Shown here one piece after another: positions 1-64,000 of a stretch of 64,000 nt of DNA. Each line of letters starts with the position of its first letter. Positions within the stretch are counted from its first letter, which is position 1. Made by a program: the position numbers and the translations under genes. This DNA comes from Alphaproteobacteria bacterium (GTDB lineage: Bacteria; Pseudomonadota; Alphaproteobacteria; UBA828). Location of the stretch: positions 1,536,001 to 1,600,000 of the forward strand of contig OZ243972.1 of NCBI GenBank assembly GCA_965214705.1, read 5' to 3'. The notes under the pieces are model-generated. The model saw only the letters and a list, made by a program, of their open reading frames with translations. It was not told the DNA's origin and did not search any database.

Positions 1-1
1 G

Positions 2-991
2 GACGGTGGGGAAGGGACCGACAGTCCGCCGTCGGCAGGCGACGGCGGCGCCGCAGCCGGTCCGCAACCCGACGCGGACGATGACGACCGCGGCGGCGAC
101 GACGATGACAGCGAACCGCAGCAGCAGGAGATTCTGGGCGAGGACGACCCCAACGGCGATGGCGCCGCCGGCCAGGGCGATTCCGCCGATGGCGCGGACC
201 CGCAGCACGGGGACGATTCATCCGGCGACAGCGACTCCGGCACGCCGCCGAGCTGCGATCCGTCGGGCACCGGCGAGGTGATGGACGCACCGGCCGACAA
301 CGGCGACGACGACGGCGCCGGCCAGGGCCCGCCCGATGTCTCCGCCGAGGAGCAGGCCTGGGACGAAGCCATGCATCAGGCCCTGAACCTCGCCAAGGCG
401 CAGGGGAAGGCGCCCGGCGCGGTGGAGGAGACTATTCAGGGCGCCCACCGCAGCACCCTGGACTGGCGCTCGCTGCTGCGCCGCTACATGACCGATGCCG
501 CGGCCCGCGACTATTCCTGGAGCGTGCCCAACCGGCGCTTCATCGATTCCGGCCTCTATCTCCCCTCGATCCGATCGGAGGGGATGGGCACGCTTGCCGT
601 CATCATCGACACCTCGGGTTCCGTGGACAGCGATGCCCTGGCCGCGTTCTGGTCGGAGGTGCGCGAGGTCGCGGCCGAGATCGAGCCCGAACGCATCGTC
701 GTGCTCCAGGTCGACGCCGCGGTGCAGGACGAGGAGCACTACGCGCCGGGCGAGCTGCCCAAGCGGATCGTCGTCAAGGGACGCTGGGGCACCGACTTCC
801 GGCCGGGCTTCGCACGCCTCGCGGAGCAGGGCATCCGGCCCGCCGTGTGCCTGTATTTCACGGACATGGATTGCGACCGCTATCCCGAGACGGAGCCCGG
901 CTACGACGTGATCTGGGCGGATTACAGCGCCGCCGACCGGCTGTCTCCGGAACCGCCGCCCTGGGGCGAGCACATCAGGATCGACGGCTGA
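2..991 (+). CDS. VWA-domain / putative metallopeptidase protein (DUF2201-like), 5' end outside the window
   Basis: The frame is open from base 2. An acidic D/G-rich linker precedes LDWRSLLRRY, YSWSVPNRR, IIDTSGSV (MIDAS), GTDFRP and YFTD motifs typical of this family. Confidence 0.8.
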   Translation, partial: DGGEGTDSPPSAGDGGAAAGPQPDADDDDRGGDDDDSEPQQQEILGEDDPNGDGAAGQGDSADGADPQHGDDSSGDSDSGTPPSCDPSGTGEVMDAPADNGDDDGAGQGPPDVSAEEQAWDEAMHQALNLAKAQGKAPGAVEETIQGAHRSTLDWRSLLRRYMTDAAARDYSWSVPNRRFIDSGLYLPSIRSEGMGTLAVIIDTSGSVDSDALAAFWSEVREVAAEIEPERIVVLQVDAAVQDEEHYAPGELPKRIVVKGRWGTDFRPGFARLAEQGIRPAVCLYFTDMDCDRYPETEPGYDVIWADYSAADRLSPEPPPWGEHIRIDG

Positions 992-1054
992 AATCGGGGG
1001 AGCGGCGCCTACGCCCCTCCGCCGAGCGCCAGACCACCAATCAAGGAGCACGCC

Positions 1055-1468
1055 ATGATGCCCACGGCCACCTGCCAGTATTGCGGCATCTGGAACGGGC
1101 CGGCAGACCAATGCGGCCCGCTCAAGAACGCCTGGGAGCGCGTCCAACCGGGAGACACGGTTCCGGCCGGCGAGTGCCCGAAGTGCAACGCCTCCGCGAT
1201 GCTCGACGAGACGAGGCAGGAACCCAGCGCCACCATCGTCACCACGCTGGTGCCGGAGCGCGCCACGAAGTTCGGCGTCCGCTCGACCGCGTCGGCCCTC
1301 GCCGACGTCATGTGGCTCGCCGCCAGCAGGTACAGCTACCGCGTCGAGGACCTCGGATCATCCGGCTTCCGGGTCGCGGTCTACCGCGAGACACCGAAGC
1401 GCGACACCGCTCCGCGCGGCTACCTGCGCATCGAGACCGCGTCAGCACAGCGGCGCCATCGGGCGTGA
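1055..1468 (+). CDS. hypothetical protein with two CxxC pairs (Zn-ribbon-like)
   Basis: RBS AAGGAG; CQYC...PAGECPKC. Confidence 0.6.
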   Translation: MMPTATCQYCGIWNGPADQCGPLKNAWERVQPGDTVPAGECPKCNASAMLDETRQEPSATIVTTLVPERATKFGVRSTASALADVMWLAASRYSYRVEDLGSSGFRVAVYRETPKRDTAPRGYLRIETASAQRRHRA

Positions 1469-1537
1469 GGCTCTGGAGAAATTGCGAACGCGCGTCTTGC
1501 GCGGGAGTACCCGGAGTCAGCTGGAGGGAACGACCTC

Positions 1538-1564
1538 GCGGGTTCGAATCCCGCCCGCCCCACC
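1538..1564 (+). other. tRNA 3'-half-like sequence (T-arm plus acceptor strand)
   Basis: GCGGG-TTCGAAT-CCCGC-CCGCCCC-A-CC. No convincing matching 5' half at canonical spacing. Confidence 0.4.
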
Positions 1565-1660
1565 GTTCCCCCGCATCGCGAGGACCGACACCATGACCAA
1601 GGTAGAGACCGCCACCTGCCAGGACTGCGATTGGCAGGGCACCGTCACGGAGGCCGCGTG

Positions 1661-1999
1661 ATGCAGGAGAGAAGCGCGTTCGAATTCGGCGGCAACCGGA
1701 TCGTCCGCCAGTCCGAGCCGATGAAGATCGGTAAGCACGAATGGCGGCTCACCCTCTACCGCTCCCCGCATCACGAGCACCCCCTGATCGGCTACGAATG
1801 GCGCCGCGCCGACGGCGCGCCCATCCGCCGCAGGTACCCCGGCGGCACCTACTGGCTCGACGGCTCCACCTGGATGCGCGACGAGGACTGGCCCTCCTAC
1901 AACCACAACGACGGAGAGTGGGGCGGCATGCCGCGCACCCTGCGCACGCTGTGGGAGAGGTGCCCGTGGGCGCACACGCGCGAGACCCGCCCCGCCTGA
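1661..1999 (+). CDS. hypothetical protein
   Basis: ATG overlaps the stop of a 22-codon CxxC mini-ORF (1593-1661); GC3-rich coding pattern. Confidence 0.55.
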   Translation: MQERSAFEFGGNRIVRQSEPMKIGKHEWRLTLYRSPHHEHPLIGYEWRRADGAPIRRRYPGGTYWLDGSTWMRDEDWPSYNHNDGEWGGMPRTLRTLWERCPWAHTRETRPA

Positions 2000-2184
2000 C
2001 GCTCCCCGATAGCGCGACGCACCCTCGCCGCCTGCAGCACGGCCCGGCCTCTCGCCGCCGGGAGGTCCGGGCAGCCCCGCGCGGGGCGGCCGGCCGGGGC
2101 CTGGAGCGGGCAATCCCTCCCCGTCCCACCGGGCCGCACTGCCGCCCTGACGCGCCCCCTGCGCGAGCCACGGAGGAACTCCGC

Positions 2185-2940
2185 ATGATGCCTTCGACCG
2201 AGACCCTCGGCCGCCACACCGTCCTTGCGGCCATTCTCGTCACCGCCCGCGCGATCGTCGCCGATCCCGCGCGCTGGTGCCACTACCACCACGCCAAGGA
2301 CGCCAACGGCCACACCTGCGAAGGACGTTCGGACCGCGCCGCCGCGTGGGGCGCCGTCGGCGCCCTCGACCGCGCGGCCGCTGACGCCGGCGCGGCGCAC
2401 GTCAACTTCCTCGACGCCCAGCAGCACATGAAGGACGCGTCCGTCATCGCCGGGCGCAAGTGGACCGGCACACCCTGGCTCCTCAGCACCGAGGCCGCAC
2501 ACGCCATGACCGTGGCGTGTTTCGACGAAGCGCTCGACATCCTGCGCAAGCCGCCCGCTCCCGGCCCGCTCCACGCCCTCGCCGTGGCCCGCACCCTGAT
2601 CGCCCGGCCCGAGCGCTGGGCGCAAGGCGCCATCGCCCTCGACCGGCGCGGCCGCGCCCTCGTCACCTTCGACGGCGGGTGCCGCTTCTGCGCCGCCGGC
2701 GCGCTCGGCCTTGCCAGCCACGTGCTGACCGAGCGGCCCCCGGACGGCAAGCTCGCCGGGTCCCCCTTCGACCAAGCCGAGCGCCTGCTCGACTCCGCTG
2801 CCTACAAGCTCGGCGAGTACCAGAGCTACATCGGCCTCAACGAGCACGACACTCACGCCAAGGTCGTCGCCATGTTCGACCACGCCCTCGACATGGCGCG
2901 TGCGGACTCCGCCCCTAGCCCGGAGGCATCGTCACCATGA
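2185..2940 (+). CDS. tandem-domain protein (DUF6197-like, two repeats)
   Basis: RBS GGAGGA. Two repeats of AR.LI..P.RW.....A.D..G......C/G A.GA. Confidence 0.6.
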   Translation: MMPSTETLGRHTVLAAILVTARAIVADPARWCHYHHAKDANGHTCEGRSDRAAAWGAVGALDRAAADAGAAHVNFLDAQQHMKDASVIAGRKWTGTPWLLSTEAAHAMTVACFDEALDILRKPPAPGPLHALAVARTLIARPERWAQGAIALDRRGRALVTFDGGCRFCAAGALGLASHVLTERPPDGKLAGSPFDQAERLLDSAAYKLGEYQSYIGLNEHDTHAKVVAMFDHALDMARADSAPSPEASSP

Positions 2941-3359
2941 CCGCCACCGCCCCCACGCCCCGCGACCTCCTCGTCGAGGCGCGCACGCTCATCGCCAGGC
3001 CCGAGGACTGGACCCAGGGCGCCGCCGCGCGCGACGTCGACGGCGAGCCCGTCGGCGTCGAGCATCAGGACGCCGTCTCGTGGTGCGCCACCGGCGCGAT
3101 CAACTGCGCCATGTACCGCCATGCGGATTCCCTGGACGTCCCGCCGCCGCTGCAGCAGGCCCGCAACCAGGCCGGGACCATTCTCACCAGGACCGTGCGG
3201 GCGCTGACCCTCGGCCATTACACGGAGGCCACCACTTATAACGATCAGACCAATCACGGCTGCGTCGTACATGCCTTCGATATCGCGATCGCCGACGCCG
3301 ACAGACTTTGCGGCAAGCACTCGAGCGGCCGCGCCAGGGGCACGGAGCGCGCACGATGA
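2937..3359 (+). CDS. single-domain paralog of the preceding protein (DUF6197-like)
   Basis: ARTLIARPEDWTQGAAARD...WCATGAI...YND; ATGA overlap with the upstream gene. Confidence 0.65.
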   Translation: MTATAPTPRDLLVEARTLIARPEDWTQGAAARDVDGEPVGVEHQDAVSWCATGAINCAMYRHADSLDVPPPLQQARNQAGTILTRTVRALTLGHYTEATTYNDQTNHGCVVHAFDIAIADADRLCGKHSSGRARGTERAR

Positions 3360-3690
3360 CCGCCGCCGCCCGCCTTCCCCGCACGATCCGGAATCCGTAC
3401 CGCACGCCGCGTCCCGCGGTGATCAGCTTCTCAGGGGGCCGCACCTCGGGGTTCATGCTGAAGAAGATCCGATCCTGGCGGACTGGTGGATAGAGCAAGA
3501 GGCCAAGGTCGCGAATCGCACCGGCCCCGACGGCCGCGCCGGCGAATCGATGAAGCGCTTCCGCCTCGGCGAGACCTACGCCGAGCTGAAGGCCGCCGCG
3601 CTCGCCCACCGCGACCTGTTCGACGATGGCGCGGCGTCCTCCGCCAACGACGGCGACACCGATACCTTCGACTGCCACCGCACCGACTGA
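3356..3690 (+). pseudogene. PAPS-reductase-like (PP-loop) gene with a large internal deletion
   Basis: The N-terminal VISFSGGRTSGFML is joined out of frame, at GAAGAAGATC (~3460), to a C-terminal ADWWIEQE...RFR...C..TD segment. Confidence 0.65.
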
Positions 3691-3818
3691 TCTCCGCCAC
3701 TCCTCTTCCCGCCGCGCTCCGCCGAGAGGTCGAGCGGGATGCGTGACTTCCGGCGAGGGCCGGTGCTCGCGGAGCGAGTCCGGTCCTCTCCCATCCACGC
3801 ATTCCCGGAGACCGTTTC

Positions 3819-4150
3819 ATGCACGACCCAGTCATCCGATCCATCCCGCTCCACCGGCTGGAGCGCTCGCCCGCCAACGTCCGCAAGACGGAGGCCGGCA
3901 AGAGCGCGTTCGCCGAGCTCAAGGCATCCATCGCCGCCCACGGCCTGCTCGAGAACCTCGTGGCCCGCTCCATCGGTCCCGCCGAGGACGGCAGCGAGCG
4001 CTTCGCCGTCATCGCCGGGGCCAGGCGTCTGGCCGCGCTGAACGACCTCGCTCGCAAGGGCAGCATCGCTTCCGACTTCCCCGTGCCCTGCCGCGTCATC
4101 GAGAACGGTCTGAGCGACACCGAGCTTTCGCTCGCAGAAAATGTGCTCCA
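3819..4150 (+). pseudogene. parB: ParB/RepB/Spo0J family protein, fragment 1
   Basis: NVRKT...LKASIAAHGLLENL...VIAGARRL...ELSLAENVL; interrupted by IS1634. Confidence 0.85.
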
Positions 4151-6310
4151 CCCAAGTTGGCACTTTTCCGCTGCCTGTGTTCCCTATTGGTTTGATTCAA
4201 CGCGATATTTTTCTCGGTCGATTCCAACATGGCCCCACATTTTGTGAGATTCTGTCAGCTCATCAGACGGGTCCTCGTGCGGTGGATGGCGGGGTCCACG
4301 CCCGCCGCCGAGGAGATTGCGGCAACCTCGGCGGCCGGGCGCGTGTCCTGGCGGTTGACGATCAAGGTGCCGTCGGTCTGGCGCAGGCGCGTGGTGATCC
4401 GCACCCAGGTCCGCATGCTCTCGCGGATCGACGCCCAGCACTTGTGGATGCCGCGCGCGGCCAGCCGGGTACGGATCAGATGCACGGCGTGGTAGGCCAG
4501 CACGGCGATCAGCAGGTGGGCCGCGATGCGCCGGTCGAGCTGGTGCCAGATCGGGCGAAGGCCGAGCTCGGATTTCAGGCTCCGGAATGTCGCCTCGATA
4601 TCCGTGATCCGCCAGTACGTCCGCAGGACCGTCTCGATGTCCCAGTCGACGTGGCTGGTGCGCAGCACATAGGCACCGGCGCCCTCATCGGCCTCGTCGT
4701 ATCGCGGCCTGCGCTTGAAGCGCACGGCGGTGGCATTGGGGCCGGTTTTCGCCCTCTCGACCGTGATCTCGTAGTGCCTGGCGACGGCGGAGAAGCGCTG
4801 CTTGAGGCGGCCTATGCTCTCCAGCACCTTGTCGTAGCGCTTGAGGCGGCCCTTGACCGGGAGGCCGCCGTGGAGCCTTTCCAGCGCCGCCTCGAAGCGG
4901 TTCCGCCTCAGGCCGATGATCGCGTTCTCGGCCTTCTTCTTGCCCTCGCTGACGACGTAGAGCCGCGCCTCGCCGTCCTCGCTGGCAAGCCGCCAGGCCC
5001 GCACCTCGTGGCGCGCGCTGGTGATCAGCAGGGCCTCGGGTCCGCCCTCGGGCGGCGCAGGCCTGGCACCGCGGCTGACCGCGATCCAGTCGTAGCCCTG
5101 CTCGCCCAGCCACGCGATGTTTTTCTCGGTGGCGATGCCCGCGTCCATGACCACCGTGGGCTTCGGCGCCGTGCCGCCGCACACCGCCTCGAGCCGCGCC
5201 AGCGCCTCGTGCAGCGTGCCCGGCTCGCTCACGTTGCCCGGCAGGATCTCGCAACTGCGCGGGAAGCCCGCGCCGTCGAGCGCCAGCGCCAGCGTGATGA
5301 GGGGACAGTCGTCGCGCTTCTGCTTGGAGCGCCCGAACCTGGGAAGCTCGCCGCCCGTGTGGCCGTGGTAGTGGACGTTGGTGAGATCGTAGAAGGCGAT
5401 CGTCTCGGGCAGGTCGAGCAGTGCGCGCTCACGGTTGAACAGCTCCCGCTGGATGGCGGCGCGGTGGCGCCAGAGCAGGTCGCCGATGCGGTAGAGCGTC
5501 TTGCGCCGCAGCGCCTTGCGGTCGCCCTCCAGGCCCAGGAGCTCGGCGGCCGCGCTGTCGTGGCGGAGCCAGCGGCTGGTATCACGCTCGCTGGCGGGAT
5601 GGACCATCCTGGCGACGATCAGCGCGCTGGCGATGCGCCCGTCGCGGCCCTTGATGTCGAGGCCGTGGAGGATTTCGGCGAAGCCGAGGGCGTCGAGGGC
5701 CTTGAGGCACAGGCGCTCGCAGCCGACCGTGCGCGGGTTCTCGTGCTCCAGGGTATCGAGGTCGACGGTGGCGATGTCGGGCTTGCGCGCCTCTTCCTGC
5801 ATCGCCTCGACGCGGAACCCCCTGGCCCTGAGCTTGGCGACGATGTCCTCGGCTGCGGCCCGCACATCCGCCTCGCCCTCGAACAGCGGCGGCTTGCCGT
5901 GAAGCAGCGCCTCGGCGAGTTCGGTGACGGCCTTCCACTTCTCGCGCGGCACCGGATAGTCGGTGCCGAGATTGAGCAGCGTCCTGTGGCGCACCTTGTC
6001 GCCGACGCGCTGGGCGAGCACGAGGCGATGGCTTCGGACCGGCTGGCCGGCCTTGTCGGTGTGTGTCCTGGTTGCCTTGATGTACATGGCGGCGCCGTTT
6101 CTGCGATGCCTGTTTCGCATACACGGCGTTCGCGGCATCTGGCAAGAGGGATATCGACTCAACTCCAAAGTCCTGGCCCCACAATTGGCTTCCAGGACCA
6201 CGAATGGCAAATGTGGGTCTCAGGTGTCCTCCAACCCCAACATCTAGTGGTTCAGCGCCGCAAAACTGGCTCGAACAGGCTCGGCTGGTCGGAAAAAGTG
6301 CCAACTTGGG
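4151..6310 (-). mobile_element. IS1634-family insertion sequence
   Basis: Terminal IRs CCCAAGTTGGCACTTTT / AAAAGTGCCAACTTGGG, flanking TCCA duplication. Removing the element restores parB ENVLQAAMHP. Confidence 0.9.
4255..6087 (-). CDS. IS1634-family DDE transposase
   Basis: FYDLTN, FGRSKQKRDD, VVMDAGI, IEATFRSLKSELGLRPIWH. Likely start MYIK at 6087 (ORF open to 6210). Confidence 0.9.
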   Translation of the reverse strand: MYIKATRTHTDKAGQPVRSHRLVLAQRVGDKVRHRTLLNLGTDYPVPREKWKAVTELAEALLHGKPPLFEGEADVRAAAEDIVAKLRARGFRVEAMQEEARKPDIATVDLDTLEHENPRTVGCERLCLKALDALGFAEILHGLDIKGRDGRIASALIVARMVHPASERDTSRWLRHDSAAAELLGLEGDRKALRRKTLYRIGDLLWRHRAAIQRELFNRERALLDLPETIAFYDLTNVHYHGHTGGELPRFGRSKQKRDDCPLITLALALDGAGFPRSCEILPGNVSEPGTLHEALARLEAVCGGTAPKPTVVMDAGIATEKNIAWLGEQGYDWIAVSRGARPAPPEGGPEALLITSARHEVRAWRLASEDGEARLYVVSEGKKKAENAIIGLRRNRFEAALERLHGGLPVKGRLKRYDKVLESIGRLKQRFSAVARHYEITVERAKTGPNATAVRFKRRPRYDEADEGAGAYVLRTSHVDWDIETVLRTYWRITDIEATFRSLKSELGLRPIWHQLDRRIAAHLLIAVLAYHAVHLIRTRLAARGIHKCWASIRESMRTWVRITTRLRQTDGTLIVNRQDTRPAAEVAAISSAAGVDPAIHRTRTRLMS

Positions 6311-6552
6311 TCCAGGCCGCAATGCATCCGGCCGACCAAGTGCAGGCCTTCGGCGCGCTCGCGCTCGCCGGCGCCACCGTTGCCGACATCGCCGCCCGTT
6401 TCGGCGTTTCCGAGCACATCGTCGAGCAGCGCCTCCGCCTCGGCCACGCCGCGCCGGAGCTGCTGGACGCCTACCGGGAGAACGCCATCGACCTGGAGAC
6501 CTTGAAGGCCTTCGCCGTCACCACCGACACCGCGCGCCAGGTGATGGTGTGG
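6311..6552 (+). pseudogene. parB: ParB family protein, fragment 2 (HTH)
   Basis: AMHPADQ...ADIAARFGVSEHIVEQRLRLG...AFAVTTD; ends at the island core TGGTGTGG. Confidence 0.85.
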
Positions 6553-6930
6553 TCCCGAATTCGATATTACTGGGGTGCGTCAGGTAGTGGAGTGAGTCGT
6601 TTTCTCTCCTGCGTATGTGTTACATTACAGGTGATTGGGTCGTTTCGCAAGAGGATTGTGGCGGCTTTTATCTGATATAAAATTTTACGCCTTGAACCGA
6701 TCAGTTGCAATCTGGGAAGTGAAGGCGTATGTCAGGAGTGGCGAGTCTGTCGTTGCGGAGAAACACACGATGGATATTCGCGTTGTAGAGGGGGTAAGGC
6801 GGTGGGTTCCGGTGACGTATGCGGATGGGTAAGTCGTAACTGTTTTATATGGTGTTATGCAGGTGGTTGCGGCACGAAGGCGGGGCCTTCGAGGTTTGTC
6901 ACGCAGTATTGCACCGTCCCCGGGGTGCCC

Positions 6931-8632
<1,702 letters not shown>

Positions 8633-8662
8633 GGGGTTTATATCCGAAGGTAACCGCGACCC

Positions 8663-8669
8663 ATAAATA
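8663..8669 (+). promoter_or_regulatory. T4-type late-promoter-like motif ATAAATA
   Basis: TAAATA at 8664-8669, 5 nt before ATG 8675. The same hexamer occurs at 9943, 10037(-) and 11734(-). Confidence 0.55.
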
Positions 8670-8674
8670 GGACC

Positions 8675-8941
8675 ATGGACACTGAGACGAAACGTCAGAT
8701 CATAGCCGAGCTGAGCGATAAGACGCTCAGGAGCTACCGCAAGAAGACAAAAGGCGACGATGACCGGTGGATCGGTCGAGCCATCGCGAAGGCCAAGATG
8801 ACCGGCAAGGTCGATCCCAACGCGCGCGACGAGACCAGCGTGGAGATCGGCAGCACTGAGCGGGAAGCAAGGGCACGAAGGAAGGCGAAGAAGGCGCTAC
8901 GGAGAGTCGTCAGGAACTTTCGCTCGCGTCGCGAGTCCTGA
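8675..8941 (+). CDS. small basic protein resembling T4-like phage internal head proteins
   Basis: MDTETKRQIIAE-LSDKTLRSYRKK...; K/R-rich; directly behind TAAATA. Confidence 0.6.
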   Translation: MDTETKRQIIAELSDKTLRSYRKKTKGDDDRWIGRAIAKAKMTGKVDPNARDETSVEIGSTEREARARRKAKKALRRVVRNFRSRRES

Positions 8942-9718
8942 CGCACTGGGTTTCAACCACGCCGGGTTCCCAGCGCGAGGCCAGAACAGTACAGGCGCCG
9001 CCATTCCCTTCTTTCTGTAGTCGTCGGGTAGCTTCTTTCTAACGTATCGGTCGAACGCGTCGCCGACGAAGACCTGTCTACCGACGAATCCGAACTTGTT
9101 CTTTCTCTCGTCAAGGGTACGACCTTCGGGTCGCCACGTACAGTCCTCGAACACGGCTACACAGGTCCCGTCGACTATCGCGAGTACGTAGTCCGCTCGA
9201 TTCGCCTTATCGCACTTGATCGTCCAACAGCATCGAACGGCTTCGTAAACACTACCCCATCGGTTGATCGTTTGCTCCTTAGTCTTGATGAAGATAAGTC
9301 GATGATGCGGGTCCGGTTTCATTGGCGGTGGGGCGTATCGTTCCTCGAGTTGTTCGGCAGTCGCCGGACCTCGTTTTCTTGAGTCCTCTCCCGTTGCCAA
9401 GTTGGTCAGCCCGCGCATTGCGTCGATCAATGCCGCCTCGACTTCCTTCGCCGTTTCCTCGCTCATTCCGTGACGGTGCACCACGTGACCCGGTTCGAGA
9501 CCGGCGAGTCGAATCTCGTGTATGATCTCTAGCTTTTCCGTAGGAGGATCGGTCTCCTCGTTCAGTACGAGATCCGCGTTCGCGTGAGCGTATACTCGAT
9601 CACCTTGTCCTCTCCCAACGTAGAAGGTTTGACCGTTTCTTGGATCGATCAGTCGGTATACGTAGTGATCGATCTCTCTCGCGACGCCGCTGGAAAATGA
9701 CTTTCGAACCTTGCCCAT
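8897..9718 (-). CDS. LEM-3-like GIY-YIG nuclease domain protein
   Basis: YVYRLIDPRNGQTFYVGRGQGDRV..H, EVEAALID, LTN. Probable ATG at 9718 (GTG 9730 possible). Confidence 0.85.
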   Translation of the reverse strand: MGKVRKSFSSGVAREIDHYVYRLIDPRNGQTFYVGRGQGDRVYAHANADLVLNEETDPPTEKLEIIHEIRLAGLEPGHVVHRHGMSEETAKEVEAALIDAMRGLTNLATGEDSRKRGPATAEQLEERYAPPPMKPDPHHRLIFIKTKEQTINRWGSVYEAVRCCWTIKCDKANRADYVLAIVDGTCVAVFEDCTWRPEGRTLDERKNKFGFVGRQVFVGDAFDRYVRKKLPDDYRKKGMAAPVLFWPRAGNPAWLKPSASGLATRAKVPDDSP

Positions 9719-9738
9719 ACCACACCCCACGTCCGTTC

Positions 9739-9891
9739 CGGCCCGGCCGTGGTGCCGGGCCGTTGCAGAAACGCACGCGAACGTGAGAAACCCCGCCTAT
9801 TCGCCGGGCAAGGGTGGCCAGACCCAAGTCGGGTAGCAGGCTGTTCTATTCAGCGGGCGACCCGACGGAGCGGGTTCACGCGCGTTTCTGC
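9739..9891 (-). ncRNA. putative structured leader/ncRNA upstream of the GIY-YIG gene
   Basis: 18-bp closing stem 9874-9891/9765-9782, with G-U pairs only on the minus strand; internal hairpins; then a 9-bp hairpin 9739-9762. TTGACG-18-TAGCCT lies upstream. Confidence 0.55.
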
Positions 9892-9953
9892 GGGATCGAG
9901 GCTAGGACGGACGGGAGACGGGCGTCAAGCGACACCGGCGACTAAATAGCGGC

Positions 9954-10030
9954 GGTTCCGTAGCTCAGTTGGATAGAGCAGTTGTCTTCCACGCTTCAGG
10001 TTGCGGGTTCGAGTCCCGCCGGAACCGCCA
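9954..10030 (+). tRNA. atypical tRNA / tRNA-like gene (Arg-type body, TCC at the anticodon position, mismatched anticodon stem)
   Basis: Acceptor GGTTCCG/CGGAACC-G-CCA; D arm GCTC-AGTTGGATA-GAGC; T arm GCGGG-TTCGAGT-CCCGC. The anticodon stem GTTGT/GCTTC has two T-T mismatches. Confidence 0.8.
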
Positions 10031-10059
10031 CGGCAGTATTTATCGAGACGATTCAATGA

Positions 10060-11136
10060 TCAAGCGGCCCGCTTGACCTCGACCTCGACGAGCGATTCCT
10101 GATCGCGTTGATCGTCGAGCGTGAGGGTGTCCTCGATGGTCTCGACGGTCTCCATCGGTGCCTTGGGTCGCCCACGACGAGGCTGCGTCGTGCCGGGCAC
10201 GAGGTCGCTCATCCTGCATCGGCGTCCGGTCATGCCCTTCGCCAGCTCGCCCATCGCGTCGATGGTGTCGAGTTCGCGAGCGTTGTGCCGGCCGGCGAAC
10301 TCCCGAACGTACCGGTCCAGGTGCCGCTGACTCAGGTGGTGGAACGTTCCCTGGTACCCGCGCTTGAGTTGCGCCCAGAAGGACTCGATCCCGTTGGTGT
10401 GCGCCATCCCGCGGACGTACTCGCCGGCGTTGTGGTCCACCGCCTCGTGCCGCTGCGGGATGCCACCGTAGGCCCGCGCGCCGTCCGTGTACACGGTGGC
10501 GTCCTCGCTCGCCGCCTCCGCCACGAAGCCGTGCAGGGTCTTCCTGTCGGTGGACTCCACGACCCTTGCGCGCACCTTCCCGTCGTCCCTGCCACGCGCG
10601 CCCGCGACGACGGCCTTGCCGCCCGCGCCGCTGCCGTAGCGTTCCCGAAGTTCCCTACGCTTCCCGGCGCGCATGTTCTTGCGCTTACCGCCGACGAACG
10701 TCTCGTCCACCTCGACCCCGCCCTCGAACGCCTCGCGCTCGCGGTCTCCCCACGCCTCGCGCAGTCGGTGCCCGAGGTGCCAGGCGTGCTTCTGGGTGAT
10801 GCCGAGGTCGCGGTGCAGCTTCATGCTGGACACACCCTTGAGACTGGCGACGTGCAGGTAGGTCGCCAGCGCCCAGACGCGGTAGCCCAGCTTGCTCGAC
10901 CGCATGACGGTGCCCGTCCTGAGCGAGAACATCGGGCGCTTGGGACAGGCGCGACAGCGGTGGGTCATGGACGGGTGCCTGACCTCGACCACGTTGTCGC
11001 CGCCGCAGCGCGGACCGTTCGGCCAGTAGACGCTCTCGAACCACCGTTCGGCGGTCGCGTCGTCGGGGAACGCCTCGATCACCTCGACGAGGCTCATGCC
11101 CCTGCGGTGCGCCCTCCCGGGCGCTTTTCCTGCCAT
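10060..11136 (-). CDS. IS1595-family (ISXO2-like) DDE transposase
   Basis: VSSMKLHRDLGITQKHAW, VEVDETFVGG, VYTDG, HTNGIESFW, RYVREF..RHN. Confidence 0.93.
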   Translation of the reverse strand: MAGKAPGRAHRRGMSLVEVIEAFPDDATAERWFESVYWPNGPRCGGDNVVEVRHPSMTHRCRACPKRPMFSLRTGTVMRSSKLGYRVWALATYLHVASLKGVSSMKLHRDLGITQKHAWHLGHRLREAWGDREREAFEGGVEVDETFVGGKRKNMRAGKRRELRERYGSGAGGKAVVAGARGRDDGKVRARVVESTDRKTLHGFVAEAASEDATVYTDGARAYGGIPQRHEAVDHNAGEYVRGMAHTNGIESFWAQLKRGYQGTFHHLSQRHLDRYVREFAGRHNARELDTIDAMGELAKGMTGRRCRMSDLVPGTTQPRRGRPKAPMETVETIEDTLTLDDQRDQESLVEVEVKRAA

Positions 11137-11153
11137 GACGAACCCTCCGTATG

Positions 11154-11192
11154 ATGTTATGACAGTATAACATATCTTTGAGAGAAAGTCAA
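11154..11192 (-). promoter_or_regulatory. sigma70 promoter of the transposase with an overlapping palindrome
   Basis: TTGACT-17-TATACT on the minus strand; ATGTTAT-N6-ATAACAT inverted repeat over the -10 box. Confidence 0.7.
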
Positions 11193-11248
11193 GGAAATCA
11201 GTGCGTTATTGGTTGACAACCCGCGTCGAACGGTTACGATGGACTCAT

Positions 11249-11330
11249 GGTGTCGGTCGGATCATTACTCCTTTCCGGAGGAAGGCGTTAGGTTACCTTG
11301 TTCTCCGGTCGTGACTCTCCAACCGGCACC
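11249..11330 (+). ncRNA. putative small hairpin RNA with an internal bubble
   Basis: GGTGTCGGTCGGA/TCCAACCGGCACC outer stem and CCGGAGGAAGG/CCTTGTTCTCCGG inner stem, downstream of TTGACA-16-TACGAT. Confidence 0.45.
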
Positions 11331-11423
11331 TCCCACGTGGAGACGTCGGGATCGAACGTCAAGCGACGGTCGTCATATCGTTTGAGACTAAAAACGACGA
11401 AATCGAGCAATCAGGAAGTCGTT

Positions 11424-11624
11424 GTGACTGATCGGAGGTCGCCGTCCTGCGGATCGTGCCGTCACTGGCTACGGGTGAACGAGGATAACGGGCAGTGCCG
11501 TCACGGTGAACCGATCGATGAGTGACCGGTCACCTGTCGGGACGACCTGTGCGGGGAGTACTCGGGACGGTGGCTGGACGAACCGGACGCCGTCAACGTT
11601 GACCGGGTCTGGCGGGGGGTCTAG
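11424..11624 (+). pseudogene. phage-type Cys-rich small protein with an in-frame TGA
   Basis: CGSCRHW...GQCRHGEPIDE*PVTCRDDLCGEY; the TGA (11523-11525) sits where this motif family normally has Trp. Confidence 0.55.
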
Positions 11625-11629
11625 GGTAT

Positions 11630-11728
11630 GAGCGGTGGCGTCGAGGGCTCGCGGTCGGCGCGCCGGACGGGTACCGTAAGTCGTGCGACGGTCCCGGCCG
11701 TCGTCCAAGACCCTCGGCGTCACTGCTC
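11630..11728 (+). ncRNA. putative multi-branched structured RNA
   Basis: 18-bp closing stem with 3 G-U pairs on the plus strand, enclosing three hairpins. TTGACC-17-TAGGGT upstream; TATAAATA on the opposite strand 5 nt beyond its end. Confidence 0.55.
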
Positions 11729-11798
11729 GTCTCTATTTATAGATCGATTCGAGGGTCGCGGTTACCTTCGGATATAAACCCCATTTATCCTCTCTGTA

Positions 11799-11874
11799 TC
11801 GACATGTTGGAATGAGGTGTCGATGAGATCGACATGTTCGGAACACGTGTCGAGAAAAGTAGGATACATCGACA
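11799..11874. promoter_or_regulatory. tandem palindromic operators upstream of fic
   Basis: TCGACA-N13-TGTCGA at 11799-11823 and 11829-11853, plus a half site at 11869. Confidence 0.6.
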
Positions 11875-12959
11875 TGGTGTTCGATCCCAATCGCCCCTTC
11901 AATGACCTTCCGAACCTGCCGCCGGCTTCGGAAACCGAGACGAAGGCCATTCTTCGCAGCTGCATTGCCGCGCGAACGGCGCTGGCGGAGCTCCGCGTCT
12001 CCGGGAATCTCATCCCGAACCAGGCGATGCTGATCAACTCGATCCCCCTGCTCGAAGCGCAGGCGAGTTCCGAGATCGAGAACATCGTCACGACGGCCGA
12101 CCGGCTGTTCCGCTATGCCAGCGACGCGACGGGTCGAGCCGACCCTGCCACCAAAGAGGCTCTGCGCTACCGCACCGCATTGCACCGCGGATTCGAGATA
12201 CTGAACCGACGGCCGGTTTCGACCTCCGTCGCGGTCGAGGTCTGTCGAACGATCAAGGGAGTGGAGCTGGACGTTCGCAACACGCCGGGAACGGCGCTGG
12301 TGAACGACGCAACCGACGAGGTCATCTACACGCCGCCGGAGGGAGAGGACGTTCTCCGGAGCAAGCTTGCCAACTGGGAGCGCTACATTCACGAGGCCGA
12401 GGAGATCGACCCGCTGATCCGGCTTGCGGTCATGCATTATCAGTTCGAGGCGATCCACCCGTTCGTCGACGGAAACGGCCGGACCGGACGCGTGCTGAAC
12501 CTGCTCTATCTCGTCGACAAGGGTTTGCTCGATATTCCCGTCCTTTATCTCAGCCGGCACATCATCCGGAACAAGGCGCTGTACTACCGGTATCTGCTGG
12601 AGGTGACGACCCGACAGGACTGGGAAGCATGGATACTCTTCATTCTTGAAGCCGTCAGAACGACGGCGGAATGGACGACGGCGAAGATCCGTGCGATCCG
12701 AGAGCTTCTCGACGAGACGGGCACTGCCATTCGGCAGAGGATGCCGAAGATCTACTCCCGGGAGTTGGCGGAACTGATCTTCGTGCATCCCTACTGCCGG
12801 ATCGGCGATGTGGTCAAAGCGGATATCGCCAAGCGCCAGACGGCCGCCGTCTATCTGAAAGCGCTCGCAGCCGAAGGCCTCCTGGAGGAGATCAAGGCGG
12901 GGCGCGAGAACCTCTACATCAACCCGCCGCTCCTGGCGCTTCTGGCCGAGCGCGCATGA
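11874..12959 (+). CDS. fic: Fic family adenylyltransferase
   Basis: EAQASSEIEN inhibitory motif, HPFVDGNGRTGR catalytic motif, C-terminal HTH-like segment. Confidence 0.92.
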   Translation: MVFDPNRPFNDLPNLPPASETETKAILRSCIAARTALAELRVSGNLIPNQAMLINSIPLLEAQASSEIENIVTTADRLFRYASDATGRADPATKEALRYRTALHRGFEILNRRPVSTSVAVEVCRTIKGVELDVRNTPGTALVNDATDEVIYTPPEGEDVLRSKLANWERYIHEAEEIDPLIRLAVMHYQFEAIHPFVDGNGRTGRVLNLLYLVDKGLLDIPVLYLSRHIIRNKALYYRYLLEVTTRQDWEAWILFILEAVRTTAEWTTAKIRAIRELLDETGTAIRQRMPKIYSRELAELIFVHPYCRIGDVVKADIAKRQTAAVYLKALAAEGLLEEIKAGRENLYINPPLLALLAERA

Positions 12960-13041
12960 CGAGAAGGGAAAGGATGCGTACCGGCTACTCAACGATTTGC
13001 GTTTTCGATGATCGGTCCAAGATGGACCGAGTAAAGCCCTG

Positions 13042-13824
13042 ATGATTGACATGACACGCGCGAATCAAAAGCTCGATGAGAGACGCTTCGCCGAGGAGAC
13101 AGCGCGTCTCCTGGGCACGGAGTGGAATCTGGTGACTCGCGAAGACGAATCGGACGGTGGCCCGGACTTCATCGTCTATGATGGAACAAAGAAGTTTGGA
13201 CTCGAAGTCCTGGAACTCTTCAAGGGTAAGGTCAATGGTGCAGATGGTGCAACGCTCAAGAGCGAACAGTCGCTGACACAGCAAGTCATTGATCGCATAC
13301 GTCAGCGGTATGAAGAACTCGAACGAAATGTACCTTTGTACGTGAAATTCCTGGGTGACGTCAGGGAAGAACATTCCAACTCTATAATCCAGACGCTCAT
13401 TGATATGGGATTACGAGAAAAGGAATTTCCATATCACGAAGATCATGTGTTGCGACAAGACTCTGACTCGTTAAAGATTTTTGTCTCTCGATTGCCGGCC
13501 GGCTGGCCCGCCGATCGGCTATTGCGTCCAGATTGGTTCAGCATTTCAGACTCGGGTGGCTGGGTGGATACGAGTGCGCACATGATTCCGCTGGCGGTCA
13601 AGGTCAAGTCCAAGAAGATCGACAAGTACAGACAAAATGTCGCGAAGGAAATGGGTTTTCACCGTCTCGACGATGCAGATGTACGGCTTCTGCTGGTTGC
13701 GGATCGCATGTGGAAGTATGGTCAGATTTCGCCGGATCGCGAGACGATACAAGATTTGCACGGCTTCACCGCAGTGTATTTCCTCTCTTTCCCCGAGAAA
13801 GCGGCCATTCTTCAGGTCGAGTGA
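13042..13824 (+). CDS. hypothetical protein, probable PD-(D/E)xK nuclease fold
   Basis: ESDGGPDF...FGLEVLELF; markedly lower GC than its surroundings. Confidence 0.6.
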   Translation: MIDMTRANQKLDERRFAEETARLLGTEWNLVTREDESDGGPDFIVYDGTKKFGLEVLELFKGKVNGADGATLKSEQSLTQQVIDRIRQRYEELERNVPLYVKFLGDVREEHSNSIIQTLIDMGLREKEFPYHEDHVLRQDSDSLKIFVSRLPAGWPADRLLRPDWFSISDSGGWVDTSAHMIPLAVKVKSKKIDKYRQNVAKEMGFHRLDDADVRLLLVADRMWKYGQISPDRETIQDLHGFTAVYFLSFPEKAAILQVE

Positions 13825-14011
13825 CCGCTGCATCCATGTAAGCTTCGGCCTGGATTATGGTGCGTCGTCAAAGAGCGGAAGAGATCTTTGCCGTTCAGGA
13901 TAGGATGTTGTCCTATAACCGTAGCTCCCCAAAAGTAACTGCCCAGGTCTGATTTCGCCGAGCATTGGGACGTGAGGGATTGTGGCGATCCGGCTTGGCG
14001 CCTGCGGATTT

Positions 14012-15567
14012 TCAGGTGCGCAGTTGCGGGACCAGTTGCATCGGGTCGGGATGGGCCAGGGTTTCGAGGACGTTCCAGCCTTGCTTTCGAGCGGTGGCTA
14101 TGACGGCACGCAGGATGGCGAAGTCGTAGGCGCCCTGCAGGGTTCGGAAGCAGCCTGATATTTTCTGTCGCAGCTTGGCCATTCGGAGATCTCGCTCGGC
14201 CTCGTTGTTTGTGAACGGGGTGCGCGGGTCCGTGAGGAAGCGCAGGCACCCCTCCTTGTTCTTCTGGAGCCGGCGCGCGAGATTGTGACCGGTTCGGCGC
14301 TTTTTCGCCCGCGCTTCTTGGTCTGGAGCGGCGGCTGCGCTTCGTGGAAGGCGATGGCGCGGTTGAGGGTTCGATCCCAGGCCCGGGAGATTTGGGCGAC
14401 CAGGGAGGCGGGCACGTCGCGGTCATTCTCACGGGCGAAGTGGGCGACCCTGCGGGCGCGCAAGAGGAGGCGGTGCATACTCGTTGCCCATTCCTCCTTC
14501 TCGATGTCGATCAGGGCCTGGAGTTCGCGCAGGTGATGTGCGTTGCAGGCACCGTGGCGGACGCCCTTGATGGTGAAGTAGGGGGCGAAGTCGTCGTGGA
14601 CGAGGATGCCTTGGAGGTTCTTTTCGACATCGCCGCGTCCCTCGCCGATGCGCAGGACGGTGAGCAACGGGGTGCACAGCACGTGGAGCCATCGGGTACG
14701 GGCGGCGATACGCAGGCCGGTCTCGTCGAGGTGCTTGACCGGCGCCTGCGTGCGGATCGGATCGGCGACGTGGTCGAGGAAGCCCTCGAAGCGTTGCGCT
14801 GTGCGCCGGCCCATGGCGGCGATCGTGGCAGTGGAGATGGATACCGCGAAGATGTCGCTCATGAGTTCGGCCAGACGCTTCTCTGGCACGAACTGGGCGT
14901 AGAGCAGGTAGCTCACCCAAGCGGTGATGCGAGGGCCGTACTGGACCGGGGCGGTGACGCCCGGCGGGAAGGCGGCTCGTGTCAGCGTGGCGCATGCGCC
15001 GCAGAGGCAGCGATGGGCGCGGTGTTCGGTGACCTCGAGAGGCTGCGGCTCGGGTACATCGAAGACCTGCCGACAGGCGGGCGCGCCCTGCCGGTCGGCG
15101 TCCGAGAGCTCAGCGCCACAGCCGGATACCCGGAACAAGTCCGGGCAGGCGGGAGGGTGGTGATCGACGACACGGTCCGGGCTGTCGCTCTGGGCAAGTG
15201 TGGTTCCTTTGTGGCCGGGCTGGCCGCCGCTGGGCCTGCCGGACTTTCCGCGCTGGCTTTGGGTGCGCCTCTGGGCACCGTTTTTCTTCTTGAGCCCGTC
15301 GCTGGCGGGGGGCTTGCTGCTTGTGGTGCTGTCGAGGGCCGCGCTGCGCTCGAGTTCGGCGATGCGCTCGCGCAGGGCCGCGTTCTCCCGCTCGAGTGCG
15401 GCATTTTCCCGGACCAGCGCGGCGGCCAATCGCAGCAGCCCCTGGCCCCATTCCCGAACGGCAACGGTGACAGTGGTTGCGAGGGATGATGGCTCGAGAA
15501 GCTCTTTCAGGCAGGAGAAGGCCTCGTCACGGGCGGCGAGGTCCTCGTGCCAGTGCGACACCGTCAC
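14012..15567 (-). pseudogene. IS66 transposase, frameshifted at an A5 run (copy 1)
   Basis: Mirror of copy 2; HLDETG, CNAHHLREL, and PFTNNEAERDLR in the shifted frame. Confidence 0.85.
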
Positions 15568-16244
15568 GTGTTTTCGGCCTCGACGGCCATCATGGCGGCG
15601 AGCACGGCGAGGCGTTCGCCCGGCGGCAAGGCCCGGTGGCGTCGGCCCCAGTTGGCTGCCTTGCGCTTGATGCGCTGGCGGTCGGTGAAGTTCCGGCCTG
15701 CGTGGCTGGCCCAATGCACCCGGTCGGGGGCGAAGTTGAACCAGACGACCTCGGTCCGCACCAGACCCTGGGTCGTGACCTGCAGCGCCAGCCGGCGCCA
15801 TCCCGCCAGCACCTCGTCATAGAGCGCCGACGGATGGCCCGAGATCATGACCTGGCAGGGCAGAGCCTTGAGCAGTTTGAGAAGCGCGACGTGGTCGGCC
15901 TCCTCGTACTCGAAGCGGTAGCGCTGCGAGGAGCGGCGGGTCGCGTGCAGATAGGGTGGATCGCTGTAAACCAGCTCCGGGCCCAGGAACGGGAACGAGG
16001 CCAGGAACTCATGGGCACAGCCGTGCACCAGATCGACCGGGTAATCGCAGACGAAGGCCTCAAGCGCCTGCGCATCGCGGTCGATGCCGATCGAGCGCAC
16101 GGCCGCCGGCTTGCGCCTCATCAGCGCCCCGCCCCCAAGGTGGCTTTCGATGTAGACGGAGTGCGGCGGCATCAGCGCAATCAGCGCCTGGCACAGACCA
16201 GCCGTCGCCTTCGAACCGAAATACCCCATCGACTCCCCCGTCAC
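15564..16244 (-). CDS. DNA adenine methyltransferase (Dam/D12-like), copy 1
   Basis: YFGSK, YIESHLGGGA (SAM binding), YSDPPY. Confidence 0.88.
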   Translation of the reverse strand: MTGESMGYFGSKATAGLCQALIALMPPHSVYIESHLGGGALMRRKPAAVRSIGIDRDAQALEAFVCDYPVDLVHGCAHEFLASFPFLGPELVYSDPPYLHATRRSSQRYRFEYEEADHVALLKLLKALPCQVMISGHPSALYDEVLAGWRRLALQVTTQGLVRTEVVWFNFAPDRVHWASHAGRNFTDRQRIKRKAANWGRRHRALPPGERLAVLAAMMAVEAENT

Positions 16245-16589
16245 GCGAGAGGCAGTCCATAGTCCCGCAACTCTATAAGGTCAAGAGCCAATCACGGTGC
16301 CAGAACCAGACCCCCGCAGGGCTGATTTATTCATTCGAGAAATCTTCATAAAATCAACCGATTACCGTGAACGGCATCTTCTCTTCAAGAACCGACGCGC
16401 TCGTCCGAAAGCTGCTGTTGGATCAATGCAGTACCTGGATGGGGCTTCGATCTCAGCACCGAGAACGAATTTGCCGTGCAGACCCCCGCCACCGCTATAA
16501 TCACCGGCGGCAACTCAGGATCGGGGTACCTGGGTAGTTACCCCCAAAAAAGGTTGTGGTGTATTCCACCGTCTGACGGAGGAATGCAG

Positions 16590-16637
16590 ATGAGCGGCAA
16601 GCGACGCAGGTTTTCGGGGGAGCTGAAGGCGAAGTGA
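16590..16637 (+). pseudogene. IS3-family OrfA N-terminal remnant
   Basis: RBS GGAGG followed by MSGKRRRFSGELKAK*; the putative left end lies near 13906 on the other side of the IS66. Confidence 0.5.
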
Positions 16638-16699
16638 GGCCACCTCACCTGACCAGGATCGGTCTTGTTCCCGTCGGCGCTATCGCGGGCCGCGCTTCT

Positions 16700-16935
16700 T
16701 CGAGGCCACGCGTCACGCCGGGTGCCAGGCCTGGGGCATCTGCAACCACATGTACTTGTCGAACTGCCACGACGCTTCCCGGGAGGAGTACCGCGCTCTC
16801 AACGGGGACGTGATGCTGTGGTGCCTGAGCTTCGAGCGCATCGTCGAGATCACCGGGCCGGACGCATCGGACTTCACCAACCGGCTGCCCCCGCGACCTT
16901 ACCAAGTGCGCCCTCGGGCAAAGCAAGTACGTGCC
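16700..16935 (+). pseudogene. GcvT/DmdA-like aminomethyltransferase fragment
   Basis: NHMYL...EEYRALNGDVMLW...ERIVEITGPDASDFTNRL; degenerate. Confidence 0.55.
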
Positions 16936-17211
16936 GATCGCTTTCGCCTTTCTTGTCGGCGAATTGGAAGATGATCGACCGGGCGATGTCTGGCTCTCCT
17001 ATTACAAGGATCTGCGGCCCGAAGGCGGGCGCCTGAAACCGGGCTATGGCCCAGGCGGTCCGCCGGTGCTCAACGGAGCGAGTGTTGTGGAGCTTGTCGC
17101 ACATATGCTCGAGCACCACTGCATCGATCCCGGCATCGTCAAGGCTAGACTGACTGTTCGGCTCGACTGATCGGGCCAAATCCGCTCATCTCTGCTGCAT
17201 ATAGCCGGGTG

Positions 17212-17712
17212 CTACGAGTTCTCTTCTTCATCGAGTGCATCGAAAGAGAAATAGGCGTCAGCGTAGCGCAACGCATTCCAGGCGCTTTCGGCGCGCTCGG
17301 TTAACCCCTTCAACTCCGTGACGGGCATGAGAAATGCCTTTCGGTCCGTCAAAATCTCGTAGCTACCCTCAAATGGATTCTGGTGGAAGTGCCCGTGCGC
17401 CAAATCGTTTCGGCGGCCAGCGAGGTGACGGAGTTCCCCAATCACGACTTCCCGCAACGCTCGCGGATGCGCCAGGGAAATCAGTTCCAGAGTGATTAGC
17501 TTCCTTTGGAACGAATCGCCCCGTACACGCTTCAGGAGGTCCTTCCTTTCTGCTCTCTCCAAAGCCAGAAAGATTATGTCGCTCACGATGTTCTCGACTT
17601 GAGTAAAGGCCACGAGAAACGCGCCGAGCGCGGCCTCGTAGTCTTTCTGAATCTGGGGATCGGCGGCGGGAATGTCGTCCCAGCCGGGAGGCATGTGGCT
17701 CTTTTGGTCCAT
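17212..17712 (-). CDS. hypothetical protein with HEPN-like Rx4H motif
   Basis: LGAFLVAFTQVE N-terminal helix and RNDLAHG. Confidence 0.6.
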   Translation of the reverse strand: MDQKSHMPPGWDDIPAADPQIQKDYEAALGAFLVAFTQVENIVSDIIFLALERAERKDLLKRVRGDSFQRKLITLELISLAHPRALREVVIGELRHLAGRRNDLAHGHFHQNPFEGSYEILTDRKAFLMPVTELKGLTERAESAWNALRYADAYFSFDALDEEENS

Positions 17713-18029
17713 GGCGTCGTTTCCCTGGGAGACTTTGTGCAGCAATCCTCACGAAGTCGGCGACCAGGCAGTGTCAAGAGTTAAGAAGCACCCTCACTTC
17801 GGAAATCCGCGGGAGCAACATGATCGATATCCATCCCAGCACTGCCACACTCGGTAAAGCACCCTGGGCCAGCCGGTGGTGCTCGGTCGTTCAGCTGCCC
17901 AAGTGTAACTACCCAGGTACCCCGATCCTGAGTTGCCGCCGGTGATTATAGCGGTGGCGGGGGTCTGGTTCTGGCACCGTGATTGGCTCTTGACCTTATA
18001 GAGTTGCGGGACTATGGACTGCCTCTCGC

Positions 18030-18710
18030 GTGACGGGGGAGTCGATGGGGTATTTCGGTTCGAAGGCGACGGCTGGTCTGTGCCAGGCGCTGATTGCGCT
18101 GATGCCGCCGCACTCCGTCTACATCGAAAGCCACCTTGGGGGCGGGGCGCTGATGAGGCGCAAGCCGGCGGCCGTGCGCTCGATCGGCATCGACCGCGAT
18201 GCGCAGGCGCTTGAGGCCTTCGTCTGCGATTACCCGGTCGATCTGGTGCACGGCTGTGCCCATGAGTTCCTGGCCTCGTTCCCGTTCCTGGGCCCGGAGC
18301 TGGTTTACAGCGATCCACCCTATCTGCACGCGACCCGCCGCTCCTCGCAGCGCTACCGCTTCGAGTACGAGGAGGCCGACCACGTCGCGCTTCTCAAACT
18401 GCTCAAGGCTCTGCCCTGCCAGGTCATGATCTCGGGCCATCCGTCGGCGCTCTATGACGAGGTGCTGGCGGGATGGCGCCGGCTGGCGCTGCAGGTCACG
18501 ACCCAGGGTCTGGTGCGGACCGAGGTCGTCTGGTTCAACTTCGCCCCCGACCGGGTGCATTGGGCCAGCCACGCAGGCCGGAACTTCACCGACCGCCAGC
18601 GCATCAAGCGCAAGGCAGCCAACTGGGGCCGACGCCACCGGGCCTTGCCGCCGGGCGAACGCCTCGCCGTGCTCGCCGCCATGATGGCCGTCGAGGCCGA
18701 AAACACGTGA
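18030..18710 (+). CDS. DNA adenine methyltransferase (Dam/D12-like), copy 2
   Basis: Identical protein to 15564-16244; its TGA overlaps the GTG of the transposase. Confidence 0.88.
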   Translation: MTGESMGYFGSKATAGLCQALIALMPPHSVYIESHLGGGALMRRKPAAVRSIGIDRDAQALEAFVCDYPVDLVHGCAHEFLASFPFLGPELVYSDPPYLHATRRSSQRYRFEYEEADHVALLKLLKALPCQVMISGHPSALYDEVLAGWRRLALQVTTQGLVRTEVVWFNFAPDRVHWASHAGRNFTDRQRIKRKAANWGRRHRALPPGERLAVLAAMMAVEAENT

Positions 18711-20262
18711 CGGTGTCGCACTGGCACGAGGACCTCGCCGCCCGTGACGAGGCCTTCTCCTGCCTGAAAGAGCTTCTCGAGCCATCATCCCTCGCAACCA
18801 CTGTCACCGTTGCCGTTCGGGAATGGGGCCAGGGGCTGCTGCGATTGGCCGCCGCGCTGGTCCGGGAAAATGCCGCACTCGAGCGGGAGAACGCGGCCCT
18901 GCGCGAGCGCATCGCCGAACTCGAGCGCAGCGCGGCCCTCGACAGCACCACAAGCAGCAAGCCCCCCGCCAGCGACGGGCTCAAGAAGAAAAACGGTGCC
19001 CAGAGGCGCACCCAAAGCCAGCGCGGAAAGTCCGGCAGGCCCAGCGGCGGCCAGCCCGGCCACAAAGGAACCACACTTGCCCAGAGCGACAGCCCGGACC
19101 GTGTCGTCGATCACCACCCTCCCGCCTGCCCGGACTTGTTCCGGGTATCCGGCTGTGGCGCTGAGCTCTCGGACGCCGACCGGCAGGGCGCGCCCGCCTG
19201 TCGGCAGGTCTTCGATGTACCCGAGCCGCAGCCTCTCGAGGTCACCGAACACCGCGCCCATCGCTGCCTCTGCGGCGCATGCGCCACGCTGACACGAGCC
19301 GCCTTCCCGCCGGGCGTCACCGCCCCGGTCCAGTACGGCCCTCGCATCACCGCTTGGGTGAGCTACCTGCTCTACGCCCAGTTCGTGCCAGAGAAGCGTC
19401 TGGCCGAACTCATGAGCGACATCTTCGCGGTATCCATCTCCACTGCCACGATCGCCGCCATGGGCCGGCGCACAGCGCAACGCTTCGAGGGCTTCCTCGA
19501 CCACGTCGCCGATCCGATCCGCACGCAGGCGCCGGTCAAGCACCTCGACGAGACCGGCCTGCGTATCGCCGCCCGTACCCGATGGCTCCACGTGCTGTGC
19601 ACCCCGTTGCTCACCGTCCTGCGCATCGGCGAGGGACGCGGCGATGTCGAAAAGAACCTCCAAGGCATCCTCGTCCACGACGACTTCGCCCCCTACTTCA
19701 CCATCAAGGGCGTCCGCCACGGTGCCTGCAACGCACATCACCTGCGCGAACTCCAGGCCCTGATCGACATCGAGAAGGAGGAATGGGCAACGAGTATGCA
19801 CCGCCTCCTCTTGCGCGCCCGCAGGGTCGCCCACTTCGCCCGTGAGAATGACCGCGACGTGCCCGCCTCCCTGGTCGCCCAAATCTCCCGGGCCTGGGAT
19901 CGAACCCTCAACCGCGCCATCGCCTTCCACGAAGCGCAGCCGCCGCTCCAGACCAAGAAGCGCGGGCGAAAAAGCGCCGAACCGGTCACAATCTCGCGCG
20001 CCGGCTCCAGAAGAACAAGGAGGGGTGCCTGCGCTTCCTCACGGACCCGCGCACCCCGTTCACAAACAACGAGGCCGAGCGAGATCTCCGAATGGCCAAG
20101 CTGCGACAGAAAATATCAGGCTGCTTCCGAACCCTGCAGGGCGCCTACGACTTCGCCATCCTGCGTGCCGTCATAGCCACCGCTCGAAAGCAAGGCTGGA
20201 ACGTCCTCGAAACCCTGGCCCATCCCGACCCGATGCAACTGGTCCCGCAACTGCGCACCTGA
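18707..20262 (+). pseudogene. IS66 transposase, frameshifted at A5 (19969-19973), copy 2
   Basis: SSKPPASD, GGQPGHKG, HLDETG, LVHD, CNAHHLREL. The C-terminus PFTNNEAERDLRMAKLRQKISGCFR is in the -1 frame. Confidence 0.85.
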
Positions 20263-20464
20263 AAATCCGCAGGCGCCAAGCCGGATCGCCACAATCCCTC
20301 ACGTCCCAATGCTCGGCGAAATCAGACCTGGGCAGTTACGCCCAAGTATCGAATCCGGTAGATTCTCCAGCCCATTTGCAGTGGGACCATGTCACTTGTC
20401 CGCCAGCCTCGATATAGTTTCAACTCGCGTCGCCGAAGCTAGTCGTCGTCCGGCTCCCTCACCA

Positions 20465-20923
20465 CTATCTTGGCTCCTCCGTCACTTCCTCCTCGTCAAC
20501 GAAGGCGACGCGCATCCCGAACCCGGAGAAGACCCGGAGCATCGGGCCGAATGCGGCCATGTCCAGCTCCATGTCGTCGATCTGAATGATCGTGCCCTCC
20601 TCCACGTCTCCCTCGATATGGCACCGCAGCACTTGGCCGCGCGCCACCCACTGGTCGCTCCGTTCGCTTTACTCGATCTGCGGAAGACCCGGCGGAATCT
20701 CGGTCCACGTCGGGTCTACGCCCGCCGCGATCTCGGACTGCGCTTCGAGCATGTCGTTGAACAGTACCAGCACGTCCGCGTCGCTCATCTCCGCAAGCGA
20801 TGGACCCACCTGCAGGTTCACGACCCGAACGGACGGGTCGGCGTATTCGATGACGGCGATTTCGCCCTCGCGGGTAATCCGTACCTGATCGGGCGAGGCC
20901 GGCCGCGGTCTCGTCAGTCTCAT
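20465..20923 (-). pseudogene. hypothetical protein split into two frames
   Basis: ORFs 20669-20923 and 20465-20647 read as consecutive parts of one gene. Confidence 0.45.
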
Positions 20924-21045
20924 CCTTCCTCCGCCACAACTCGCCAGTTACCGCGACCGGCGCTAGGCTCCTACACCACGAGGCGGGACTCGATCCGGGC
21001 GGAACCCAATTGTCCCACGACTTCCCGGCGCAACCCGTTGCAGCA

Positions 21046-23364
21046 TTACAGCCATCCCCGATCGCGGAATGCGTCGAGATCCACGCCGGGCGGCGCGTAC
21101 CAGCCATCCGCCCCGTATCGGGCGCCCATGCTGAAGGCCACTTCCTTGTTTCCGTACGGAATCCGAAGCGGCGTCGGCGAACCCGCGCTCGTCCGTGCCG
21201 TGCCGGCCGCTGTTTCGTTCCGGACAGGCTCCGGCCCGGACGTCCGACGCGATCCTGTCGCTTTCGGCCTCTCCGTGTCCGTCCGGACTCCCCCCGCCTT
21301 GCCCGGAATCCCGCCTCGTGACGCGGCGCCGGCCGTCCCGCCGCCCGAATTCCCTCCCGCCTGCTGCCCAGCGTTCCGCCTTGGGGCATGCTCATTGAGG
21401 AACGCCCGGCAGAGCGCCACCGACTTCGTGTATCCGGCCGGCGGCTTGATCCCTTTGCTCCTCGCGATCGAGGCCGCGAACTTCCGCATCTTCGCCGTCG
21501 GCGGCCGATCCCCGCCGCTGCCGGCGGCTTCACCAACGTCCACGACCTCTCCATCCGCGCCGCGCTCCCCGAGCCGGCCGATGATGCGCCGCGCCGAGTC
21601 GCACACGGCGTCGATCGCCCCCGTCATCTCCTGCCGGCCGGTCAGCACGTCGTCGAGCAGGCACTCGAGTTCCGCCGTCACGCCCGGGTCCACCAGCGCG
21701 GGATCGGCACGCTTCAGCACGCCGAACAGCGCGAGGCCCTGGTCGGTCGGCACTATGTTCTTCCCCTGCGCAGTCAGGAACCCCTGCTTCTTCAGGCCCG
21801 AAATGATCTCCGCCCGCGTCGCCGGCGTGCCGATCCCCTTGGCCTCCCGCAGCCGTTCGCGGAGCGCCTCGTCCTCGACGAAGCGCCATGCGTTCTGCAT
21901 CGCCTCGATCAGCGTGCCCTCCCGGTAACGGGGCGGAGGGCGCGTCTCCTTGTCCTCGATCGTGGGATCACGGAGACGCGCGGCATCGCCGTTCCGCAAG
22001 GGCGGCAGCGCCTGCGCCGCCTCGCCCTTCTCCTCGTCGGGCCGCCAGTCCGGAAAGGCGCCGCGCCAGCCGACTTCGATGGGCTGGCGCCCCGTCGCCC
22101 GGAACTCGAATCCCCGCACGTCCATGGTCACCGTGGTCTGGCGGTAGCGGTAGTCCGGCATGACCGAGGCCAGGTAGGACCGCGCGACCGCATCGAACAG
22201 CTTCTTCTCGTCCGCCGAGAGACGGGGCCAGACCTCGCGCAGGTCGCCAATCCTGTTCACGTTGGGGACGATCGCGTGATGGCTCGCGCCCTCCAGCCCC
22301 TTGTCGTGGAAGGCGCCGTTCCGGCCCTTGCGGATCGCCGGCGGCGACGGCACCGGGATATCCGCGTAAGCCCGGCCCGCGCACAGGCCCGCGACAATCT
22401 TCGGCACGTCCGCGGCGGCGCTCTCCGGCAGGTAGCGCACCTCGGCGCGGGGGTAGGTCAGGATCTTCTTGCCCTCCCCGTCGTAGAGCTCCTGCGCCAC
22501 CTCCAGCGCCTTAGACGCGGACCAGCCGAAGCGCGAGCTGCACAGCTTCTGCAGCGAGGGCAGGTCGTGCAGACGCGGCGGACGCTGGCGCTTGTCCTCG
22601 ACGCGCACGCCGAGCGGTCCCTCGAATTCCCGCGCCGCCTCGGCGACCGCCTCAGCCTTCGCGCGCTCGACGATGCGCTCCTTCGGCGCATGCCGCATCC
22701 TGAACTCGCCGCTCTCAGCGTGCGCCGTCGCCACCACCTCGAAATACTCCACCGGCACGAAGTCCCGGATCTCCAGCTCCCGCCGGCAGGCGAGCGCCAG
22801 CGTCGGCGTCTTGACCCGGCCGATCCCGATCACACCCCGCGAGCCTCGGCCCAGCGTCACCGTCGCGGTGCGGGTGAGCGACAGGTTGTAGATCTGATCC
22901 GCCTGCCGGCGTGCCACCGCCGCCTCGTAGAGCCGGGCGTGCTCGCCGTTGGGCCGGGCGCGCCGGAACGCCGCGCGAATGGTCTCCCCGTCCTGCGCCG
23001 TGAACAGCACCCGCAGCACCTCACCCCGGTAGCGGCAGTGTTCCAGGATTTCCTGGCCGATCAGCTGCCCCTCGCGGTCGCAGTCGGTGGCGAGCCACAC
23101 CCGGTCTGCCGTCTTCAGCGCGGCCCGGATCGCCTTCAGCTTCGCCGCCTTGTTACCGCCGGTGGCCGGCTTGGTGCCGTAGAGCCCGTCCGGCTTGAGC
23201 AATGCCGTCGACCAGCGCTTCCAGGCCGGGTTCACGTCCTCGGGCTCGCACAGGTCCAGCAGATGGCCCTCCGCTGCAAGAACTGCGCCGTAGCGCGAGC
23301 CCACGGCGGCCCGCACGTCCTTCGCCTGGCTCGCCTTCTCGGTGATGACGATCTGGCGCGTCAC
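21046..23364 (-). CDS. topB: type IA DNA topoisomerase (TopB/Topo III-like)
   Basis: ITEKASQA, LATDCDREG (Toprim), GRVKTPT, LTYPR (catalytic Tyr), HHAIVP, GIGTPATRAEII. Confidence 0.9.
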   Translation of the reverse strand: MTRQIVITEKASQAKDVRAAVGSRYGAVLAAEGHLLDLCEPEDVNPAWKRWSTALLKPDGLYGTKPATGGNKAAKLKAIRAALKTADRVWLATDCDREGQLIGQEILEHCRYRGEVLRVLFTAQDGETIRAAFRRARPNGEHARLYEAAVARRQADQIYNLSLTRTATVTLGRGSRGVIGIGRVKTPTLALACRRELEIRDFVPVEYFEVVATAHAESGEFRMRHAPKERIVERAKAEAVAEAAREFEGPLGVRVEDKRQRPPRLHDLPSLQKLCSSRFGWSASKALEVAQELYDGEGKKILTYPRAEVRYLPESAAADVPKIVAGLCAGRAYADIPVPSPPAIRKGRNGAFHDKGLEGASHHAIVPNVNRIGDLREVWPRLSADEKKLFDAVARSYLASVMPDYRYRQTTVTMDVRGFEFRATGRQPIEVGWRGAFPDWRPDEEKGEAAQALPPLRNGDAARLRDPTIEDKETRPPPRYREGTLIEAMQNAWRFVEDEALRERLREAKGIGTPATRAEIISGLKKQGFLTAQGKNIVPTDQGLALFGVLKRADPALVDPGVTAELECLLDDVLTGRQEMTGAIDAVCDSARRIIGRLGERGADGEVVDVGEAAGSGGDRPPTAKMRKFAASIARSKGIKPPAGYTKSVALCRAFLNEHAPRRNAGQQAGGNSGGGTAGAASRGGIPGKAGGVRTDTERPKATGSRRTSGPEPVRNETAAGTARTSAGSPTPLRIPYGNKEVAFSMGARYGADGWYAPPGVDLDAFRDRGWL

Positions 23365-25343
23365 GGCGCGCCCTCATGCGAGGCTCCGCCGACACCCTTC
23401 TCTGCCGGCGCGGCCGCGATGGCGGCCAGGAAGGGCACGGCGAACTCCTTCATCTTGGCCGCGCCCACGCCGTTGACCTCGGCGAACTCCGCCTCGGTGC
23501 GCGGCCGGCGGCGCACCATGTCGATCAGCGTCCGGTCCGGGAACACGATGTAGGCCGGTACGCCCCGCTCCCGCGCGATCTCCAGGCGCAAGGCCTTGAG
23601 GGCGCCCAGCAGCACCGTGTCTTCGCCGGCCAGGGCCGGTTCCCCGGCATCGCCGCTGGCCGCGCCTGAGTCCCGGGCCTTCGCGGGCGTGCGCGCGATG
23701 ACGGTGTCCTCGCGGTAGAGGAATTCGCCGTCGCCGCGCAGCAGGCCCAGCCCCTTGTCCGTGATCCCGATCCCGCCGTAGCCCCCGATGTCGATCCGCA
23801 GGAACCCCGTCGCCACCATCTGGCGGATCAGCGAGCGCCACTCGTTCTTGCCGCGCTCCGCGCCCACCCCGAAGGTCGGTATCCGGTCATGGCCGAAGCG
23901 CGCGATCTTGTCCGTCCCCGTCCCCCGCAGGATGTCGATCAGGTGCGCGGCCCCGAAGCGCTGGCCCGACCTATAGGCGGCCCAGAGGGTCTTCCGCGCG
24001 TCCTCGGTCCCGTCGACGCGCTCCGACGGATCGAGGCAGACGTCGCAGTTGCCGCACGGCTCGATCCGCTCCCCGAAATACTCCAGCAGCGCAACCCGCC
24101 GGCAGGCCGGCGCCTCGCAGTAGCCCAGCAGGGCGTCGAGGCGCTTGTGCTCCCGGCGCTTGCGCTCCGGCCCCGCATCCTCGTCCTCGATGAACTGCCG
24201 ACGCATCCTGATGTCCTCGAGGCCGTAGAGCATGTGCGCCTCGGCCGGGGCGCCGTCGCGGCCCGCGCGGCCGATCTCCTGGTAGTAGGCCTCGACGCTG
24301 CCCGGCAGATCGGTGTGGAAGACGTAGCGCACGTCCGCCTTGTCGATCCCCATGCCGAAGGCGATGGTGGCGACGATCACCACGCCCGGCTCGGTCATGA
24401 ATATGTTCTGGTGCGCCTCCCGCTCTTCCTTCTCCATGCCGGCGTGGTAGGGGAGCGCGCGCACCCCGTCCGCCGCCAGCATGGCGGCGGTCTCCTCGGT
24501 CTTGCGGCGCGACAGGCAGTAGACGATGCCGCTCTCGCCCTCGTGACGGGCGATGAAGTTCCCGAGCTGGCGCTTCCAGTCGCGCTTCATCTCCACCGCG
24601 AGCCTGATGTTGGGGCGGTCGAAGCCGAGCACGAACTGCTCGGCCCGACTGCCGAACAGCTTGTCCACGATGTCGTTCCGCGTCACCTCGTCGGCGGTTG
24701 CCGTCAACGCCGCAATCGGGACGCCGGGGAAGAGCTCGCGCAGCCGGCAGAGGTCCTCGTACTCGGGCCGGAAGGCCGGGCCCCACTGCGAGATGCAGTG
24801 GGCCTCGTCGATGGCGAAGAGCCTGACAGGAAGGCGGGCGAGCGCGTCCAACATGCGCTCCGTCATCAGCCGCTCGGGGGCCATGTAGAGAAGCCGTGTC
24901 CGGCCCGCCGCCGCCCGGCGCCAGGCCGCGACGTTGGCGCCCCTGTCGTTCGCGGAGTTGATGCAGTCGGCGGCGACGCCCGCCAGCCGGAGCGCGGACA
25001 CCTGGTCCTGCATCAGGGCGATCAGGGGGGATACCACCACCGTGAGCCCGTCCATGACCAGGGCGGGGATCTGAAAGCAGAGCGACTTGCCCGAGCCGGT
25101 CGGCATCACGGTGAGCGCATGGCGGCCAGCCAGGAGCGTCTCGATCACCCCTTCCTGACCGGGACGGAACTCTTCGAAGCCGAAGACCTCCCGAAGCACC
25201 CTGCCCGCAGCCCCCGGGGCCATCGCTCCGACGCAGGGGTCGTTCTTCCCGTTGCCCGTCTGCGCCGGCGGCGGACCGTTCGACACGCCCGGCGGCGTGC
25301 TCTCCGAGAGCGCCGCCGGGCGCCCATGCGCCCGGTCCATCAA
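23361..25343 (-). CDS. recQ: RecQ DNA helicase with RQC and HRDC domains
   Basis: MPTGSGKSLCFQ, IDEAHCISQWG, ATIAFGMGIDK, YYQEIGRAGRDG, CGNCDVC, VPAYIVFPD. The exact start is uncertain. Confidence 0.95.
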   Translation of the reverse strand: MMDRAHGRPAALSESTPPGVSNGPPPAQTGNGKNDPCVGAMAPGAAGRVLREVFGFEEFRPGQEGVIETLLAGRHALTVMPTGSGKSLCFQIPALVMDGLTVVVSPLIALMQDQVSALRLAGVAADCINSANDRGANVAAWRRAAAGRTRLLYMAPERLMTERMLDALARLPVRLFAIDEAHCISQWGPAFRPEYEDLCRLRELFPGVPIAALTATADEVTRNDIVDKLFGSRAEQFVLGFDRPNIRLAVEMKRDWKRQLGNFIARHEGESGIVYCLSRRKTEETAAMLAADGVRALPYHAGMEKEEREAHQNIFMTEPGVVIVATIAFGMGIDKADVRYVFHTDLPGSVEAYYQEIGRAGRDGAPAEAHMLYGLEDIRMRRQFIEDEDAGPERKRREHKRLDALLGYCEAPACRRVALLEYFGERIEPCGNCDVCLDPSERVDGTEDARKTLWAAYRSGQRFGAAHLIDILRGTGTDKIARFGHDRIPTFGVGAERGKNEWRSLIRQMVATGFLRIDIGGYGGIGITDKGLGLLRGDGEFLYREDTVIARTPAKARDSGAASGDAGEPALAGEDTVLLGALKALRLEIARERGVPAYIVFPDRTLIDMVRRRPRTEAEFAEVNGVGAAKMKEFAVPFLAAIAAAPAEKGVGGASHEGAP

Positions 25344-25650
25344 CCCAGCGTCTCCTCATGTCCGACCGTATGGCGCATGAAGACTCCTTATCACGAATCG
25401 GCGCATCGACGCGATTTCGCGGACCGCGCGGCGTCTCGCCGGCCGGGACTCTTCCACGGGTCCCGAGTGAACCCGTCCCCTCCCTGCAGCAGTGGAGTCC
25501 TGGCCGTATGCAGGCCGCCGCCGCGCACGCTCGGGCCCTATCGTCACAGGCATTGTTGGATCTCCCGGCCGGTCCTCGACGGACAACCGAGAAGCGTTCG
25601 CGATCCGTATCCATCGACCGAGACGCCATCAAGAGGGAGAAGTCCGTTCC

Positions 25651-26442
25651 CTACCCGCCGGTGGCGGTCCCCGTCCTGCCCTTCGCGTCAGGAGTTGCCT
25701 TCCGCGCCGTCTCGCCCGCCGCTGCCTTGCGCCTGATGTGGATCGCGTTCCCTGGCCCCTTGCGAACCTCGAAGCCGCCGGACTTCGTCGCCAGCGTGCT
25801 CAGGTTGGCACAGCCATAGGTGCGCGGATCGAAATCCGGCGCCGCGCCCAGGATGCGGCTGCCCACCGTGCCCAGATGCACCCAGCCGTCTTCGTCGTCA
25901 TCCTCCATCGCCTTGGCGATGACCGGCACCGCCTTCTTCGGCGATTGCTTCTTCCGCCGCGATGCGCCGGCCTCGGCATCTCCCTTTTCCGCCCCCGTCT
26001 CCAGGATGTTCTCGAGGTAGATGAACCGCGAACAGGCATTCCGGAAGGCCTCCGGCGTCTTGCGCTCGCCAAAGCCGTAGACCGCCAGCCCGTGCTCTCG
26101 CAGGCGCTGCGCCAGGCGAGTGAAATCGCTATCCGAGCTGACCAGGCAAAAGCCGTCCAATCGGCCCTTGTGCATCAAGTCCATGGCATCGATCACCAGC
26201 GCGATATCGGCCGCGTTCTTGCCCTTGGTGTTGCTGCGCTGCTGATGCTGCAATATCGCAAGCGACTGGATTGCGGCGTCCCAGCCGGCCAACCGGCTCC
26301 CGGAGAAGTCGCCGTAGATGCGCCGCACGTTGGCCCCGCCGAGCTTGACGATCTCCTCGAAGAGCGCCTGCGCGTAGCGGGCACTGGTGTTGTCGGCGTC
26401 GATCAGCACCGCCAGACTCGGCGCCGCTCCGTCTTCCCGCAT
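25651..26442 (-). CDS. NYN (LabA/DUF88) domain protein with C-terminal OST-HTH
   Basis: LAVLIDADN, GKNAADIALVIDAMD, VSSDSDF, FDPRTYG. Confidence 0.9.
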   Translation of the reverse strand: MREDGAAPSLAVLIDADNTSARYAQALFEEIVKLGGANVRRIYGDFSGSRLAGWDAAIQSLAILQHQQRSNTKGKNAADIALVIDAMDLMHKGRLDGFCLVSSDSDFTRLAQRLREHGLAVYGFGERKTPEAFRNACSRFIYLENILETGAEKGDAEAGASRRKKQSPKKAVPVIAKAMEDDDEDGWVHLGTVGSRILGAAPDFDPRTYGCANLSTLATKSGGFEVRKGPGNAIHIRRKAAAGETARKATPDAKGRTGTATGG

Positions 26443-26591
26443 GTCCCCTCCCCAACGCATTTCCCGGACGGCCAAGCCCAGTCGCGACAGCTTTCCGCTT
26501 CCGCGCCTCGTTATCAATCTCGTACCGACGGTGCCACGCGTCGACACTCCGAACCTGCTTGCAGCCCTTGAACCCACTTCGGTTTGCAGGG

Positions 26592-26760
26592 AAAGGCTTA
26601 TCCCGTTGAGCACGGCTTCTCAATATGTGGGGCACCGGGTCGCCCGCCATTCGGCGGGTAAGTCCTTGAAACAGGGAAAGAACCGGGACCATGACGAATG
26701 ATTTCGCCGACGCGGCCGGTACAGCATCTTGGGAAGCCGGAACCAAAGGGATAAGCCTTT
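26592..26760 (+). mobile_element. 169-bp MITE-like element, copy A
   Basis: 13-bp TIR AAAGGCTTATCCC; flanking 6-bp direct repeat GCAGGG; homologous to 32125-32293. Confidence 0.75.
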
Positions 26761-26936
26761 GCAGGGATTCTGCGGCTTGATCGTCCCGTCGCCGTCCCCC
26801 GGTTTCCTGGCCCGGGCGTGCCCGCGCACCGGGGCCGCGTTGCGAGGAGAAGCACGCCATTCCCGCACGACGCAAGCTCAACGGCCCGAAGCCGGCCGCC
26901 GCACAGAATCTTCGCCTTGCCGCCCTTCCGGAGTTC

Positions 26937-28820
26937 GTGACTCCCGAGTGGCTACGCGAACACCACCACCTGATGAAGGCGGATCTGCGCAAGCTGGCCG
27001 CCGCGATCGGCGAGGACTACACGGACTGGCCGACGGCGGCCGACGGGAGCGACGATGCCGCCTTCTGGCGCGCGGTGCACGAGCTTTCGCAGCGCTGGAC
27101 CTGGTTCCTGTGCCGGTTCGAGGCTCGGATCCTGACGCTGTTCGGCGACGTCAAGGGAACGAAGAAGCAGCTCGCCCCGCGCGTCCTCAAGGACGCCGCG
27201 AAGCGGGCGCAGGCGCTGAACTGCACCACTGGAGACGAACCGGACCTGACCATCCTCGACGACCTCGATGCCTTATGGGAGGCGGGAGAGCACGGGCTGG
27301 TCGCGCAATCGGTGTGGGTCCTCGCCTGCCTCGAGGGGGAGGCTGGCCAGTACATGCTGTCCTCCTGGCTAGCGAAGCCAGAGGTCGAGAGGCTGATCGG
27401 CTCCGCTGTCCGCCGCGCTTCCATCTGCCCGAGCCCCGAGCGCGCCGATCTGGTCGAGAGGCTGATCCACCAAAGCGGCGGGGCGCATCTGGAAGGGCTG
27501 GTTGAGCGCGCGGACAAGGAATGCGAGGCCCTGCGCAAGGACATGGCCGAGAGCTACGGCAGGCTGAGAGACTTCGTCGCCGAGAACGACGACTATCGCC
27601 TGGCGGCGGACGTGCTGTCGTACATGCTTATCGACTTGGGAGTGTCCGACGACGAGCTCGACGAAATGGAGTCGGCGCGCGACCACGCACAGACCCGTTG
27701 CCGCCATGCCGCGCTACGCTCACTGCTCGAAGGAACCGTCGACGCGATGGGGCAGACGAGGTTTGCGGGTGAACAGGACGCGCTGAAAGGGCGGGTTGAA
27801 ACGCTCCTCCGCGACGGCGGCTTGCCGCTCCACTTCCCGGACGCCGAATGGGAGAGTTGCCGCAAGCTGGCAGAGGACTTCCGCAGCGGCATCCTCGAGG
27901 CGGCGCCGCACGAGCTGGCGCTGCGCGAAGCCTCCCGGCGCTACGCCGAGGACCCGAGCGCTGCGAACCGCGACGCTCTCCACGCGGCCGCCTCGGCCGA
28001 CCGCGCCGACGACGCTTCGGCCGAGCCTGCGGCGGCGGCGCTCGACGAAATCGCCGCCTGTCTCGACGGCCTCGTCGCGGGCTTCGGCTCCGTGGCGGAT
28101 CGCAAGGATGCCGCAGAGGACAGCGGCGACGCGGAAGCCGCCGGCGGCGAGGCGCCGGATGCGGAGACCGCGCTCCGAGCCGAGAACGCCGCGCTGAAGG
28201 CGGCCAACCGGGAAGCCGAGGAGCGCATTGCGTCGCTCAAGCAGGCCCTCGGGGACGCCGCAGACGAGAATGACGGCTTGCGCCGGGACAGGCACCGCCT
28301 GCAGCAGAGAATCACCGCCCTCGACGGCGGCGAACCCGCCCCTGGCGACGACGCACCCGCCAATGACGAACCCGTGCCGCCCCTGCAGAGCTACGCGGAC
28401 CTTCCCGCCTGGACGGAACGGCATTTCCCGGGACGCGTGGCGCTCTCCGGACGTGCGCTGAGGTCGCTCAGGAGCGCCGCTTTCGAGGACGTCGCTCTCG
28501 TCGGCAAGGCCATCGAACTGCTGGGCACCACCTACCACGAGATCAAGACGGAGGGAGGCAAGGTTTCGCGCGAGACCTACGAATGCGAACTTCGCGAGTT
28601 GCGCCTCCAGGACGCGCCCGGCCTCAGTCCCACCGCTCAGGGCAGGGCGCGGGACGATTTCTCGATCGAGTGGAACGGCCGCAGCCTGACCCTCGACCGT
28701 CATCTGAAGAACAACGCCAGGACCCGGGACCCCAGGCACTGCTTCCGCCTCTACTTCACCTGGGACGACGACGCCGGCCAGGTCGTGATCGGTCATCTTC
28801 CGGGACACATGAAGATATAG
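26937..28820 (+). CDS. large helical/coiled-coil protein with a C-terminal RelE-like domain
   Basis: A coiled coil followed by DRHLK...CFRLYFTWD...VVIGHLPGH. Confidence 0.65.
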   Translation: MTPEWLREHHHLMKADLRKLAAAIGEDYTDWPTAADGSDDAAFWRAVHELSQRWTWFLCRFEARILTLFGDVKGTKKQLAPRVLKDAAKRAQALNCTTGDEPDLTILDDLDALWEAGEHGLVAQSVWVLACLEGEAGQYMLSSWLAKPEVERLIGSAVRRASICPSPERADLVERLIHQSGGAHLEGLVERADKECEALRKDMAESYGRLRDFVAENDDYRLAADVLSYMLIDLGVSDDELDEMESARDHAQTRCRHAALRSLLEGTVDAMGQTRFAGEQDALKGRVETLLRDGGLPLHFPDAEWESCRKLAEDFRSGILEAAPHELALREASRRYAEDPSAANRDALHAAASADRADDASAEPAAAALDEIAACLDGLVAGFGSVADRKDAAEDSGDAEAAGGEAPDAETALRAENAALKAANREAEERIASLKQALGDAADENDGLRRDRHRLQQRITALDGGEPAPGDDAPANDEPVPPLQSYADLPAWTERHFPGRVALSGRALRSLRSAAFEDVALVGKAIELLGTTYHEIKTEGGKVSRETYECELRELRLQDAPGLSPTAQGRARDDFSIEWNGRSLTLDRHLKNNARTRDPRHCFRLYFTWDDDAGQVVIGHLPGHMKI

Positions 28821-29000
28821 GCCAGGACTTGCTGCGCTCTTCATACCTCTTGGCACGGCGCCGAACGCAGGACGAAAGACCGAAATGAGCCAACCGTTGC
28901 AGGGCGCGGCCAAGGCCCTGCGGAGGTTCCGCACCTGTGGCCCAAGGGAGGCGGCAAGAGGCTTCGCCTGTACCTGGGGGCGCTGACCGAAGAAGAGGGA

Positions 29001-29222
29001 ATGTCTGTCTGGTCCTACACGAATCCGGTCGACCACGCCGCGACCCTCATGGTGCTGCTCGCCGCGGCAGAGCACGAGTTCCCCGACTTCGATCCCGAGC
29101 GTCCGCCCAAGACCCCTGTGTCGCCCCACCTGCGGTGGGCAGTTCAAAGGCCTCTCGAGGACCATGCCCTGCACCGGATAGTCTGCTATCCGCGAGCGAA
29201 GTCGGTCTCGGTGCGGTGCAAA
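29001..29222 (+). pseudogene. hypothetical protein truncated by an IS66 end
   Basis: RBS GAGGG; the frame runs into GTAAGCG at 29223. Confidence 0.4.
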
Positions 29223-29805
29223 GTAAGCGGTATCGAGGCCCCATACTTTCAACGCATCTGATTTCGCGGCTGACTCTTGGGCTTGGCAAGGAGCCTTGGA
29301 GGAGGCATCGCGATGAAGGATTTGGATTTGCTGCGTGGCCACGAGTTCGGCGGCCACTCGGTCGAGGCGCGAGCGCCTGAAGAAGCCGCCCCATCTGGCG
29401 CAGCCCCATCTACGGCAACTGTTCCGGCTGATCACACTCGGCGGTCATGGTCCGCCGAGGAGAAGGCACGGATCGTCGCGGAGAGCGACGGGCCGGGAGT
29501 TGTGCAGAAGGAGGTCGCGGCTCGCCACGGCATCAGCGCACAAACTCTTCGTCAGTGGCGCAGTCGGTCAGCGGCTTCCGGGAAGCGGCGTGGCCGGCCT
29601 TGGCCGGCTGATGTGAAGGCGCGGATCGTTGCGGAGAGCGAGCGCCCGGATTCATCGATATCGGCAGTTGCCCGCCGTCACGGCGTCAGCGAGAAGACGC
29701 TGCGCACCTGGCGTCGCCAGGCGGCGAGTGACGCTGGTGGCGATCGGCAGGGAGCCGGGTCTTCGCCCCCCTATATTCCGGTTGTAGTTGACGGGTCTGC
29801 GTCCG
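29223..29805 (+). mobile_element. IS66 remnant (left end plus partial tnpA)
   Basis: GTAAGCG end; tandem HTH RRSWSAEEKARIV; nearly identical to tnpA at 63438-64000. Confidence 0.8.
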
Positions 29806-29924
29806 GGCAGACGATGGCGACCGGCTCGCTCCGCGCCCTCGGATGGGAGGACGCCCGGTGCGACGACAACGGATCGGGCCCAGCCCGCGATGCGAAGTGC
29901 GGTCCGGTCCGCGCACCGAACCGT

Positions 29925-30250
29925 CGGCGCAACCGCGGGAGCGACAGAGGAGGAAGCGCCGGTGGAGGCCGGGAGCTTTTCGATCGCCGCTCTCGGCGGG
30001 TACATCCAGACCCGGCGTGGCATCCCACGTCCGGCGCCGGGGCGCCGCCGGGGCGCGGACGAGCGCTTTCGGCGCTTCCCGCGCTTGTTGCCGCCAATAC
30101 GGCTCTCTACGAAGCCATGCGTGCGCCAGGCGGCGACCCCGCGCTCTCCGAACGGCTCGGTGTCGCAAAGGGCGAGGTCCGGCGCCTCATCGACCTGGAT
30201 TATCCCTCGCCCATCGGCAGGTCGAAGCGGCTCTCCGTGCGCTCGGGCGG
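29925..30250 (+). pseudogene. hicB: HicB-like antitoxin remnant
   Basis: GATEEEA...AALGGY...IPRP and LYEAMR...LSERLGV...VRRLIDLD lie in different frames. Confidence 0.55.
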
Positions 30251-30293
30251 CGGCAAACATATCGTGTGTTGCCGACACGAATTTGCCGGGAGG

Positions 30294-30555
30294 TGTCGAG
30301 CACATTTTGAGTTGACCGGTCTATGTACCAAATGAGTTGACCGCTTCTGTTGTTGTGGTTGGCCTGTGGGGGGAAGTGGTCAGGCGCGGAGCGACTGTTC
30401 ACTTGTCCACAGGCCCCTGGCTGGTCGCGTCGAAGCGTCTCACGCGGCCTGCCGGGTTGGCGTGTCGATGGGCTCGCCCGTGGCCCGGTATCGTGCCAGG
30501 CACCGGGGACCGTGGAAGACGGCCAGCGTGTCGTCGGGATACTCGTGCATGACAG
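30294..30555 (-). mobile_element. ISNCY/IS1202-like right-end remnant
   Basis: TGT terminus with repeated TGAGTTGACCG sites; transposase tail HEYPDDTLAVFHGPRCLARY. Confidence 0.7.
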
Positions 30556-30605
30556 TCGTCTCGATTCCCGATAGTGTGTGGGCGATCTCGTAACAGGAGC
30601 TGACT

Positions 30606-31610
30606 ATGTGCCGCCTTGCGGCAATTGCCGTCGTTGGTGCCCTTCTGCTCCTCCCGTCTATTGCGTCCGCTGTCTGCGAGGGGCAGGACTTGCGCGAAAC
30701 GCTGGCGCCGGAAGCGATGCGAGAGCTTCGCGCCCGCGCGGCGGACATGGCCTTCCACGAAGGGATCGCATTCGAAGCGCTGCGCGGCGAGAAGCGCCTG
30801 ACACTGTTCGGCACGATGCACGTCACCGACCCGGGAGTCTTCGTCCCGGAGGAGATCGCCGCACGCGTCGAGGGGGCCGACCTGTTGTTGGTGGAAGTGC
30901 CGTCCGACGTGATGGCGGACTTCGACCGAACACTCGTGGCAGACCCGGCGCTACTGTTCGACGCCGAAGGTCCGGGCCTGAAGAGCCGGCTCACGGCCGA
31001 TGAGTGGGAAACTCTGCGCGGGGCGTTCGCGGCCCTGGAGATTGAGTCTGAGGTGGGAGACATGATGCGACCGTGGTTCGCCTCCCTCATGCTCAGCCTC
31101 CCGGCGTGCGAAATGGCCGCCGTGGCGGCTGGCGCGAGAGTTCTCGACGAGCGCGTCGAGGCGCTGGCGCACGCCGCAGGTGTTGCGGTCGGTGGCCTGG
31201 ACGACGACCCCGAGAAGGTCCTCTCCTTCTTCTCTGACCCTTCGGAAGAGGAACAGCTCGAGCTGTTGCGATTGTCGCTCGCGACCTACGCTCTGGCAGA
31301 CGAATACGTCGTGACTCTCGTCAGCGCATGGAACGACGAGGAGACCGCTCTGGTCTGGGAACTGATCCGCGTCTCTGCCGTTGGGTTACACGCGGAGGAC
31401 GCGGCATTGATGGATGTCTGGATGGATCGTATCTGGGAGATTCTCGTCGTTGCGAGAAACCGGAACTGGATGACGGCAATTCTCCAACGAAGCCACGAGG
31501 CGCAGGATGTCGTCGTTGCGATGGGCGCGTTGCATCTGCCCGGCGAGGACGGGCTGCTCCGCCTCCTCGAGCGGGAAGGCTTTGCGATACGCCGCCTGAG
31601 TGTCTTCTGA
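30606..31610 (+). CDS. TraB/GumN (Tiki-like) family secreted protein
   Basis: Signal peptide, LFGTMH, RPW, RNRNW, VAMGALHLPGEDGL. Confidence 0.88.
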   Translation: MCRLAAIAVVGALLLLPSIASAVCEGQDLRETLAPEAMRELRARAADMAFHEGIAFEALRGEKRLTLFGTMHVTDPGVFVPEEIAARVEGADLLLVEVPSDVMADFDRTLVADPALLFDAEGPGLKSRLTADEWETLRGAFAALEIESEVGDMMRPWFASLMLSLPACEMAAVAAGARVLDERVEALAHAAGVAVGGLDDDPEKVLSFFSDPSEEEQLELLRLSLATYALADEYVVTLVSAWNDEETALVWELIRVSAVGLHAEDAALMDVWMDRIWEILVVARNRNWMTAILQRSHEAQDVVVAMGALHLPGEDGLLRLLEREGFAIRRLSVF

Positions 31611-31738
31611 GGGCATCCTGGCGTGACGCCGCGCCGCTTGGCTGCAGTCGGGTTGCAGTCAGCGGTGTCCGTCATGCGTCGAATGCCCGGGTCCCTGGTC
31701 GTGGCGCGCACCATCGCGGCATGCGTCTCCGGCGGACG

Positions 31739-31868
31739 TGTCGAGCACAATCTGAGTTGACCGGTTTATGTACCAAATGAGTTGACCGCTTCTGTTGCTG
31801 TTGTTGGGCCTGTGGGGAAGTGGTCAGGCGCGGAGCGGCTGTCCACTTCCCCACAGGCCCCTGGCCGG
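31739..31868 (-). mobile_element. second ISNCY/IS1202-like right-end remnant
   Basis: Imperfect direct repeat of 30294-30425. Confidence 0.7.
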
Positions 31869-31879
31869 TCCCGTCGAAG

Positions 31880-32090
31880 CGGATCGCGCCGGCGTTCCTC
31901 GCCGACTGCGCCGAACACTGGAAGCCCGCGACGCGGCGCGCGCACGCGGACGGCATGAACCGTTTCATACTGCCCGCCTTCGGCGATCGGTGCGTCGATA
32001 CGATCGGCGCGAAGGACGTACGCAACTGGTTCGACGATCTCTCGGTCACGCGGGCGGGATCGGCGAACCGGGCGCTGGCGGTGCTGTCAT
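31880..32090 (+). pseudogene. tyrosine integrase internal fragment
   Basis: HWKPAT...ILPAFGDR.VD.I...DVRNWF...ANRALAVLS; similar to 35833-36954. Confidence 0.65.
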
Positions 32091-32124
32091 CCTAAATCCC
32101 GCAGTTGGGGGCGATGATCGGTCG

Positions 32125-32293
32125 AAAGGCTTATCCCTCTGGCTCCGGTTCCCCAACATGTTGTACCGGCCACCTCGGCGGCGGTACCCGACACGATCGC
32201 AGTTCCTTCCGTGTCTCAAGGGGTTGCCCGTAAAGTGCCCAACGATCCGGCACCCCACATATGGAGAAGCCGGATGTAAGGGGATAAGCCTTT
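32125..32293 (-). mobile_element. 169-bp MITE-like element, copy B
   Basis: Same TIR AAAGGCTTATCCC and same length as copy A; 6-bp direct repeat CGGTCG. Confidence 0.75.
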
Positions 32294-33104
32294 CGGTCGA
32301 TTTCCGGGCTCAATTTCAGCCTGCCAGCGCAGGCCGAGGCGGTGGAATCCAGGGCTGGCGACCCGGCTGGCGGCCCCGGAGGTACTTCTTCAGCGCTTCC
32401 GCCAGGATCCGGCGCCAGCGATCCTCAGCGCTCAACTGCTCCGCACTTGTCAGCAGTGTCTGGAAGAAGCGGGTGATCCGCCGCAACGCCGCGACCACGG
32501 CCCCCCGCCGCCCGTGGCTCGACGTCACCGTCAGCCGGGTTTGACCGGCGTGATGGGTCTGGCGGGCAACCCCATGCAGCAGGAGCGCTCGGCTGGTGAT
32601 CGCCTCGCGGTGGTGATCGGGGTCCGCCAAGCGCACGAACAGGCTCCACCAATTGTAAATGAGCGCGATCAGCCGGGCCATGTGCTGGCAGCCCTTCAGG
32701 TCTCGCGTGGTGAAGCCGCCCCAGCCCCACTGGTTCTTCAACTCGTCGAAGCCGTTCTCCGCGTCCGCCCGATCTCGGTAGAGCTGGGCGATCGAGAGAA
32801 CCTCCAGATCCAGAGACGTCGCCAGAACCGCAAACTCCCACACCTTGGTGCTAGGCTGCGCGTCGGCCCAGAAGAGATCGCCTTGACCGTCGTCTGCGCG
32901 CGTCAGCGCCACCGTCCCGGGAAGCCGACGGCGCAGCACCACCACGCGACGCGTCCGGCTCCAGCCATGCAAGCGAAGCTCGGCCTCGATCCCCGACCAG
33001 CCCGGGCCCGCGTCCGTCCACTCGTCCCGCGTCATCAGGCACTCGGCAAGCCGGCGCGCGCCCTTCGTCAGGCGCAGTTTGAACAGATAGTCGAGACCCG
33101 CCGC

Positions 33105-33316
33105 GGGTGCAATTCTCGTATGGCGATGATTGACTCTGCTTGATCCATGAGTTCCTGCGGTGCGGAGCATCCTCACCTCCCGGTCACGCCCACTGTCGTG
33201 ACAAAATCCTGCCCTGGAACGGGCGATTGTCACGAAACTACGATTTCGCCTGTTTGCCTCGACCCATGAACCGCGTTGTATCAATGGCTTACGATTGCCA
33301 TACGAGAACTACACCC
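33105..33316. mobile_element. 212-bp MITE (IS1595-like ends)
   Basis: 23-bp imperfect TIR GGGTGCAATTCTCGTATGGCGAT; 8-bp TSD CCCGCCGC. Removal rejoins ...SCEAAG-LDYLFKL. Confidence 0.85.
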
Positions 33317-33758
33317 CCCGCCGCCTCGCACGACGCCATGTTGCCCTCGTTGCCCCAGTCCTTGTCGCCCCGTACGAGCCGCGGCCAGTTCTCACGGCCG
33401 AGGCGCTCAAGCAAGGCCCACAGCGAAGGCGCCGCGTTCTTCGAGTGGTGACGGTTCCCGGGCGCGACATCGACGTCCAGCACAAGGCGCGTGCCCGCCA
33501 TCAGGAACGCATGGTAGGCATGCGACGGACGGCCCGGCTTCTTTGGGTTGTAGCTCACCACAGCCCCCTCCTGGTGAGAGGGCGCAGGCTTTCAGCGGGG
33601 GTCGGGGCCTGATCCGCTCAGATTAGTTGGTGTATTGGGGAGGGTGCCCCCCGGCGATCTTGCAAGAAGTTCGCCGAGGGGCTTTGTCTCGGTGACGGTG
33701 AATCAACCTGAGACGCCCCAATGTCGCACACCCCATGCATCGGCAAAGGCACACTTTA

Positions 33759-34689
33759 GAGCCTGGCCGGAAATGAATCGTTTATTTTCCTAGTCTTGCG
33801 AGTCTACGGATGAAGAGCTGGATGCTGGCGACCAGGAGCCACGCGAGAGCGCTCTCGATGGTCGCCTCGAAATCCTTCGCAAGACGGCGGCTGCGCCCGA
33901 ACCATGCGAAGGTGCGTTCAACCACCCAGCGGCGCGGCAGCACAACGAACCCGTCCGCCGTTGTCGTCACGCTTGACGATCTCTACAGTCCAGTCGCCAA
34001 TCTTCTTCAGCGCCTCGGCCAGTTTCGGACCTGCGTAGGCGCCGTCGGCGAAGATATGGCTGACCTCGGGAAACCATGCCCCCACCTCGGCAAGCAGCGA
34101 GGGCGCGCCGTCGCGGTCCTGGATGTCGGCCTCGTGGACCGCAGCGCCGAGCAGCCGGCCACCGGTGTCGACCAGGATATGGCGCTTGCGGCCCATCACC
34201 TTCTTGCCCGCGTCAAACCCGCGCGGACCGCCGCTTTCCGTGGTTTTCACCGACTGGCTGTCGATCACGCCTGCCGTCGCGCCGGCGGCACGGCCCTCGG
34301 CCTCGCGCGTGCGCGCCAGGAGCGCGCGGTTGGCTTCGTGCCACGTCCCGTCGTCCCGCCACTTGTAGAAATAGTACTGGACCGTGCCGCGCGGCGGGAA
34401 CTCGCCGGGCAGCATGCGCCATTGGCAGCCGCTGCGGGCCATGTACAGGATCGCGTTCATCACTTCCCGCAGATCCGTCTTGCGCGGGCGGCCGAGCGAT
34501 GACGGCGGCGCCAGCAACGGTTCCAGCACCGCCCACTCCGCATCCGTCAGATCGCTTGCGTAGCGAAGCCCGCTCCGCTCATACTTCTCGCGAGTGGCGT
34601 CAGTCCACATCTTGTGTTCCCCTTGCTGTGGAACACAAGAAGTGAATCACAAAGGACTGATTCCACTCAATTCTTTTCCGGCCAGGCTC
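33759..34689 (-). mobile_element. IS5-family (IS1031-like) IS with a frameshifted transposase (33782-34610)
   Basis: IR GAGCCTGGCCGGAAA; TSD TTA; [28 protein letters not shown] (shifted frame). Confidence 0.88.
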
Positions 34690-35829
34690 TTAGGTGTTCA
34701 TGAGGGTTGCGATGGCTTGCCCTACCCTCTCGGCCGCGTGCTCGACTTCCCGGTCCTTGAGATGGGCGTAACGCAGTGTCGTCCGCACATCGGAATGGCC
34801 GAGCAGTCGGGCGACCACCGGCACCGGCACGCCGTTCATCACTGCATGGCTGGCATATGTGTGCCGGAGGTCGTGAAGGCGAACGTCCTCAATGCCGGCT
34901 TCCCGCCGGGCGCGATCCCAGAACGCGATCTCGCGACTGCGGGGTCGGGCGGGGACTCCAGGCGACGGAAAGACGAACGGGCTTTCGCCGCGAGGCCGGC
35001 GCTCGAGAATGCGCCGGGCCTGGGTATTGAGGGGAACGATCCTGGGCCCGGTCTTGCCGTCGGCGAGGACCAGCCTATCGCGGTCTACCTCCGACCAGCG
35101 CAGCTGCAGTATCTCGCTCTTGCGGCATCCGGTCAGGAGCAGGAGCCGGATGATGTCCGCCTGCTCTCGGCGGCTGTCGTGGGTCTGCCTGTCCAGGACT
35201 CGATGGAGTCGAGCAACCTCCTCGCTGGACAGAAAGCGCGTGAGCATCCGTCTCGGGTTCCTGTCCACGCCCCGAGCCGGGTTGGTTTCGAGGTGGCCGC
35301 AGGCGATTGCGAAGTTGAAGATCTGCGTGAGAAGGTCGAGCGCGTGATTGGCGTTGCCCGGAGCGGTCCGGCTGAACCGGTCGAACCATTGTCCGACATG
35401 CGCCGGGGTAATCCGGTCGAGCGGCTTCGAGCCGAAGGCGGGCATCAACTGGCGGTCGAGCTGGGACTGAAAGCCCTTTCTCGTGGAAGGCTTGTATCCG
35501 TCGAAATGGGCTTCCTTCCAGGATCCCTCGACGAAGTCCCGGAACAGCGGAGCCACGTGCCTGGGCACGCCGACCGCTTCAGGTTCCGCCTTGCGCGCAT
35601 GGCATTCCCGGCGGACCTCCGCGACGGTTTTCAGCGACACCGGACCAAGAGAGACCCGCCGCGACCGCCCGCCGGTGTCCTCCAGCAGGACATAGCTCAG
35701 CCCACCGCTGGGCCGGACCCGAACCCCGAGGCCGACGAAGTGACTATCCCAAACCGTGTATTCTCGCTCGCGGGGGCGGAAACGGGCGATGGCACGGTCG
35801 GTCAGCCGCATGCGTTCTCTGCCGGCCAT
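34690..35829 (-). CDS. tyrosine integrase with arm-binding domain (2)
   Basis: VWD...GLGVRV, LLTGCRKSE, HDLRHTYAS, LLGH, RYAH. Confidence 0.93.
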   Translation of the reverse strand: MAGRERMRLTDRAIARFRPREREYTVWDSHFVGLGVRVRPSGGLSYVLLEDTGGRSRRVSLGPVSLKTVAEVRRECHARKAEPEAVGVPRHVAPLFRDFVEGSWKEAHFDGYKPSTRKGFQSQLDRQLMPAFGSKPLDRITPAHVGQWFDRFSRTAPGNANHALDLLTQIFNFAIACGHLETNPARGVDRNPRRMLTRFLSSEEVARLHRVLDRQTHDSRREQADIIRLLLLTGCRKSEILQLRWSEVDRDRLVLADGKTGPRIVPLNTQARRILERRPRGESPFVFPSPGVPARPRSREIAFWDRARREAGIEDVRLHDLRHTYASHAVMNGVPVPVVARLLGHSDVRTTLRYAHLKDREVEHAAERVGQAIATLMNT

Positions 35830-35832
35830 GGG

Positions 35833-36954
35833 TCAGGCCTCCAGCGCGGCACCGATGGTCTCGGCGGCCTCCATTACCGTCTTGTCGGCGAGGTGCGTGT
35901 ACTTCAGCGTGGTTTCCGGGTTCCGGTGACCGAGCAGCCTGGCGATGGTGAGGACGGTCTCGCCTTGGCGCAGGGCGATGCTGGCATGCGTGTGGCGGAG
36001 GTCGTGAAGGCGAACGCCGTGCAACCCGGCCTCGGCCCGGACCCTGTACCAGAACTTTTCGAGCCAGCCCTTGTTTCTTGGCCCCTTGCCGCGCGTCGCC
36101 GGAAACACCCATGGTCCGGTCCGGTTCAGCCCATCGAGAACGTTCCGGGCGGGCTGCGACAGCCAGACGGTGTGGGGCCCCGTTTTGGAGTCGCGGAGGA
36201 AGAGATGTCCGTCGCGGTAGTCGGACCAGCGGAGCGTCATGATCTCGCTCTTGCGGCATCCCGTCAGCAGGAGGAGGCGGACCGCGGCGACCTGCTGAGG
36301 GGCAGTCTCGGCATATGCCGACAGTCTTCCAGCCAAATGGCGTATCTCCTCGTCCGAGAGAAAGCGCGCGCGTCCCTTGCGGCGGTAGCGCCGGATGCCC
36401 AAGCAGGGGTTGGAGTCCTGCGGCCGCAGGCCCATGGCCTCCGCCTCCCTCATGATGACGGAGAGCACCGGCATGGACCGGTCGGCGGCGACCGGGGTCG
36501 CGCGCAGCGAGGCGAACCAGTCGCGGACATCCCGCCGATCGATGTCGGCGACTTGCCGTCCCTGGAAGCGAGGCAGGATCTGGTTTTTCAGGTAGCAGCG
36601 GTTCACATTCAGCGTTCGGGGCTTCCAGAGCCGCTGGTACCGCGCGAACACGGTCTCGGCGACGGCCTCGAAGAGGGTCTGGGCGGGATCGTGAGGCGGG
36701 TCCTCGCCGCGCCGGATCGCGGCGAGCGTGCGGACCGCGTCGGACCGCGCTTCGCCCGCACCCATGGTCGTAGCGTCGCCGACGATCTTCCAGACGCGTT
36801 CGCCTCGATGCTGGCAATGGACGAAGAAGCGCTTGCGGCCCGAGGGCAGAACTCGCACGCCGAAGCCCTTCAGCTTGGTATCGCGGACGGCGTAAGCGCT
36901 TTTGCGAGGCCGCAGCGCCTTGACGCGGGCGTCGGTCAGGATGACCTTGGGCAT
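35833..36954 (-). CDS. tyrosine integrase with arm-binding domain (1)
   Basis: VRD...GFGVRV, LLTGCRKSE, HDLRHTHAS, LLGH, KYTH. Confidence 0.93.
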   Translation of the reverse strand: MPKVILTDARVKALRPRKSAYAVRDTKLKGFGVRVLPSGRKRFFVHCQHRGERVWKIVGDATTMGAGEARSDAVRTLAAIRRGEDPPHDPAQTLFEAVAETVFARYQRLWKPRTLNVNRCYLKNQILPRFQGRQVADIDRRDVRDWFASLRATPVAADRSMPVLSVIMREAEAMGLRPQDSNPCLGIRRYRRKGRARFLSDEEIRHLAGRLSAYAETAPQQVAAVRLLLLTGCRKSEIMTLRWSDYRDGHLFLRDSKTGPHTVWLSQPARNVLDGLNRTGPWVFPATRGKGPRNKGWLEKFWYRVRAEAGLHGVRLHDLRHTHASIALRQGETVLTIARLLGHRNPETTLKYTHLADKTVMEAAETIGAALEA

Positions 36955-37077
36955 GAACCTTCTCCCGATTGCGGTTGCAGCCGGGGAAGGGCAGGTTGCC
37001 CAATCCGTTCCTCTGCAACAGTTTCCAGGAGAAAAAACGCCCCGTTGTCAGTTAGTTAGCACCGCAGGTGCGTATGG

Positions 37078-39104
37078 TGGTGTGGGAGCAGGTCAAGGAC
37101 CAGGGCTACCGGCCCACCGGCTGGCAGATCAGGCGCATGCTGACCGACGACCGCATCCCCGCCGGCGCCGCGCTCGCCCGCTACGTCGGGGTGGACACCT
37201 ACGAGGCCGCCGGCGGTCCCGTGCTGCGCGACCTCTTCGCCGACGAGCACGAGAACGGCGTCTGGCTGGAGGACCCCGCGCTGCTGATGCAGCTCGCCAC
37301 GGACCGCCTCAAGGTGGCGGCGGACGAGCTCGCCACGCGGTGGAAGTGGGCCGAGGCCCGGCTCGACGTCGAGTGGTCCGATCTCGCCCGCTTCGGGCGG
37401 GTGCGCCCCACGCCGGCCGAGCAGACCTGCGAGGAGCAGGCCGAGATCGAGCGGCTGCACACCCGACAGGGCGAGTTCGCCGAGTTGGACGACGACGAGT
37501 GGACCGAGGCCCTGTCCGAGGAAGCCGAGGGCATCGATACCCGCCTCGCGGAGATCGACGAGGCCATCAAGGCCCGCGCCGTCTTCAAGCCAGAGGATAT
37601 CTCCATCGCCGGGTGCATCGTCACAGTCGGCAACGACGGCACGCTCCAGGTCGTGCACGGTCTGGTGAAGCCCGAGGACATGCCGGCCGATCCCGACACC
37701 GCCACGTCGGGCGCCGCCTCCCAGGACGGTGTCGGTCAGGACGACGGCCGACAGGTCGGCTCCGGCATCCAGTCCCCCTCCGTCTCCGGCCCGGCCATGC
37801 CGCCCGCGCGGCCCGACCCGGAGGTCGAGGCGCGCAAGGAGGCCGGCGTCGGCATCGGTCTCGCCGACGACCTCCGCGCTATCAGGACCACGCTGGTCAA
37901 GGCGCATCTCGCCGACGACTTCGGGGCCGCCTTCGACCTCATGCTGTTCCAGATGGCACGCGCAGTGTTCACCCCGGGCTATCACGACCATGCGCTCGAC
38001 ATCGCGGTGCGCGAGACCCCGGACCGGCCGCCGCTCCGCGCCAACGACGACACCTTCCACGAGTCCAGCCCCGGCGAGGCCATGCTGGAAGATCGCTCCT
38101 CGCTCCGCTTCGACTGGCTGGAGATCGAGGACGGCGCGGAATCCTTCGCCGCGCTGAGGGCACTTGCCCCTAAGGACAAGAAGCGGCTGTTCGCCGCCTG
38201 CGTCGCGCGCACGCTCAAGGGCCAGCTCGCCTTCGAGGCGAATGCGCGACCCGAGACGGAAGCGACGGTGGCGCGGCTCGACATCGAGTTCGCGGAGCAC
38301 GTCCGGCCCGGCGCCGAAATGTTCTGGTCGCGGGTGCGCAAGGACAGGATGCTCAAGGTCGCCCGCGAGACCCTGGGCATCGAGTGGGCGCACACCCACC
38401 GCAAGGACAAGAAGGCAGCGCTGGCCACAGCGATGGAGACCGCCTTCGCGGCCGGAGACGCAGTGCCTCTGGGCGTCCCGAAGGAAGGACGCGCGGCTGC
38501 GCTGGCCTGGGTGCCGCCCGGCTTCGCCGCTTTCGACACAGGCCACGCCGACGACGGCGATGCGGCGACTCCGGCCCAGGCCGAGGGCGCAGCGTCCGGT
38601 GAGACGGCGACGGAGCCCGCGCCCTGTGCGACCGAGGCCGACCCCGCGCAGGAGACTTCACCCGTGGACGCGGAACCTTCGGATGACGCGCAGTCCAGCG
38701 GACAGCAGGACGCCGCGGCGGAGCAGCCCGAGCCGGCCGCGGACGGCGAGGCCCCCGAGTGCCGGGCGCCCGATACCGCCGATGCAGAACAGGCTGACCC
38801 GTCCGAACCGCCCAACGGGACCCCTGCGCCGGAGACCACCGCATCGCCCGGCCTCCCCAACGCGGAAGCTGTCGCCCCTACGGGCCACGACGCGATCGAA
38901 GCCGTGAACGCGGTTCCCGTCGCAGGCGGCGGGCCCAGGGTGATCGTGAACACCATCGGCTTCGAGAACGGCGGTGACGGCGACGCCGATGCGTCCACCG
39001 AAGACGTCCCGCCCACGCCGCCGGTTCCCGGCAACGGCCACGATACCGCCAGCGTCAGCGGCGGCGACGCGATGGATATCCCCGCCTTCCTACGCCGGAC
39101 GTAG
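37078..39104 (+). pseudogene. parB: ParB family protein, fragment 3 (C-terminal)
   Basis: RYVGVDTYEAAGG...RDLF...WLEDPALL, typical of large ICE ParB proteins. Confidence 0.85.
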
Positions 39105-39121
39105 GCGAAGCGTTCCTTCCC

Positions 39122-39155
39122 TGCGCCCCGCCGGCCGATGCGGCGGGGCGCATTT
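39122..39155 (+). terminator. hairpin downstream of parB
   Basis: TGCGCCCCGCCG/CGGCGGGGCGCA followed by TTT. Confidence 0.45.
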
Positions 39156-39186
39156 CCGCCCACCGCTTTCATGGGAGATCAACGCC

Positions 39187-40938
39187 ATGATCGATCGTTC
39201 ACGACTGCCCGCCACAATCCGGGCCCGCATCCACGATGGCGCCATCGACCGGGTCTCGAGATTCTTCAACGCTTCCATCGCGGACGCGGCGGCAGAGCTG
39301 ATCCAGAACTCACGCCGCAGCGGCGCGACGCGGCTCAACATCGCCACCGAGGCCGTGCCCGAGGGCGGCACCGTCGTCACCGTCACGGACGACGGTTTCG
39401 GCATCGCCGACCCGGCCGTGCTGCTGTCCTTCGGCGAGAGCGGCTGGAACGCCGCGACCGCGCGCCGCGAAGACCCTGCCGGCATGGGCGTCTATGCGCT
39501 GTCGAAGCGCGGCTGTGTCATCTCGTCGCGGCCGGGCACCGCCGGGCGCGCACCCATGCCCGGCTGGCGGGTCGAACTCACGCCCGAGTGCTTCATCGGA
39601 AAGCAGGAGGCCCGGATCGTGTCCTGCGAGAATGCCCCGCTGCCCAGCGGCACCGCGGTCTCGTTCCGCGCGGAAGAGGGCCGGGAAGGCATCCGCGCCG
39701 CCTTCGGCGCCGCGGCGCGCCACTGCCCGTTGGCCGTGGCCGTCAACGGCGAGGTCGTCGAGCGCAAGTCCTTCCTCGACGGCGCCGTCCATGTCGAGCG
39801 CTGGCAGGGACTCTCCTTCGGCGTCTTCGACAGCAGATTCCCCGGCTTCAACCACTCCGACCTCAACTTCCACGGACTCACGCTCTCCGTATGCCTGCCC
39901 ACCATGGACACCATCGACGGTGGCACCTGGTCGGTGCTCGCCGACGTCGACGCGTGCCCCGAGCTGGAACTGGTCCTGCCCGCCCGCCGCGAGGCCGTGC
40001 AGACGCCCTTCCTGGAAGAGATGCGCAAGGCGGCCCGTATCGCCATCTACCGGGCGATGCGCCGCGCCGACCGCACGCCTGCGCTCTCCCACGCCCGCTT
40101 CACCGCGGCCCGGAAGGCGGGCATCGACATGCCCAGTGCGCCTGCCGTGCTCCGCCCCTGGCGCCCGGCCATCGCCGATATCGACGACTGGCGGGACACG
40201 CCGGACCGTGAGCCGGTCCGCCCCGACACCCTGGTCATGGCGGTCGATGCAGAGACCCAGGACCAGCAATGCCTCTGGCGGGCAGCGGAACGGGCAGGGA
40301 TCGCCGGCCGCCTGTTCGAGGCCGACGCGCGCCTGGAGGGCTACGCCTGGTACGACGCGCTGGCGCGGGTGGAGAGCGTGCGCATCGACATCACCGGGGC
40401 CGGCGTTACCCATCCCCTCGATGCGCTCCGCGACCTGTCCGAACCGTGCTCTGACGTCCCCACCGCGCCGGGCCTGCCGGATACGCTGGCGCGGCCCGAG
40501 GCCATCCAAATTCACCTTGACGTAGCGCACGGGGACGGGCCGCCCGAGACCATGGCCATCCCCGCCGACGTCGCCTTCATCGGCGAGGACGGGGCCTGGG
40601 TCGAGGACGCGCATCCGCTCGTCACCAGGGACAGCGACCTCCAGCCCTCGGCACTCTGCCAGCTCCTGCAGGCGGCGTATTTCTCGGCCTCCGACGACGC
40701 GGACGCGGACAGCCACGACACCCAGCGCCGCCGTTTCCGCGAGGACGCCACCCACATGGCGATCAAGCTGCTGGCCAGCGAGGAAGAGGCCAGAAAGCAC
40801 ACCATCGCGGAAGCCGTCTGGCGCGAGATCCTCTGGGTGATGCCGCGCGACCGCGAGGTCTCCATCAAGGTCAACGGCGGCAAGGTCGCGGTGGAGTTCG
40901 GACCCGAGAGCCCGGCTCCTCAGGGGGTAGCGGCATGA
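39187..40938 (+). CDS. GHKL-type ATP-binding protein
   Basis: ELIQNSRRSGA, VTDDGFG, PAGMG, GT motifs. Confidence 0.75.
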   Translation: MIDRSRLPATIRARIHDGAIDRVSRFFNASIADAAAELIQNSRRSGATRLNIATEAVPEGGTVVTVTDDGFGIADPAVLLSFGESGWNAATARREDPAGMGVYALSKRGCVISSRPGTAGRAPMPGWRVELTPECFIGKQEARIVSCENAPLPSGTAVSFRAEEGREGIRAAFGAAARHCPLAVAVNGEVVERKSFLDGAVHVERWQGLSFGVFDSRFPGFNHSDLNFHGLTLSVCLPTMDTIDGGTWSVLADVDACPELELVLPARREAVQTPFLEEMRKAARIAIYRAMRRADRTPALSHARFTAARKAGIDMPSAPAVLRPWRPAIADIDDWRDTPDREPVRPDTLVMAVDAETQDQQCLWRAAERAGIAGRLFEADARLEGYAWYDALARVESVRIDITGAGVTHPLDALRDLSEPCSDVPTAPGLPDTLARPEAIQIHLDVAHGDGPPETMAIPADVAFIGEDGAWVEDAHPLVTRDSDLQPSALCQLLQAAYFSASDDADADSHDTQRRRFREDATHMAIKLLASEEEARKHTIAEAVWREILWVMPRDREVSIKVNGGKVAVEFGPESPAPQGVAA

Positions 40939-41465
40939 CCTGGTACACGGTGCAAGCTTCTTATGCCGCCTACCACGCCAACACGGTCTCGGTCGAAGCC
41001 GAGACCCTCGAGGAGGCGCTGGAGAAGGCCATCGAGGTGGCCAACCAGGACCCCAACTGGAAGCCGGTGGACCACTGCGGGCCGAGCTTCGTGGATGCTT
41101 GTTGCATGGGCCAGGACGAGGATCCGTGGGACGACGGCAAGTCTCTGCCCGTGCCGGCCAGGTTTACGGAGAAGGGCGAACCGCCGGTTGTCACCCTCAC
41201 CGGCCCCCGCCCGCCCGGCGTCGTCGAGGTGACAGGGGGCACCGCGCGGATCCGATTCGTCGATGCTGAGCCCGCGAACGCCACCGGTCCGAGAGAGCGG
41301 GCGAAGGCGACGGTCACCACGGAGGTTTCCGATCCGCCGCCGCCCCCCGGCAACAAGCCGGTGGTCACGGTCCGGCCCCGCCCCGATCGCGCCCCTGAGG
41401 TCGAGGTCGCCGGCGCCACGGCAATTGTCCGCGTCGAGGGTTGGGAGGGAATCGACCATGCCTGA
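40935..41465 (+). CDS. hypothetical protein
   Basis: ATGA overlap with the upstream gene; internal repeat PVVT...P.VEV.G.TA..R. Confidence 0.65.
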   Translation: MTWYTVQASYAAYHANTVSVEAETLEEALEKAIEVANQDPNWKPVDHCGPSFVDACCMGQDEDPWDDGKSLPVPARFTEKGEPPVVTLTGPRPPGVVEVTGGTARIRFVDAEPANATGPRERAKATVTTEVSDPPPPPGNKPVVTVRPRPDRAPEVEVAGATAIVRVEGWEGIDHA

Positions 41466-41874
41466 ACCCGGCAACACCGCCGCATTCGGCCCCGCGATTT
41501 CCACATACTTTCGCGCCCAGGCGATCGAGGACGGCATCCTCGTCGACGTCTCAGACACCGCGCGCGAAGCGGGCTTCAACATCCCCGTCGCGCTCACGCG
41601 CACCGTCTGGGAACGCCTAGTCGCCTTGCCCGAGGGGTACCGCGGCTTCCAGGACGAGCGCGGCCGTCTGTGGGACGTGCTCTGGATGGCGCGCCACTAC
41701 GCGCTCCGCGCCTCCAACAGCGACCGCGTGACCATGTGTGTGCTGGTGCGCGACATCCGCAAGGACCTCCGAGACAGCAACCGGCCGCCCCGCAAGCACT
41801 TCCTCATCGTGACGATCGGCGCAGGTGATGCCGGAGAGCCCGTCGTGACGGTGATGTTCCCCGAAGACGACTGA
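41458..41874 (+). CDS. DUF6573-like protein
   Basis: YFRAQAIEDGILVDV...QDERGRLWDVLWM...EPVVTVMFPED. Confidence 0.75.
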   Translation: MPEPGNTAAFGPAISTYFRAQAIEDGILVDVSDTAREAGFNIPVALTRTVWERLVALPEGYRGFQDERGRLWDVLWMARHYALRASNSDRVTMCVLVRDIRKDLRDSNRPPRKHFLIVTIGAGDAGEPVVTVMFPEDD

Positions 41875-42055
41875 GCGCGCCTTCCGCCTGGTCTCTCCGG
41901 CGCCACCAGGAGCGAAGTCGGGCTCCGGTCGGGCGAGCGGCGCGGAACCTGGAGGACTCCTGCGCCGCCTCACGCTCTCCTTCGGCGCCCCGCCGCGGTC
42001 TCTCCTCCCGCGGCGGGGCGTTCATTCCCTCCACTCCGTCACATGGAGCCGTGCC

Positions 42056-42400
42056 ATGCCCCGTTCGAGCGCCGCCCTCGCGATCCCGGACCTGCCTCCC
42101 GCACCGCCCCCGGCGATGCACCCCATGGACCCGCGCCGGGGCCAGAGCCTCTCGCCGATGTTCGCCGCATTCCTGTGCTGGCTGCTGGTCCTGGAACCGA
42201 TGACCGATCCCGCGATCACCGGCATCGCCGTCTCCGGCAACTCCGTCCTCGCGGCCACGTCCGAGGATCCGCTCTTCAACGCCCACCTCGGCGCGCTGGA
42301 CGATTTCGAGCGCAACCTGCGCCGCTGGGGCCAGGTCTGCGGTGCCGATCCGCACATGATCGATGCGCTTGTGGCCAAAGTCCGGAGGGCAAGGCGATGA
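42056..42400 (+). CDS. hypothetical protein
   Basis: RBS GGAG; its stop overlaps the radC start. Confidence 0.55.
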   Translation: MPRSSAALAIPDLPPAPPPAMHPMDPRRGQSLSPMFAAFLCWLLVLEPMTDPAITGIAVSGNSVLAATSEDPLFNAHLGALDDFERNLRRWGQVCGADPHMIDALVAKVRRARR

Positions 42401-43140
42401 GCGTCTTCGATGCACCAGCCCCCGGCCTCCGCGACGTGACGCCTTTCCCCGCGCCTTCCGCGCAGCACCCCGGCGACACCTGCCACGACGAACTGCGAGC
42501 GCGCTTCCTCCGCGCCGGGCGCGAGGCGGTCGACGACCGGGAGCTTTTGCAGCTCCTGCTGGCGGGATCGCACCCTCCCGCCGAAGCCGCGCACCTTGCC
42601 GGGGTGCTGCTGGACACCTTCGGCTCGCCCGCCCGCGTCCTCGCCGCCCGTCCCGGCACGCTGCACACCGTAGCGGGACTCGACGATGCCGGCATTGCCG
42701 CCATCAAAACCGCCGAGGCGCTCGGCATCGCCATGGCCAGGGCCGCCCTGCCGGAACGGGTCCATCCACAGCTCGCAACCTACGAGAAGGTCGTAGAGTA
42801 TTGCCGCACCCTCGCGGCCCACCGCGACGTCGAGGAGCTGCATGTCCTCTTCCTCAACACCAAGAACGCCCTCATCTGCGACGAGGTGCACCAGAGGGGC
42901 ACGATCAACCACACCCCAGTCTATCCCCGTCAGGTCTGCGTCCGCGCGCTGGAGGTCGGCGCCACCGCCCTGGTCGTCGTGCACCAACACCCGTCGGGGG
43001 ACCCTTGCCCATCGAGAGCGGACGTCGAGATGACCACCCGCCTGCGGGACGCCCTCAAGACGATCGACGTCGATCTCCACGACCATATCGTCGTTGCGCC
43101 GGGCGACGCGTTCAGCTTCCGCCAGAAGGGCCTCATCTGA
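42397..43140 (+). CDS. radC: RadC family (JAB/MPN) protein
   Basis: GTINHTPVYPR, HQHPSGDPCPSRAD, LHDHIVV. Confidence 0.92.
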   Translation: MSVFDAPAPGLRDVTPFPAPSAQHPGDTCHDELRARFLRAGREAVDDRELLQLLLAGSHPPAEAAHLAGVLLDTFGSPARVLAARPGTLHTVAGLDDAGIAAIKTAEALGIAMARAALPERVHPQLATYEKVVEYCRTLAAHRDVEELHVLFLNTKNALICDEVHQRGTINHTPVYPRQVCVRALEVGATALVVVHQHPSGDPCPSRADVEMTTRLRDALKTIDVDLHDHIVVAPGDAFSFRQKGLI

Positions 43141-43218
43141 TCCTTCTCGCAGTCGCACCGACCGAGCGGCCGGCGCGCTCCCGCCCACCGCCTGATCGTC
43201 CGCCTGCGGACGTCACCG

Positions 43219-43986
43219 CTACCGCGGGTCGAACGGCTGCACGACGGTTCTAATCACGGCCAACAGCGGAGTGCCTTCGACGTCCAGCGTCCGCTCCCAA
43301 CAGCCCGCGTCGATCGCGCCGTGGCAATGCTCCACCAGGACATCTCTCCAGTCGTTGCCGGATCCGAAGGGATTGCCCTTGTCCTCCATCTCCGCGGCAT
43401 CCAGGAACCCCAGGTAGACCAGCACGACCGGCACGCCGAGCGTCGCCAGCTTCCAGGACCAGGCGAACCGGTTGGAGAGCTGGTAGTGGTGCTCCGCCGA
43501 CAGCTCCCACGAACCGCCCGTCACCTCTCCAAGGCCGGCATTCGCTTCCGCAAGCGCGCGCTCGATACGTTTCCGGTTGGCCGGCGTGGCCCCGCATCGG
43601 TCCCGCTTCGACAATTCCTTCGAGTGCGCCTTCGCCTCCACCAGAAGAAGACCCTTCCTGCCGATCACCGTGCAGGTGCTCGCGATGTCCCAGTTGGGCG
43701 TCCTCGAGCTGCCCGCTGCGCTCGCCATCCACCACCTCCTCAACTGCAGCCGCGTTTCCTCCGGGAGCAGAGCGGCGCCTCCCGAAACCGCCTTGTCCAA
43801 CTCGGCTTCCCTCACGTCCGCCACGCCCTGCGGTTGCCACTGGTCCCTGGCTGCGACCAGGACCTCCGGCCTGCCGACTATCCCCGTCAGCCGCGCAGCA
43901 ACTCCGTCCCGACCTCCGTTCGTGAGAAGTACGCAGCGCGGCCGGCTGCCCCGGTTGTCCTTTCCCAATTCTCTCAGCCAGTCCAT
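43219..43986 (-). CDS. hypothetical protein, restriction-endonuclease-like fold
   Basis: TPNWD...LLLVEAKAH..E...YQL; lies opposite to the backbone genes. Confidence 0.6.
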   Translation of the reverse strand: MDWLRELGKDNRGSRPRCVLLTNGGRDGVAARLTGIVGRPEVLVAARDQWQPQGVADVREAELDKAVSGGAALLPEETRLQLRRWWMASAAGSSRTPNWDIASTCTVIGRKGLLLVEAKAHSKELSKRDRCGATPANRKRIERALAEANAGLGEVTGGSWELSAEHHYQLSNRFAWSWKLATLGVPVVLVYLGFLDAAEMEDKGNPFGSGNDWRDVLVEHCHGAIDAGCWERTLDVEGTPLLAVIRTVVQPFDPR

Positions 43987-44250
43987 CGCCGATACCCGCG
44001 TTTTTCCCTCGCCAAAGCGTCCTCGCCGCCCATCACGGGCTGCGCGATGCCAGCCGCAGCCGAACTCTTAGTCCCGACTCGCAGCCGAAGCATCCCCCAA
44101 CGCCCGCTCCGGCCCGCATGCGCAACCGCGCCCCGCGGCGCCGAGAGTACGGGTGGCGGAGACGGGGCAGGCCGGACGGAGCGTTGCGGGAGACTCTTCC
44201 CGCGCCGCTTCGGTGCCGGCTTCCCCGCAGCCCGTCTCCGGAGCCCACTC

Positions 44251-47200
44251 ATGCTCGACGCCCGCCCGGCGCCGCCCGACCCCGCTCGTCCGCCCTCCGC
44301 CGCACTCCCCGCCACCGCGACCGACGAACCCGCCGCGCCGCAGCCCGCCTCCGCGCCCGCCGCGCTGTTGGCCGCGGCCCGCACCCTGCTGCCCGTCCTG
44401 GAAGCCGGCCGCGCGCTCGATGCCCGCACCCTGCGCGAGGCCATGACCTCCGCCTTCGGCGCCTCCGACGCGGACGGCGCCTGGCTCTGGAAGGATTCCT
44501 ACGAGGCGGCCGAGGCGGTGCTGGTGTTGTTCCTCCAACGCTACGGCCGCGCCATGCGCCGCGAGGCCGGCGCCGATCCCGGCGGACCCGCCGCCATGCT
44601 GCGGATGCTGGAAACCCTGGCGGCCCTGGAGCCCTCGCAGACGCGGCGCTCCGAAGAGCAGCTCAAGTACCAGCAGTTCTCGACGCCGCTGCCCCTGGCC
44701 TACACGGCGCTGCAGGCCGCCATGATCCGCCCCGGCGACGTGGTGCTCGAACCCTCGGCAGGCACCGGAATGCTGGCCGTCATGGCGCAGCTTGCCCTCG
44801 GCAAGGACACCAACGCGCTTCACCTCAACGAGATCGCCGCCGTCCGCGCCGGCCTCCTCGCGGGGCTGTTTCCGGGCAGCACCGTCACCCGCCACAACGC
44901 GGAGTCGATCAGGGACCGGCTGCCCGAGCTGCGTCCCACCGTGGTACTGATGAACCCACCCTTCTCGGCCAGCCCCGGCGTGGACCGCATCCGCCATCAC
45001 GCCGATCTGCATCACATCCGCTCGGCTTTCTCGACGCTGCCGCCGGGCGGGCGGCTGGTAGCCATCTCGTCAGCGCACTGCGTCCCCGGCGATACCGCCT
45101 GGCAAGACGCCTTCGCATCGCTCGACCCGCCGGCACACGCGGTGTTCACCGCACCCATCGACGGCCGCGCCTATGCGCGGCGCGGCACCACCTTCGACAC
45201 CCGCCTCACCGTCCTCGACAGGGGAGGCGAGAAGCCTGCGCGGGTCTATGCCGGCCACCCCGTGCGCGACGCCGGCCACCTTCTTCAGGCGCTCACCGGC
45301 ACCGTGCCGGCGCGGCGCCCGATCGAGCCGGTGCCGGGCGCCGACCTGTTCGGCCAGGCGCCAGCACCGTCGAGACGGTCCCGGCCCACGCGGGCCAGGC
45401 GCACCGGCACCGCCGCGCATCCGCCGGAGCCAAACGACTGGGGCTCTGTCTCGGAGCTCGCCTACGAGGCGGTGCCTGCCGGCGGCGGTCCCGCCAAGGG
45501 CGCCCAACCCTCCGGCCCCTACGCGCGGTGGCGGGCATCGAGCATCCACGTGCCGGGAGCGGTCCAGCACCCGACGCCGCTCGTGCAGTCAGGCGCGATG
45601 GCGGCAGTGCCGCACCCCATGCCGTCCTACCGCCCGATGCTGCCGGAGAAGGTGGTCACCGAGGGGCTGCTGTCCGACGCCCAGCTCGAGAGCGTGGTCC
45701 TCGCCGGCCAGGCGCATGAGAAGCACCTCGCGGCCGAGTACCGCATCGGCGCCGGCTGGGAGACACTCGTGCCTGAGACGGTGCGGCCCGTGGACGCCGA
45801 TGCCGATGACGACGGCGATGAATCCGCTCCGGCTTCCGAAGGCGACATTCAGATCGTCGATGCCGACGAGCCGCTGTCCGACCCGGTCCGCTTCCGGCGC
45901 GGCTGGATGCTCGGCGACGGCACCGGCTGCGGCAAGGGCCGGCAGGTCGCCGCCATCGTCCTCGACCAGTGGCTCAGGGGACGCAAGCGCGCGCTCTGGC
46001 TCTCGCAGTCTGACAAGCTGCTGGAGGACGCGCGCCGGGACTGGTGCGCCGTCGGCGGGCGCGCCGAAGACGTCATCCCCCTCGGCAAGGTGCGCCAGGG
46101 GTCCGACATCCCCCATGCACAGGGAATCCTGTTCGCCACCTATGCCACGCTGCGCTCTCCCGCGCGGCAGGGCAAGCCCTCGCGGCTCGACCAGATCGTG
46201 GCATGGCTCGCGGACGGCGAGGACGAAGACGAGCGGCATGCCTATCAGGGCGTCATCGTCTTCGACGAGGCCCATGCCATGGCCAACGCGGCAGGCTCCA
46301 AGGGCTCGCGCGGCGAGGTGAGACCCTCGCAGCAGGGCCGCGCGGGCTTGCGCCTTCAGAACGCACTCCCCGATGCCCGCATCCTCTACGTCTCCGCCAC
46401 CGGGGCCACCACCGTCCCCGGTCTCGCCTACGCGCGGCGCCTCGGGCTCTGGGCCTCCGGCGAGACCCCCTTCGAGACCCGCACCGCCTTCATCGCTGCC
46501 ATGGAAGCCGGCGGCGTCGCAGCCATGGAAGTCGTAGCGCGCGATCTCAAGGCTTTGGGTCTCTACCAGGCCCGGGCTCTTTCCTACGACGGAGTGGAAG
46601 TCGACATCCTGGAGCACCCGCTCACGGACGAGCAGCGGCGCATCTACGACTCCTATGCCGGCGCCTTCAAGATCATCCACCAGAACATCCAGGAGGCGCT
46701 GAAGGCCACCGGCATCGTCGACGGGGAGTCAACCCTCAACAAGAACGCCAAGTCCGCCGCCCTCTCCGCCTTCGAAGGCGCCAAGCAGCGTTTCTTCGGC
46801 CACCTGCTCACCTCCATGAAGTGCCCCTCGCTGATCCGCGCCATCGAGGCGGACCTGGAGGAGGGCCGCTCCGCCGTGGTGCAGCTGGTCTCCACCGGCG
46901 AGGCGCTGATGGAACGCCGCATCGCCGAGATCCCGGCCTCCGAATGGGACGACCTTTCCATCGACCTGACGCCTCGCGAGTACGTGCTCGACTTCCTGGA
47001 GCACGCCTTCCCGGTGCAACTGCAGGAGCCCTTCGAGGACGATGACGGCAACCTCATGTCGCGGCCGGTCTTCGATGCCGACAACAACCCGGTGCTCTGC
47101 CAGGAGGCACTGGCGAAGCGCGACGCGCTGATCCAGAAGCTCGGCGCCCTGCCGCCGGTGCAGTCGGCGCTCGACCAGATCGTTCATCGCTTCGGGCACG

Positions 47201-48792
47201 ACGCCGTGGCCGAGATCACCGGGCGCTCGCGCAGGGTGCTCAGGATCGAGGACGCCAGGGGCGAGCGCCTGGCGCTCCGCCCGCGGCCCGCCTCGGCCAA
47301 CATCGCCGAGACTGCCGCCTTCATGGACGGGGAGAAGCGCATCCTGGTGTTCTCGATGGCGGGCGGCATCGGCCGCAGCTACCACGCCGATCTCGGCTGC
47401 CCCAACACCGAGCGCCGTATCCACTACTTGCTGGAGCCCGGCTGGCGGGCCGACCAGGCGATCCAGGGGCTGGGCCGGACCCACCGCACGCACCAGGCGT
47501 CCGCACCGCTGTTCCGTCCCGTCGCAACGGACGTGAAGGGCGAGCGCAGGTTCATCGCCACCATCGCGCGCAGGCTGGACAGCCTGGGCGCCATCACGCG
47601 CGGACAGCGCGACTCGCAGACCGCCATGGGCGACGACGACACCGCGCTGTTCAGGGCCAGCGACAACCTGGAGAGCCTCTACGCCAAGTCGGCGTTGCGC
47701 CAGTTCTACATCGCCCTCTCGCACGGCCACATCGAGGACTGGTCCCTCAAGGACTTCGAAGAAGCCACCGGGCTCAAGCTCACCTGGGAGGGCAACCTCA
47801 AGGAGGACCTGCCGCCCATGCCGCAGTTCCTCAACCGCCTCCTGGCGCTCCCCATCGACGAGCAGAACCAGCTCTTCGGTGCGCTCGAGACCCGGACCGA
47901 GGCCAACATCGAGATCGCGATCGAGTCCGGCACATTCGAACGCGGCGTCGAGACCATCGTTGCCGACTCGCTCTCCGTCGCCTCGCGCGAGTCCGTGTTC
48001 ACCCACGAGGGCTCCGGCGCCGAGACCGAGATCGTCGAGATCGCGCGCAAGGACAGGCTGGAGCCGCTCACCGCCGACGGGGCGCTCTCGCTTCACTCCC
48101 AGACCTCCAGCGGCAGGCCCCGCCTCATGGTCAACGCGCAGTCCGGCCGCGCCGCACTCGTGATGTCCGCGCCGTCGCGCATGTTCGACGACGGCGACGT
48201 GCAGGAGCGCGTGCGCCTGGTGCGTCCCGCTGTCCGCGAGACCATGGCGCGGAAGGCCCTCGACGCATCGCAATGGCGGGATGCGGACGAGGATCGCTGG
48301 CGCATGGTCTGGGACACCGAGATCGCCGGCCTGCCGTCCCACCGCGAGTCCCGTTTCTGGCTGGTCGCGGGCCTGCTGCTGCCGATCTGGGACCGGCTGC
48401 CCGACGAGAGCATGCGGGTCCGCCGCTTGGTCGCCGACGACGGCGAGCACCTGATCGGCCGCGTCCTCGGCCCCGCCGAGGTCACCCAGTTCCGTGCCGC
48501 ACTCGGTCTCGACGGCGGCCCCGGCCTCACCGCCGCCGAGGTTCACGACGAGATCATGAAATGCGGCGCCTCCTTCCATCTCTCCAACGGCTGGAAGCTG
48601 GCTCGGCGCCGGCTCATGGGAGCCTTCCGCATCGAAATCGAAGGCCCCGCGGACGGCGACACCGACACGCTCAAGCGCATGGGCTGCATCGCCGAGATCG
48701 TCTCGTGGCGCACCCGCCTGTTCGCGCCCGACCGCGACACGCTGGAGCGTATCACGGACCGCTGGCCCATCGCGCCACCGGAGGCGTCCTGA
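44251..48792 (+). CDS. strawberry-notch family helicase with N-terminal methyltransferase
   Basis: QQFSTP, VLEPSAGTG, MNPPF; LGDGTGCGKGRQ, FDEAH, YVSATG, QGLGRTHR. Confidence 0.92.
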   Translation: MLDARPAPPDPARPPSAALPATATDEPAAPQPASAPAALLAAARTLLPVLEAGRALDARTLREAMTSAFGASDADGAWLWKDSYEAAEAVLVLFLQRYGRAMRREAGADPGGPAAMLRMLETLAALEPSQTRRSEEQLKYQQFSTPLPLAYTALQAAMIRPGDVVLEPSAGTGMLAVMAQLALGKDTNALHLNEIAAVRAGLLAGLFPGSTVTRHNAESIRDRLPELRPTVVLMNPPFSASPGVDRIRHHADLHHIRSAFSTLPPGGRLVAISSAHCVPGDTAWQDAFASLDPPAHAVFTAPIDGRAYARRGTTFDTRLTVLDRGGEKPARVYAGHPVRDAGHLLQALTGTVPARRPIEPVPGADLFGQAPAPSRRSRPTRARRTGTAAHPPEPNDWGSVSELAYEAVPAGGGPAKGAQPSGPYARWRASSIHVPGAVQHPTPLVQSGAMAAVPHPMPSYRPMLPEKVVTEGLLSDAQLESVVLAGQAHEKHLAAEYRIGAGWETLVPETVRPVDADADDDGDESAPASEGDIQIVDADEPLSDPVRFRRGWMLGDGTGCGKGRQVAAIVLDQWLRGRKRALWLSQSDKLLEDARRDWCAVGGRAEDVIPLGKVRQGSDIPHAQGILFATYATLRSPARQGKPSRLDQIVAWLADGEDEDERHAYQGVIVFDEAHAMANAAGSKGSRGEVRPSQQGRAGLRLQNALPDARILYVSATGATTVPGLAYARRLGLWASGETPFETRTAFIAAMEAGGVAAMEVVARDLKALGLYQARALSYDGVEVDILEHPLTDEQRRIYDSYAGAFKIIHQNIQEALKATGIVDGESTLNKNAKSAALSAFEGAKQRFFGHLLTSMKCPSLIRAIEADLEEGRSAVVQLVSTGEALMERRIAEIPASEWDDLSIDLTPREYVLDFLEHAFPVQLQEPFEDDDGNLMSRPVFDADNNPVLCQEALAKRDALIQKLGALPPVQSALDQIVHRFGHDAVAEITGRSRRVLRIEDARGERLALRPRPASANIAETAAFMDGEKRILVFSMAGGIGRSYHADLGCPNTERRIHYLLEPGWRADQAIQGLGRTHRTHQASAPLFRPVATDVKGERRFIATIARRLDSLGAITRGQRDSQTAMGDDDTALFRASDNLESLYAKSALRQFYIALSHGHIEDWSLKDFEEATGLKLTWEGNLKEDLPPMPQFLNRLLALPIDEQNQLFGALETRTEANIEIAIESGTFERGVETIVADSLSVASRESVFTHEGSGAETEIVEIARKDRLEPLTADGALSLHSQTSSGRPRLMVNAQSGRAALVMSAPSRMFDDGDVQERVRLVRPAVRETMARKALDASQWRDADEDRWRMVWDTEIAGLPSHRESRFWLVAGLLLPIWDRLPDESMRVRRLVADDGEHLIGRVLGPAEVTQFRAALGLDGGPGLTAAEVHDEIMKCGASFHLSNGWKLARRRLMGAFRIEIEGPADGDTDTLKRMGCIAEIVSWRTRLFAPDRDTLERITDRWPIAPPEAS

Positions 48793-48886
48793 CCGCCCCG
48801 CCTGCGGCGCCGGTCCGCCCGTCGCCTCACGTTGCCGCCCGCCTTCACGAGGGCGGCTCCGCCCCACCGCAACAAGGACATATTCG

Positions 48887-49147
48887 ATGACAACGCACGA
48901 GCTTCCCGAGGAGCCGGTCTTCGCCTTCACGCCGGCCTACGAGCTGCCCGACGAGCCCCAGCAGATCCGCATCGTCTTCGAGGGGATGGGCGGCTACATC
49001 CCCACCGCGCTCGTCGCGCTCTCGCTCGCAGATGCGGAGCGGCTGTGCGACAAGCTTAACCGTCGCCTCGGGCTCGACCGGGAGGCATGGAGCAGGCTGG
49101 TCGCGCGCTCCATGGCAGCGGGCCGGGGCGATGTCCCGCTTCATTGA
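48887..49147 (+). CDS. hypothetical protein
   Basis: RBS AAGGA; coding-like composition. Confidence 0.6.
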   Translation: MTTHELPEEPVFAFTPAYELPDEPQQIRIVFEGMGGYIPTALVALSLADAERLCDKLNRRLGLDREAWSRLVARSMAAGRGDVPLH

Positions 49148-49288
49148 CCCCGGTCTGCGCACCAATCACCCAATGCAAGACCCCCGGACACGCCTCCGGC
49201 GAATTCCCGGGCCTCCGCAACCGCCGCAGCGCGCCACCGGCTTGCCGTCGGCGCCGCCCGCCGGTAAGAATATCTGATATTCCAACTC

Positions 49289-49600
49289 ATGCCGCGCGAG
49301 GCCGCCATGCCCCTGGTCACCGTCAAGTCGAAGTTCCAGGTCACCATTCCCGCCGGACTGCGAAAGGGCATCGATCTTCGCGAGGGCGACATCATGGAGG
49401 CCACCCTCATGGGTGACGGCATCCTCTTCCGCCCCAAGCAGGTGGTGGACCGCGACGCGGCCGCCGACCGCATCGCGGCCGCGCTCGCCTCAAGACCGCC
49501 CTTGCCCGAGGACATCGGACGCTCCGAAGACGAGATCATGCAGGACGTCATCGCCGATATCGACGAATCGCGCCGGGAACGCCGCAGCCGTGAGACATGA
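49289..49600 (+). CDS. AbrB/MazE-type antitoxin
   Basis: KFQVTIPAGLRKGIDLREGD; coupled to a PIN gene. Confidence 0.85.
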   Translation: MPREAAMPLVTVKSKFQVTIPAGLRKGIDLREGDIMEATLMGDGILFRPKQVVDRDAAADRIAAALASRPPLPEDIGRSEDEIMQDVIADIDESRRERRSRET

Positions 49601-49989
49601 AGGTCGTCCTCGACTGCAACGTCGTTGTATCGGCGGCACGCATCGACGGCACCTGCCGGGCGGTCGTCGACAACGTGCTCCGGCACCACGATATCGTCCT
49701 CTCCGAGCCCATCCTGGCGGAGTATGAGTCTGTCGCCGCACGGACCAAACACGCTGCGTTCCGCGATGACTTAAAGGCGATGATCGGCGACATCGAGCGT
49801 GTTGCCGTCATCGTCGAGTCCGCCGATATCGCGTTCGGTCTGCGCGATCCCGACGACGAGATCTATCTCGCCACCGCGATGGCCGGCGGCGCCGTTCTGA
49901 TCACGGGCAACACGCGCGACTTCACCGAGCCGCGATACGCGACGGTAGACGTGCTCTCTCCACGCGCCTTCCTCGATCGGACCGCGTGA
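49597..49989 (+). CDS. PIN-domain toxin
   Basis: VVLDCNV, ILAE, RDPDD, ITGNTRDF. Confidence 0.88.
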   Translation: MKVVLDCNVVVSAARIDGTCRAVVDNVLRHHDIVLSEPILAEYESVAARTKHAAFRDDLKAMIGDIERVAVIVESADIAFGLRDPDDEIYLATAMAGGAVLITGNTRDFTEPRYATVDVLSPRAFLDRTA

Positions 49990-50270
49990 ACTGCTTCCGG
50001 ACGGGCTGACGCCCCCTTCCTGCCAGACTCTGCCCGCTGCGCCCCAGTTGGTACGTTCATCCCGCACCTTCGCGGTCTCTTTCCTGCACGCAGGACACGC
50101 ATTGCCGATCCGTGACCCGGCCGTGCCGTGCCGCACCTGTCCCACCAGCCGGCGACCGCTGCTCCCCTTCCCGGCGTTCCGACGAGCCCCGTCGCCGTTA
50201 TCCCGGACCCGGGAGGAGAGTGGGTGACGAGCTTCCTTCGGGTGAAGCCATCCGAGGAAGGAGAGGACCC

Positions 50271-50819
50271 GTGACACAGCTCGTCTATGCCGGCATCGGA
50301 TCGCGCGCCACTCCGCGGCCCGTCCTCGAAGCGATGACCACCATGGCCGCCTAGCTCGCACGCCGCGGCTGGCACCTTCACTCCGGCGGAGCTGCCGGGG
50401 CCGACTCGGCATTCGCTGCTGGTGCCACTGCCCGCTCCCGCACCCTGTTCCTGCCGTGGCCCGGATATCGCGGCTGCCGGGGGCCCGACTGCCGCACGCT
50501 CAGCGCCGACCACATGCGCACCTGCCTCGCCATCGCCGCCGATCTGCATCCCGCGTGGCACCGCTGCTCGCCGGCCGCCCGCAAACTGCACGCGCGCAAC
50601 GCGGCGATCCTGCTCGGCCAGGACGCCGACACGCCGGTCCATGCCGTGGTCGCGTGGACTTCGCAGGGCCGCATGTCCGGAGGCACCGGACAGGGTATCC
50701 GCATCGCGCACGATCGCGGCGTTCCGGTGCTGAACCTGGGCTCTATGCACCCGCGCGCGGTGTGCGAGCGGCTCGAGGAGATCCGCGCCGCGGCGTCCCC
50801 CGGCACTCGTCGCGCTTGA
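50271..50819 (+). pseudogene. DprA/SLOG-like protein with an in-frame TAG (50352-50354)
   Basis: YAGIGSRATP...*LARRGWHLHSGGAAGADSAF...LHARN...GGTGQGIRIA. Confidence 0.75.
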
Positions 50820-50853
50820 TCCGTTCCCTCCGCCTGGAAGATGGGAGCATGCC

Positions 50854-51930
50854 ATGATCCGTTTCACGCACGGCGACCTCTTCGCCCAGCCCGTCGAGGC
50901 CATCGTCAATCCCGTCAACTGCGTCGGCGTCGCAGGCGCCGGCCTCGCTTTCCAGTTCAAGCGCCGCCACCCCGACGCCTTCCAGGCCTACCGCCGCGCC
51001 TGCGCCGAGGGCCGGCTGCGGCCGGGCCGCATGTTCGTGTTCGACACGGGTCGCGACACGCCCCGGTGGATCGTCCATTTCCCCACCAAGCGTCACTGGC
51101 GCGACCGCAGCGCGATCGGCGACATCGAGACCGGGCTGCGCGGCCTCGCCGCGACCCTTGCCGGCCACGGCATCCGCTCCGTCGCCATCCCGCCACTCGG
51201 GTGCGGCCTGGGCGGTCTCCACTGGCGCGCGGTGCGCCCTCTCATCTCCGCCTGTCTCGCGGACATGCCGGGCACGGTCATCGTTCTCGAGCCGGCGCCG
51301 GAGGCGGAGCCATGCGCAGGGGCGGGCGTCCGCTTACGGGAGGAGAGAGAGACCATGACCCGCGACACCACGAGCATCTTCGACCACGGCGCCACGCTGG
51401 TGCCCGACGTCGTCACCGAGCCCGAGGAGGAGCGCATCCTGCTGCGCATCTCCCAGGCGCCCTGGATGACCGACCTCAGCCGCCGCGTGCAGCATTACGG
51501 GTTCAATTACAACTACCGTGGCCCGACCAACGGCCGGCACGACCCGGCGCCCCCGTTCCCTAGGTGGGCCGAGGTCATCGGGGCCAGACTCGCACCGTAC
51601 TTCGACGGGGCCATGCCCGAGCAGTGCATCGTCAACGAGTACCGGCCCGGCCAGGGCATCGGCATGCACGCCGATCACGCTTCCTTTGGGCCCGTCGTCG
51701 TGTCGCTCTCGCTCGGCGACGCCTGGACGATGAACTTCCGGCCTCGTTCGGCCCGCCCCTACGTCCGCGACGGGCTGGCGTCCGACGAGGTCGCCCGGCT
51801 GCCGCGACGCTCCGCACTCGTCCTGCGAGGACCTGCCAGGAGCGGATGGATGCACGGGATCGATCCCGCCGCCAACACCGGGCGCAGCGAGACCCGAGTC
51901 TCCGCCACGTTCCGGACCCTGGCCGCTTGA
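50854..51930 (+). CDS. macro domain (DarG-like) fused in frame to an AlkB-like 2OG-Fe(II) dioxygenase
   Basis: IVNPVNCVGVAGAGLA, FPTKRHW, IPPLGCGLGGL; then RRVQHYG, NEYRPGQGIGMHAD, WMHGI, RVSATFR. Confidence 0.85.
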   Translation: MIRFTHGDLFAQPVEAIVNPVNCVGVAGAGLAFQFKRRHPDAFQAYRRACAEGRLRPGRMFVFDTGRDTPRWIVHFPTKRHWRDRSAIGDIETGLRGLAATLAGHGIRSVAIPPLGCGLGGLHWRAVRPLISACLADMPGTVIVLEPAPEAEPCAGAGVRLREERETMTRDTTSIFDHGATLVPDVVTEPEEERILLRISQAPWMTDLSRRVQHYGFNYNYRGPTNGRHDPAPPFPRWAEVIGARLAPYFDGAMPEQCIVNEYRPGQGIGMHADHASFGPVVVSLSLGDAWTMNFRPRSARPYVRDGLASDEVARLPRRSALVLRGPARSGWMHGIDPAANTGRSETRVSATFRTLAA

Positions 51931-52113
51931 TCTCCGCCGGTGTTTTCGTCCGTGCCGCAGGCAAGGCCGTCGGCCACCCGGCAGGCGTTGGGGCGGACGG
52001 CGAAGGAGAGGTTGAGAGGAGCTTTGGAGGGGTGAACGGGAAGGGGACCGAGAGGGGTTCCCGGCCTGTTCGTCAACCCATCGTCATCAACCAGGATGTG
52101 AAGGAGACGAACC

Positions 52114-52569
52114 ATGGCTTTCGGAGAGAACAGGGTCCAGCTGATCGGCCGCCTCGGCGACGACGTCGCCATCAACCACCTGGCCTCCGGCGGGCGCGTT
52201 GCCAACATGAGCATCGCGACCGACGAGAGCTACATCGACAAGCAGACCGGCGAGCGGGTCGACCGGACGGAGTGGCACCGCTGCGTCACCTTCCAAAACG
52301 GGCTGGTCGACATGCTGGAGAAGCACGCGAAGAAGGGCCGGCTGGTCTACGTCGCGGGCAAGCTCCAGACCCGGCGCTGGCGCAAGGACGGCGAGGACTC
52401 CGACCGGTTCTCGACCGAGATCCTGCTGGTCCCCGGCGGGCGCGTCCAGTTCCTCGACAAGCCGGCCGGCGCCAACGGCAACGGCACCCCGCCCGCCAAC
52501 GGTGAGGCGACGGCCACCGCCGACGCCGCCCCGTCCGACACGGACGACGGCTCCGGCATCCCCTTCTAG
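52114..52569 (+). CDS. ssb: single-stranded DNA-binding protein
   Basis: NRVQLIGRLG, TEWH, GKLQTRRW, C-terminal IPF. Confidence 0.95.
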   Translation: MAFGENRVQLIGRLGDDVAINHLASGGRVANMSIATDESYIDKQTGERVDRTEWHRCVTFQNGLVDMLEKHAKKGRLVYVAGKLQTRRWRKDGEDSDRFSTEILLVPGGRVQFLDKPAGANGNGTPPANGEATATADAAPSDTDDGSGIPF

Positions 52570-52593
52570 CGGGCTCCTCCCTCCCGCTGACCC

Positions 52594-52636
52594 TGGCCGG
52601 TTCCGCGCTCCTCCCGCGCGGGACCGGCCATTTTTT
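52594..52636 (+). terminator. intrinsic terminator after ssb
   Basis: TGGCCGGTTCCGCGC/GCGCGGGACCGGCCA stem followed by T6. Confidence 0.75.
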
Positions 52637-52840
52637 CTGCTGCCTTGCCCGAGACGTCCCCGGACGGACGGCACGGCTCGCGCTGCGCGCGGCGCCCGCC
52701 GCCCCGGCGCCGGCAGGAGCCGGAGAGGGGCCGGGACCCGGGCGTCCCCCCGGCAGCCGCGAGCGAGGTGCTCCCATGCTCTCCGATCCTGTCCGTCGTC
52801 CCGGCTTCGCCGGTACCGTCATGCGCGCCGGAGGCGCGCC

Positions 52841-53018
52841 ATGAACGCCACCGCCGTCGCCGCCGCCCTCGGCGCGCGCGCCGAGGAGGTCTGCCGGCGC
52901 TATCTCCCCCACGGCCGAAAGCACGGCCGCTACTGGACCGCCGGCGACGTTCGCGGCGCCCGCGGGCGATCGCTCTTCGTCCGCCTGGCTCCCCCCGGCG
53001 TCCCCGGCAAGTTCACCG
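52841..53018 (+). pseudogene. primase-like (DUF7146-type) gene, truncated by a RIT end
   Basis: AEEVCRRYLPHGRKHGRYWTAGDV...GKFTD; homologous to the N-terminus of 53125-54171. Confidence 0.75.
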
Positions 53019-53124
53019 ATTATGTTGCGCCGGTGGTTATGTTGCGGCCCGGCGCTGGGCGGCGCAGCTGCACGCGCTTTGCGGTTTCTCGGCAACATAA
53101 CCTCAGTCCCGCGGGGAGGGTCGC

Positions 53125-54171
53125 GTGATGCCGCGCGACGCTTCCGAGCTGGCACGGCGCCTCGCGCGCGACGCCGAGGCGGTCTGCCGCCACTATCTGT
53201 CGAAGGGTCGGCGTCAGGGCCGCTACTGGATGGTGGGCGACGTGCGCAACACGCCCGGCCGGTCGATGTACGTGCGGCTGAGCGGGCCGGAGGCCGGCCC
53301 TGGGGCCGCCGGGCGCTGGAGCGATGCGGCCTCGGCCGAGCACGGCGACCTGCTCGACGTGATCCGCGAGAGCTGCGGGCTCACGGAGTTCCGCGAGGTC
53401 GCCGAGGAGGCGCGGCGCTTCCTGTCGCTGCCCCGGGCCGAACCGCCGGTCGCGTCAAGAGCGCCCGCCCCGAGGGGCTCGGCCGAAGCTGCGCGCAGGC
53501 TCTGGGCGATCGCCAGACCGATCGCCGGCACGCTGGCCGAGGCGTACCTGCGCAACCGCGGGATCGTACATCTGACGAGCTGCGAAGCGCTCCGCTTCCA
53601 TCCGCGCTGCTGGTATCGCCCGGATGGGCATGCGCCGACCGAGACCTGGCCGGCGATGATCGCCGCCGTCACCGACCTCTCGGGCGCGATCACCGGCGTG
53701 CATCGCACCTGGATCGCCCCGGACGGGTTGGGCAAGGCGCCGATCGATACGCCGCGACGCGCGATGGGCGACCTTCTCGGCCATGCCGTCCGGTTCGGTG
53801 CGGCCGGCAACGTCCTCGCCGCCGGCGAAGGCATCGAGACGATGCTGTCGCTGCGATGCGCGCTGCCCGCCATGCCCATGGCGGCGGCGCTCTCGGCGAA
53901 CCACCTCGCCGCCCTCGAACTGGCTGCCGGTCTGCGACGGCTCTACATCGCGCGAGACAACGATCCCGCAGGCGATACGGCGGTCGCGGTGCTCACCGAA
54001 CGAGCCGAAGCGGCCGGCATCGAAGCGCTAGCCCTCGCTCCGCGCCTCGGCGACCTCAACGAGGATCTGCAAGCGTTCGACTTGGGCGCCGTCCGCGCAT
54101 TTGTGCGCATCCAACTCGCCCCCGAGGACGCGGTTCGCTTCATGCGCCGGCGGACAGTTGGGACGGGGTGA
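53125..54171 (+). CDS. primase-like Toprim protein (DUF7146-type), copy A
   Basis: YLRNRGI, LRFHP, GVHRTW, AGEGIET, IARDND, DLNEDL. Confidence 0.85.
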   Translation: MMPRDASELARRLARDAEAVCRHYLSKGRRQGRYWMVGDVRNTPGRSMYVRLSGPEAGPGAAGRWSDAASAEHGDLLDVIRESCGLTEFREVAEEARRFLSLPRAEPPVASRAPAPRGSAEAARRLWAIARPIAGTLAEAYLRNRGIVHLTSCEALRFHPRCWYRPDGHAPTETWPAMIAAVTDLSGAITGVHRTWIAPDGLGKAPIDTPRRAMGDLLGHAVRFGAAGNVLAAGEGIETMLSLRCALPAMPMAAALSANHLAALELAAGLRRLYIARDNDPAGDTAVAVLTERAEAAGIEALALAPRLGDLNEDLQAFDLGAVRAFVRIQLAPEDAVRFMRRRTVGTG

Positions 54172-54195
54172 CCGAGGCCGGTGCCCCGTCGCCGC

Positions 54196-55191
54196 TTACA
54201 ACGCCTTCAGGAAGGCCATGAGGTCCTTGTCCTCCTTCCATGACCGAGCGGGTCGCGGCTGGCCCACCTCGCACATCGCGACGGCGTTGGCCTTCAGCGT
54301 CAGGTCGATCTCGGTATAGATGTTGGTCGTGCTGATCGAGACGTGTCCGAGCCAGGCACGGATGGTGTTGATGTCCACATCGGCGAGGGCCAGGTGGCAG
54401 GCCGTGGTGTGCCGGATCACGTGCGGCGTCACCGTCCGATCGGCCAGTTCCGGGACCTGGGCCGCACACCGCTCGATCAGCCGATAGACGCCGAAGCGGG
54501 TGAACGGTGTCCCGAGCCGGCTGACGAACACCGCGTCATCGCCTGCGCGATCGCTGATCTCCTCCGCGAGTACGCGCTCGGTTTCCGGCCATAGCGGGCA
54601 CTGGCGCGTCTTGCCGCCCTTGCCGTGCAAGGTGGCGAGATCGTGCCCGCCTTTCCGCGTTCCGATCTGCAGATCGCATACCCTCAGCTGGATGGCCTCG
54701 GACACTCTTGCGCCGGTGTTGTACAGGAAGAGCATAAGCGCGTACTCGCTCCGGCCCCGCCGGGTCTTGCGGTCGGGCGTCGCCAGCATCGCCTCCATCT
54801 CCGCCCGGGTCAGCCATCCGACCGGCGGCGGCACCGATCTCTTCGACGCGATCGCCCGGATATGACCGCACCATTCGACATGGACCGGGTCGCGGCTGCC
54901 GACGAAGCGCGCGAAGGCCTGGATCGCAGCCAGTCGCTGATTGCGAGTCCGGACGGAGCAACCTCGATCCGTCTCGACATGGGCGAGGAACTCCCGCACG
55001 CATCCGGATGTGATGTCCCATACCGCGAGCCGGTCTACGGGCTTGCGCACCTTTCGGCTGACGAAGGGCAACAACAGGCGGAAGGTGTCGCGGTAGCTCT
55101 TGCGGGTGTTCCTGGCCAGATTGCGTTCGGTGACGATGTGCTCGGTGAAGAACCGGCGGAGCCACGGGCCGAGGGTTGCGGGCTCAGGCAT
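54196..55191 (-). CDS. RIT tyrosine recombinase C
   Basis: LYNTGARVSE, GKGGK, PHVIRHT, WLGH, NIY. Confidence 0.9.
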   Translation of the reverse strand: MPEPATLGPWLRRFFTEHIVTERNLARNTRKSYRDTFRLLLPFVSRKVRKPVDRLAVWDITSGCVREFLAHVETDRGCSVRTRNQRLAAIQAFARFVGSRDPVHVEWCGHIRAIASKRSVPPPVGWLTRAEMEAMLATPDRKTRRGRSEYALMLFLYNTGARVSEAIQLRVCDLQIGTRKGGHDLATLHGKGGKTRQCPLWPETERVLAEEISDRAGDDAVFVSRLGTPFTRFGVYRLIERCAAQVPELADRTVTPHVIRHTTACHLALADVDINTIRAWLGHVSISTTNIYTEIDLTLKANAVAMCEVGQPRPARSWKEDKDLMAFLKAL

Positions 55192-56134
55192 GCCGACCTC
55201 CCGCCGCATAGCGGGCGAACCGTAGCGACGCCTCTTCCAGGAGCTCCGGCGTCATCGACAGATAGATCTTCGTGCCCTCCAGATCGGCGTGACCGAGATA
55301 GGTGGAGAGCACCGGCAGCAGCCGTTGCACATCAGCGCCTTGCCGATACCAGCTCGTCAGGCGGTGGACGGCGAAGCTGTGCCGCAGATCGTGCAGCCGC
55401 GGGATCGTCCGCCCCGCCGCGGGACGGTGGACCCCGGCGAGGCGCCTCAGCGTGTCGAACGCGGCCAGCACCGTGCTACTGGCGAGCCGCGTCCCGTCCC
55501 GGTTCGCCAGGAGCAACGCGTCCCGGCCTTCCACCAGTCCGGCGCGCTGGCGCAGGGTCACGTGGCTTCCCAGAAGCGCTGCAAGCTGAGGGCCGACCGG
55601 GACCAGCCGGCTCTTGTAGAACTTGGTGGCCCGGATGGTCAGGACGGCGTTCGCCAGATCGACGTCGGCAAGGGAGAGGCGAGTCGCCTCCCCGAATCGT
55701 AGGCCCGCGCCGTACAAGAGCAGAAGCAGCGTCCGGAACGTCACCGCGTCCAGCTGGACTGCGCGGCGCCGGCTCGCTTCCACGGTCGCGGGGTCGAACA
55801 GGCGCGCAAGTTCGTCGCGCGAGTAGATGTAGGGCGGCGCTCGGACGGGCGATCTCGGTGCGTCGGCCGGCATCGGTGAGCGGGACGCATGGCCGCGGCT
55901 GATCGCATGGCGCCAGAAGCCGGCAAGCGCATAGTATCTGTTCTCGCAGTGGCGCCTCGACACGCCTTCGCCCGCGAGATACGCCCGTACCTGCCCGGCG
56001 TTGATCGCGTCGCAGGCGGCTTCGCCATCGGCATGGTGAAGGAAGCCGCGCAACAAGCTCGCGCCGCTCGTGAACTTCGCGCCGTGAGCCTGTCGCCAGA
56101 GCACGTAGCGTTCGATCGCTTCTCGCAGGTTCAT
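55184..56134 (-). CDS. RIT tyrosine recombinase B
   Basis: PYIYS, GLRFGE, TKFYKSR, HDLRHSFAV, LSTYLGH, IYL. Confidence 0.9.
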   Translation of the reverse strand: MNLREAIERYVLWRQAHGAKFTSGASLLRGFLHHADGEAACDAINAGQVRAYLAGEGVSRRHCENRYYALAGFWRHAISRGHASRSPMPADAPRSPVRAPPYIYSRDELARLFDPATVEASRRRAVQLDAVTFRTLLLLLYGAGLRFGEATRLSLADVDLANAVLTIRATKFYKSRLVPVGPQLAALLGSHVTLRQRAGLVEGRDALLLANRDGTRLASSTVLAAFDTLRRLAGVHRPAAGRTIPRLHDLRHSFAVHRLTSWYRQGADVQRLLPVLSTYLGHADLEGTKIYLSMTPELLEEASLRFARYAAGGRHA

Positions 56135-57378
56135 ACCAGGCCCTCCATGTCGAGAGCCGCTACTTCGCGAAGCGCAGCGAGGTCGACCTTGGCGTAGATG
56201 GTGGTGGAGGTCGGATCTCGGTGCCCGAGGAAGTCGCCGATCACCTTCATCGACGTGCCCCGATCCAGCAGATGCTGGGCTGCGGCATGCCGCAGGGCGT
56301 GAGCCCCGCGTCGCCCGGTGACGACGCCGATGCCAGCCAGCCGATCGCGGACGATCTTGCCCAAGGCCTTCCGGTCGAGCGGTCGGATCGGCGCGCGTGT
56401 TGTCAAGAAGAGACTGCGCCCGAAGCCGGACGGCCGCGCCTCCCTGATGTAGCACAGGATGGCGTGGCCCACGCCCTGCGACAGCGGCCACAGATGAGTG
56501 CGTCCCGGTTTCGGACAGCGGACCCGGAGCATCGCGTTCTCCCAGTCCAGGTCATCGAGCTGCAGCCCGCCGACCTCTGCCGTCCGAAGCCCGTATGCGA
56601 TGAACAGCATCAGGATCGCCCGATCGCGCTTGTCGATGGCCCGGTCGCCCGTAACCGACGCCAGCAAGCGCACGACATCCTCGCGCGGCAGCCCCTTGGG
56701 CACGGCCTCGTCGGCCATGAAGCGGGGCGCCACGATGCCCGCGGCAAGGCCCTCTCGGCACCAGCCGCGCATCTCGGCGAACAGGAAGAACGCTCTCAGC
56801 CGCTGCGCATAATCATGCCGCGTCCGGCGGCTCCAGGCACCCCGCTCATGCTCCGCCGCCATGGCATCGTCGATGTCGGTCATGCCGACCGCGCTCAACT
56901 GCACGCCCTTGGCAGCCAGGTGCAGGAAGAAGTGGTCGGCCGCTTTGCAATAGCTCTGCACGGTCGCATCGGAGAGCCCGTGTTCCTCGCGCGACCATCG
57001 TGCGAAGGCCTGGACCTCGGCGTGATGCGGATGGCGGTCGTCATCGACCTCGTCGAGCCAGCCCAGGAAAGCGAGCCAGCGAACACCGTGGCTGACGAAG
57101 CGGTCGCGCGTCTTCGGTGTTGCGGCTCGGTCGCACCGACGACCTCCGGGCCGCGCCCATATCGTCGCGGCTGCCTCGATCCGCGACCGGTCCACCGGTT
57201 CGCCATCTTCGAGGTTGAGAAGACGCACCAGACTCAGCTGATCGTTGGCGCACTTGCGCAAGGTCGACCGTCTCGCGCCGGTCGCCTTGAGATGAGCGAG
57301 GTATCGCTCCCGCTGCTCCACCAGCGGCGCCTCTCGATACTTGTCGGCGGTGTAGGGGAAGAAGATGTCATCGAACAT
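56131..57378 (-). CDS. RIT tyrosine recombinase A
   Basis: YGLRTAEV, HALRHA, IGDFLGH, IYAKVD. Confidence 0.9.
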   Translation of the reverse strand: MFDDIFFPYTADKYREAPLVEQRERYLAHLKATGARRSTLRKCANDQLSLVRLLNLEDGEPVDRSRIEAAATIWARPGGRRCDRAATPKTRDRFVSHGVRWLAFLGWLDEVDDDRHPHHAEVQAFARWSREEHGLSDATVQSYCKAADHFFLHLAAKGVQLSAVGMTDIDDAMAAEHERGAWSRRTRHDYAQRLRAFFLFAEMRGWCREGLAAGIVAPRFMADEAVPKGLPREDVVRLLASVTGDRAIDKRDRAILMLFIAYGLRTAEVGGLQLDDLDWENAMLRVRCPKPGRTHLWPLSQGVGHAILCYIREARPSGFGRSLFLTTRAPIRPLDRKALGKIVRDRLAGIGVVTGRRGAHALRHAAAQHLLDRGTSMKVIGDFLGHRDPTSTTIYAKVDLAALREVAALDMEGLV

Positions 57379-57434
57379 GTTGGCCTCCTTGTGGTTGGAG
57401 GCGCGAGTTTCCCGACGATGCAGGGTGATGGAAG

Positions 57435-58463
57435 CTATGTTGATCCCACGAGGGGCCTATCGGTCAGCGCGAGTTGGGTATGCAGGCGGCCACTCAGCAC
57501 CTCGACGCCGAGCCGGCGCAGGTCGCCGTTGAAGTCGTCCAGCGCGGGCACGAGCGTCAGCGCCTCGACGCCAGCGCCCCGCGCGCGATCGGCCAGGGTT
57601 CCCGCCGCACGCCGTCCTGCGGGATCGTTGTCTCGCGCGATGTAGAGCCGTCGCAGACCGGCAGCCAGTTCGAGGGCGGCGAGGTGGTTCGCCGAGAGCG
57701 CCGCCGCCATGGGCATGGCGGGCAGCGCGCATCGCAGCGACAGCATCGTCTCGATGCCTTCGCCGGCGGCGAGGACGTTGCCGGCCGCACCGAACCGGAC
57801 GGCATGGCCGAGAAGGTCGCCCATCGCGCGTCGCGGCGTATCGATCGGCGCCTTGCCCAACCCGTCCGGGGCGATCCAGGTGCGATGCACGCCGGTGATC
57901 GCGCCCGAGAGGTCGGTGACGGCGGCGATCATCGCCGGCCAGGTCTCGGTCGGCGCATGCCCATCCGGGCGATACCAGCAGCGCGGATGGAAGCGGAGCG
58001 CTTCGCAGCTCGTCAGATGTACGATCCCGCGGTTGCGCAGGTACGCCTCGGCCAGCGTGCCGGCGATCGGTCTGGCGATCGCCCAGAGCCTGCGCGCAGC
58101 TTCGGCCGAGCCCCTCGGGGCGGGCGCTCTTGACGCGACCGGCGGTTCGGCCCGGGGCAGCGACAGGAAGCGCCGCGCCTCCTCGGCGACCTCGCGGAAC
58201 TCCGTGAGCCCGCAGCTCTCGCGGATCACGTCGAGCAGGTCGCCGTGCTCGGCCGAGGCCGCATCGCTCCAGCGCCCGGCGGCCCCAGGGCCGGCCTCCG
58301 GCCCGCTCAGCCGCACGTACATCGACCGGCCGGGCGTGTTGCGCACGTCGCCCACCATCCAGTAGCGGCCCTGACGCCGACCCTTCGACAGATAGTGGCG
58401 GCAGACCGCCTCGGCGTCGCGCGCGAGGCGCCGTGCCAGCTCGGAAGCGTCGCGCGGCATCAC
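57435..58463 (-). CDS. primase-like Toprim protein, copy B with a different C-terminus
   Basis: Identical to copy A up to RDNDPAG, then a divergent but homologous tail (DDFNGDL). Confidence 0.8.
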   Translation of the reverse strand: MMPRDASELARRLARDAEAVCRHYLSKGRRQGRYWMVGDVRNTPGRSMYVRLSGPEAGPGAAGRWSDAASAEHGDLLDVIRESCGLTEFREVAEEARRFLSLPRAEPPVASRAPAPRGSAEAARRLWAIARPIAGTLAEAYLRNRGIVHLTSCEALRFHPRCWYRPDGHAPTETWPAMIAAVTDLSGAITGVHRTWIAPDGLGKAPIDTPRRAMGDLLGHAVRFGAAGNVLAAGEGIETMLSLRCALPAMPMAAALSANHLAALELAAGLRRLYIARDNDPAGRRAAGTLADRARGAGVEALTLVPALDDFNGDLRRLGVEVLSGRLHTQLALTDRPLVGST

Positions 58464-58879
58464 GCGACCCTCCCCGCGGGACTGAGGTTATGTTGCCGAG
58501 AAACCGCAAAGCGCGTGCAGCTGCGCCGCCCAGCGCCGGGCCGCAACATAACCACCGGCGCAACATAATGAATTGGCCTGTATCGGTCGTGCGCAGCAGG
58601 ACCGATACAGGCATTGAGCTGAGCCGCGCTGCACGGCCGTAGTGCCGGGCTATGGGGAAAGTAACCGCTGGGTGGGAGCCGATTAGGCCGAAGCGGTGCA
58701 ACCTGTTGGTGTCGCTGGCGGCGCCGGCACTCTGAATCTCCACTTATCAGGTTGCGACGCGGCTGTGCAGGGGCTCGCGACGATGTTTCGCCGCCGGGCA
58801 GCACGAAGCGGGCGCAGGAGCGGTCGCGGCGCGGCGGCCGGGGGGACTGTTGTCGGACCTTGTCGGTTCTGACGCATCG

Positions 58880-60100
58880 TCACGGCGGTCGGGTATTCGT
58901 CGCCCGCATGGCTGCTTGGGGCTGCGGCTCAAGAATGACGGTTTGCCGCAGCGTTGCCTCGCCGCACTGGCGGCACACGGTGATGTCGATCCCCGTCAGT
59001 CGCAGCATCATCTGCTGCGTCGTTTCCGGCTCCCGCGGTTCAGGGGCAGGCTGGCCGAGCAGGTCTCGGCAGCGGGCGAGCTTGCGAGCCCGGCAGCGAT
59101 TGGCGAGCAAGCCGTAGTGGCGCAGGCGGGTGAAGCCGCGCGGGAGGACGTGCAGGAGGAAGCGGCGGATGAACTCGTCGACGTCGAGACGCATCACCTT
59201 GACCTTGTTGCCGTCAGCGTAGTCGCGCCAACGGAAGCGAACGTGCTCGCCGTCGAAGTCGACGAGGCGATGATTGGCGATGGCAGCCTTGTGGGTGTAG
59301 CGCCCGAGATAGGCCAGAACGTGCCCGGCGCCGGCGAACGGGGCCTTGGTGTAGACCACCCAGTCGTTCGACCGCAGCGCGGTCTTCAGACACTCGAACT
59401 CGCGGCTGTCGTCACCACCGCCGACGACCTTGAGCCGGAGTTCGCCGTCGCGGTGCGCGGCGCCGAGGAAGTCGAGATACTTGCCGCGGAAGACCTTCGA
59501 GAGCGCGACCGTGGGGAACAGGAAGCCCTTGCGCGCGGGAGTGAGCCAGCGCTCTCTGTCCGGGCTCAGACCGCCGTCGGTGACGATACAGTGGACATGG
59601 ATGTGCTGTCCCAGATTCTGCCCCCAAGTGTGCAGCACCATGGTGATGCCGAGCTCGCCGCCGAGCCAGCGGGGATTGCGGCCGAACTCGAGCAGGGTCT
59701 GGGAGGCGGCCTTGAAGAGCAGCCTGTAGATGAGCGCGGTATTGCCCTGGGCCACGGGGTTGAGCTCGTGGGGCAGGGTGAACACGACATGCCAGTAGTC
59801 GATGTCGAGCAGATCGGCGCACTGACGCTCAACCCACCTGGTCTGCGAGAGGGTCTGGCACTTGGGGCAATGACGGTTCCGGCACGAGGCGTACTGGATC
59901 GTCACCGCCCCGCAGTGATCGCATTCTGCCTTGAACCCGCCGAGCACAGCGGTGCGGCAGTTCACCAGCGCGTCGACGACCCTCTGCTGCTGGGCCGAGA
60001 GCAGATGTGTCTCGCCATAGGCGTCGCCGCGCTCGCGCAGGATGTCCGCGACCTCCAGCGCCGGCCGTGTGGCTGGCGCCGCGTGGCCGACATGAGCCAC
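58880..60100 (-). CDS. IS91-like (Y2 HUH) transposase with Zn-binding domain
   Basis: CRT..LGG, SCRNRHCPKC, HVVFTLP, LHTWG...HIHVHC, YLGRY. Confidence 0.92.
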   Translation of the reverse strand: MAHVGHAAPATRPALEVADILRERGDAYGETHLLSAQQQRVVDALVNCRTAVLGGFKAECDHCGAVTIQYASCRNRHCPKCQTLSQTRWVERQCADLLDIDYWHVVFTLPHELNPVAQGNTALIYRLLFKAASQTLLEFGRNPRWLGGELGITMVLHTWGQNLGQHIHVHCIVTDGGLSPDRERWLTPARKGFLFPTVALSKVFRGKYLDFLGAAHRDGELRLKVVGGGDDSREFECLKTALRSNDWVVYTKAPFAGAGHVLAYLGRYTHKAAIANHRLVDFDGEHVRFRWRDYADGNKVKVMRLDVDEFIRRFLLHVLPRGFTRLRHYGLLANRCRARKLARCRDLLGQPAPEPREPETTQQMMLRLTGIDITVCRQCGEATLRQTVILEPQPQAAMRATNTRPP

Positions 60101-60103
60101 CGG

Positions 60104-60958
60104 TCAGGCCTGGGCAGGACGCGGAAACTCCAGCAGGTCCAGGGGCGACGGCGTGGCGGACGTCTTGTCGTGAGCAAGGTGAAGGTAGCGCATGGTCGAG
60201 CGGATTGAGGTGTGCCCGAGGCGGCGTTGGATGACATGCAGCTCGACGCCGGCCTCGAGGAGCCCGGTGGCGTAGCAATGGCGCAGCGTGTGGATCCCGC
60301 CGGGCTTGGCGATCCCGGCTTTGTCCTTGGCTCGATCGTAAACGTGTGCTGGCCCATGGCGCGTCATCGGCCGGCCGGGAATCCGACCGGGGAACAGCCA
60401 GTGCTCGGGCCGTACCCGCTGCCAGTACTCGCGCAGCTCGTCGAGCAGCCGGGGCGAGAGCGGGACGTAGCGGTCCTTGTTGCCCTTGCCCTGATCGACG
60501 CGCAGGCACATCCGCTGTGAGTCGATATCGCTGATCTGCAACCGGCCGAGCTCGCTCGCCCGAAGCCCCGCTGCATAGGCCGTCATCAGCAAGGCGCGGT
60601 GCTTGCGGTTGATGGTGACGCTGAACAGCCGCACCAGTTCGTCTTGGTTGAGCAGTACGGGCAGGGTGGAAGGCGTCTTGGCGAAGGGCAGATAGAAGTG
60701 CGGCTCGGGCAAGCCCAGCGTGATGCGATAGAGGAAGCGGATCCCTTGGCGAGCGCTGTTGCAGCTCTGCCAAGCCAGCCCCCGCTCTTCGTGAAGAAAG
60801 ATGAGGTACTCCTGGACTTCCTCCGCTGAGATGTGCTCGGGGCTGCGACCGTAGTGAACCGCGAGCCCGGAGACCGAGTTGAGGTAGGACTTCCTGGTGT
60901 TCTCGGCGAAGCCGCGAACCGTCATGTCGTTGATCATGCGCTGGCGAAGTGCCGTCAT
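60104..60958 (-). CDS. tyrosine recombinase with N-terminal SAM-like domain
   Basis: YAAGLRASE, QGKGNKDR, HTLRHCYAT, LGH, RYLH. Confidence 0.92.
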   Translation of the reverse strand: MTALRQRMINDMTVRGFAENTRKSYLNSVSGLAVHYGRSPEHISAEEVQEYLIFLHEERGLAWQSCNSARQGIRFLYRITLGLPEPHFYLPFAKTPSTLPVLLNQDELVRLFSVTINRKHRALLMTAYAAGLRASELGRLQISDIDSQRMCLRVDQGKGNKDRYVPLSPRLLDELREYWQRVRPEHWLFPGRIPGRPMTRHGPAHVYDRAKDKAGIAKPGGIHTLRHCYATGLLEAGVELHVIQRRLGHTSIRSTMRYLHLAHDKTSATPSPLDLLEFPRPAQA

Positions 60959-61281
60959 GGGGCGTCTCCCTCTGGGTTTGGTCTGTCACGAAGACACGCC
61001 CATGCTCTTGCTCGCCGGCTTGGCGGTCGACGACCATCGATCAACGAGGGAGAAACAGGATTCGACCCTGCGCCCAGACGCTGGAGCGAACGGCCACACT
61101 CAACTTACGCGCGGCAAGGAGATCACTCTGGGCACCCGGCGGCCGAGGCGCCCCGCCGCGGAACGCGGCTCAGTTCAATCGGTCTTATGTGCAGTTGAAC
61201 AGTAAGCGTTACGCAGACCCCATGCCGGAATCTGGGTTGACTACGAGGGGGACTTGTTGAGGAGCGCCGTGAGCGCGCGAG

Positions 61282-62997
61282 TCAATTTGTCTCGGGCTCG
61301 AAGTTCCACGGCAGCAGTTCCTGGATTTTGGACTGCGGGTGACCCTTGGCGATCTTCTCGAGCGTGCTCCGCATCCAGGCGTAAGGCTCGACGCCGTTCA
61401 TCTTGCAGGTCTCGATCAGCGATGCGATGCGGGCCCAGGCTTGCGCACCCTCGTCGTTGCCGGCGAAGAGCGCATTCTTGGCGGTGAGCTTCAGCGGGCG
61501 GATTCGGTTTTCCACCAGGTTCGAGTCGATCTCGACGCGGCCGTCGTGCAGGAACTCCAGCAGCCCGTCCCACTGGTTGGCGATATAGGTGAGCTTCTCG
61601 CCGAGACGCGAGCGCGGTGAGACCCGCGAGCGCTGTTCGTCGAGCCAGACACCGAAGGCGTTCACGATCGGCGCCGACTCCTCCCAGCGGATCGCCTGAC
61701 GCGTCGCCGGCGGCTCGCCCCGGATCTTCTCCTCGATCGCATAGAGCGTCGCGATCCGCTTCAGGCCAGCCAGCGCGATCGGCGAGGCGCTCGAGTCGTA
61801 CACCTCTTTCAGCTTGCGCCTGACGTGCGCCCAGCACAGAGCCCGCGTCACGGGGCCGCCGGGCCGGTCCGGCCGCGCCAGGATGTTGTGGCCCGAGTAG
61901 GCGTCGAGCTGCACCGTCCCCGAAAAGCCCTTCAAGAGCCTGGCGCCATACTTGCCGCCGCGACCGGGCTCATAGCGATAGACAACGCCCGGCGGGTCGG
62001 CGCCGCTCCAGTGGCGCTCGTCGCGCACAAGGGTCCACATGTAGCCCGTCTTCGTCTTGCCCCGGCCCGGGTCGAGAACGCGGATCGTGGTCTCGTCCAG
62101 ACCCAGGTGATCCGACTTCTTCAGCTCATCCTTCAGGCAAGCGACCACGGGGCGCAGGTGAAACGACGCCTGCCCCACCCACGTCGCCAGCGTCGCACGG
62201 TGAACCTCGATCCCCGAGCGCTCGTAAATCTGCGACTGACGGTAGAGCGGGCAATGATCGCCGTACTTCGCGATCAGCACCTGCGCCAGAAGAGCCTCGG
62301 TGGGAAGGCCGCCCTCCACCAGAGAGGCGGGCGCCGACGCCTGCACCACCCCGCCGCCCTTGCACTTGTTGCAGGCGTAGCGGGGGCGCACGGTCTCGAT
62401 GACGGTGAACTTCGCCGGCTCATAGTCCAGCCGCTCGCTGCGGTCCTCGCCGATCTTCGTCATCTCGCCGCAGCCGCAGGGGCACATGATCGTGTCCGGC
62501 TCGATCACCTCCTCGCGCCGGTCGACCTGGGGCCCGAAGCGCACCCCGCTGCGCGACCCCCGGGAAGAGCGCCGCCGGCGCTTGCCGCCAGCCCCCTCGT
62601 CCTGCTCCTGGTCATCTGCCTCGGGCCGACCGCCGGCTTCAGCGATCGCCGCCCAAAACTCCTCGAACGTAAGCTGGCGCTCGTCCTCGTTGAGCTTCTC
62701 GGAGCGCGGACCGAACAGCGCCTTCCTGAGCTCCTTGTTGAGATGCTCAAGCCGGCTGATCTGCTCCGCGCTGTGCGCGTTCTCGGCCTCCAGCCGTGCC
62801 GCCCGCGCTTCCGCCGTCTGCCTCGCCGCCTCCGCCGCGCCGCGTGCCTGCTCCGCTTCGCATAGGGCTGCTTCGGTCGCACGGCGCGCCGCGCGCTCCT
62901 CGGCAAGCTCCGCCTGCAGGGTCGCCAGCGCCGCCGAAACCACCGCAGGCGACGGCGAACCGGCGCTGCTGAGGGGTGAGGGCGTGACCTTCGGCAT
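61282..62997 (-). CDS. tnpC: IS66 transposase TnpC
   Basis: FGPRSE, KYGDHCPLYRQ, LDET, QLDAYSG, CWAHVRR, IDSNLVENRIR, LLPW. Confidence 0.93.
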   Translation of the reverse strand: MPKVTPSPLSSAGSPSPAVVSAALATLQAELAEERAARRATEAALCEAEQARGAAEAARQTAEARAARLEAENAHSAEQISRLEHLNKELRKALFGPRSEKLNEDERQLTFEEFWAAIAEAGGRPEADDQEQDEGAGGKRRRRSSRGSRSGVRFGPQVDRREEVIEPDTIMCPCGCGEMTKIGEDRSERLDYEPAKFTVIETVRPRYACNKCKGGGVVQASAPASLVEGGLPTEALLAQVLIAKYGDHCPLYRQSQIYERSGIEVHRATLATWVGQASFHLRPVVACLKDELKKSDHLGLDETTIRVLDPGRGKTKTGYMWTLVRDERHWSGADPPGVVYRYEPGRGGKYGARLLKGFSGTVQLDAYSGHNILARPDRPGGPVTRALCWAHVRRKLKEVYDSSASPIALAGLKRIATLYAIEEKIRGEPPATRQAIRWEESAPIVNAFGVWLDEQRSRVSPRSRLGEKLTYIANQWDGLLEFLHDGRVEIDSNLVENRIRPLKLTAKNALFAGNDEGAQAWARIASLIETCKMNGVEPYAWMRSTLEKIAKGHPQSKIQELLPWNFEPETN

Positions 62998-63090
62998 GGC
63001 CGATCCCTTAATCCGATTCGCCAATGCGTGACCAGGGAAAAGTGCAGGCGGGACCTCGACAAAAATCTGCGGACCCGCCTGCGTCTCGCC

Positions 63091-63441
63091 TCACTCCGCC
63101 GCCAGCGGGCGGCGAACCGGGCGGGCCTTCACCCGGCGCCAGTCGAGGCCCTCGAAGAGAGCCTCGAACTGGCCCTTCGTAAGGCGAATCACACCGTCCT
63201 CGATCCGGGGCCAGGCGAAGCGGCCTTGCTCCAGACGCTTGTAGGTCATCACCAGACCGGTCCCGTCCCAGGTGAGAAGCTTGAGCCTGTCCCCGCGGCG
63301 CGAGCGGAAGATCACGATCACCCCGGAATAGATATCGAGGTCCAGCTCCCTCGCCGCCGTCGCCGCAAGCGCGTCGTGGCCGCGACGAAAATCAACCGGA
63401 CGCGTCGCCAACACGATGCGAAGCGAGGGCACCGCGATCAT
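63091..63441 (-). CDS. tnpB: IS66 accessory protein TnpB
   Basis: PVDFRRGHDAL, RLKLLTWDGTG..KRLEQGRF.WP. Confidence 0.93.
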   Translation of the reverse strand: MIAVPSLRIVLATRPVDFRRGHDALAATAARELDLDIYSGVIVIFRSRRGDRLKLLTWDGTGLVMTYKRLEQGRFAWPRIEDGVIRLTKGQFEALFEGLDWRRVKARPVRRPLAAE

Positions 63442-64000
63442 GACGACGCACGACCCAGGCCCGAGGCCACAGCCACGATCCGATCGACCGCGCTCTCCAC
63501 CGGAAGGCGAACGACGACGCCCAGCGCCTCAATCGCGACCGTCCGCTCGGACGCAGACCCGTCAACTACAACCGGAATATAGGGGGGCGAAGACCCGGCT
63601 CCCTGCCGATCGCCACCAGCGTCACTCGCCGCCTGGCGACGCCAGGTGCGCAGCGTCTTCTCGCTGATGCCGTGACGGCGGGCAACTGCCGATATCGATG
63701 CATCCGGGCGCTCGCTCTCCGCAACAATCCGCGCCTTCACATCAGCCGGCCAAGGCCGGCCACGCCGCTTCCCGGAAGCCGCTGACCGACTGCGCCACTG
63801 ACGAAGAGTTTGTGCGCTGATGCCGTGGCGAGCCGCGACCTCCTTCTGCACAACTCCCGGCCTGTCGCTCTCCGCGACGATCCGTGCCTTCTCCTCGGCG
63901 GACCATGACCGCCGAGTGTGATCAGCCGGAACAGTTGCCGTAGATGGGGCTGCGGCAGATGGGGCGGCCTCTTCAGGCGCTCGCGCCTCGACCGAGTGAC
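63438..64000 (-). CDS. tnpA: IS66 accessory protein TnpA with tandem HTH (5' end outside the window)
   Basis: Two KARIVAES...VA.RHGIS..TL..WR repeats. Confidence 0.85.
   Translation of the reverse strand, partial: HSVEARAPEEAAPSAAAPSTATVPADHTRRSWSAEEKARIVAESDRPGVVQKEVAARHGISAQTLRQWRSRSAASGKRRGRPWPADVKARIVAESERPDASISAVARRHGISEKTLRTWRRQAASDAGGDRQGAGSSPPYIPVVVDGSASERTVAIEALGVVVRLPVESAVDRIVAVASGLGRASS

Follow-up and report, generated by a model that had tools for sequence, protein, structure and literature searches.

What are four copies of the AT-rich hexamer TAAATA doing in a single 3150-bp transposon, each 5-6 nt from the end of a gene or a structured RNA? The original prediction took them for late promoters of T4-type phages. 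In the window, that is, the whole stretch of 64,000 nt analysed here, TAAATA occurs four times on the two strands, at 8664(+), 9943(+), 10037(-) and 11734(-), and all four sites lie inside the element, as had been read by eye. Shuffles of the whole window contain 0.61 copies on average and one in 100 reaches four; for shuffles of the element alone the mean is 0.166 and none of 2000 reaches four. Genome-wide, 83 copies are found in 7,920,168 nt, in miscellaneous contexts. The enrichment of TAAATA in the element is not due to chance.

The ends of the element and the four boxes are placed as follows.

8633..8662, no strand: left inverted repeat (IRL), GGGGTTTATATCCGAAGGTAACCGCGACCC, 30 nt, 100% complementary to 11753-11782
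8663..8670, + strand: box 1, ATAAATAG, directly inside IRL and 4 nt ahead of the orf88 ATG (5 nt for TAAATA)
9942..9949, + strand: box 2, CTAAATAG within CGACTAAATAG, 4 nt ahead of the tRNA (TAAATA stands 5 nt before 9954)
10036..10043, - strand: box 3, ATAAATAC within CGATAAATAC, 5 nt past the tRNA CCA (TAAATA stands 6 nt past 10030)
11733..11740, - strand: box 4, ATAAATAG, completed to a full TATAAATA by 11741 (11741->11734), 12 nt inside IRR
11753..11782, no strand: right inverted repeat (IRR), the fully complementary partner of IRL

The perfect repeats and the 5-6 nt spacings of the original prediction are thus correct, and so is its reading of box 4, a perfect match that stands at the base of a predicted hairpin. 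The four sites are copies of a longer word, (A/C)TAAATA(G/C), arranged as two inverted pairs: one pair lies just inside both inverted repeats (IRs), the other brackets the tRNA. Box 3 is located 14 nt after the transposase stop codon and continues its frame, as GAT AAA TAC, five codons past the present stop. The five nucleotides that follow the boxes are GC-rich (GGACC, GCGGC, CTGCC and GAGAC). Apart from the boxes, AT-only runs of at least 6 nt in the element are limited to TTTATAT of the IR itself and one TAAAAA.

The element, 8633-11782, is an IS1595-family "transporter IS", with a transposase and passenger modules between 30-bp IRs; the family assignment of the original prediction is confirmed by Pfam and NCBIfam. 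Its transposase and its flanks are the following.

10060..11136, - strand: IS1595-family DDE transposase, 358 aa (Pfam DDE_Tnp_IS1595 E=5.3e-38; NCBIfam transpos_IS1595 E=1.6e-54)
11164..11192, - strand: transposase promoter TTGACT-17-TATACT (consensus scan 10/12, with TG ahead of the -10)
6931..8595, - strand: left flank, RecD2-like helicase gene lacking its N-terminal part (Pfam HHH_RecD2 from profile position 38)
11817..12959, + strand: right flank, SoFic-type Fic defence gene (PADLOC SoFic E=8e-117; Pfam Fic_N, Fic and SoFic-like_C)

Passenger-carrying members of the family are named transporter IS (tIS) in the part of PMC3129680 that deals with them, citing Siguier, Gagnevin & Chandler 2009. 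Like them, the element has a DDE_Tnp_IS1595 domain and terminal IRs of the family consensus (GGGRATTATATAC.., drawn from 60 related elements), and a sister copy in the same genome shows the 8-bp target duplication of the family. The 60 relatives mostly measure 2-5 kb, so they too carry extra DNA. The differences lie in the cargo, here a phage-defence nuclease, a tRNA and RNA modules; in the distance from the IR to the transposase start, 616 nt compared with about 70-100 nt in most relatives; in the AT-rich boxes, which are not a family feature; and in the target duplication, absent from this copy. The transposase ends in a non-homologous tail of about 45 aa, the alignments of relatives stopping at about residue 313. 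The GC content is 61.9% for the element and 53-60% for the cargo, as against 67% for the host.

On the left, the PADLOC typeIV_RecD alignment of the helicase begins at profile position 180, and in contigs of other organisms the gene runs on past 8628: it is a RecD-like helicase gene cut by the insertion of the element. As no target-site duplication is found and the two flanks are not continuous with each other, this copy has been rearranged. The perfect identity of the IRs suggests that the element is young.

The main passenger is a nuclease of the PD-T4-3/CMoRE type.

8897..9718, - strand: PD-T4-3/CMoRE-type GIY-YIG type IV restriction nuclease, 273 aa from the ATG at 9718 (PADLOC, PDB, Pfam, PHROG)
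9732..9891, - strand: structured 5' leader RNA of the nuclease gene, with helices P2, P5, P3, P4 and P1 (nhmmer, covariation)
9899..9928, - strand: sigma70-type promoter of leader and nuclease, -35 TTGACG (9928->9923), 18-nt spacer, -10 TAGCCT (9904->9899)

Residues 5-245 align with positions 3-252 of the 256 of PADLOC profile PDLC04031 (E=4.8e-65), and PDB entries 9U75 and 9U7U are matched across both domains (E about 1e-49; 1.5e-49 for 9U75). Further matches are to Pfam LEM-3 GIY-YIG and PHROG 5356, and 4749 homologues are found at E<=1e-10. Judged by these alignments, the protein is a full-length PD-T4-3/CMoRE homologue, located beside SoFic, which gives substance to the phage-defence cargo that had been suggested. 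In E. coli, PD-T4-3/CMoRE is a type IV restriction enzyme that cuts the 5-hydroxymethyl-cytosine DNA of T-even-type phages and protects the cell against T2, T4 and T6. The alignment with the E. coli enzyme spans both the nuclease and the C-terminal sensing domain; the GIYxY-YIG tyrosines (Y19, Y21, Y33) and the RV..H and EVEAALID blocks are kept, and both are single-gene systems in defence-rich surroundings. In contrast, identity to the E. coli proteins is only moderate, NEETD stands where the autoinhibitory loop of those proteins has four acidic residues in a row, and the C-terminus is longer by about 25 aa. The gene differs also in its setting, inside an IS and behind a structured leader, and its type is assigned by homology.

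The promoter TTGACG-18-TAGCCT was read by eye and was not listed by the consensus scan; TTGACG-17-TAGCCT precedes the leader in the sister copy C1:2144226-2146629 and in another locus, L120. The sigma70 promoters of the original prediction hold, as sigma70-type, for the transposase, the nuclease and one RNA region. On its 3' side the leader carries a Shine-Dalgarno-like GGGG, followed by the nuclease ATG. It is a multi-copy RNA, with 53 nhmmer matches, 14 of them in its own genome, and its copies mostly stand ahead of lipoprotein genes. Across 24 sequences, paired cells amount to 91.0% (79.3% in shuffles, 34-51% in slid controls) and double-change cells to 79 (22 in shuffles), values that none of 500 shuffles reaches. 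The minus strand is favoured by 36 G.U against 10 A.C cells.

The sole Rfam match is a weak one to sRNA-Xcc1, in one other copy of the leader. sRNA-Xcc1 (Rfam RF02221) occurs in integron cassettes, transposons and genomic islands, and in Xanthomonas cassettes it precedes symE. The leader weakly resembles it: both have the core GAAUACAA..CC / GGCGAAUA internal loop and the outer helix GUCGGGUCG/CGGCCCGGC, pairable in 24 of 24 leader sequences, and each occurs in several copies, in association with mobile elements, with a gene immediately downstream. However, the score reaches 33.7 bits at best, below the gathering score of 53, and does so in one of 13 copies scanned; the leader has about twice the length of sRNA-Xcc1, its additional long stem, P2, which also covaries, competes with the sRNA-Xcc1-like fold, and the genes that follow it are mostly lipoprotein genes.

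Three further units lie next to the boxes.

8675..8941, + strand: orf88, an 88-aa highly charged orphan ORF (ORF call), in convergent overlap with the 3' end of the nuclease gene
9954..10030, + strand: tRNA, an Arg(UCU)-type body carrying the anticodon UCC (ARAGORN; Rfam tRNA 60.3 bits)
11213..11740, + strand: promoter TTGACA-16-TACGAT (11213-11240, promoter scan) and a putative transcribed region of about 490 nt

orf88 has no family match in Pfam, NCBIfam, PHROG or PADLOC, and a search of 5.8 billion proteins returned orf88 alone; its codon periodicity, read by eye, looks coding-like. The right-hand region (fold z=-2.09) contains a 35-codon CxxC ORF with a ribosome-binding site at 11418-11525 and ends in a long predicted 3' hairpin, at about 11622-11739, followed by UCUCUAUUUAUAG; box 4 stands at the 3' base of this hairpin. 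No homologue of the region was found in its own genome or in the loci compared, nor any protein-family match.

The tRNA has two U.U mismatches in its anticodon stem, marked in the Rfam alignment. It shares 75% identity with the host tRNA-Arg(UCU), and more than 100 metagenomic tRNA-Arg(UCU) genes have exactly its first 27 nt; the Gly tRNAs of the host are 74-75 nt long with U73. Whichever strand is folded, box 2 is predicted to pair with box 3, which makes the acceptor stem longer. The minus-strand fold of the box 2-tRNA-box 3 unit has z=-3.32, and none of 200 shuffles is as good.

The origin of the boxes becomes apparent from sister IS1595 copies of the genus, in which the box reads TAAGTAG or TAAATAG. 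As the compared sequences have it, the motif in full is CGA(C)TAARTAG. A search for CGAC?TAA[AG]TA[GC] gives five matches in 7.9 Mb, two in the element and two in sisters (C1:2144271 and C1:1952138); the sister C1:2144226-2146629 reads CGACTAAGTAGgattcATG at the position homologous to box 1. In three sisters, C1:1952138, G020 (locus L011) and G013 (L284), the box is the Thr-Lys-stop of the transposase (ACT AAR TAG), followed after 4-5 nt by the ATG of the next ORF, and its A/G variation is a synonymous change of the Lys codon. That the box encodes the transposase end in the nearest relatives places its origin inside the IS lineage. G000 and G020 share an identical 19-mer, CGACTAAGTAGGATTCATG, ahead of different ORFs. 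L011 also contains a Cys-like tRNA with anticodon GGA, with cgaTAAATAG 6 nt before and CTACTTAGG 5 nt after it; these boxes, too, pair in folds of both strands (z=-3.13 antisense to the tRNA). Both tRNAs are internal to their elements and have an altered anticodon; boxes on both sides are found for only two of the 68 tRNAs examined. The 1.65-kb IS part of L011 has four TAARTA, with 0.23 expected and none of 1000 shuffles reaching four.

Conservation among IS1595 relatives holds for the sister copies, as TAARTAG, and fails for 60 more distant members (transposase identity <=59%), none of which has such a box beside its IRs and 38 of which lack TAAATA altogether. The box is thus confined to a small sublineage, and any selection on it is hypothetical; in the 44 genomes of the family, the 11-mer CGAYTAARTAG occurs no more often than its reversed control.

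Taken as T4-family late promoters, -35-free, of the TATAAATA type and read by a phage gp55-type factor, the boxes would switch on orf88, the tRNA and two antisense or read-in transcripts, towards the nuclease and the transposase, only during infection by a T4-like phage. According to passages of PMC2988020, TATAAATA is read by gp55 with gp33 and the gp45 clamp, the T4 TATA box is followed by an AT-rich segment, and late promoters of phage Aeh1 have an a/gC variant at -13/-12. TAAATA 5 nt before an ATG or the first tRNA base fits a TATA box at -13..-6 as those passages place it; the element has the same type of 8-mer at the -10 position, perfect at one site and differing only at -13/-12 at the others, where site 2 (ACTAAATA) fits the Aeh1 variant described there. 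By eye no -35 precedes any site, and the consensus scan lists none. Moreover, no two boxes point into the same unit, the cargo has a homologue in E. coli that acts against T-even phages, and the host makes no general use of TAAATA. But the box of the sisters, TAAGTAG, doubles as the coding end of the transposase, the five nucleotides downstream are GC-rich and not AT-rich as these passages describe for T4, and the nuclease has its own sigma70-type promoter. Nor was a phage context found: blastn of the 3,150 bases against phage records matched only the tRNA, and two short patterns, an IR 23-mer and the tRNA anticodon arm, had no match in viral contigs. The closest phage homologues of the nuclease (32-39% identity) sit in jumbo phages, not in T4-likes, with no TAAATA-type box in the DNA upstream, and the box arrangement is seen in none of ten other CMoRE-like loci of the class. 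The late-promoter identification is not supported: it is weakened, rather than disproved, and we regard it as highly improbable.

The same geometry might be that of weak -10-like elements at which the RNA polymerase of the host or donor starts without a -35, with a leaderless orf88 mRNA, a tRNA transcript beginning at about base 1 and the inverted partner boxes as by-products. The order of box, 5-6 nt and functional 5' end does recur (orf88 ATG, both tRNAs and, at 4-5 nt, three sister ATGs), and the 5'-side box is TAAATAG in both tRNA units. This is a possible, if somewhat unlikely, account: TAAATA and TAAGTA lack the last-position T present in the three recognisable promoters of the element (TATACT, TACGAT, TAGCCT), neither a -35 nor a TG extension accompanies them, and in three sisters the box lies inside the transposase frame, where stop-restart coupling explains the following ATG more simply. 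That coding role also yields the box sequence with no need of a binding protein, which tells against sites for a nucleoid-associated xenogeneic silencer, an element-encoded regulator or the transposase. A silencer, preferring AT-rich islands in GC-rich DNA, would keep foreign cargo quiet; alternatively the boxes would mark sub-terminal transposase sites. They are nearly the only AT-only runs of the element, come in inverted pairs and accompany a cargo of lower GC content than the host, and site 3 (TCGATAAATA) presumably resembles the H-NS high-affinity motif; yet the box-IR spacing, 0 nt at one end and 12 nt at the other, is unusual for sub-terminal sites, and such sites are missing in the 60 family members, making this quite improbable. 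Finally, the boxes could be functionless relics: transposase 3' ends (ACT AAR TAG) that were dispersed when IS copies recombined, suffered deletions or nested in one another, and that can be recognised only because these events are recent. The Thr-Lys-stop of the three sisters, the in-frame position of box 3, the signs of rearrangement and the young IRs all agree with this, but random relics would hardly bracket two different tRNAs in two species with inverted pairs at 5-6 nt, and the number of boxes in the element and in the L011 IS part far exceeds that in shuffles. We consider relics throughout unlikely; box 1, taken singly, may be one, since neither an ORF nor a hairpin precedes it inside the element, and neither stop-restart nor termination therefore explains it.

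We favour, with a probability of about 0.5, the reading of the boxes as junction or boundary signals of modules in this IS sublineage, a putative function. In bidirectional intrinsic terminators an A-tract stands on one side of a hairpin and a U-tract on the other. The element similarly has TAAATA 5' and TATTTA 3' of a structured RNA, pairing in the folds of both strands, and box 4 stands after a long hairpin. It differs in that the structure between the boxes is a tRNA, not a simple hairpin, and that the U-tracts, short and interrupted, stand 5-6 nt away from the stem at the tRNA, which speaks against boundary signals; a terminator scan of the element called no terminator at the boxes. On the + strand, box 4 forms a U-rich tail after the long hairpin.

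Altogether, the transposon has landed in a RecD-like helicase gene next to the SoFic defence gene, with its nuclease gene probably driven by its own sigma70-type promoter through the conserved structured leader RNA. The four TAAATA would be copies of the sublineage-specific junction box CGA(C)TAARTAG, each an AT-rich island in GC-rich DNA. Such a box would stop incoming translation, with TAA and TAG in two frames, and a pair flanking a structured RNA would pair as A-tract and U-tract, thereby insulating or processing neighbouring transcripts. Since 5-6 nt to the ATG and to tRNA base 1 is a -10-type geometry, a weak -10-like start function is possible as well. In this IS sublineage, the boxes would thus be module-boundary signals, carried along with the modules that they delimit.

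The element is an IS1595-family transposon with perfect 30-nt inverted repeats, as proposed originally, and encloses a nuclease gene, a tRNA, a small ORF and RNA modules.

Features of the element (window coordinates)
8633-8662 and 11753-11782: left and right inverted repeats (IRL, IRR), 30 nt, perfect, bounding the element
8675-8941, + strand: orf88, 88 codons (ORF list)
8897-9718, - strand: GIY-YIG gene, 273 codons (ORF list)
between the GIY-YIG gene and the tRNA: non-coding DNA, about 220 nt
9954-10030, + strand: tRNA (ARAGORN)
10060-11136, - strand: IS1595 transposase (Pfam, NCBIfam)
right of the transposase, up to IRR: further non-coding DNA, 616 nt

The DDE domain of the transposase (DDE_Tnp_IS1595, ISXO2-like) matches PF12762 with E=5.3e-38 (130.9 bits, cut-off 27), and the protein also matches NF033547 (185 bits, cut-off 75); its N-terminal zinc-ribbon scores 23.4 bits with PF12760, just below the cut-off of 25.4. 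The inverted repeat, GGGGTTTATATCC..., agrees with GGGRATTATATAC... from 60 related IS1595 elements. GC content is 53-62% across much of the element, 67-72% in the transposase gene and 67% in the whole genome. orf88 had no homologue and no family match in profile and protein searches. The right-hand non-coding region, driven by a promoter, holds a 35-codon ORF (11418-11525, + strand) with a GTG start, GGAAG 5 nt upstream and a CxxC...C pattern. The small ORFs of this region gave no family match and the region itself no homologue; its minus strand folds no better than shuffles (z=-0.76).

On its left, the element interrupts a RecD2-like helicase gene lacking the N-terminal part, which in contigs of other organisms runs on beyond position 8628; on its right lies a SoFic-type Fic gene (PADLOC E=8e-117). 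An 8-bp target-site duplication is absent around the element, the flanks being TGAATATC and ATTTATCC; a sister copy in the same genome (contig 1, C1:2144226-2146629) carries the 8-bp duplication GATCGAGA at both ends. Since the two flanks do not add up to one gene and the duplication is missing, this copy was probably rearranged after insertion. Contigs from four runs contain the identical element in samples of three studies, with neither variants nor an empty site. The sequence ATCGACATG(T/G)T(G/C) occurs three times between IRR and the SoFic start (11798-11879), at spacings of 30 and 40 nt and always within a TCGACA..TGTCGA palindrome; these sites resemble operators. The neighbourhood of the element in the window is rich in mobile elements. 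Two IS66-family transposase genes (14098-15801, - strand; 18473-20176, + strand), of equal length and with identical Pfam scores, lie inverted 2.7 kb apart and may form a composite transposon.

A count over the window confirmed that TAAATA occurs four times, always inside the element: at 8664 (+), 9943 (+), 10037 (-) and 11734 (-), hereafter boxes 1-4. The originally stated spacings of 5-6 nt are also correct. Chance is ruled out as their origin: dinucleotide shuffles of the element alone contain 0.166 TAAATA on average, and 0 of 2000 reach the observed four. More than the hexamer is shared, the boxes reading ATAAATAG, CTAAATAG, ATAAATAC and ATAAATAG. The four are arranged as two inverted pairs, of which one lies close to the inverted repeats on their inner side (0 and 12 nt away) and the other brackets the tRNA; the only other AT-only runs of at least 6 nt in the element are TTTATAT of the inverted repeat and a single TAAAAA. 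A long hairpin precedes box 4, which forms its U-rich tail and ends a region with a strong + strand promoter.

The hexamer is rare beyond the window as well, with 83 occurrences in the 7.92-Mb genome. The other 79 lie in miscellaneous contexts, several of them in two repeat families, which excludes a general host promoter class. One such family has ...GTCGGGCCATTGAGGGTTGGACATCTAAATAAAGAGGCTTCC at its end and contributes 8 of the 83 sites (e.g. C1:350864, C1:2993371, C2:489438 and C3:52908); it is probably the end of another IS.

Conservation of the motif in homologous IS1595 elements did not hold. Eighty loci were fetched with the transposase and 60 gave recognisable repeat pairs; none of these 60 has a box beside an inverted repeat, 38 have no TAAATA at all, those with GC of at least 0.55 never have more than one, and the transposase-side ends carry ordinary -35/-10 pairs. 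The boxes are thus not an IS1595-wide feature. A small sublineage does have the box, as TAARTAG and in three elements as the Thr-Lys-stop of the transposase. This in-frame arrangement, in which the next ORF starts with an ATG 4-5 nt past the box, occurs in C1:1952138 of the same genome, in locus L011 of genome G020 (the closest relative in another species) and in locus L284 of genome G013; the Lys codon is AAA in G013 and AAG in G020, a synonymous difference. The loose box pattern fits three of about 95 different contexts of transposase stop codons. Two are the boxes of the host genome and G020; the third (L091, 35% GC) was rejected and taken as chance, and the G013 box was added by pattern search, outside this set. 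The pattern CGAC?TAA[AG]TA[GC] has five matches in the genome: this element and sister IS copies account for two each, and the fifth lies elsewhere. In the IS part of L011, TAARTA occurs four times against an expected 0.23 (reached by 0 of 1000 shuffles), and the sister copy C1:2144226-2146629 has no TAAATA, reading CGACTAAGTAGgattcATG at the position of box 1. On these sequence comparisons, the boxes are confined to a small IS1595 sublineage.

The tRNA between boxes 2 and 3 scores 60.3 bits as a tRNA and has two U.U mismatches in its anticodon stem. By the identity rules for a Gly-type body it is not a tRNA-Gly, despite its anticodon UCC: it has 77 nt, G73 and the GGAUAGAGC D-arm of host Arg tRNAs, unlike the host Gly tRNAs of 74-75 nt with U73. 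It is 75% identical to host tRNA-Arg(UCU), and its first 27 nt recur unchanged in at least 125 tRNA genes on 120 metagenome contigs, the commonest variants of which all have the loop CUUCUAA, i.e. anticodon UCU. A plain tRNA-Arg(UCU) is also rejected: the body fits, but the anticodon and the two stem mismatches do not. From the Arg-type body and the UCU relatives, we infer a foreign-type tRNA-Arg(UCU) gene with its anticodon changed to UCC.

The boxes are not the usual context of this tRNA: among 111 metagenomic tRNA-Arg(UCU) genes that share its 5' half, none has TAAATA at most 20 nt upstream or TATTTA just downstream. A second box-tRNA-box unit is found in L011 (G020:C7, 1283-1407), the closest related IS. 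Its tRNA of 76 nt has anticodon GGA and a Cys-like body (78% identical to host-type tRNA-Cys), with TAAATAG 6 nt before and CTACTTAGG 5 nt after. These are the two tRNAs, out of 68 examined, with boxes on both sides; together they point to anticodon-switched tRNAs as a recurring cargo of the sublineage. In G013, the same boxes flank non-tRNA sequence.

The direct repeat TCAAGCG (9925-9931 and 10060-10066) flanks the 128-nt tRNA segment, its left copy overlapping the -35 of the leader promoter and its right copy holding the transposase stop codon; L011 has CCCTCCCC at 1260 and 1394, on both sides of its 126-nt unit. Such repeats could mark an insertion. A mobile mini-element with target duplications is disfavoured by segment tips that resemble neither each other nor the full IS ends, as well as by the non-tRNA sequence between the G013 boxes. 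In predicted folds of either strand of either tRNA unit, the two flanking boxes pair with each other.

The region 9731-9905, before the nuclease gene, has 13 further copies in the same genome (including C1:447431, 1161360, 1907760, 1951075, 2114675, 2145002, 2976801 and 4028024; C2:564021; C3:123561, 329975 and 916768) and many more in the genus (elsewhere loci L109-L128). Of the 80 loci collected with the transposase, which come from MAGs of several phyla, 16 contain it too. Five helices (P1-P5) are supported by aligning 24 copies: 91.0% of cells pair, compared with 79.3% in shuffles, and 79 show double changes, compared with 22; no shuffle out of 500 reaches these values, and slid controls give 34-51%. 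With the window minus strand taken as RNA, G.U outnumber A.C cells 36 to 10; these counts and the gene context speak against a + strand RNA. Because a Shine-Dalgarno-like run and then a start codon follow every copy on the minus strand, the region is a 5' leader; it spans about 160 nt (9732-9891). It precedes the nuclease here and mostly lipoprotein genes elsewhere, 21 of 44 downstream ORFs, crudely called, having a lipobox-like signal peptide. At a distance of 7 nt, the first helix is preceded by a TTGACG-17/18-TAGCCT promoter, in this copy as in two others.

Rfam has no family for the leader. RF02221 (sRNA-Xcc1) does not match the window copy even at E<=10 and gives a sub-threshold match in 1 of 12 other copies (33.7 bits, gathering score 53). 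Its outer helix can pair in all 24 leader sequences and is incompatible with P5 and P1; since it excludes these two helices, the leader may switch between two folds. A weak relationship to sRNA-Xcc1, the RNA reportedly studied by Chen et al. in 2011, is suggested by the same comparison. In the accessible part of its literature, sRNA-Xcc1 is tied to mobile elements, and in integron cassettes it precedes symE. Leader copies of other genomes in the genus have as neighbours a tRNA, a tRNA-Sec and a near-threshold group II intron domain match (38.6 bits, gathering score 40), at L126 2231-2318, L126 3107-3197 and L111 2336-2417. The stretches C1:1156992-1161492 and C3:119193-123693 give identical blast matches for transposase and leader RNA, so a multi-kb segment is duplicated between contigs 1 and 3.

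The expectation of a phage-defence cargo is borne out by the nuclease. Its GIY-YIG protein matches the PADLOC profile of PD-T4-3, a system reportedly first described by Vassallo et al. in 2022, with E=4.8e-65 over profile positions 3-252 of 256. It also aligns with the crystallised E. coli protein 9U75 at E=1.5e-49 (query 7-247 on chain 10-260; 9U7U about 1e-49). PD-T4-3 was renamed CMoRE in the paper on its structures, the accessible part of which (PMC12923530) describes a GIYxY-YIG motif of three tyrosines, catalytic Arg/Glu blocks and an autoinhibitory loop of four consecutive acidic residues. According to the same text, CMoRE degrades DNA with 5hmC or glucosyl-5hmC and protects E. coli from T2, T4 and T6, while T4 with ordinary cytosine escapes (PMC12923530). 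In alignment with the E. coli chain, HYVYRLID...TFYVGRGQGDRVYAH and EVEAALIDA are conserved, the three tyrosines are kept as Y19, Y21 and Y33, and the alignment extends over the C-terminal sensing domain; the lid loop reads NEETD against DDDD, acidic but not four in a row. Judged by alignment, the protein is a full-length PD-T4-3/CMoRE homologue with both domains.

The family is large (4749 proteins at E<=1e-10) and patchy (present in 10 of the 401 genomes sampled from the class), which is the usual pattern for defence genes. The 10 other CMoRE loci of the class showed no IS1595 transposase, leader RNA or TAAATA arrangement; an unrelated tRNA-Pro lies near one of them. Phage-borne homologues (17 records, 32-39% identity) all come from jumbo phages, with Serratia, Klebsiella, Pantoea, Pectobacterium and Pseudomonas as hosts. 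Cargo-carrying IS1595 elements are already a known kind, as the accessible part of PMC3129680 describes, and the IS-borne CMoRE homologue is a new member among them.

The element as a whole has no relative among the 60 related elements or 44 genomes of the family; the sole find of that search was a 52%-identical nuclease in a different context (genome G005). The best transposase elsewhere is 58-59% identical, that of the sister copy C1:2144226-2146629 63%. The proposal that the element might occur in phage genomes gained nothing from a blast of the phage collection, in which nothing but the tRNA matched, its counterparts being Arg, Lys and Asp tRNAs from cyanophages and jumbo phages with 77-80% identity. 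Viral contigs gave no match to the 23-mer of the inverted repeat or to the tRNA anticodon-arm pattern, and the nuclease, as a single-sequence query, had no close relative in viral or metagenome contigs. A phage origin is not supported by these searches. Plasmid matches were limited to short transposase and tRNA pieces.

We favour, with a probability of about 0.5, the reading of the boxes as a lineage-specific boundary signal, which may serve in translation stop, in A/U-tract insulation or processing and, possibly, in start activity. The original prediction took them for T4-type late promoters controlling the cargo. In the accessible part of a review (PMC2988020), the T4 late promoter is an 8-bp TATAAATA at about -13 to -6, with A(-13) and a few single deviations allowed, and the DNA just downstream is AT-rich. 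One box of four, box 4, matches the consensus perfectly, the others reading CATAAATA, ACTAAATA and GATAAATA. The geometry of the boxes fits this description, no -35 accompanies them, each of them points at a unit, the host has few copies of the hexamer and, unexpectedly, the cargo family acts on T-even-type DNA. However, the DNA right after all four is GC-rich (GGACC, GCGGC, CTGCC, GAGAC). Boxes of sister elements include a G-variant and have a coding role, the nuclease has its own promoter, no such box precedes its phage or other bacterial homologues, and the element was untraced in the phage collections searched. Control by T4-type late promoters is very unlikely on this evidence. There is likewise but a slim chance that the boxes are -35-less promoters read by a phage gp55-like factor or other non-housekeeping polymerase, which would make the element an infection-sensing defence unit.

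It is unlikely that the boxes are plain weak promoters. The chances are low that they are functionless relics, and it is quite improbable that they are protein-binding sites.

A limited literature search returned no description of an AT-rich junction box at the module borders of an IS1595 sublineage, nor of box-tRNA-box units whose anticodon does not fit the tRNA body; the same search and Rfam scans returned none of a multi-copy covarying leader RNA with two competing folds, which precedes transposon cargo and many lipoprotein genes. If infection sensing were true, late phage transcription would switch on a leaderless small protein together with the tRNA, whose Arg-type body and Gly anticodon do not match and which could corrupt translation or act as a decoy in it. 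It would also add transcripts that run into the genes of the hmC-specific nuclease and the transposase, letting the element attack replicating phage DNA or hop into it, and the L011 unit (Cys-type body, Ser anticodon) would make anticodon-switched tRNAs a recurrent cargo. Should the boxes prove to be phage-late promoters, they would provide a natural example of a defence controlled by the transcription programme of the phage itself. The transfer of ready-made anti-phage genes from genome to genome by transposons helps to explain the assembly of defence islands: here, a simple IS brings a CMoRE-type restriction enzyme next to SoFic.

Follow-up and report, generated by a model that had tools for sequence, protein, structure and literature searches.

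The DNA analyzed here, a 64,000-nucleotide stretch of the genome of an Alphaproteobacteria bacterium (GCA_965214705.1 OZ243972.1:1536001-1600000; hereafter the window), contains a tRNA gene that combines an arginine-type body with a glycine anticodon and lies within an insertion sequence of the IS1595 type. From comparison with other elements, we assign this gene to a class of tRNAs that recurs on transposons and in which body and anticodon are discordant, and it is probably a deliberate passenger of its element. Irregular tRNA-like genes were found at nine loci representing eight different IS1595 elements of the bacterial family, that of the window included, and in seven of the eight the tRNA and the transposase gene are no more than 300 nt apart.

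A first-pass annotation, made from the sequence alone, had called the tRNA transposon-borne, and it is indeed enclosed, together with an IS1595 transposase gene, by the perfect 30-bp inverted repeats that bound a 3,150-bp element present as a single copy in the genome (Table 1). Terminal inverted repeats are a feature of the IS1595 family, and the ends of the window element resemble those of four relatives (L002, L216, L224, and L177). The transposase matches PF12762 (E value, 5.3e-38) and the zinc ribbon PF12760 and scores 185 bits against NF033547 (cut-off, 75), which places it in the IS1595 family; we take the element to be an ISNwi1-like IS1595-type transposon. Insertion sequences of this family have an 8-bp target-site duplication, and none was found between the left flank (TGAATATC) and the right flank (ATTTATCC). 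The element truncates a RecD2 helicase gene, whose TIGR01448 match begins at profile position 171, and on this left side the relatives' contigs of the helicase gene part from the window at position 8628. Because the right flank holds no continuation of the interrupted RecD2 gene, a later rearrangement is likely.

In addition to the transposase and the tRNA, the element carries a GIY-YIG nuclease gene, an open frame of 88 codons (orf88), and a structured repeat. The nuclease matches the PADLOC profile PD-T4-3 over essentially its full length (E value, 5.1e-65; profile positions 3 to 252 of 256) and the solved proteins PDB 9u75 (E value, 1.3e-49; residues 11 to 251) and 9u7u (E value, 4e-48), and by these matches it is a homologue of the PD-T4-3/CMoRE-type restriction nucleases. 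CMoRE is described, in the portion of a 2026 paper used here, as a type IV restriction enzyme for DNA containing 5hmC and glucosyl-5hmC (PMC12923530). The orf88 frame gave no match in PADLOC or NCBIfam and had no Pfam-independent support. The ~125-nt repeat is common to related IS copies and to many other sites in the genus, and 5 of its 17 copies gave a below-threshold match to RF02221, always on the strand that corresponds to the minus strand of the window. A link between the tRNA and the nuclease was considered and rejected: the best 80 GIY-YIG homologue loci lack an IS1595 transposase, a tRNA lies within 4 kb in 5 of these 80 and at the equivalent position in none, and the enzyme family cuts modified DNA.

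Table 1. Features of the tRNA-bearing IS1595-type element, in window coordinates.
Feature	Position	Strand	Basis or remark
Left terminal inverted repeat (GGGGTTTATATCC...)	8633..8662	.	30 nt, perfect complement of 11753-11782
TAAATA box 1, between the left repeat (one base away) and the orf88 ATG (5 nt away)	8664..8669	+	Motif scan
orf88, putative 88-aa open frame	8675..8941	+	Open frame
GIY-YIG nuclease, PD-T4-3/CMoRE type IV restriction endonuclease homologue	8897..9730	-	Pfam PF22945, PADLOC, PDB matches
Structured dispersed repeat of ~125 nt, weakly like sRNA-Xcc1	9751..9874	-	Repeat and Rfam searches
Likely remnant of ancestral transposase 3' end and stop codon	9906..9942	-	Alignment with L002 stop region, shared GGCGTCAAGC
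Segment of ~250 bp with tRNA module and sequence encoding the 45-aa transposase tail, absent from L002	9943..10195	.	Alignment with L002
TAAATA box 2, similar to a promoter -10 element and 5 nt ahead of the first tRNA base	9943..9948	+	Motif scan
tRNA gene; Arg-type body with UCC as anticodon, C38, and two adjacent U-U pairs in the anticodon stem	9954..10030	+	ARAGORN, Rfam, comparison with Arg relatives
TAAATA box 3, facing the tRNA 3' end from the opposite strand, 6 nt from CCA	10037..10042	-	Motif scan
IS1595-family DDE transposase, 358 aa, with unique 45-aa C-terminal tail	10060..11136	-	Pfam PF12762 and PF12760, NCBIfam NF033547
Sigma-70-like transposase promoter, TTGACT, 17-nt spacer, TATACT	11164..11192	-	Consensus match only
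TAAATA box 4, within the right end, inward-facing	11734..11739	-	Motif scan
Right terminal inverted repeat	11753..11782	.	Pairs with 8633-8662

The origin of the tRNA module within the element can be judged from a related insertion sequence in the same genome (L002), whose transposase is 63% identical at the protein level to that of the window element. The two elements share the transposase and the ~125-nt structured repeat just downstream of the transposase stop codon, and the tRNA is absent from L002. The 119 transposase homologues listed (310 to 366 aa, covering 86 to 89% of the query) are all without the 45-aa tail. Because L002 lacks the tRNA and these homologues lack the tail, the segment of about 250 bp at positions 9943 to 10195 is read, from the L002 alignment, as sequence inserted at the very 3' end of the transposase gene, and the short stretch beside it (9906 to 9942) is likely what remains of the ancestral stop region. 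When the 253-bp segment was compared with 400 genomes of the phylum, the tRNA part alone gave matches, at no more than 82% identity. As it now stands, the tRNA is convergent with the transposase gene.

The tRNA gene is the sole ARAGORN call in the window (Gly-UCC, anticodon tcc), and it scores 60.3 bits against Rfam RF00005 (cut-off, 29) over the full model (positions 1 to 71). It is 77 nt long and encodes its CCA. The acceptor (GGTTCCG/CGGAACC), D (GCTC/GAGC), and T (GCGGG/CCCGC) stems are each perfect, the D loop reads AGTTGGATA, and the core bases U8, A14, G18, G19, U33, G53, T54, T55, C56, A58, and C61 are all kept. In place of a regular five-base-pair anticodon stem, the gene has GTTGT/GCTTC, which gives G-C, U-U (28-42), U-U (29-41), G-C, and U-G (31-39); the Rfam alignment flags exactly two nonstandard pairs, both in this stem. 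The anticodon loop is CTTCCAC and the discriminator is G73. Direct reading, ARAGORN, and Rfam agree in bearing out the earlier description of perfect acceptor, D, and T arms with CCA, two T-T mismatches, and the loop CTTCCAC, and that description is confirmed at its coordinates, beyond what chance would give. Among the 47 Rfam tRNA matches of the genome the gene ranks 40th, and all seven lower-ranked matches are long (82 to 103 nt). On folding, its cloverleaf lies 3.6 kcal/mol above the minimum free energy, and host tRNA-Arg genes are likewise off by 1.0 and 4.9 kcal/mol. As judged from its sequence, this is a genuine tRNA gene.

The body of the tRNA is of the arginine type. Its nearest host tRNA is Arg(tct), with 58 of 77 positions identical, and host Gly(tcc) is not among the eight nearest. 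The best 49 tRNA places in the 400 genomes of the phylum comprise 47 Arg, 1 Met, 1 Asp, and no Gly, and the 47 Arg matches carry the anticodons UCU (42), UCG (2), CCU (2), and ACG (1). In a set of 34 distinct 77-nt tRNA-Arg relatives, 42 positions were near-invariant (at least 97% conserved), and the window tRNA keeps 41 of them, the exception being C38, which is seen in 1 of the 34 relatives. C36 is seen in none of the 34, and their nonstandard anticodon-stem pairs are confined to 27-43 (3 of 34), with none at 28-42 or 29-41. The changes relative to the Arg type are thus U36 to C, which gives UCC, A38 to C, and the two U-U pairs, and they amount to six substitutions with no indels. The comparison demonstrates, at the level of sequence, descent from a tRNA-Arg(UCN)-type gene whose anticodon arm has been rewritten.

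According to the identity sets given in the part of PMC9976931 used here, bacterial Arg identity rests on A20 (the main ArgRS determinant), C35, U or G at position 36, and A or G at position 73, and bacterial Gly identity includes C35, C36, G1-C72, U73, and C2-G71. Among the Arg determinants, the window tRNA has A20 in its D loop, as do 33 of the 34 relatives, and G73, as do all 34; C35 is present, and position 36 is C rather than U or G. On the Gly side it has the anticodon UCC, with C35 and C36, and G1-C72, and it carries G73 and G2-C71 instead of U73 and C2-G71. The earlier proposal of a chimera of Arg-type body and Gly anticodon therefore agrees with both the nearest matches (47 of 49 Arg, none Gly) and the fit of A20, C35, and G73 to arginine, and its claim that damage is limited to the anticodon arm accords with the 41 conserved Arg positions and with the U-U pairs at 28-42 and 29-41 that no relative shares. 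Close homologues that are normal tRNA-Arg(UCU), which the same annotation had named as evidence against its reading, did not appear, the nearest normal tRNA-Arg being 82% identical.

Searches of several collections gave no close counterpart of the gene. A pattern with a fixed body and a free anticodon arm had no match in GTDB genome contigs, neither the body pattern nor the exact anticodon arm was found in JGI metagenome contigs, and a pattern of D arm plus T arm gave no match in viral contigs. Plasmids yielded only three weak partial matches, and the best match to the window tRNA was at about 80% identity in phages, 80% in 43 genomes of the family, and 82% in the 400 genomes of the phylum.

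The flanks of the tRNA are also distinctive. TAAATA occurs four times in the window versus 0.61 expected, always within the 3.15-kb element, and of the 83 occurrences in the 7.9-Mb genome the only cluster of four is that of the window element. Two of these boxes, at 9943 (+) and 10037 (-), face the tRNA from both sides, as noted in the first pass, which took sense and antisense transcripts to be possible, and none of the 52 other ARAGORN tRNA calls in the genome has a TAAATA-type box within 15 nt of either end. The leader GGC, which had been proposed to extend the acceptor by pairing with the 3' GCC, does pair with G73, C74, and C75 and so completes a 10-bp inverted repeat (9951-9960/10020-10029). 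No -35 partner of box 2 was seen by eye, the promoter scan of the window gave no call there, and the promoter and terminator scan found no terminator-like site after the tRNA. Two wider interpretations of the motif were tried and were unsupported: as a genome-wide promoter of leaderless genes, given that start codons show no preferred offset after it, and as part of a more extended homology of the IS ends with the sequences flanking the tRNA, for which local alignment scores beyond TAAATA lay within 1 to 2.5 sd of those of shuffled sequences.

When the transposase was used as a protein query against 44 genomes of the family, 18 of them gave matches, 87 in all; 70 loci were fetched with their flanks, 7 being left out. 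The irregular tRNA-like genes found near these transposases are listed in Table 2; nine that were rescanned exceed the Rfam tRNA cut-off, at 38.9 to 61.8 bits. In three relatives (L216, L224, and L177), the tRNA lies between inverted repeats. The tRNA is convergent with the transposase gene and at most 300 nt downstream of it in four elements (the window, L200, L216, and L224) and lies upstream of and divergent from it in L170, L176, and L248. The tRNA-Sec-like gene of L224 scores 52.9 bits against RF01852 (cut-off, 47). The ten further transposase copies in the genome of the window have their nearest tRNA at least 37 kb away. Two other ARAGORN calls, one in L231 and one in L254, were set aside as probably spurious, since they fall inside apparent coding sequence far from the transposase. 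A chance neighbor is exemplified by L182, where an ordinary tRNA-Pro is identical to that of its host at 76 of 77 positions. A sample from outside the family, 24 loci from 10 genomes belonging to other families of the class, included one locus with a Ser-like tRNA whose anticodon is UAG.

Table 2. Irregular tRNA-like genes on IS1595 elements of the bacterial family.
Locus	Anticodon	Body	Remark
Window	UCC	Arg type	
L176, second tRNA	GAC	Arg type	62/77 identical to host Arg(tct)
L216	GAC	Arg type	Nearest host tRNAs are Arg
L200	UUA (ochre)	Ser type	74/90 identical to host tRNA-Ser
L224	AGG	Ser type	78/93 identical to host Ser; tRNA-Sec-like gene in same element
L177	GUU	Long variable arm	Body isotype ambiguous
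L170 (second copy, L187)	GGA	Allo-tRNA-like by eye	12-bp leader/3'-end repeat
L176, first tRNA	GGCA, four-base anticodon by ARAGORN	Allo-tRNA-like by eye	13-bp repeat, 92%
L237	UGG	Long variable arm	1.1 kb from transposase

Several of these genes share their setting as well as their carrier. A box (TAAATA or TAAGGT) stands 3 to 5 nt upstream of 5 of the 10 cargo tRNAs of the family, four besides that of the window, and the general pattern TAA[AG][GT][AT] within 15 nt upstream is found in 5 of 10 cargo tRNAs versus 0 of 52 host tRNAs. In three cargo tRNAs, the leader is complementary to the 3' end, CCA included, and a mirrored box then follows (TACTTA in L170 and TATTTA after the first tRNA of L176). 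The three Arg-type tRNAs (the window UCC and the GAC genes of L176 and L216) have in common the D arm, the T loop, and G73, each has its own compensated acceptor stem, and they differ altogether in the anticodon arm. The pattern that the first-pass annotation had suggested looking for among homologs, variability of the anticodon arm on a conserved body, is thus seen in these three IS-borne tRNAs. They are no closer to one another than to host tRNA-Arg, so the comparison does not establish common descent as cargo. In the literature searched, we found no direct account of tRNAs carried by IS1595 elements or by insertion sequences of other kinds.

Transcription of the window tRNA may begin from the TAAATA box 5 nt upstream, which, if it is a -10 element, would set the start at or next to position 1 and leave almost no 5' leader. 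The product would then be charged by ArgRS through A20, C35, and G73 rather than by the glycine enzyme. C36 lies outside the listed Arg determinants (U or G36; Table 1 of PMC9976931), which counts against charging with arginine. The tandem U-U pairs would weaken the anticodon stem and make the tRNA a poor decoder, such that it might insert arginine at GGA and GGG codons at a low level at most and possibly not decode at all. GGA or GGG encodes five invariant glycines of the GIY-YIG nuclease, and 13 such codons occur in the transposase gene, so efficient insertion of arginine would harm the element itself. A "private code," in which arginine would be restored at glycine codons of the element, was rejected: none of the 15 departures of the transposase at residues conserved in at least 85% of homologues replaces R with G, and the nuclease has GGA or GGG at invariant glycines. 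Likewise, the transposase of L200, the element with the ochre-anticodon tRNA, contains no premature stop. Our favored reading, to which we give about an even chance, is that the window gene is cargo of this class and is expressed as a tRNA that decodes weakly or not at all.

The opposing possibility, which we regard as somewhat unlikely, is that the gene is a functionless tRNA-Arg(UCU) gene brought in with the 250-bp segment and now in decay, the changes in the anticodon arm being either the first hits or the selected silencing of a harmful, Arg-charged reader of Gly codons. Such decay is consistent with an element that is single-copy and without a target duplication, with an insertion that altered the C terminus of the transposase, and with the lack of a conserved homologue in the collections searched. 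Of the roughly 1.7 million bacterial tRNAs considered in PMC13092985, only 0.2% have an anticodon stem that is not of 4 or 5 bp. Anticodon stems with two mismatches are very rare among bacterial tRNAs, and this rarity makes a dead gene a legitimate reading; there is also a published allo-tRNA pseudogene whose base pairs are disrupted and which overlaps an open reading frame related to transposons (PMC5389517). However, the four disruptive changes are all in the 17-nt arm, and the ~52 other constrained positions have none, a distribution for which uniform hits would give a probability of (17/69)^4, or about 0.004 by our own arithmetic. Moreover, the flanking box and the palindromic-leader architecture recur with different IS1595 elements and different tRNA bodies, which argues for selected expression signals rather than for decay. 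It is exceedingly unlikely that the gene is an ordinary tRNA gene altered by an assembly or sequencing error. The genome appears to have been assembled from long reads, and its contamination is estimated at 8.7%, but the departures are six substitutions and not indels, and positions 9861 to 10063 are carried with zero differences by contigs of four runs from one study and of one run from another. The identical contig of the other study, which has a depth of 3.7 and may not be independent of the source sample, argues against such an error.

Two further explanations assign the RNA a function apart from decoding. The first-pass annotation had suggested a decoy or mimic, such as a synthetase or EF-Tu sink, a nuclease-resistant tRNA, or an RNA toxin. 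Such an RNA would be made and perhaps charged but would act away from the ribosome, as a sink for a synthetase or EF-Tu, as a decoy for a tRNA-targeting nuclease or toxin, or as a toxic RNA. An intact body with a disabled anticodon arm, carried on a mobile element beside a defense gene, would suit a mimic, and irregular tRNAs that are charged yet unused in translation have been published, as have two destabilized allo-tRNA variants that killed Escherichia coli (PMC5389517). Against this, searches with Pfam, PADLOC, and NCBIfam found no tRNA-targeting enzyme or antitoxin-like partner in the element, the family of the neighboring nuclease is described as acting on modified DNA and not on tRNA (PMC12923530), and the best 80 homologue loci of that nuclease had neither a tRNA at the equivalent position nor an IS1595 transposase, so that we consider a mimic improbable. 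We hold to be just as improbable a cis-regulatory module in which the convergent TAAATA boxes drive a sense tRNA-like RNA antisense to the 3' end of the transposase gene and an antisense RNA that serves as 5' leader of the nuclease mRNA, the tRNA fold being mainly a means of stability or processing. The symmetry of the boxes, 5 and 6 nt from the tRNA ends, the lack of a terminator-like site after the tRNA, and the convergent position within 300 nt downstream of the transposase gene in the window, L200, L216, and L224 would fit such a module, but the tRNAs of L170, L176, and L248 are upstream and divergent, and antisense overlap is impossible there.

It can also be proposed that IS1595-type transposons are vehicles for a toolkit of recoding tRNAs, in which Arg bodies are directed to Gly and Val codons and Ser bodies to stop, Pro, and Leu codons, and whose expression deliberately corrupts translation; the window tRNA would then be an attenuated Arg-at-Gly member, transcribed without a leader from TAAATA and placed beside a nuclease in a stress, addiction, or anti-invader package. 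We think this broader proposal unlikely. Transfer RNAs with discordant identity and anticodon can locally rewrite the genetic code, and those found so far have mainly been scattered curiosities, such as allo-tRNAs and a few mistranslating tRNAs. Here, mismatched tRNAs appear as regular passengers of one IS family, on eight elements, several of which share promoter-like boxes and placement beside the transposase. If active, these tRNAs would mean that transposons spread codon-reassigning or translation-poisoning RNAs between genomes, with a bearing on genetic-code change and on mobile-element addiction and defense. If they are inactive, IS1595 elements would repeatedly capture and disable tRNA genes. 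Standard tools label the window gene "tRNA-Gly," and the finding therefore also bears on genome annotation.

Compared with bacterial tRNA-Arg(UCU), the window tRNA shares the length of 77 nt, A20 and U20a in the D loop, G73, CCA, and the T arm, and it is 74 to 82% identical to the tRNA-Arg of the family and phylum; it differs in having UCC for UCU, C38 for A38, and the two U-U pairs. As a carrier, the window element recalls the passenger-carrying elements of the IS1595 family that Siguier, Gagnevin, and Chandler reportedly described in 2009 (Res Microbiol). Like those elements, it has a zinc-ribbon DDE transposase, terminal repeats that start GGGG-TTTATAT, and additional genes in the space from the transposase to one of the ends; it is unlike them in that the passengers are a tRNA and an antiphage nuclease and that no 8-bp target duplication was found. 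A Streptomyces tRNA, tRNA-ProA, is said by Vargas-Rodriguez et al. (2021) to mistranslate deliberately, with the identity and the anticodon of different amino acids. Both tRNA-ProA and the accessory tRNAs of phages are, like the window tRNA, extra, horizontally moving tRNA genes, whereas the carrier in the window is an insertion sequence with no dedicated synthetase nearby and the best phage match is at about 80%.

The nearest published parallel is provided by the irregular tRNAs of Mukai et al. (2017, Nucleic Acids Res 45:2776; PMC5389517). In the portions of that paper used here, some irregular tRNAs are charged but unused in translation, some have destabilized stems and are inactive in translation, and they are found near transposon-related open reading frames and toxin-antitoxin genes; destabilized variants of allo-tRNA-UAU were inactive, and two of them were toxic. 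The window tRNA shares with the allo- and irregular tRNAs both an anticodon mismatched to identity and an association with a mobile element. Allo-tRNAs have 8/4 or 9/3 acceptor and T stems, forming a 12-bp branch, and Ser or Ala identity, whereas the window tRNA has the canonical 7-bp acceptor and 5-bp T stem and Arg marks, and its three extra pairs involve G73, C74, and C75. Without the 8/4 or 9/3 architecture, it is not an allo-tRNA. The tRNA-Sec-like gene of L224 and, by eye, the allo-tRNA-like genes of L170 and L176 (first tRNA) do resemble the tRNAs of that study, which, in the same portions, does not describe IS1595 transposons as regular carriers. Among the systems compared, the window tRNA fits best alongside the irregular tRNAs and allo-tRNAs of Mukai et al.

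A single, probably inserted segment of the IS1595-type transposon encodes both the 45-amino-acid C-terminal tail of the transposase and the mismatched tRNA. Among the matches listed, the tail was found in none of 119 transposase homologues. IS1595 relatives in sister species bear further mismatched tRNAs.

Features of the transposon, its surroundings in the window, and related loci (L002, related insertion sequence in the same genome without a tRNA; L150 to L167, further loci with copies of the structured repeat; other L-numbers, loci around IS1595 transposase matches in the same bacterial family)
Feature	Location	Strand	Remark
RecD2-type helicase gene	window 6931-8595	-	interrupted by transposon
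TAAATA box and ATG of small ORF	window 8664-8677
PD-T4-3/CMoRE-type nuclease gene	window 8897-9730	-	full-length homology to anti-phage nuclease
Structured repeat, ~125 nt	window 9751-9874; L150-L167; six further sites in the genome
Transposase 45-aa C-terminal tail	window 10060-10195	-
Inverted duplication, 2,383 bp	window 13935-16317 and 17957-20339		perfect
Type IA topoisomerase	window 21046-23364	-	weak, sub-threshold DUF5710 match
Counterpart box and small ORF	L002 about 520-540
tRNA	L170 1303-1378		judged allo-tRNA-like by eye
Two tRNAs, the second Arg-type with Val anticodon GAC	L176 2559-2778		first called allo-tRNA-like by eye
Long-variable-arm tRNA, Asn anticodon	L177 1163-1250
Ser-type tRNA, ochre anticodon UUA	L200 2258-2346
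Arg-type tRNA, Val anticodon GAC	L216 3487-3565
Ser-type tRNA, Pro anticodon AGG, and tRNA-Sec-like gene	L224 3602-3692 and 4481-4571

Just inside one end of the transposon, and likewise in L002, a TAAATA or TAAGTA box lies 5 to 6 nt ahead of the ATG of a small ORF. This spacing looks like the arrangement of a leaderless mRNA; genome-wide, the distance from motif to start codon shows no preference.

The transposon interrupts a RecD2-type helicase gene whose match to TIGR01448 begins at profile position 171. The gene does not continue on the far side, from 11783 onward, where the DNA is AT-richer and contains repeated TCGACATGTT motifs. A deletion or rearrangement beside the transposon is likely because no target duplication was found at its ends. 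Farther along, each arm of the inverted duplication holds a 567-amino-acid IS66-family transposase, and the 1.6-kb spacer between the arms contains a further perfect inverted repeat of 63 bp (16479-16541 and 17905-17967). This IS66-bearing structure could be a composite transposon or could be sensitive to assembly. The joint occurrence of topoisomerase, helicase, and insertion sequence copies suggests that the first 25 kb of the window belong to a plasmid-like or conjugative island that has integrated.

The structured repeat consists of invariant blocks and two variable hairpins, in which visual comparison shows compensating changes. The genus holds many copies of it, with identities of up to 87%, located directly upstream of unrelated genes and adjoining IS1595 transposases. 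Compared with sRNA-Xcc1 (RF02221), 5 of 17 copies gave sub-threshold matches (26 to 32 bits; cutoff, 53), all five on the strand equivalent to the minus strand of the window.

The protein cargo of the transposon is a homologue of PD-T4-3/CMoRE over its full length, a relationship that identifies the passenger as a putative defence gene being moved by an insertion sequence. The nuclease family is widespread (1,122 proteins at E <= 0.001), and no IS1595 transposase was present at any of the 80 top-ranked loci of its homologues in other genomes. PD-T4-3/CMoRE is described as a type IV restriction enzyme with 5hmC and glucosyl-5hmC DNA as substrates (PMC12923530).
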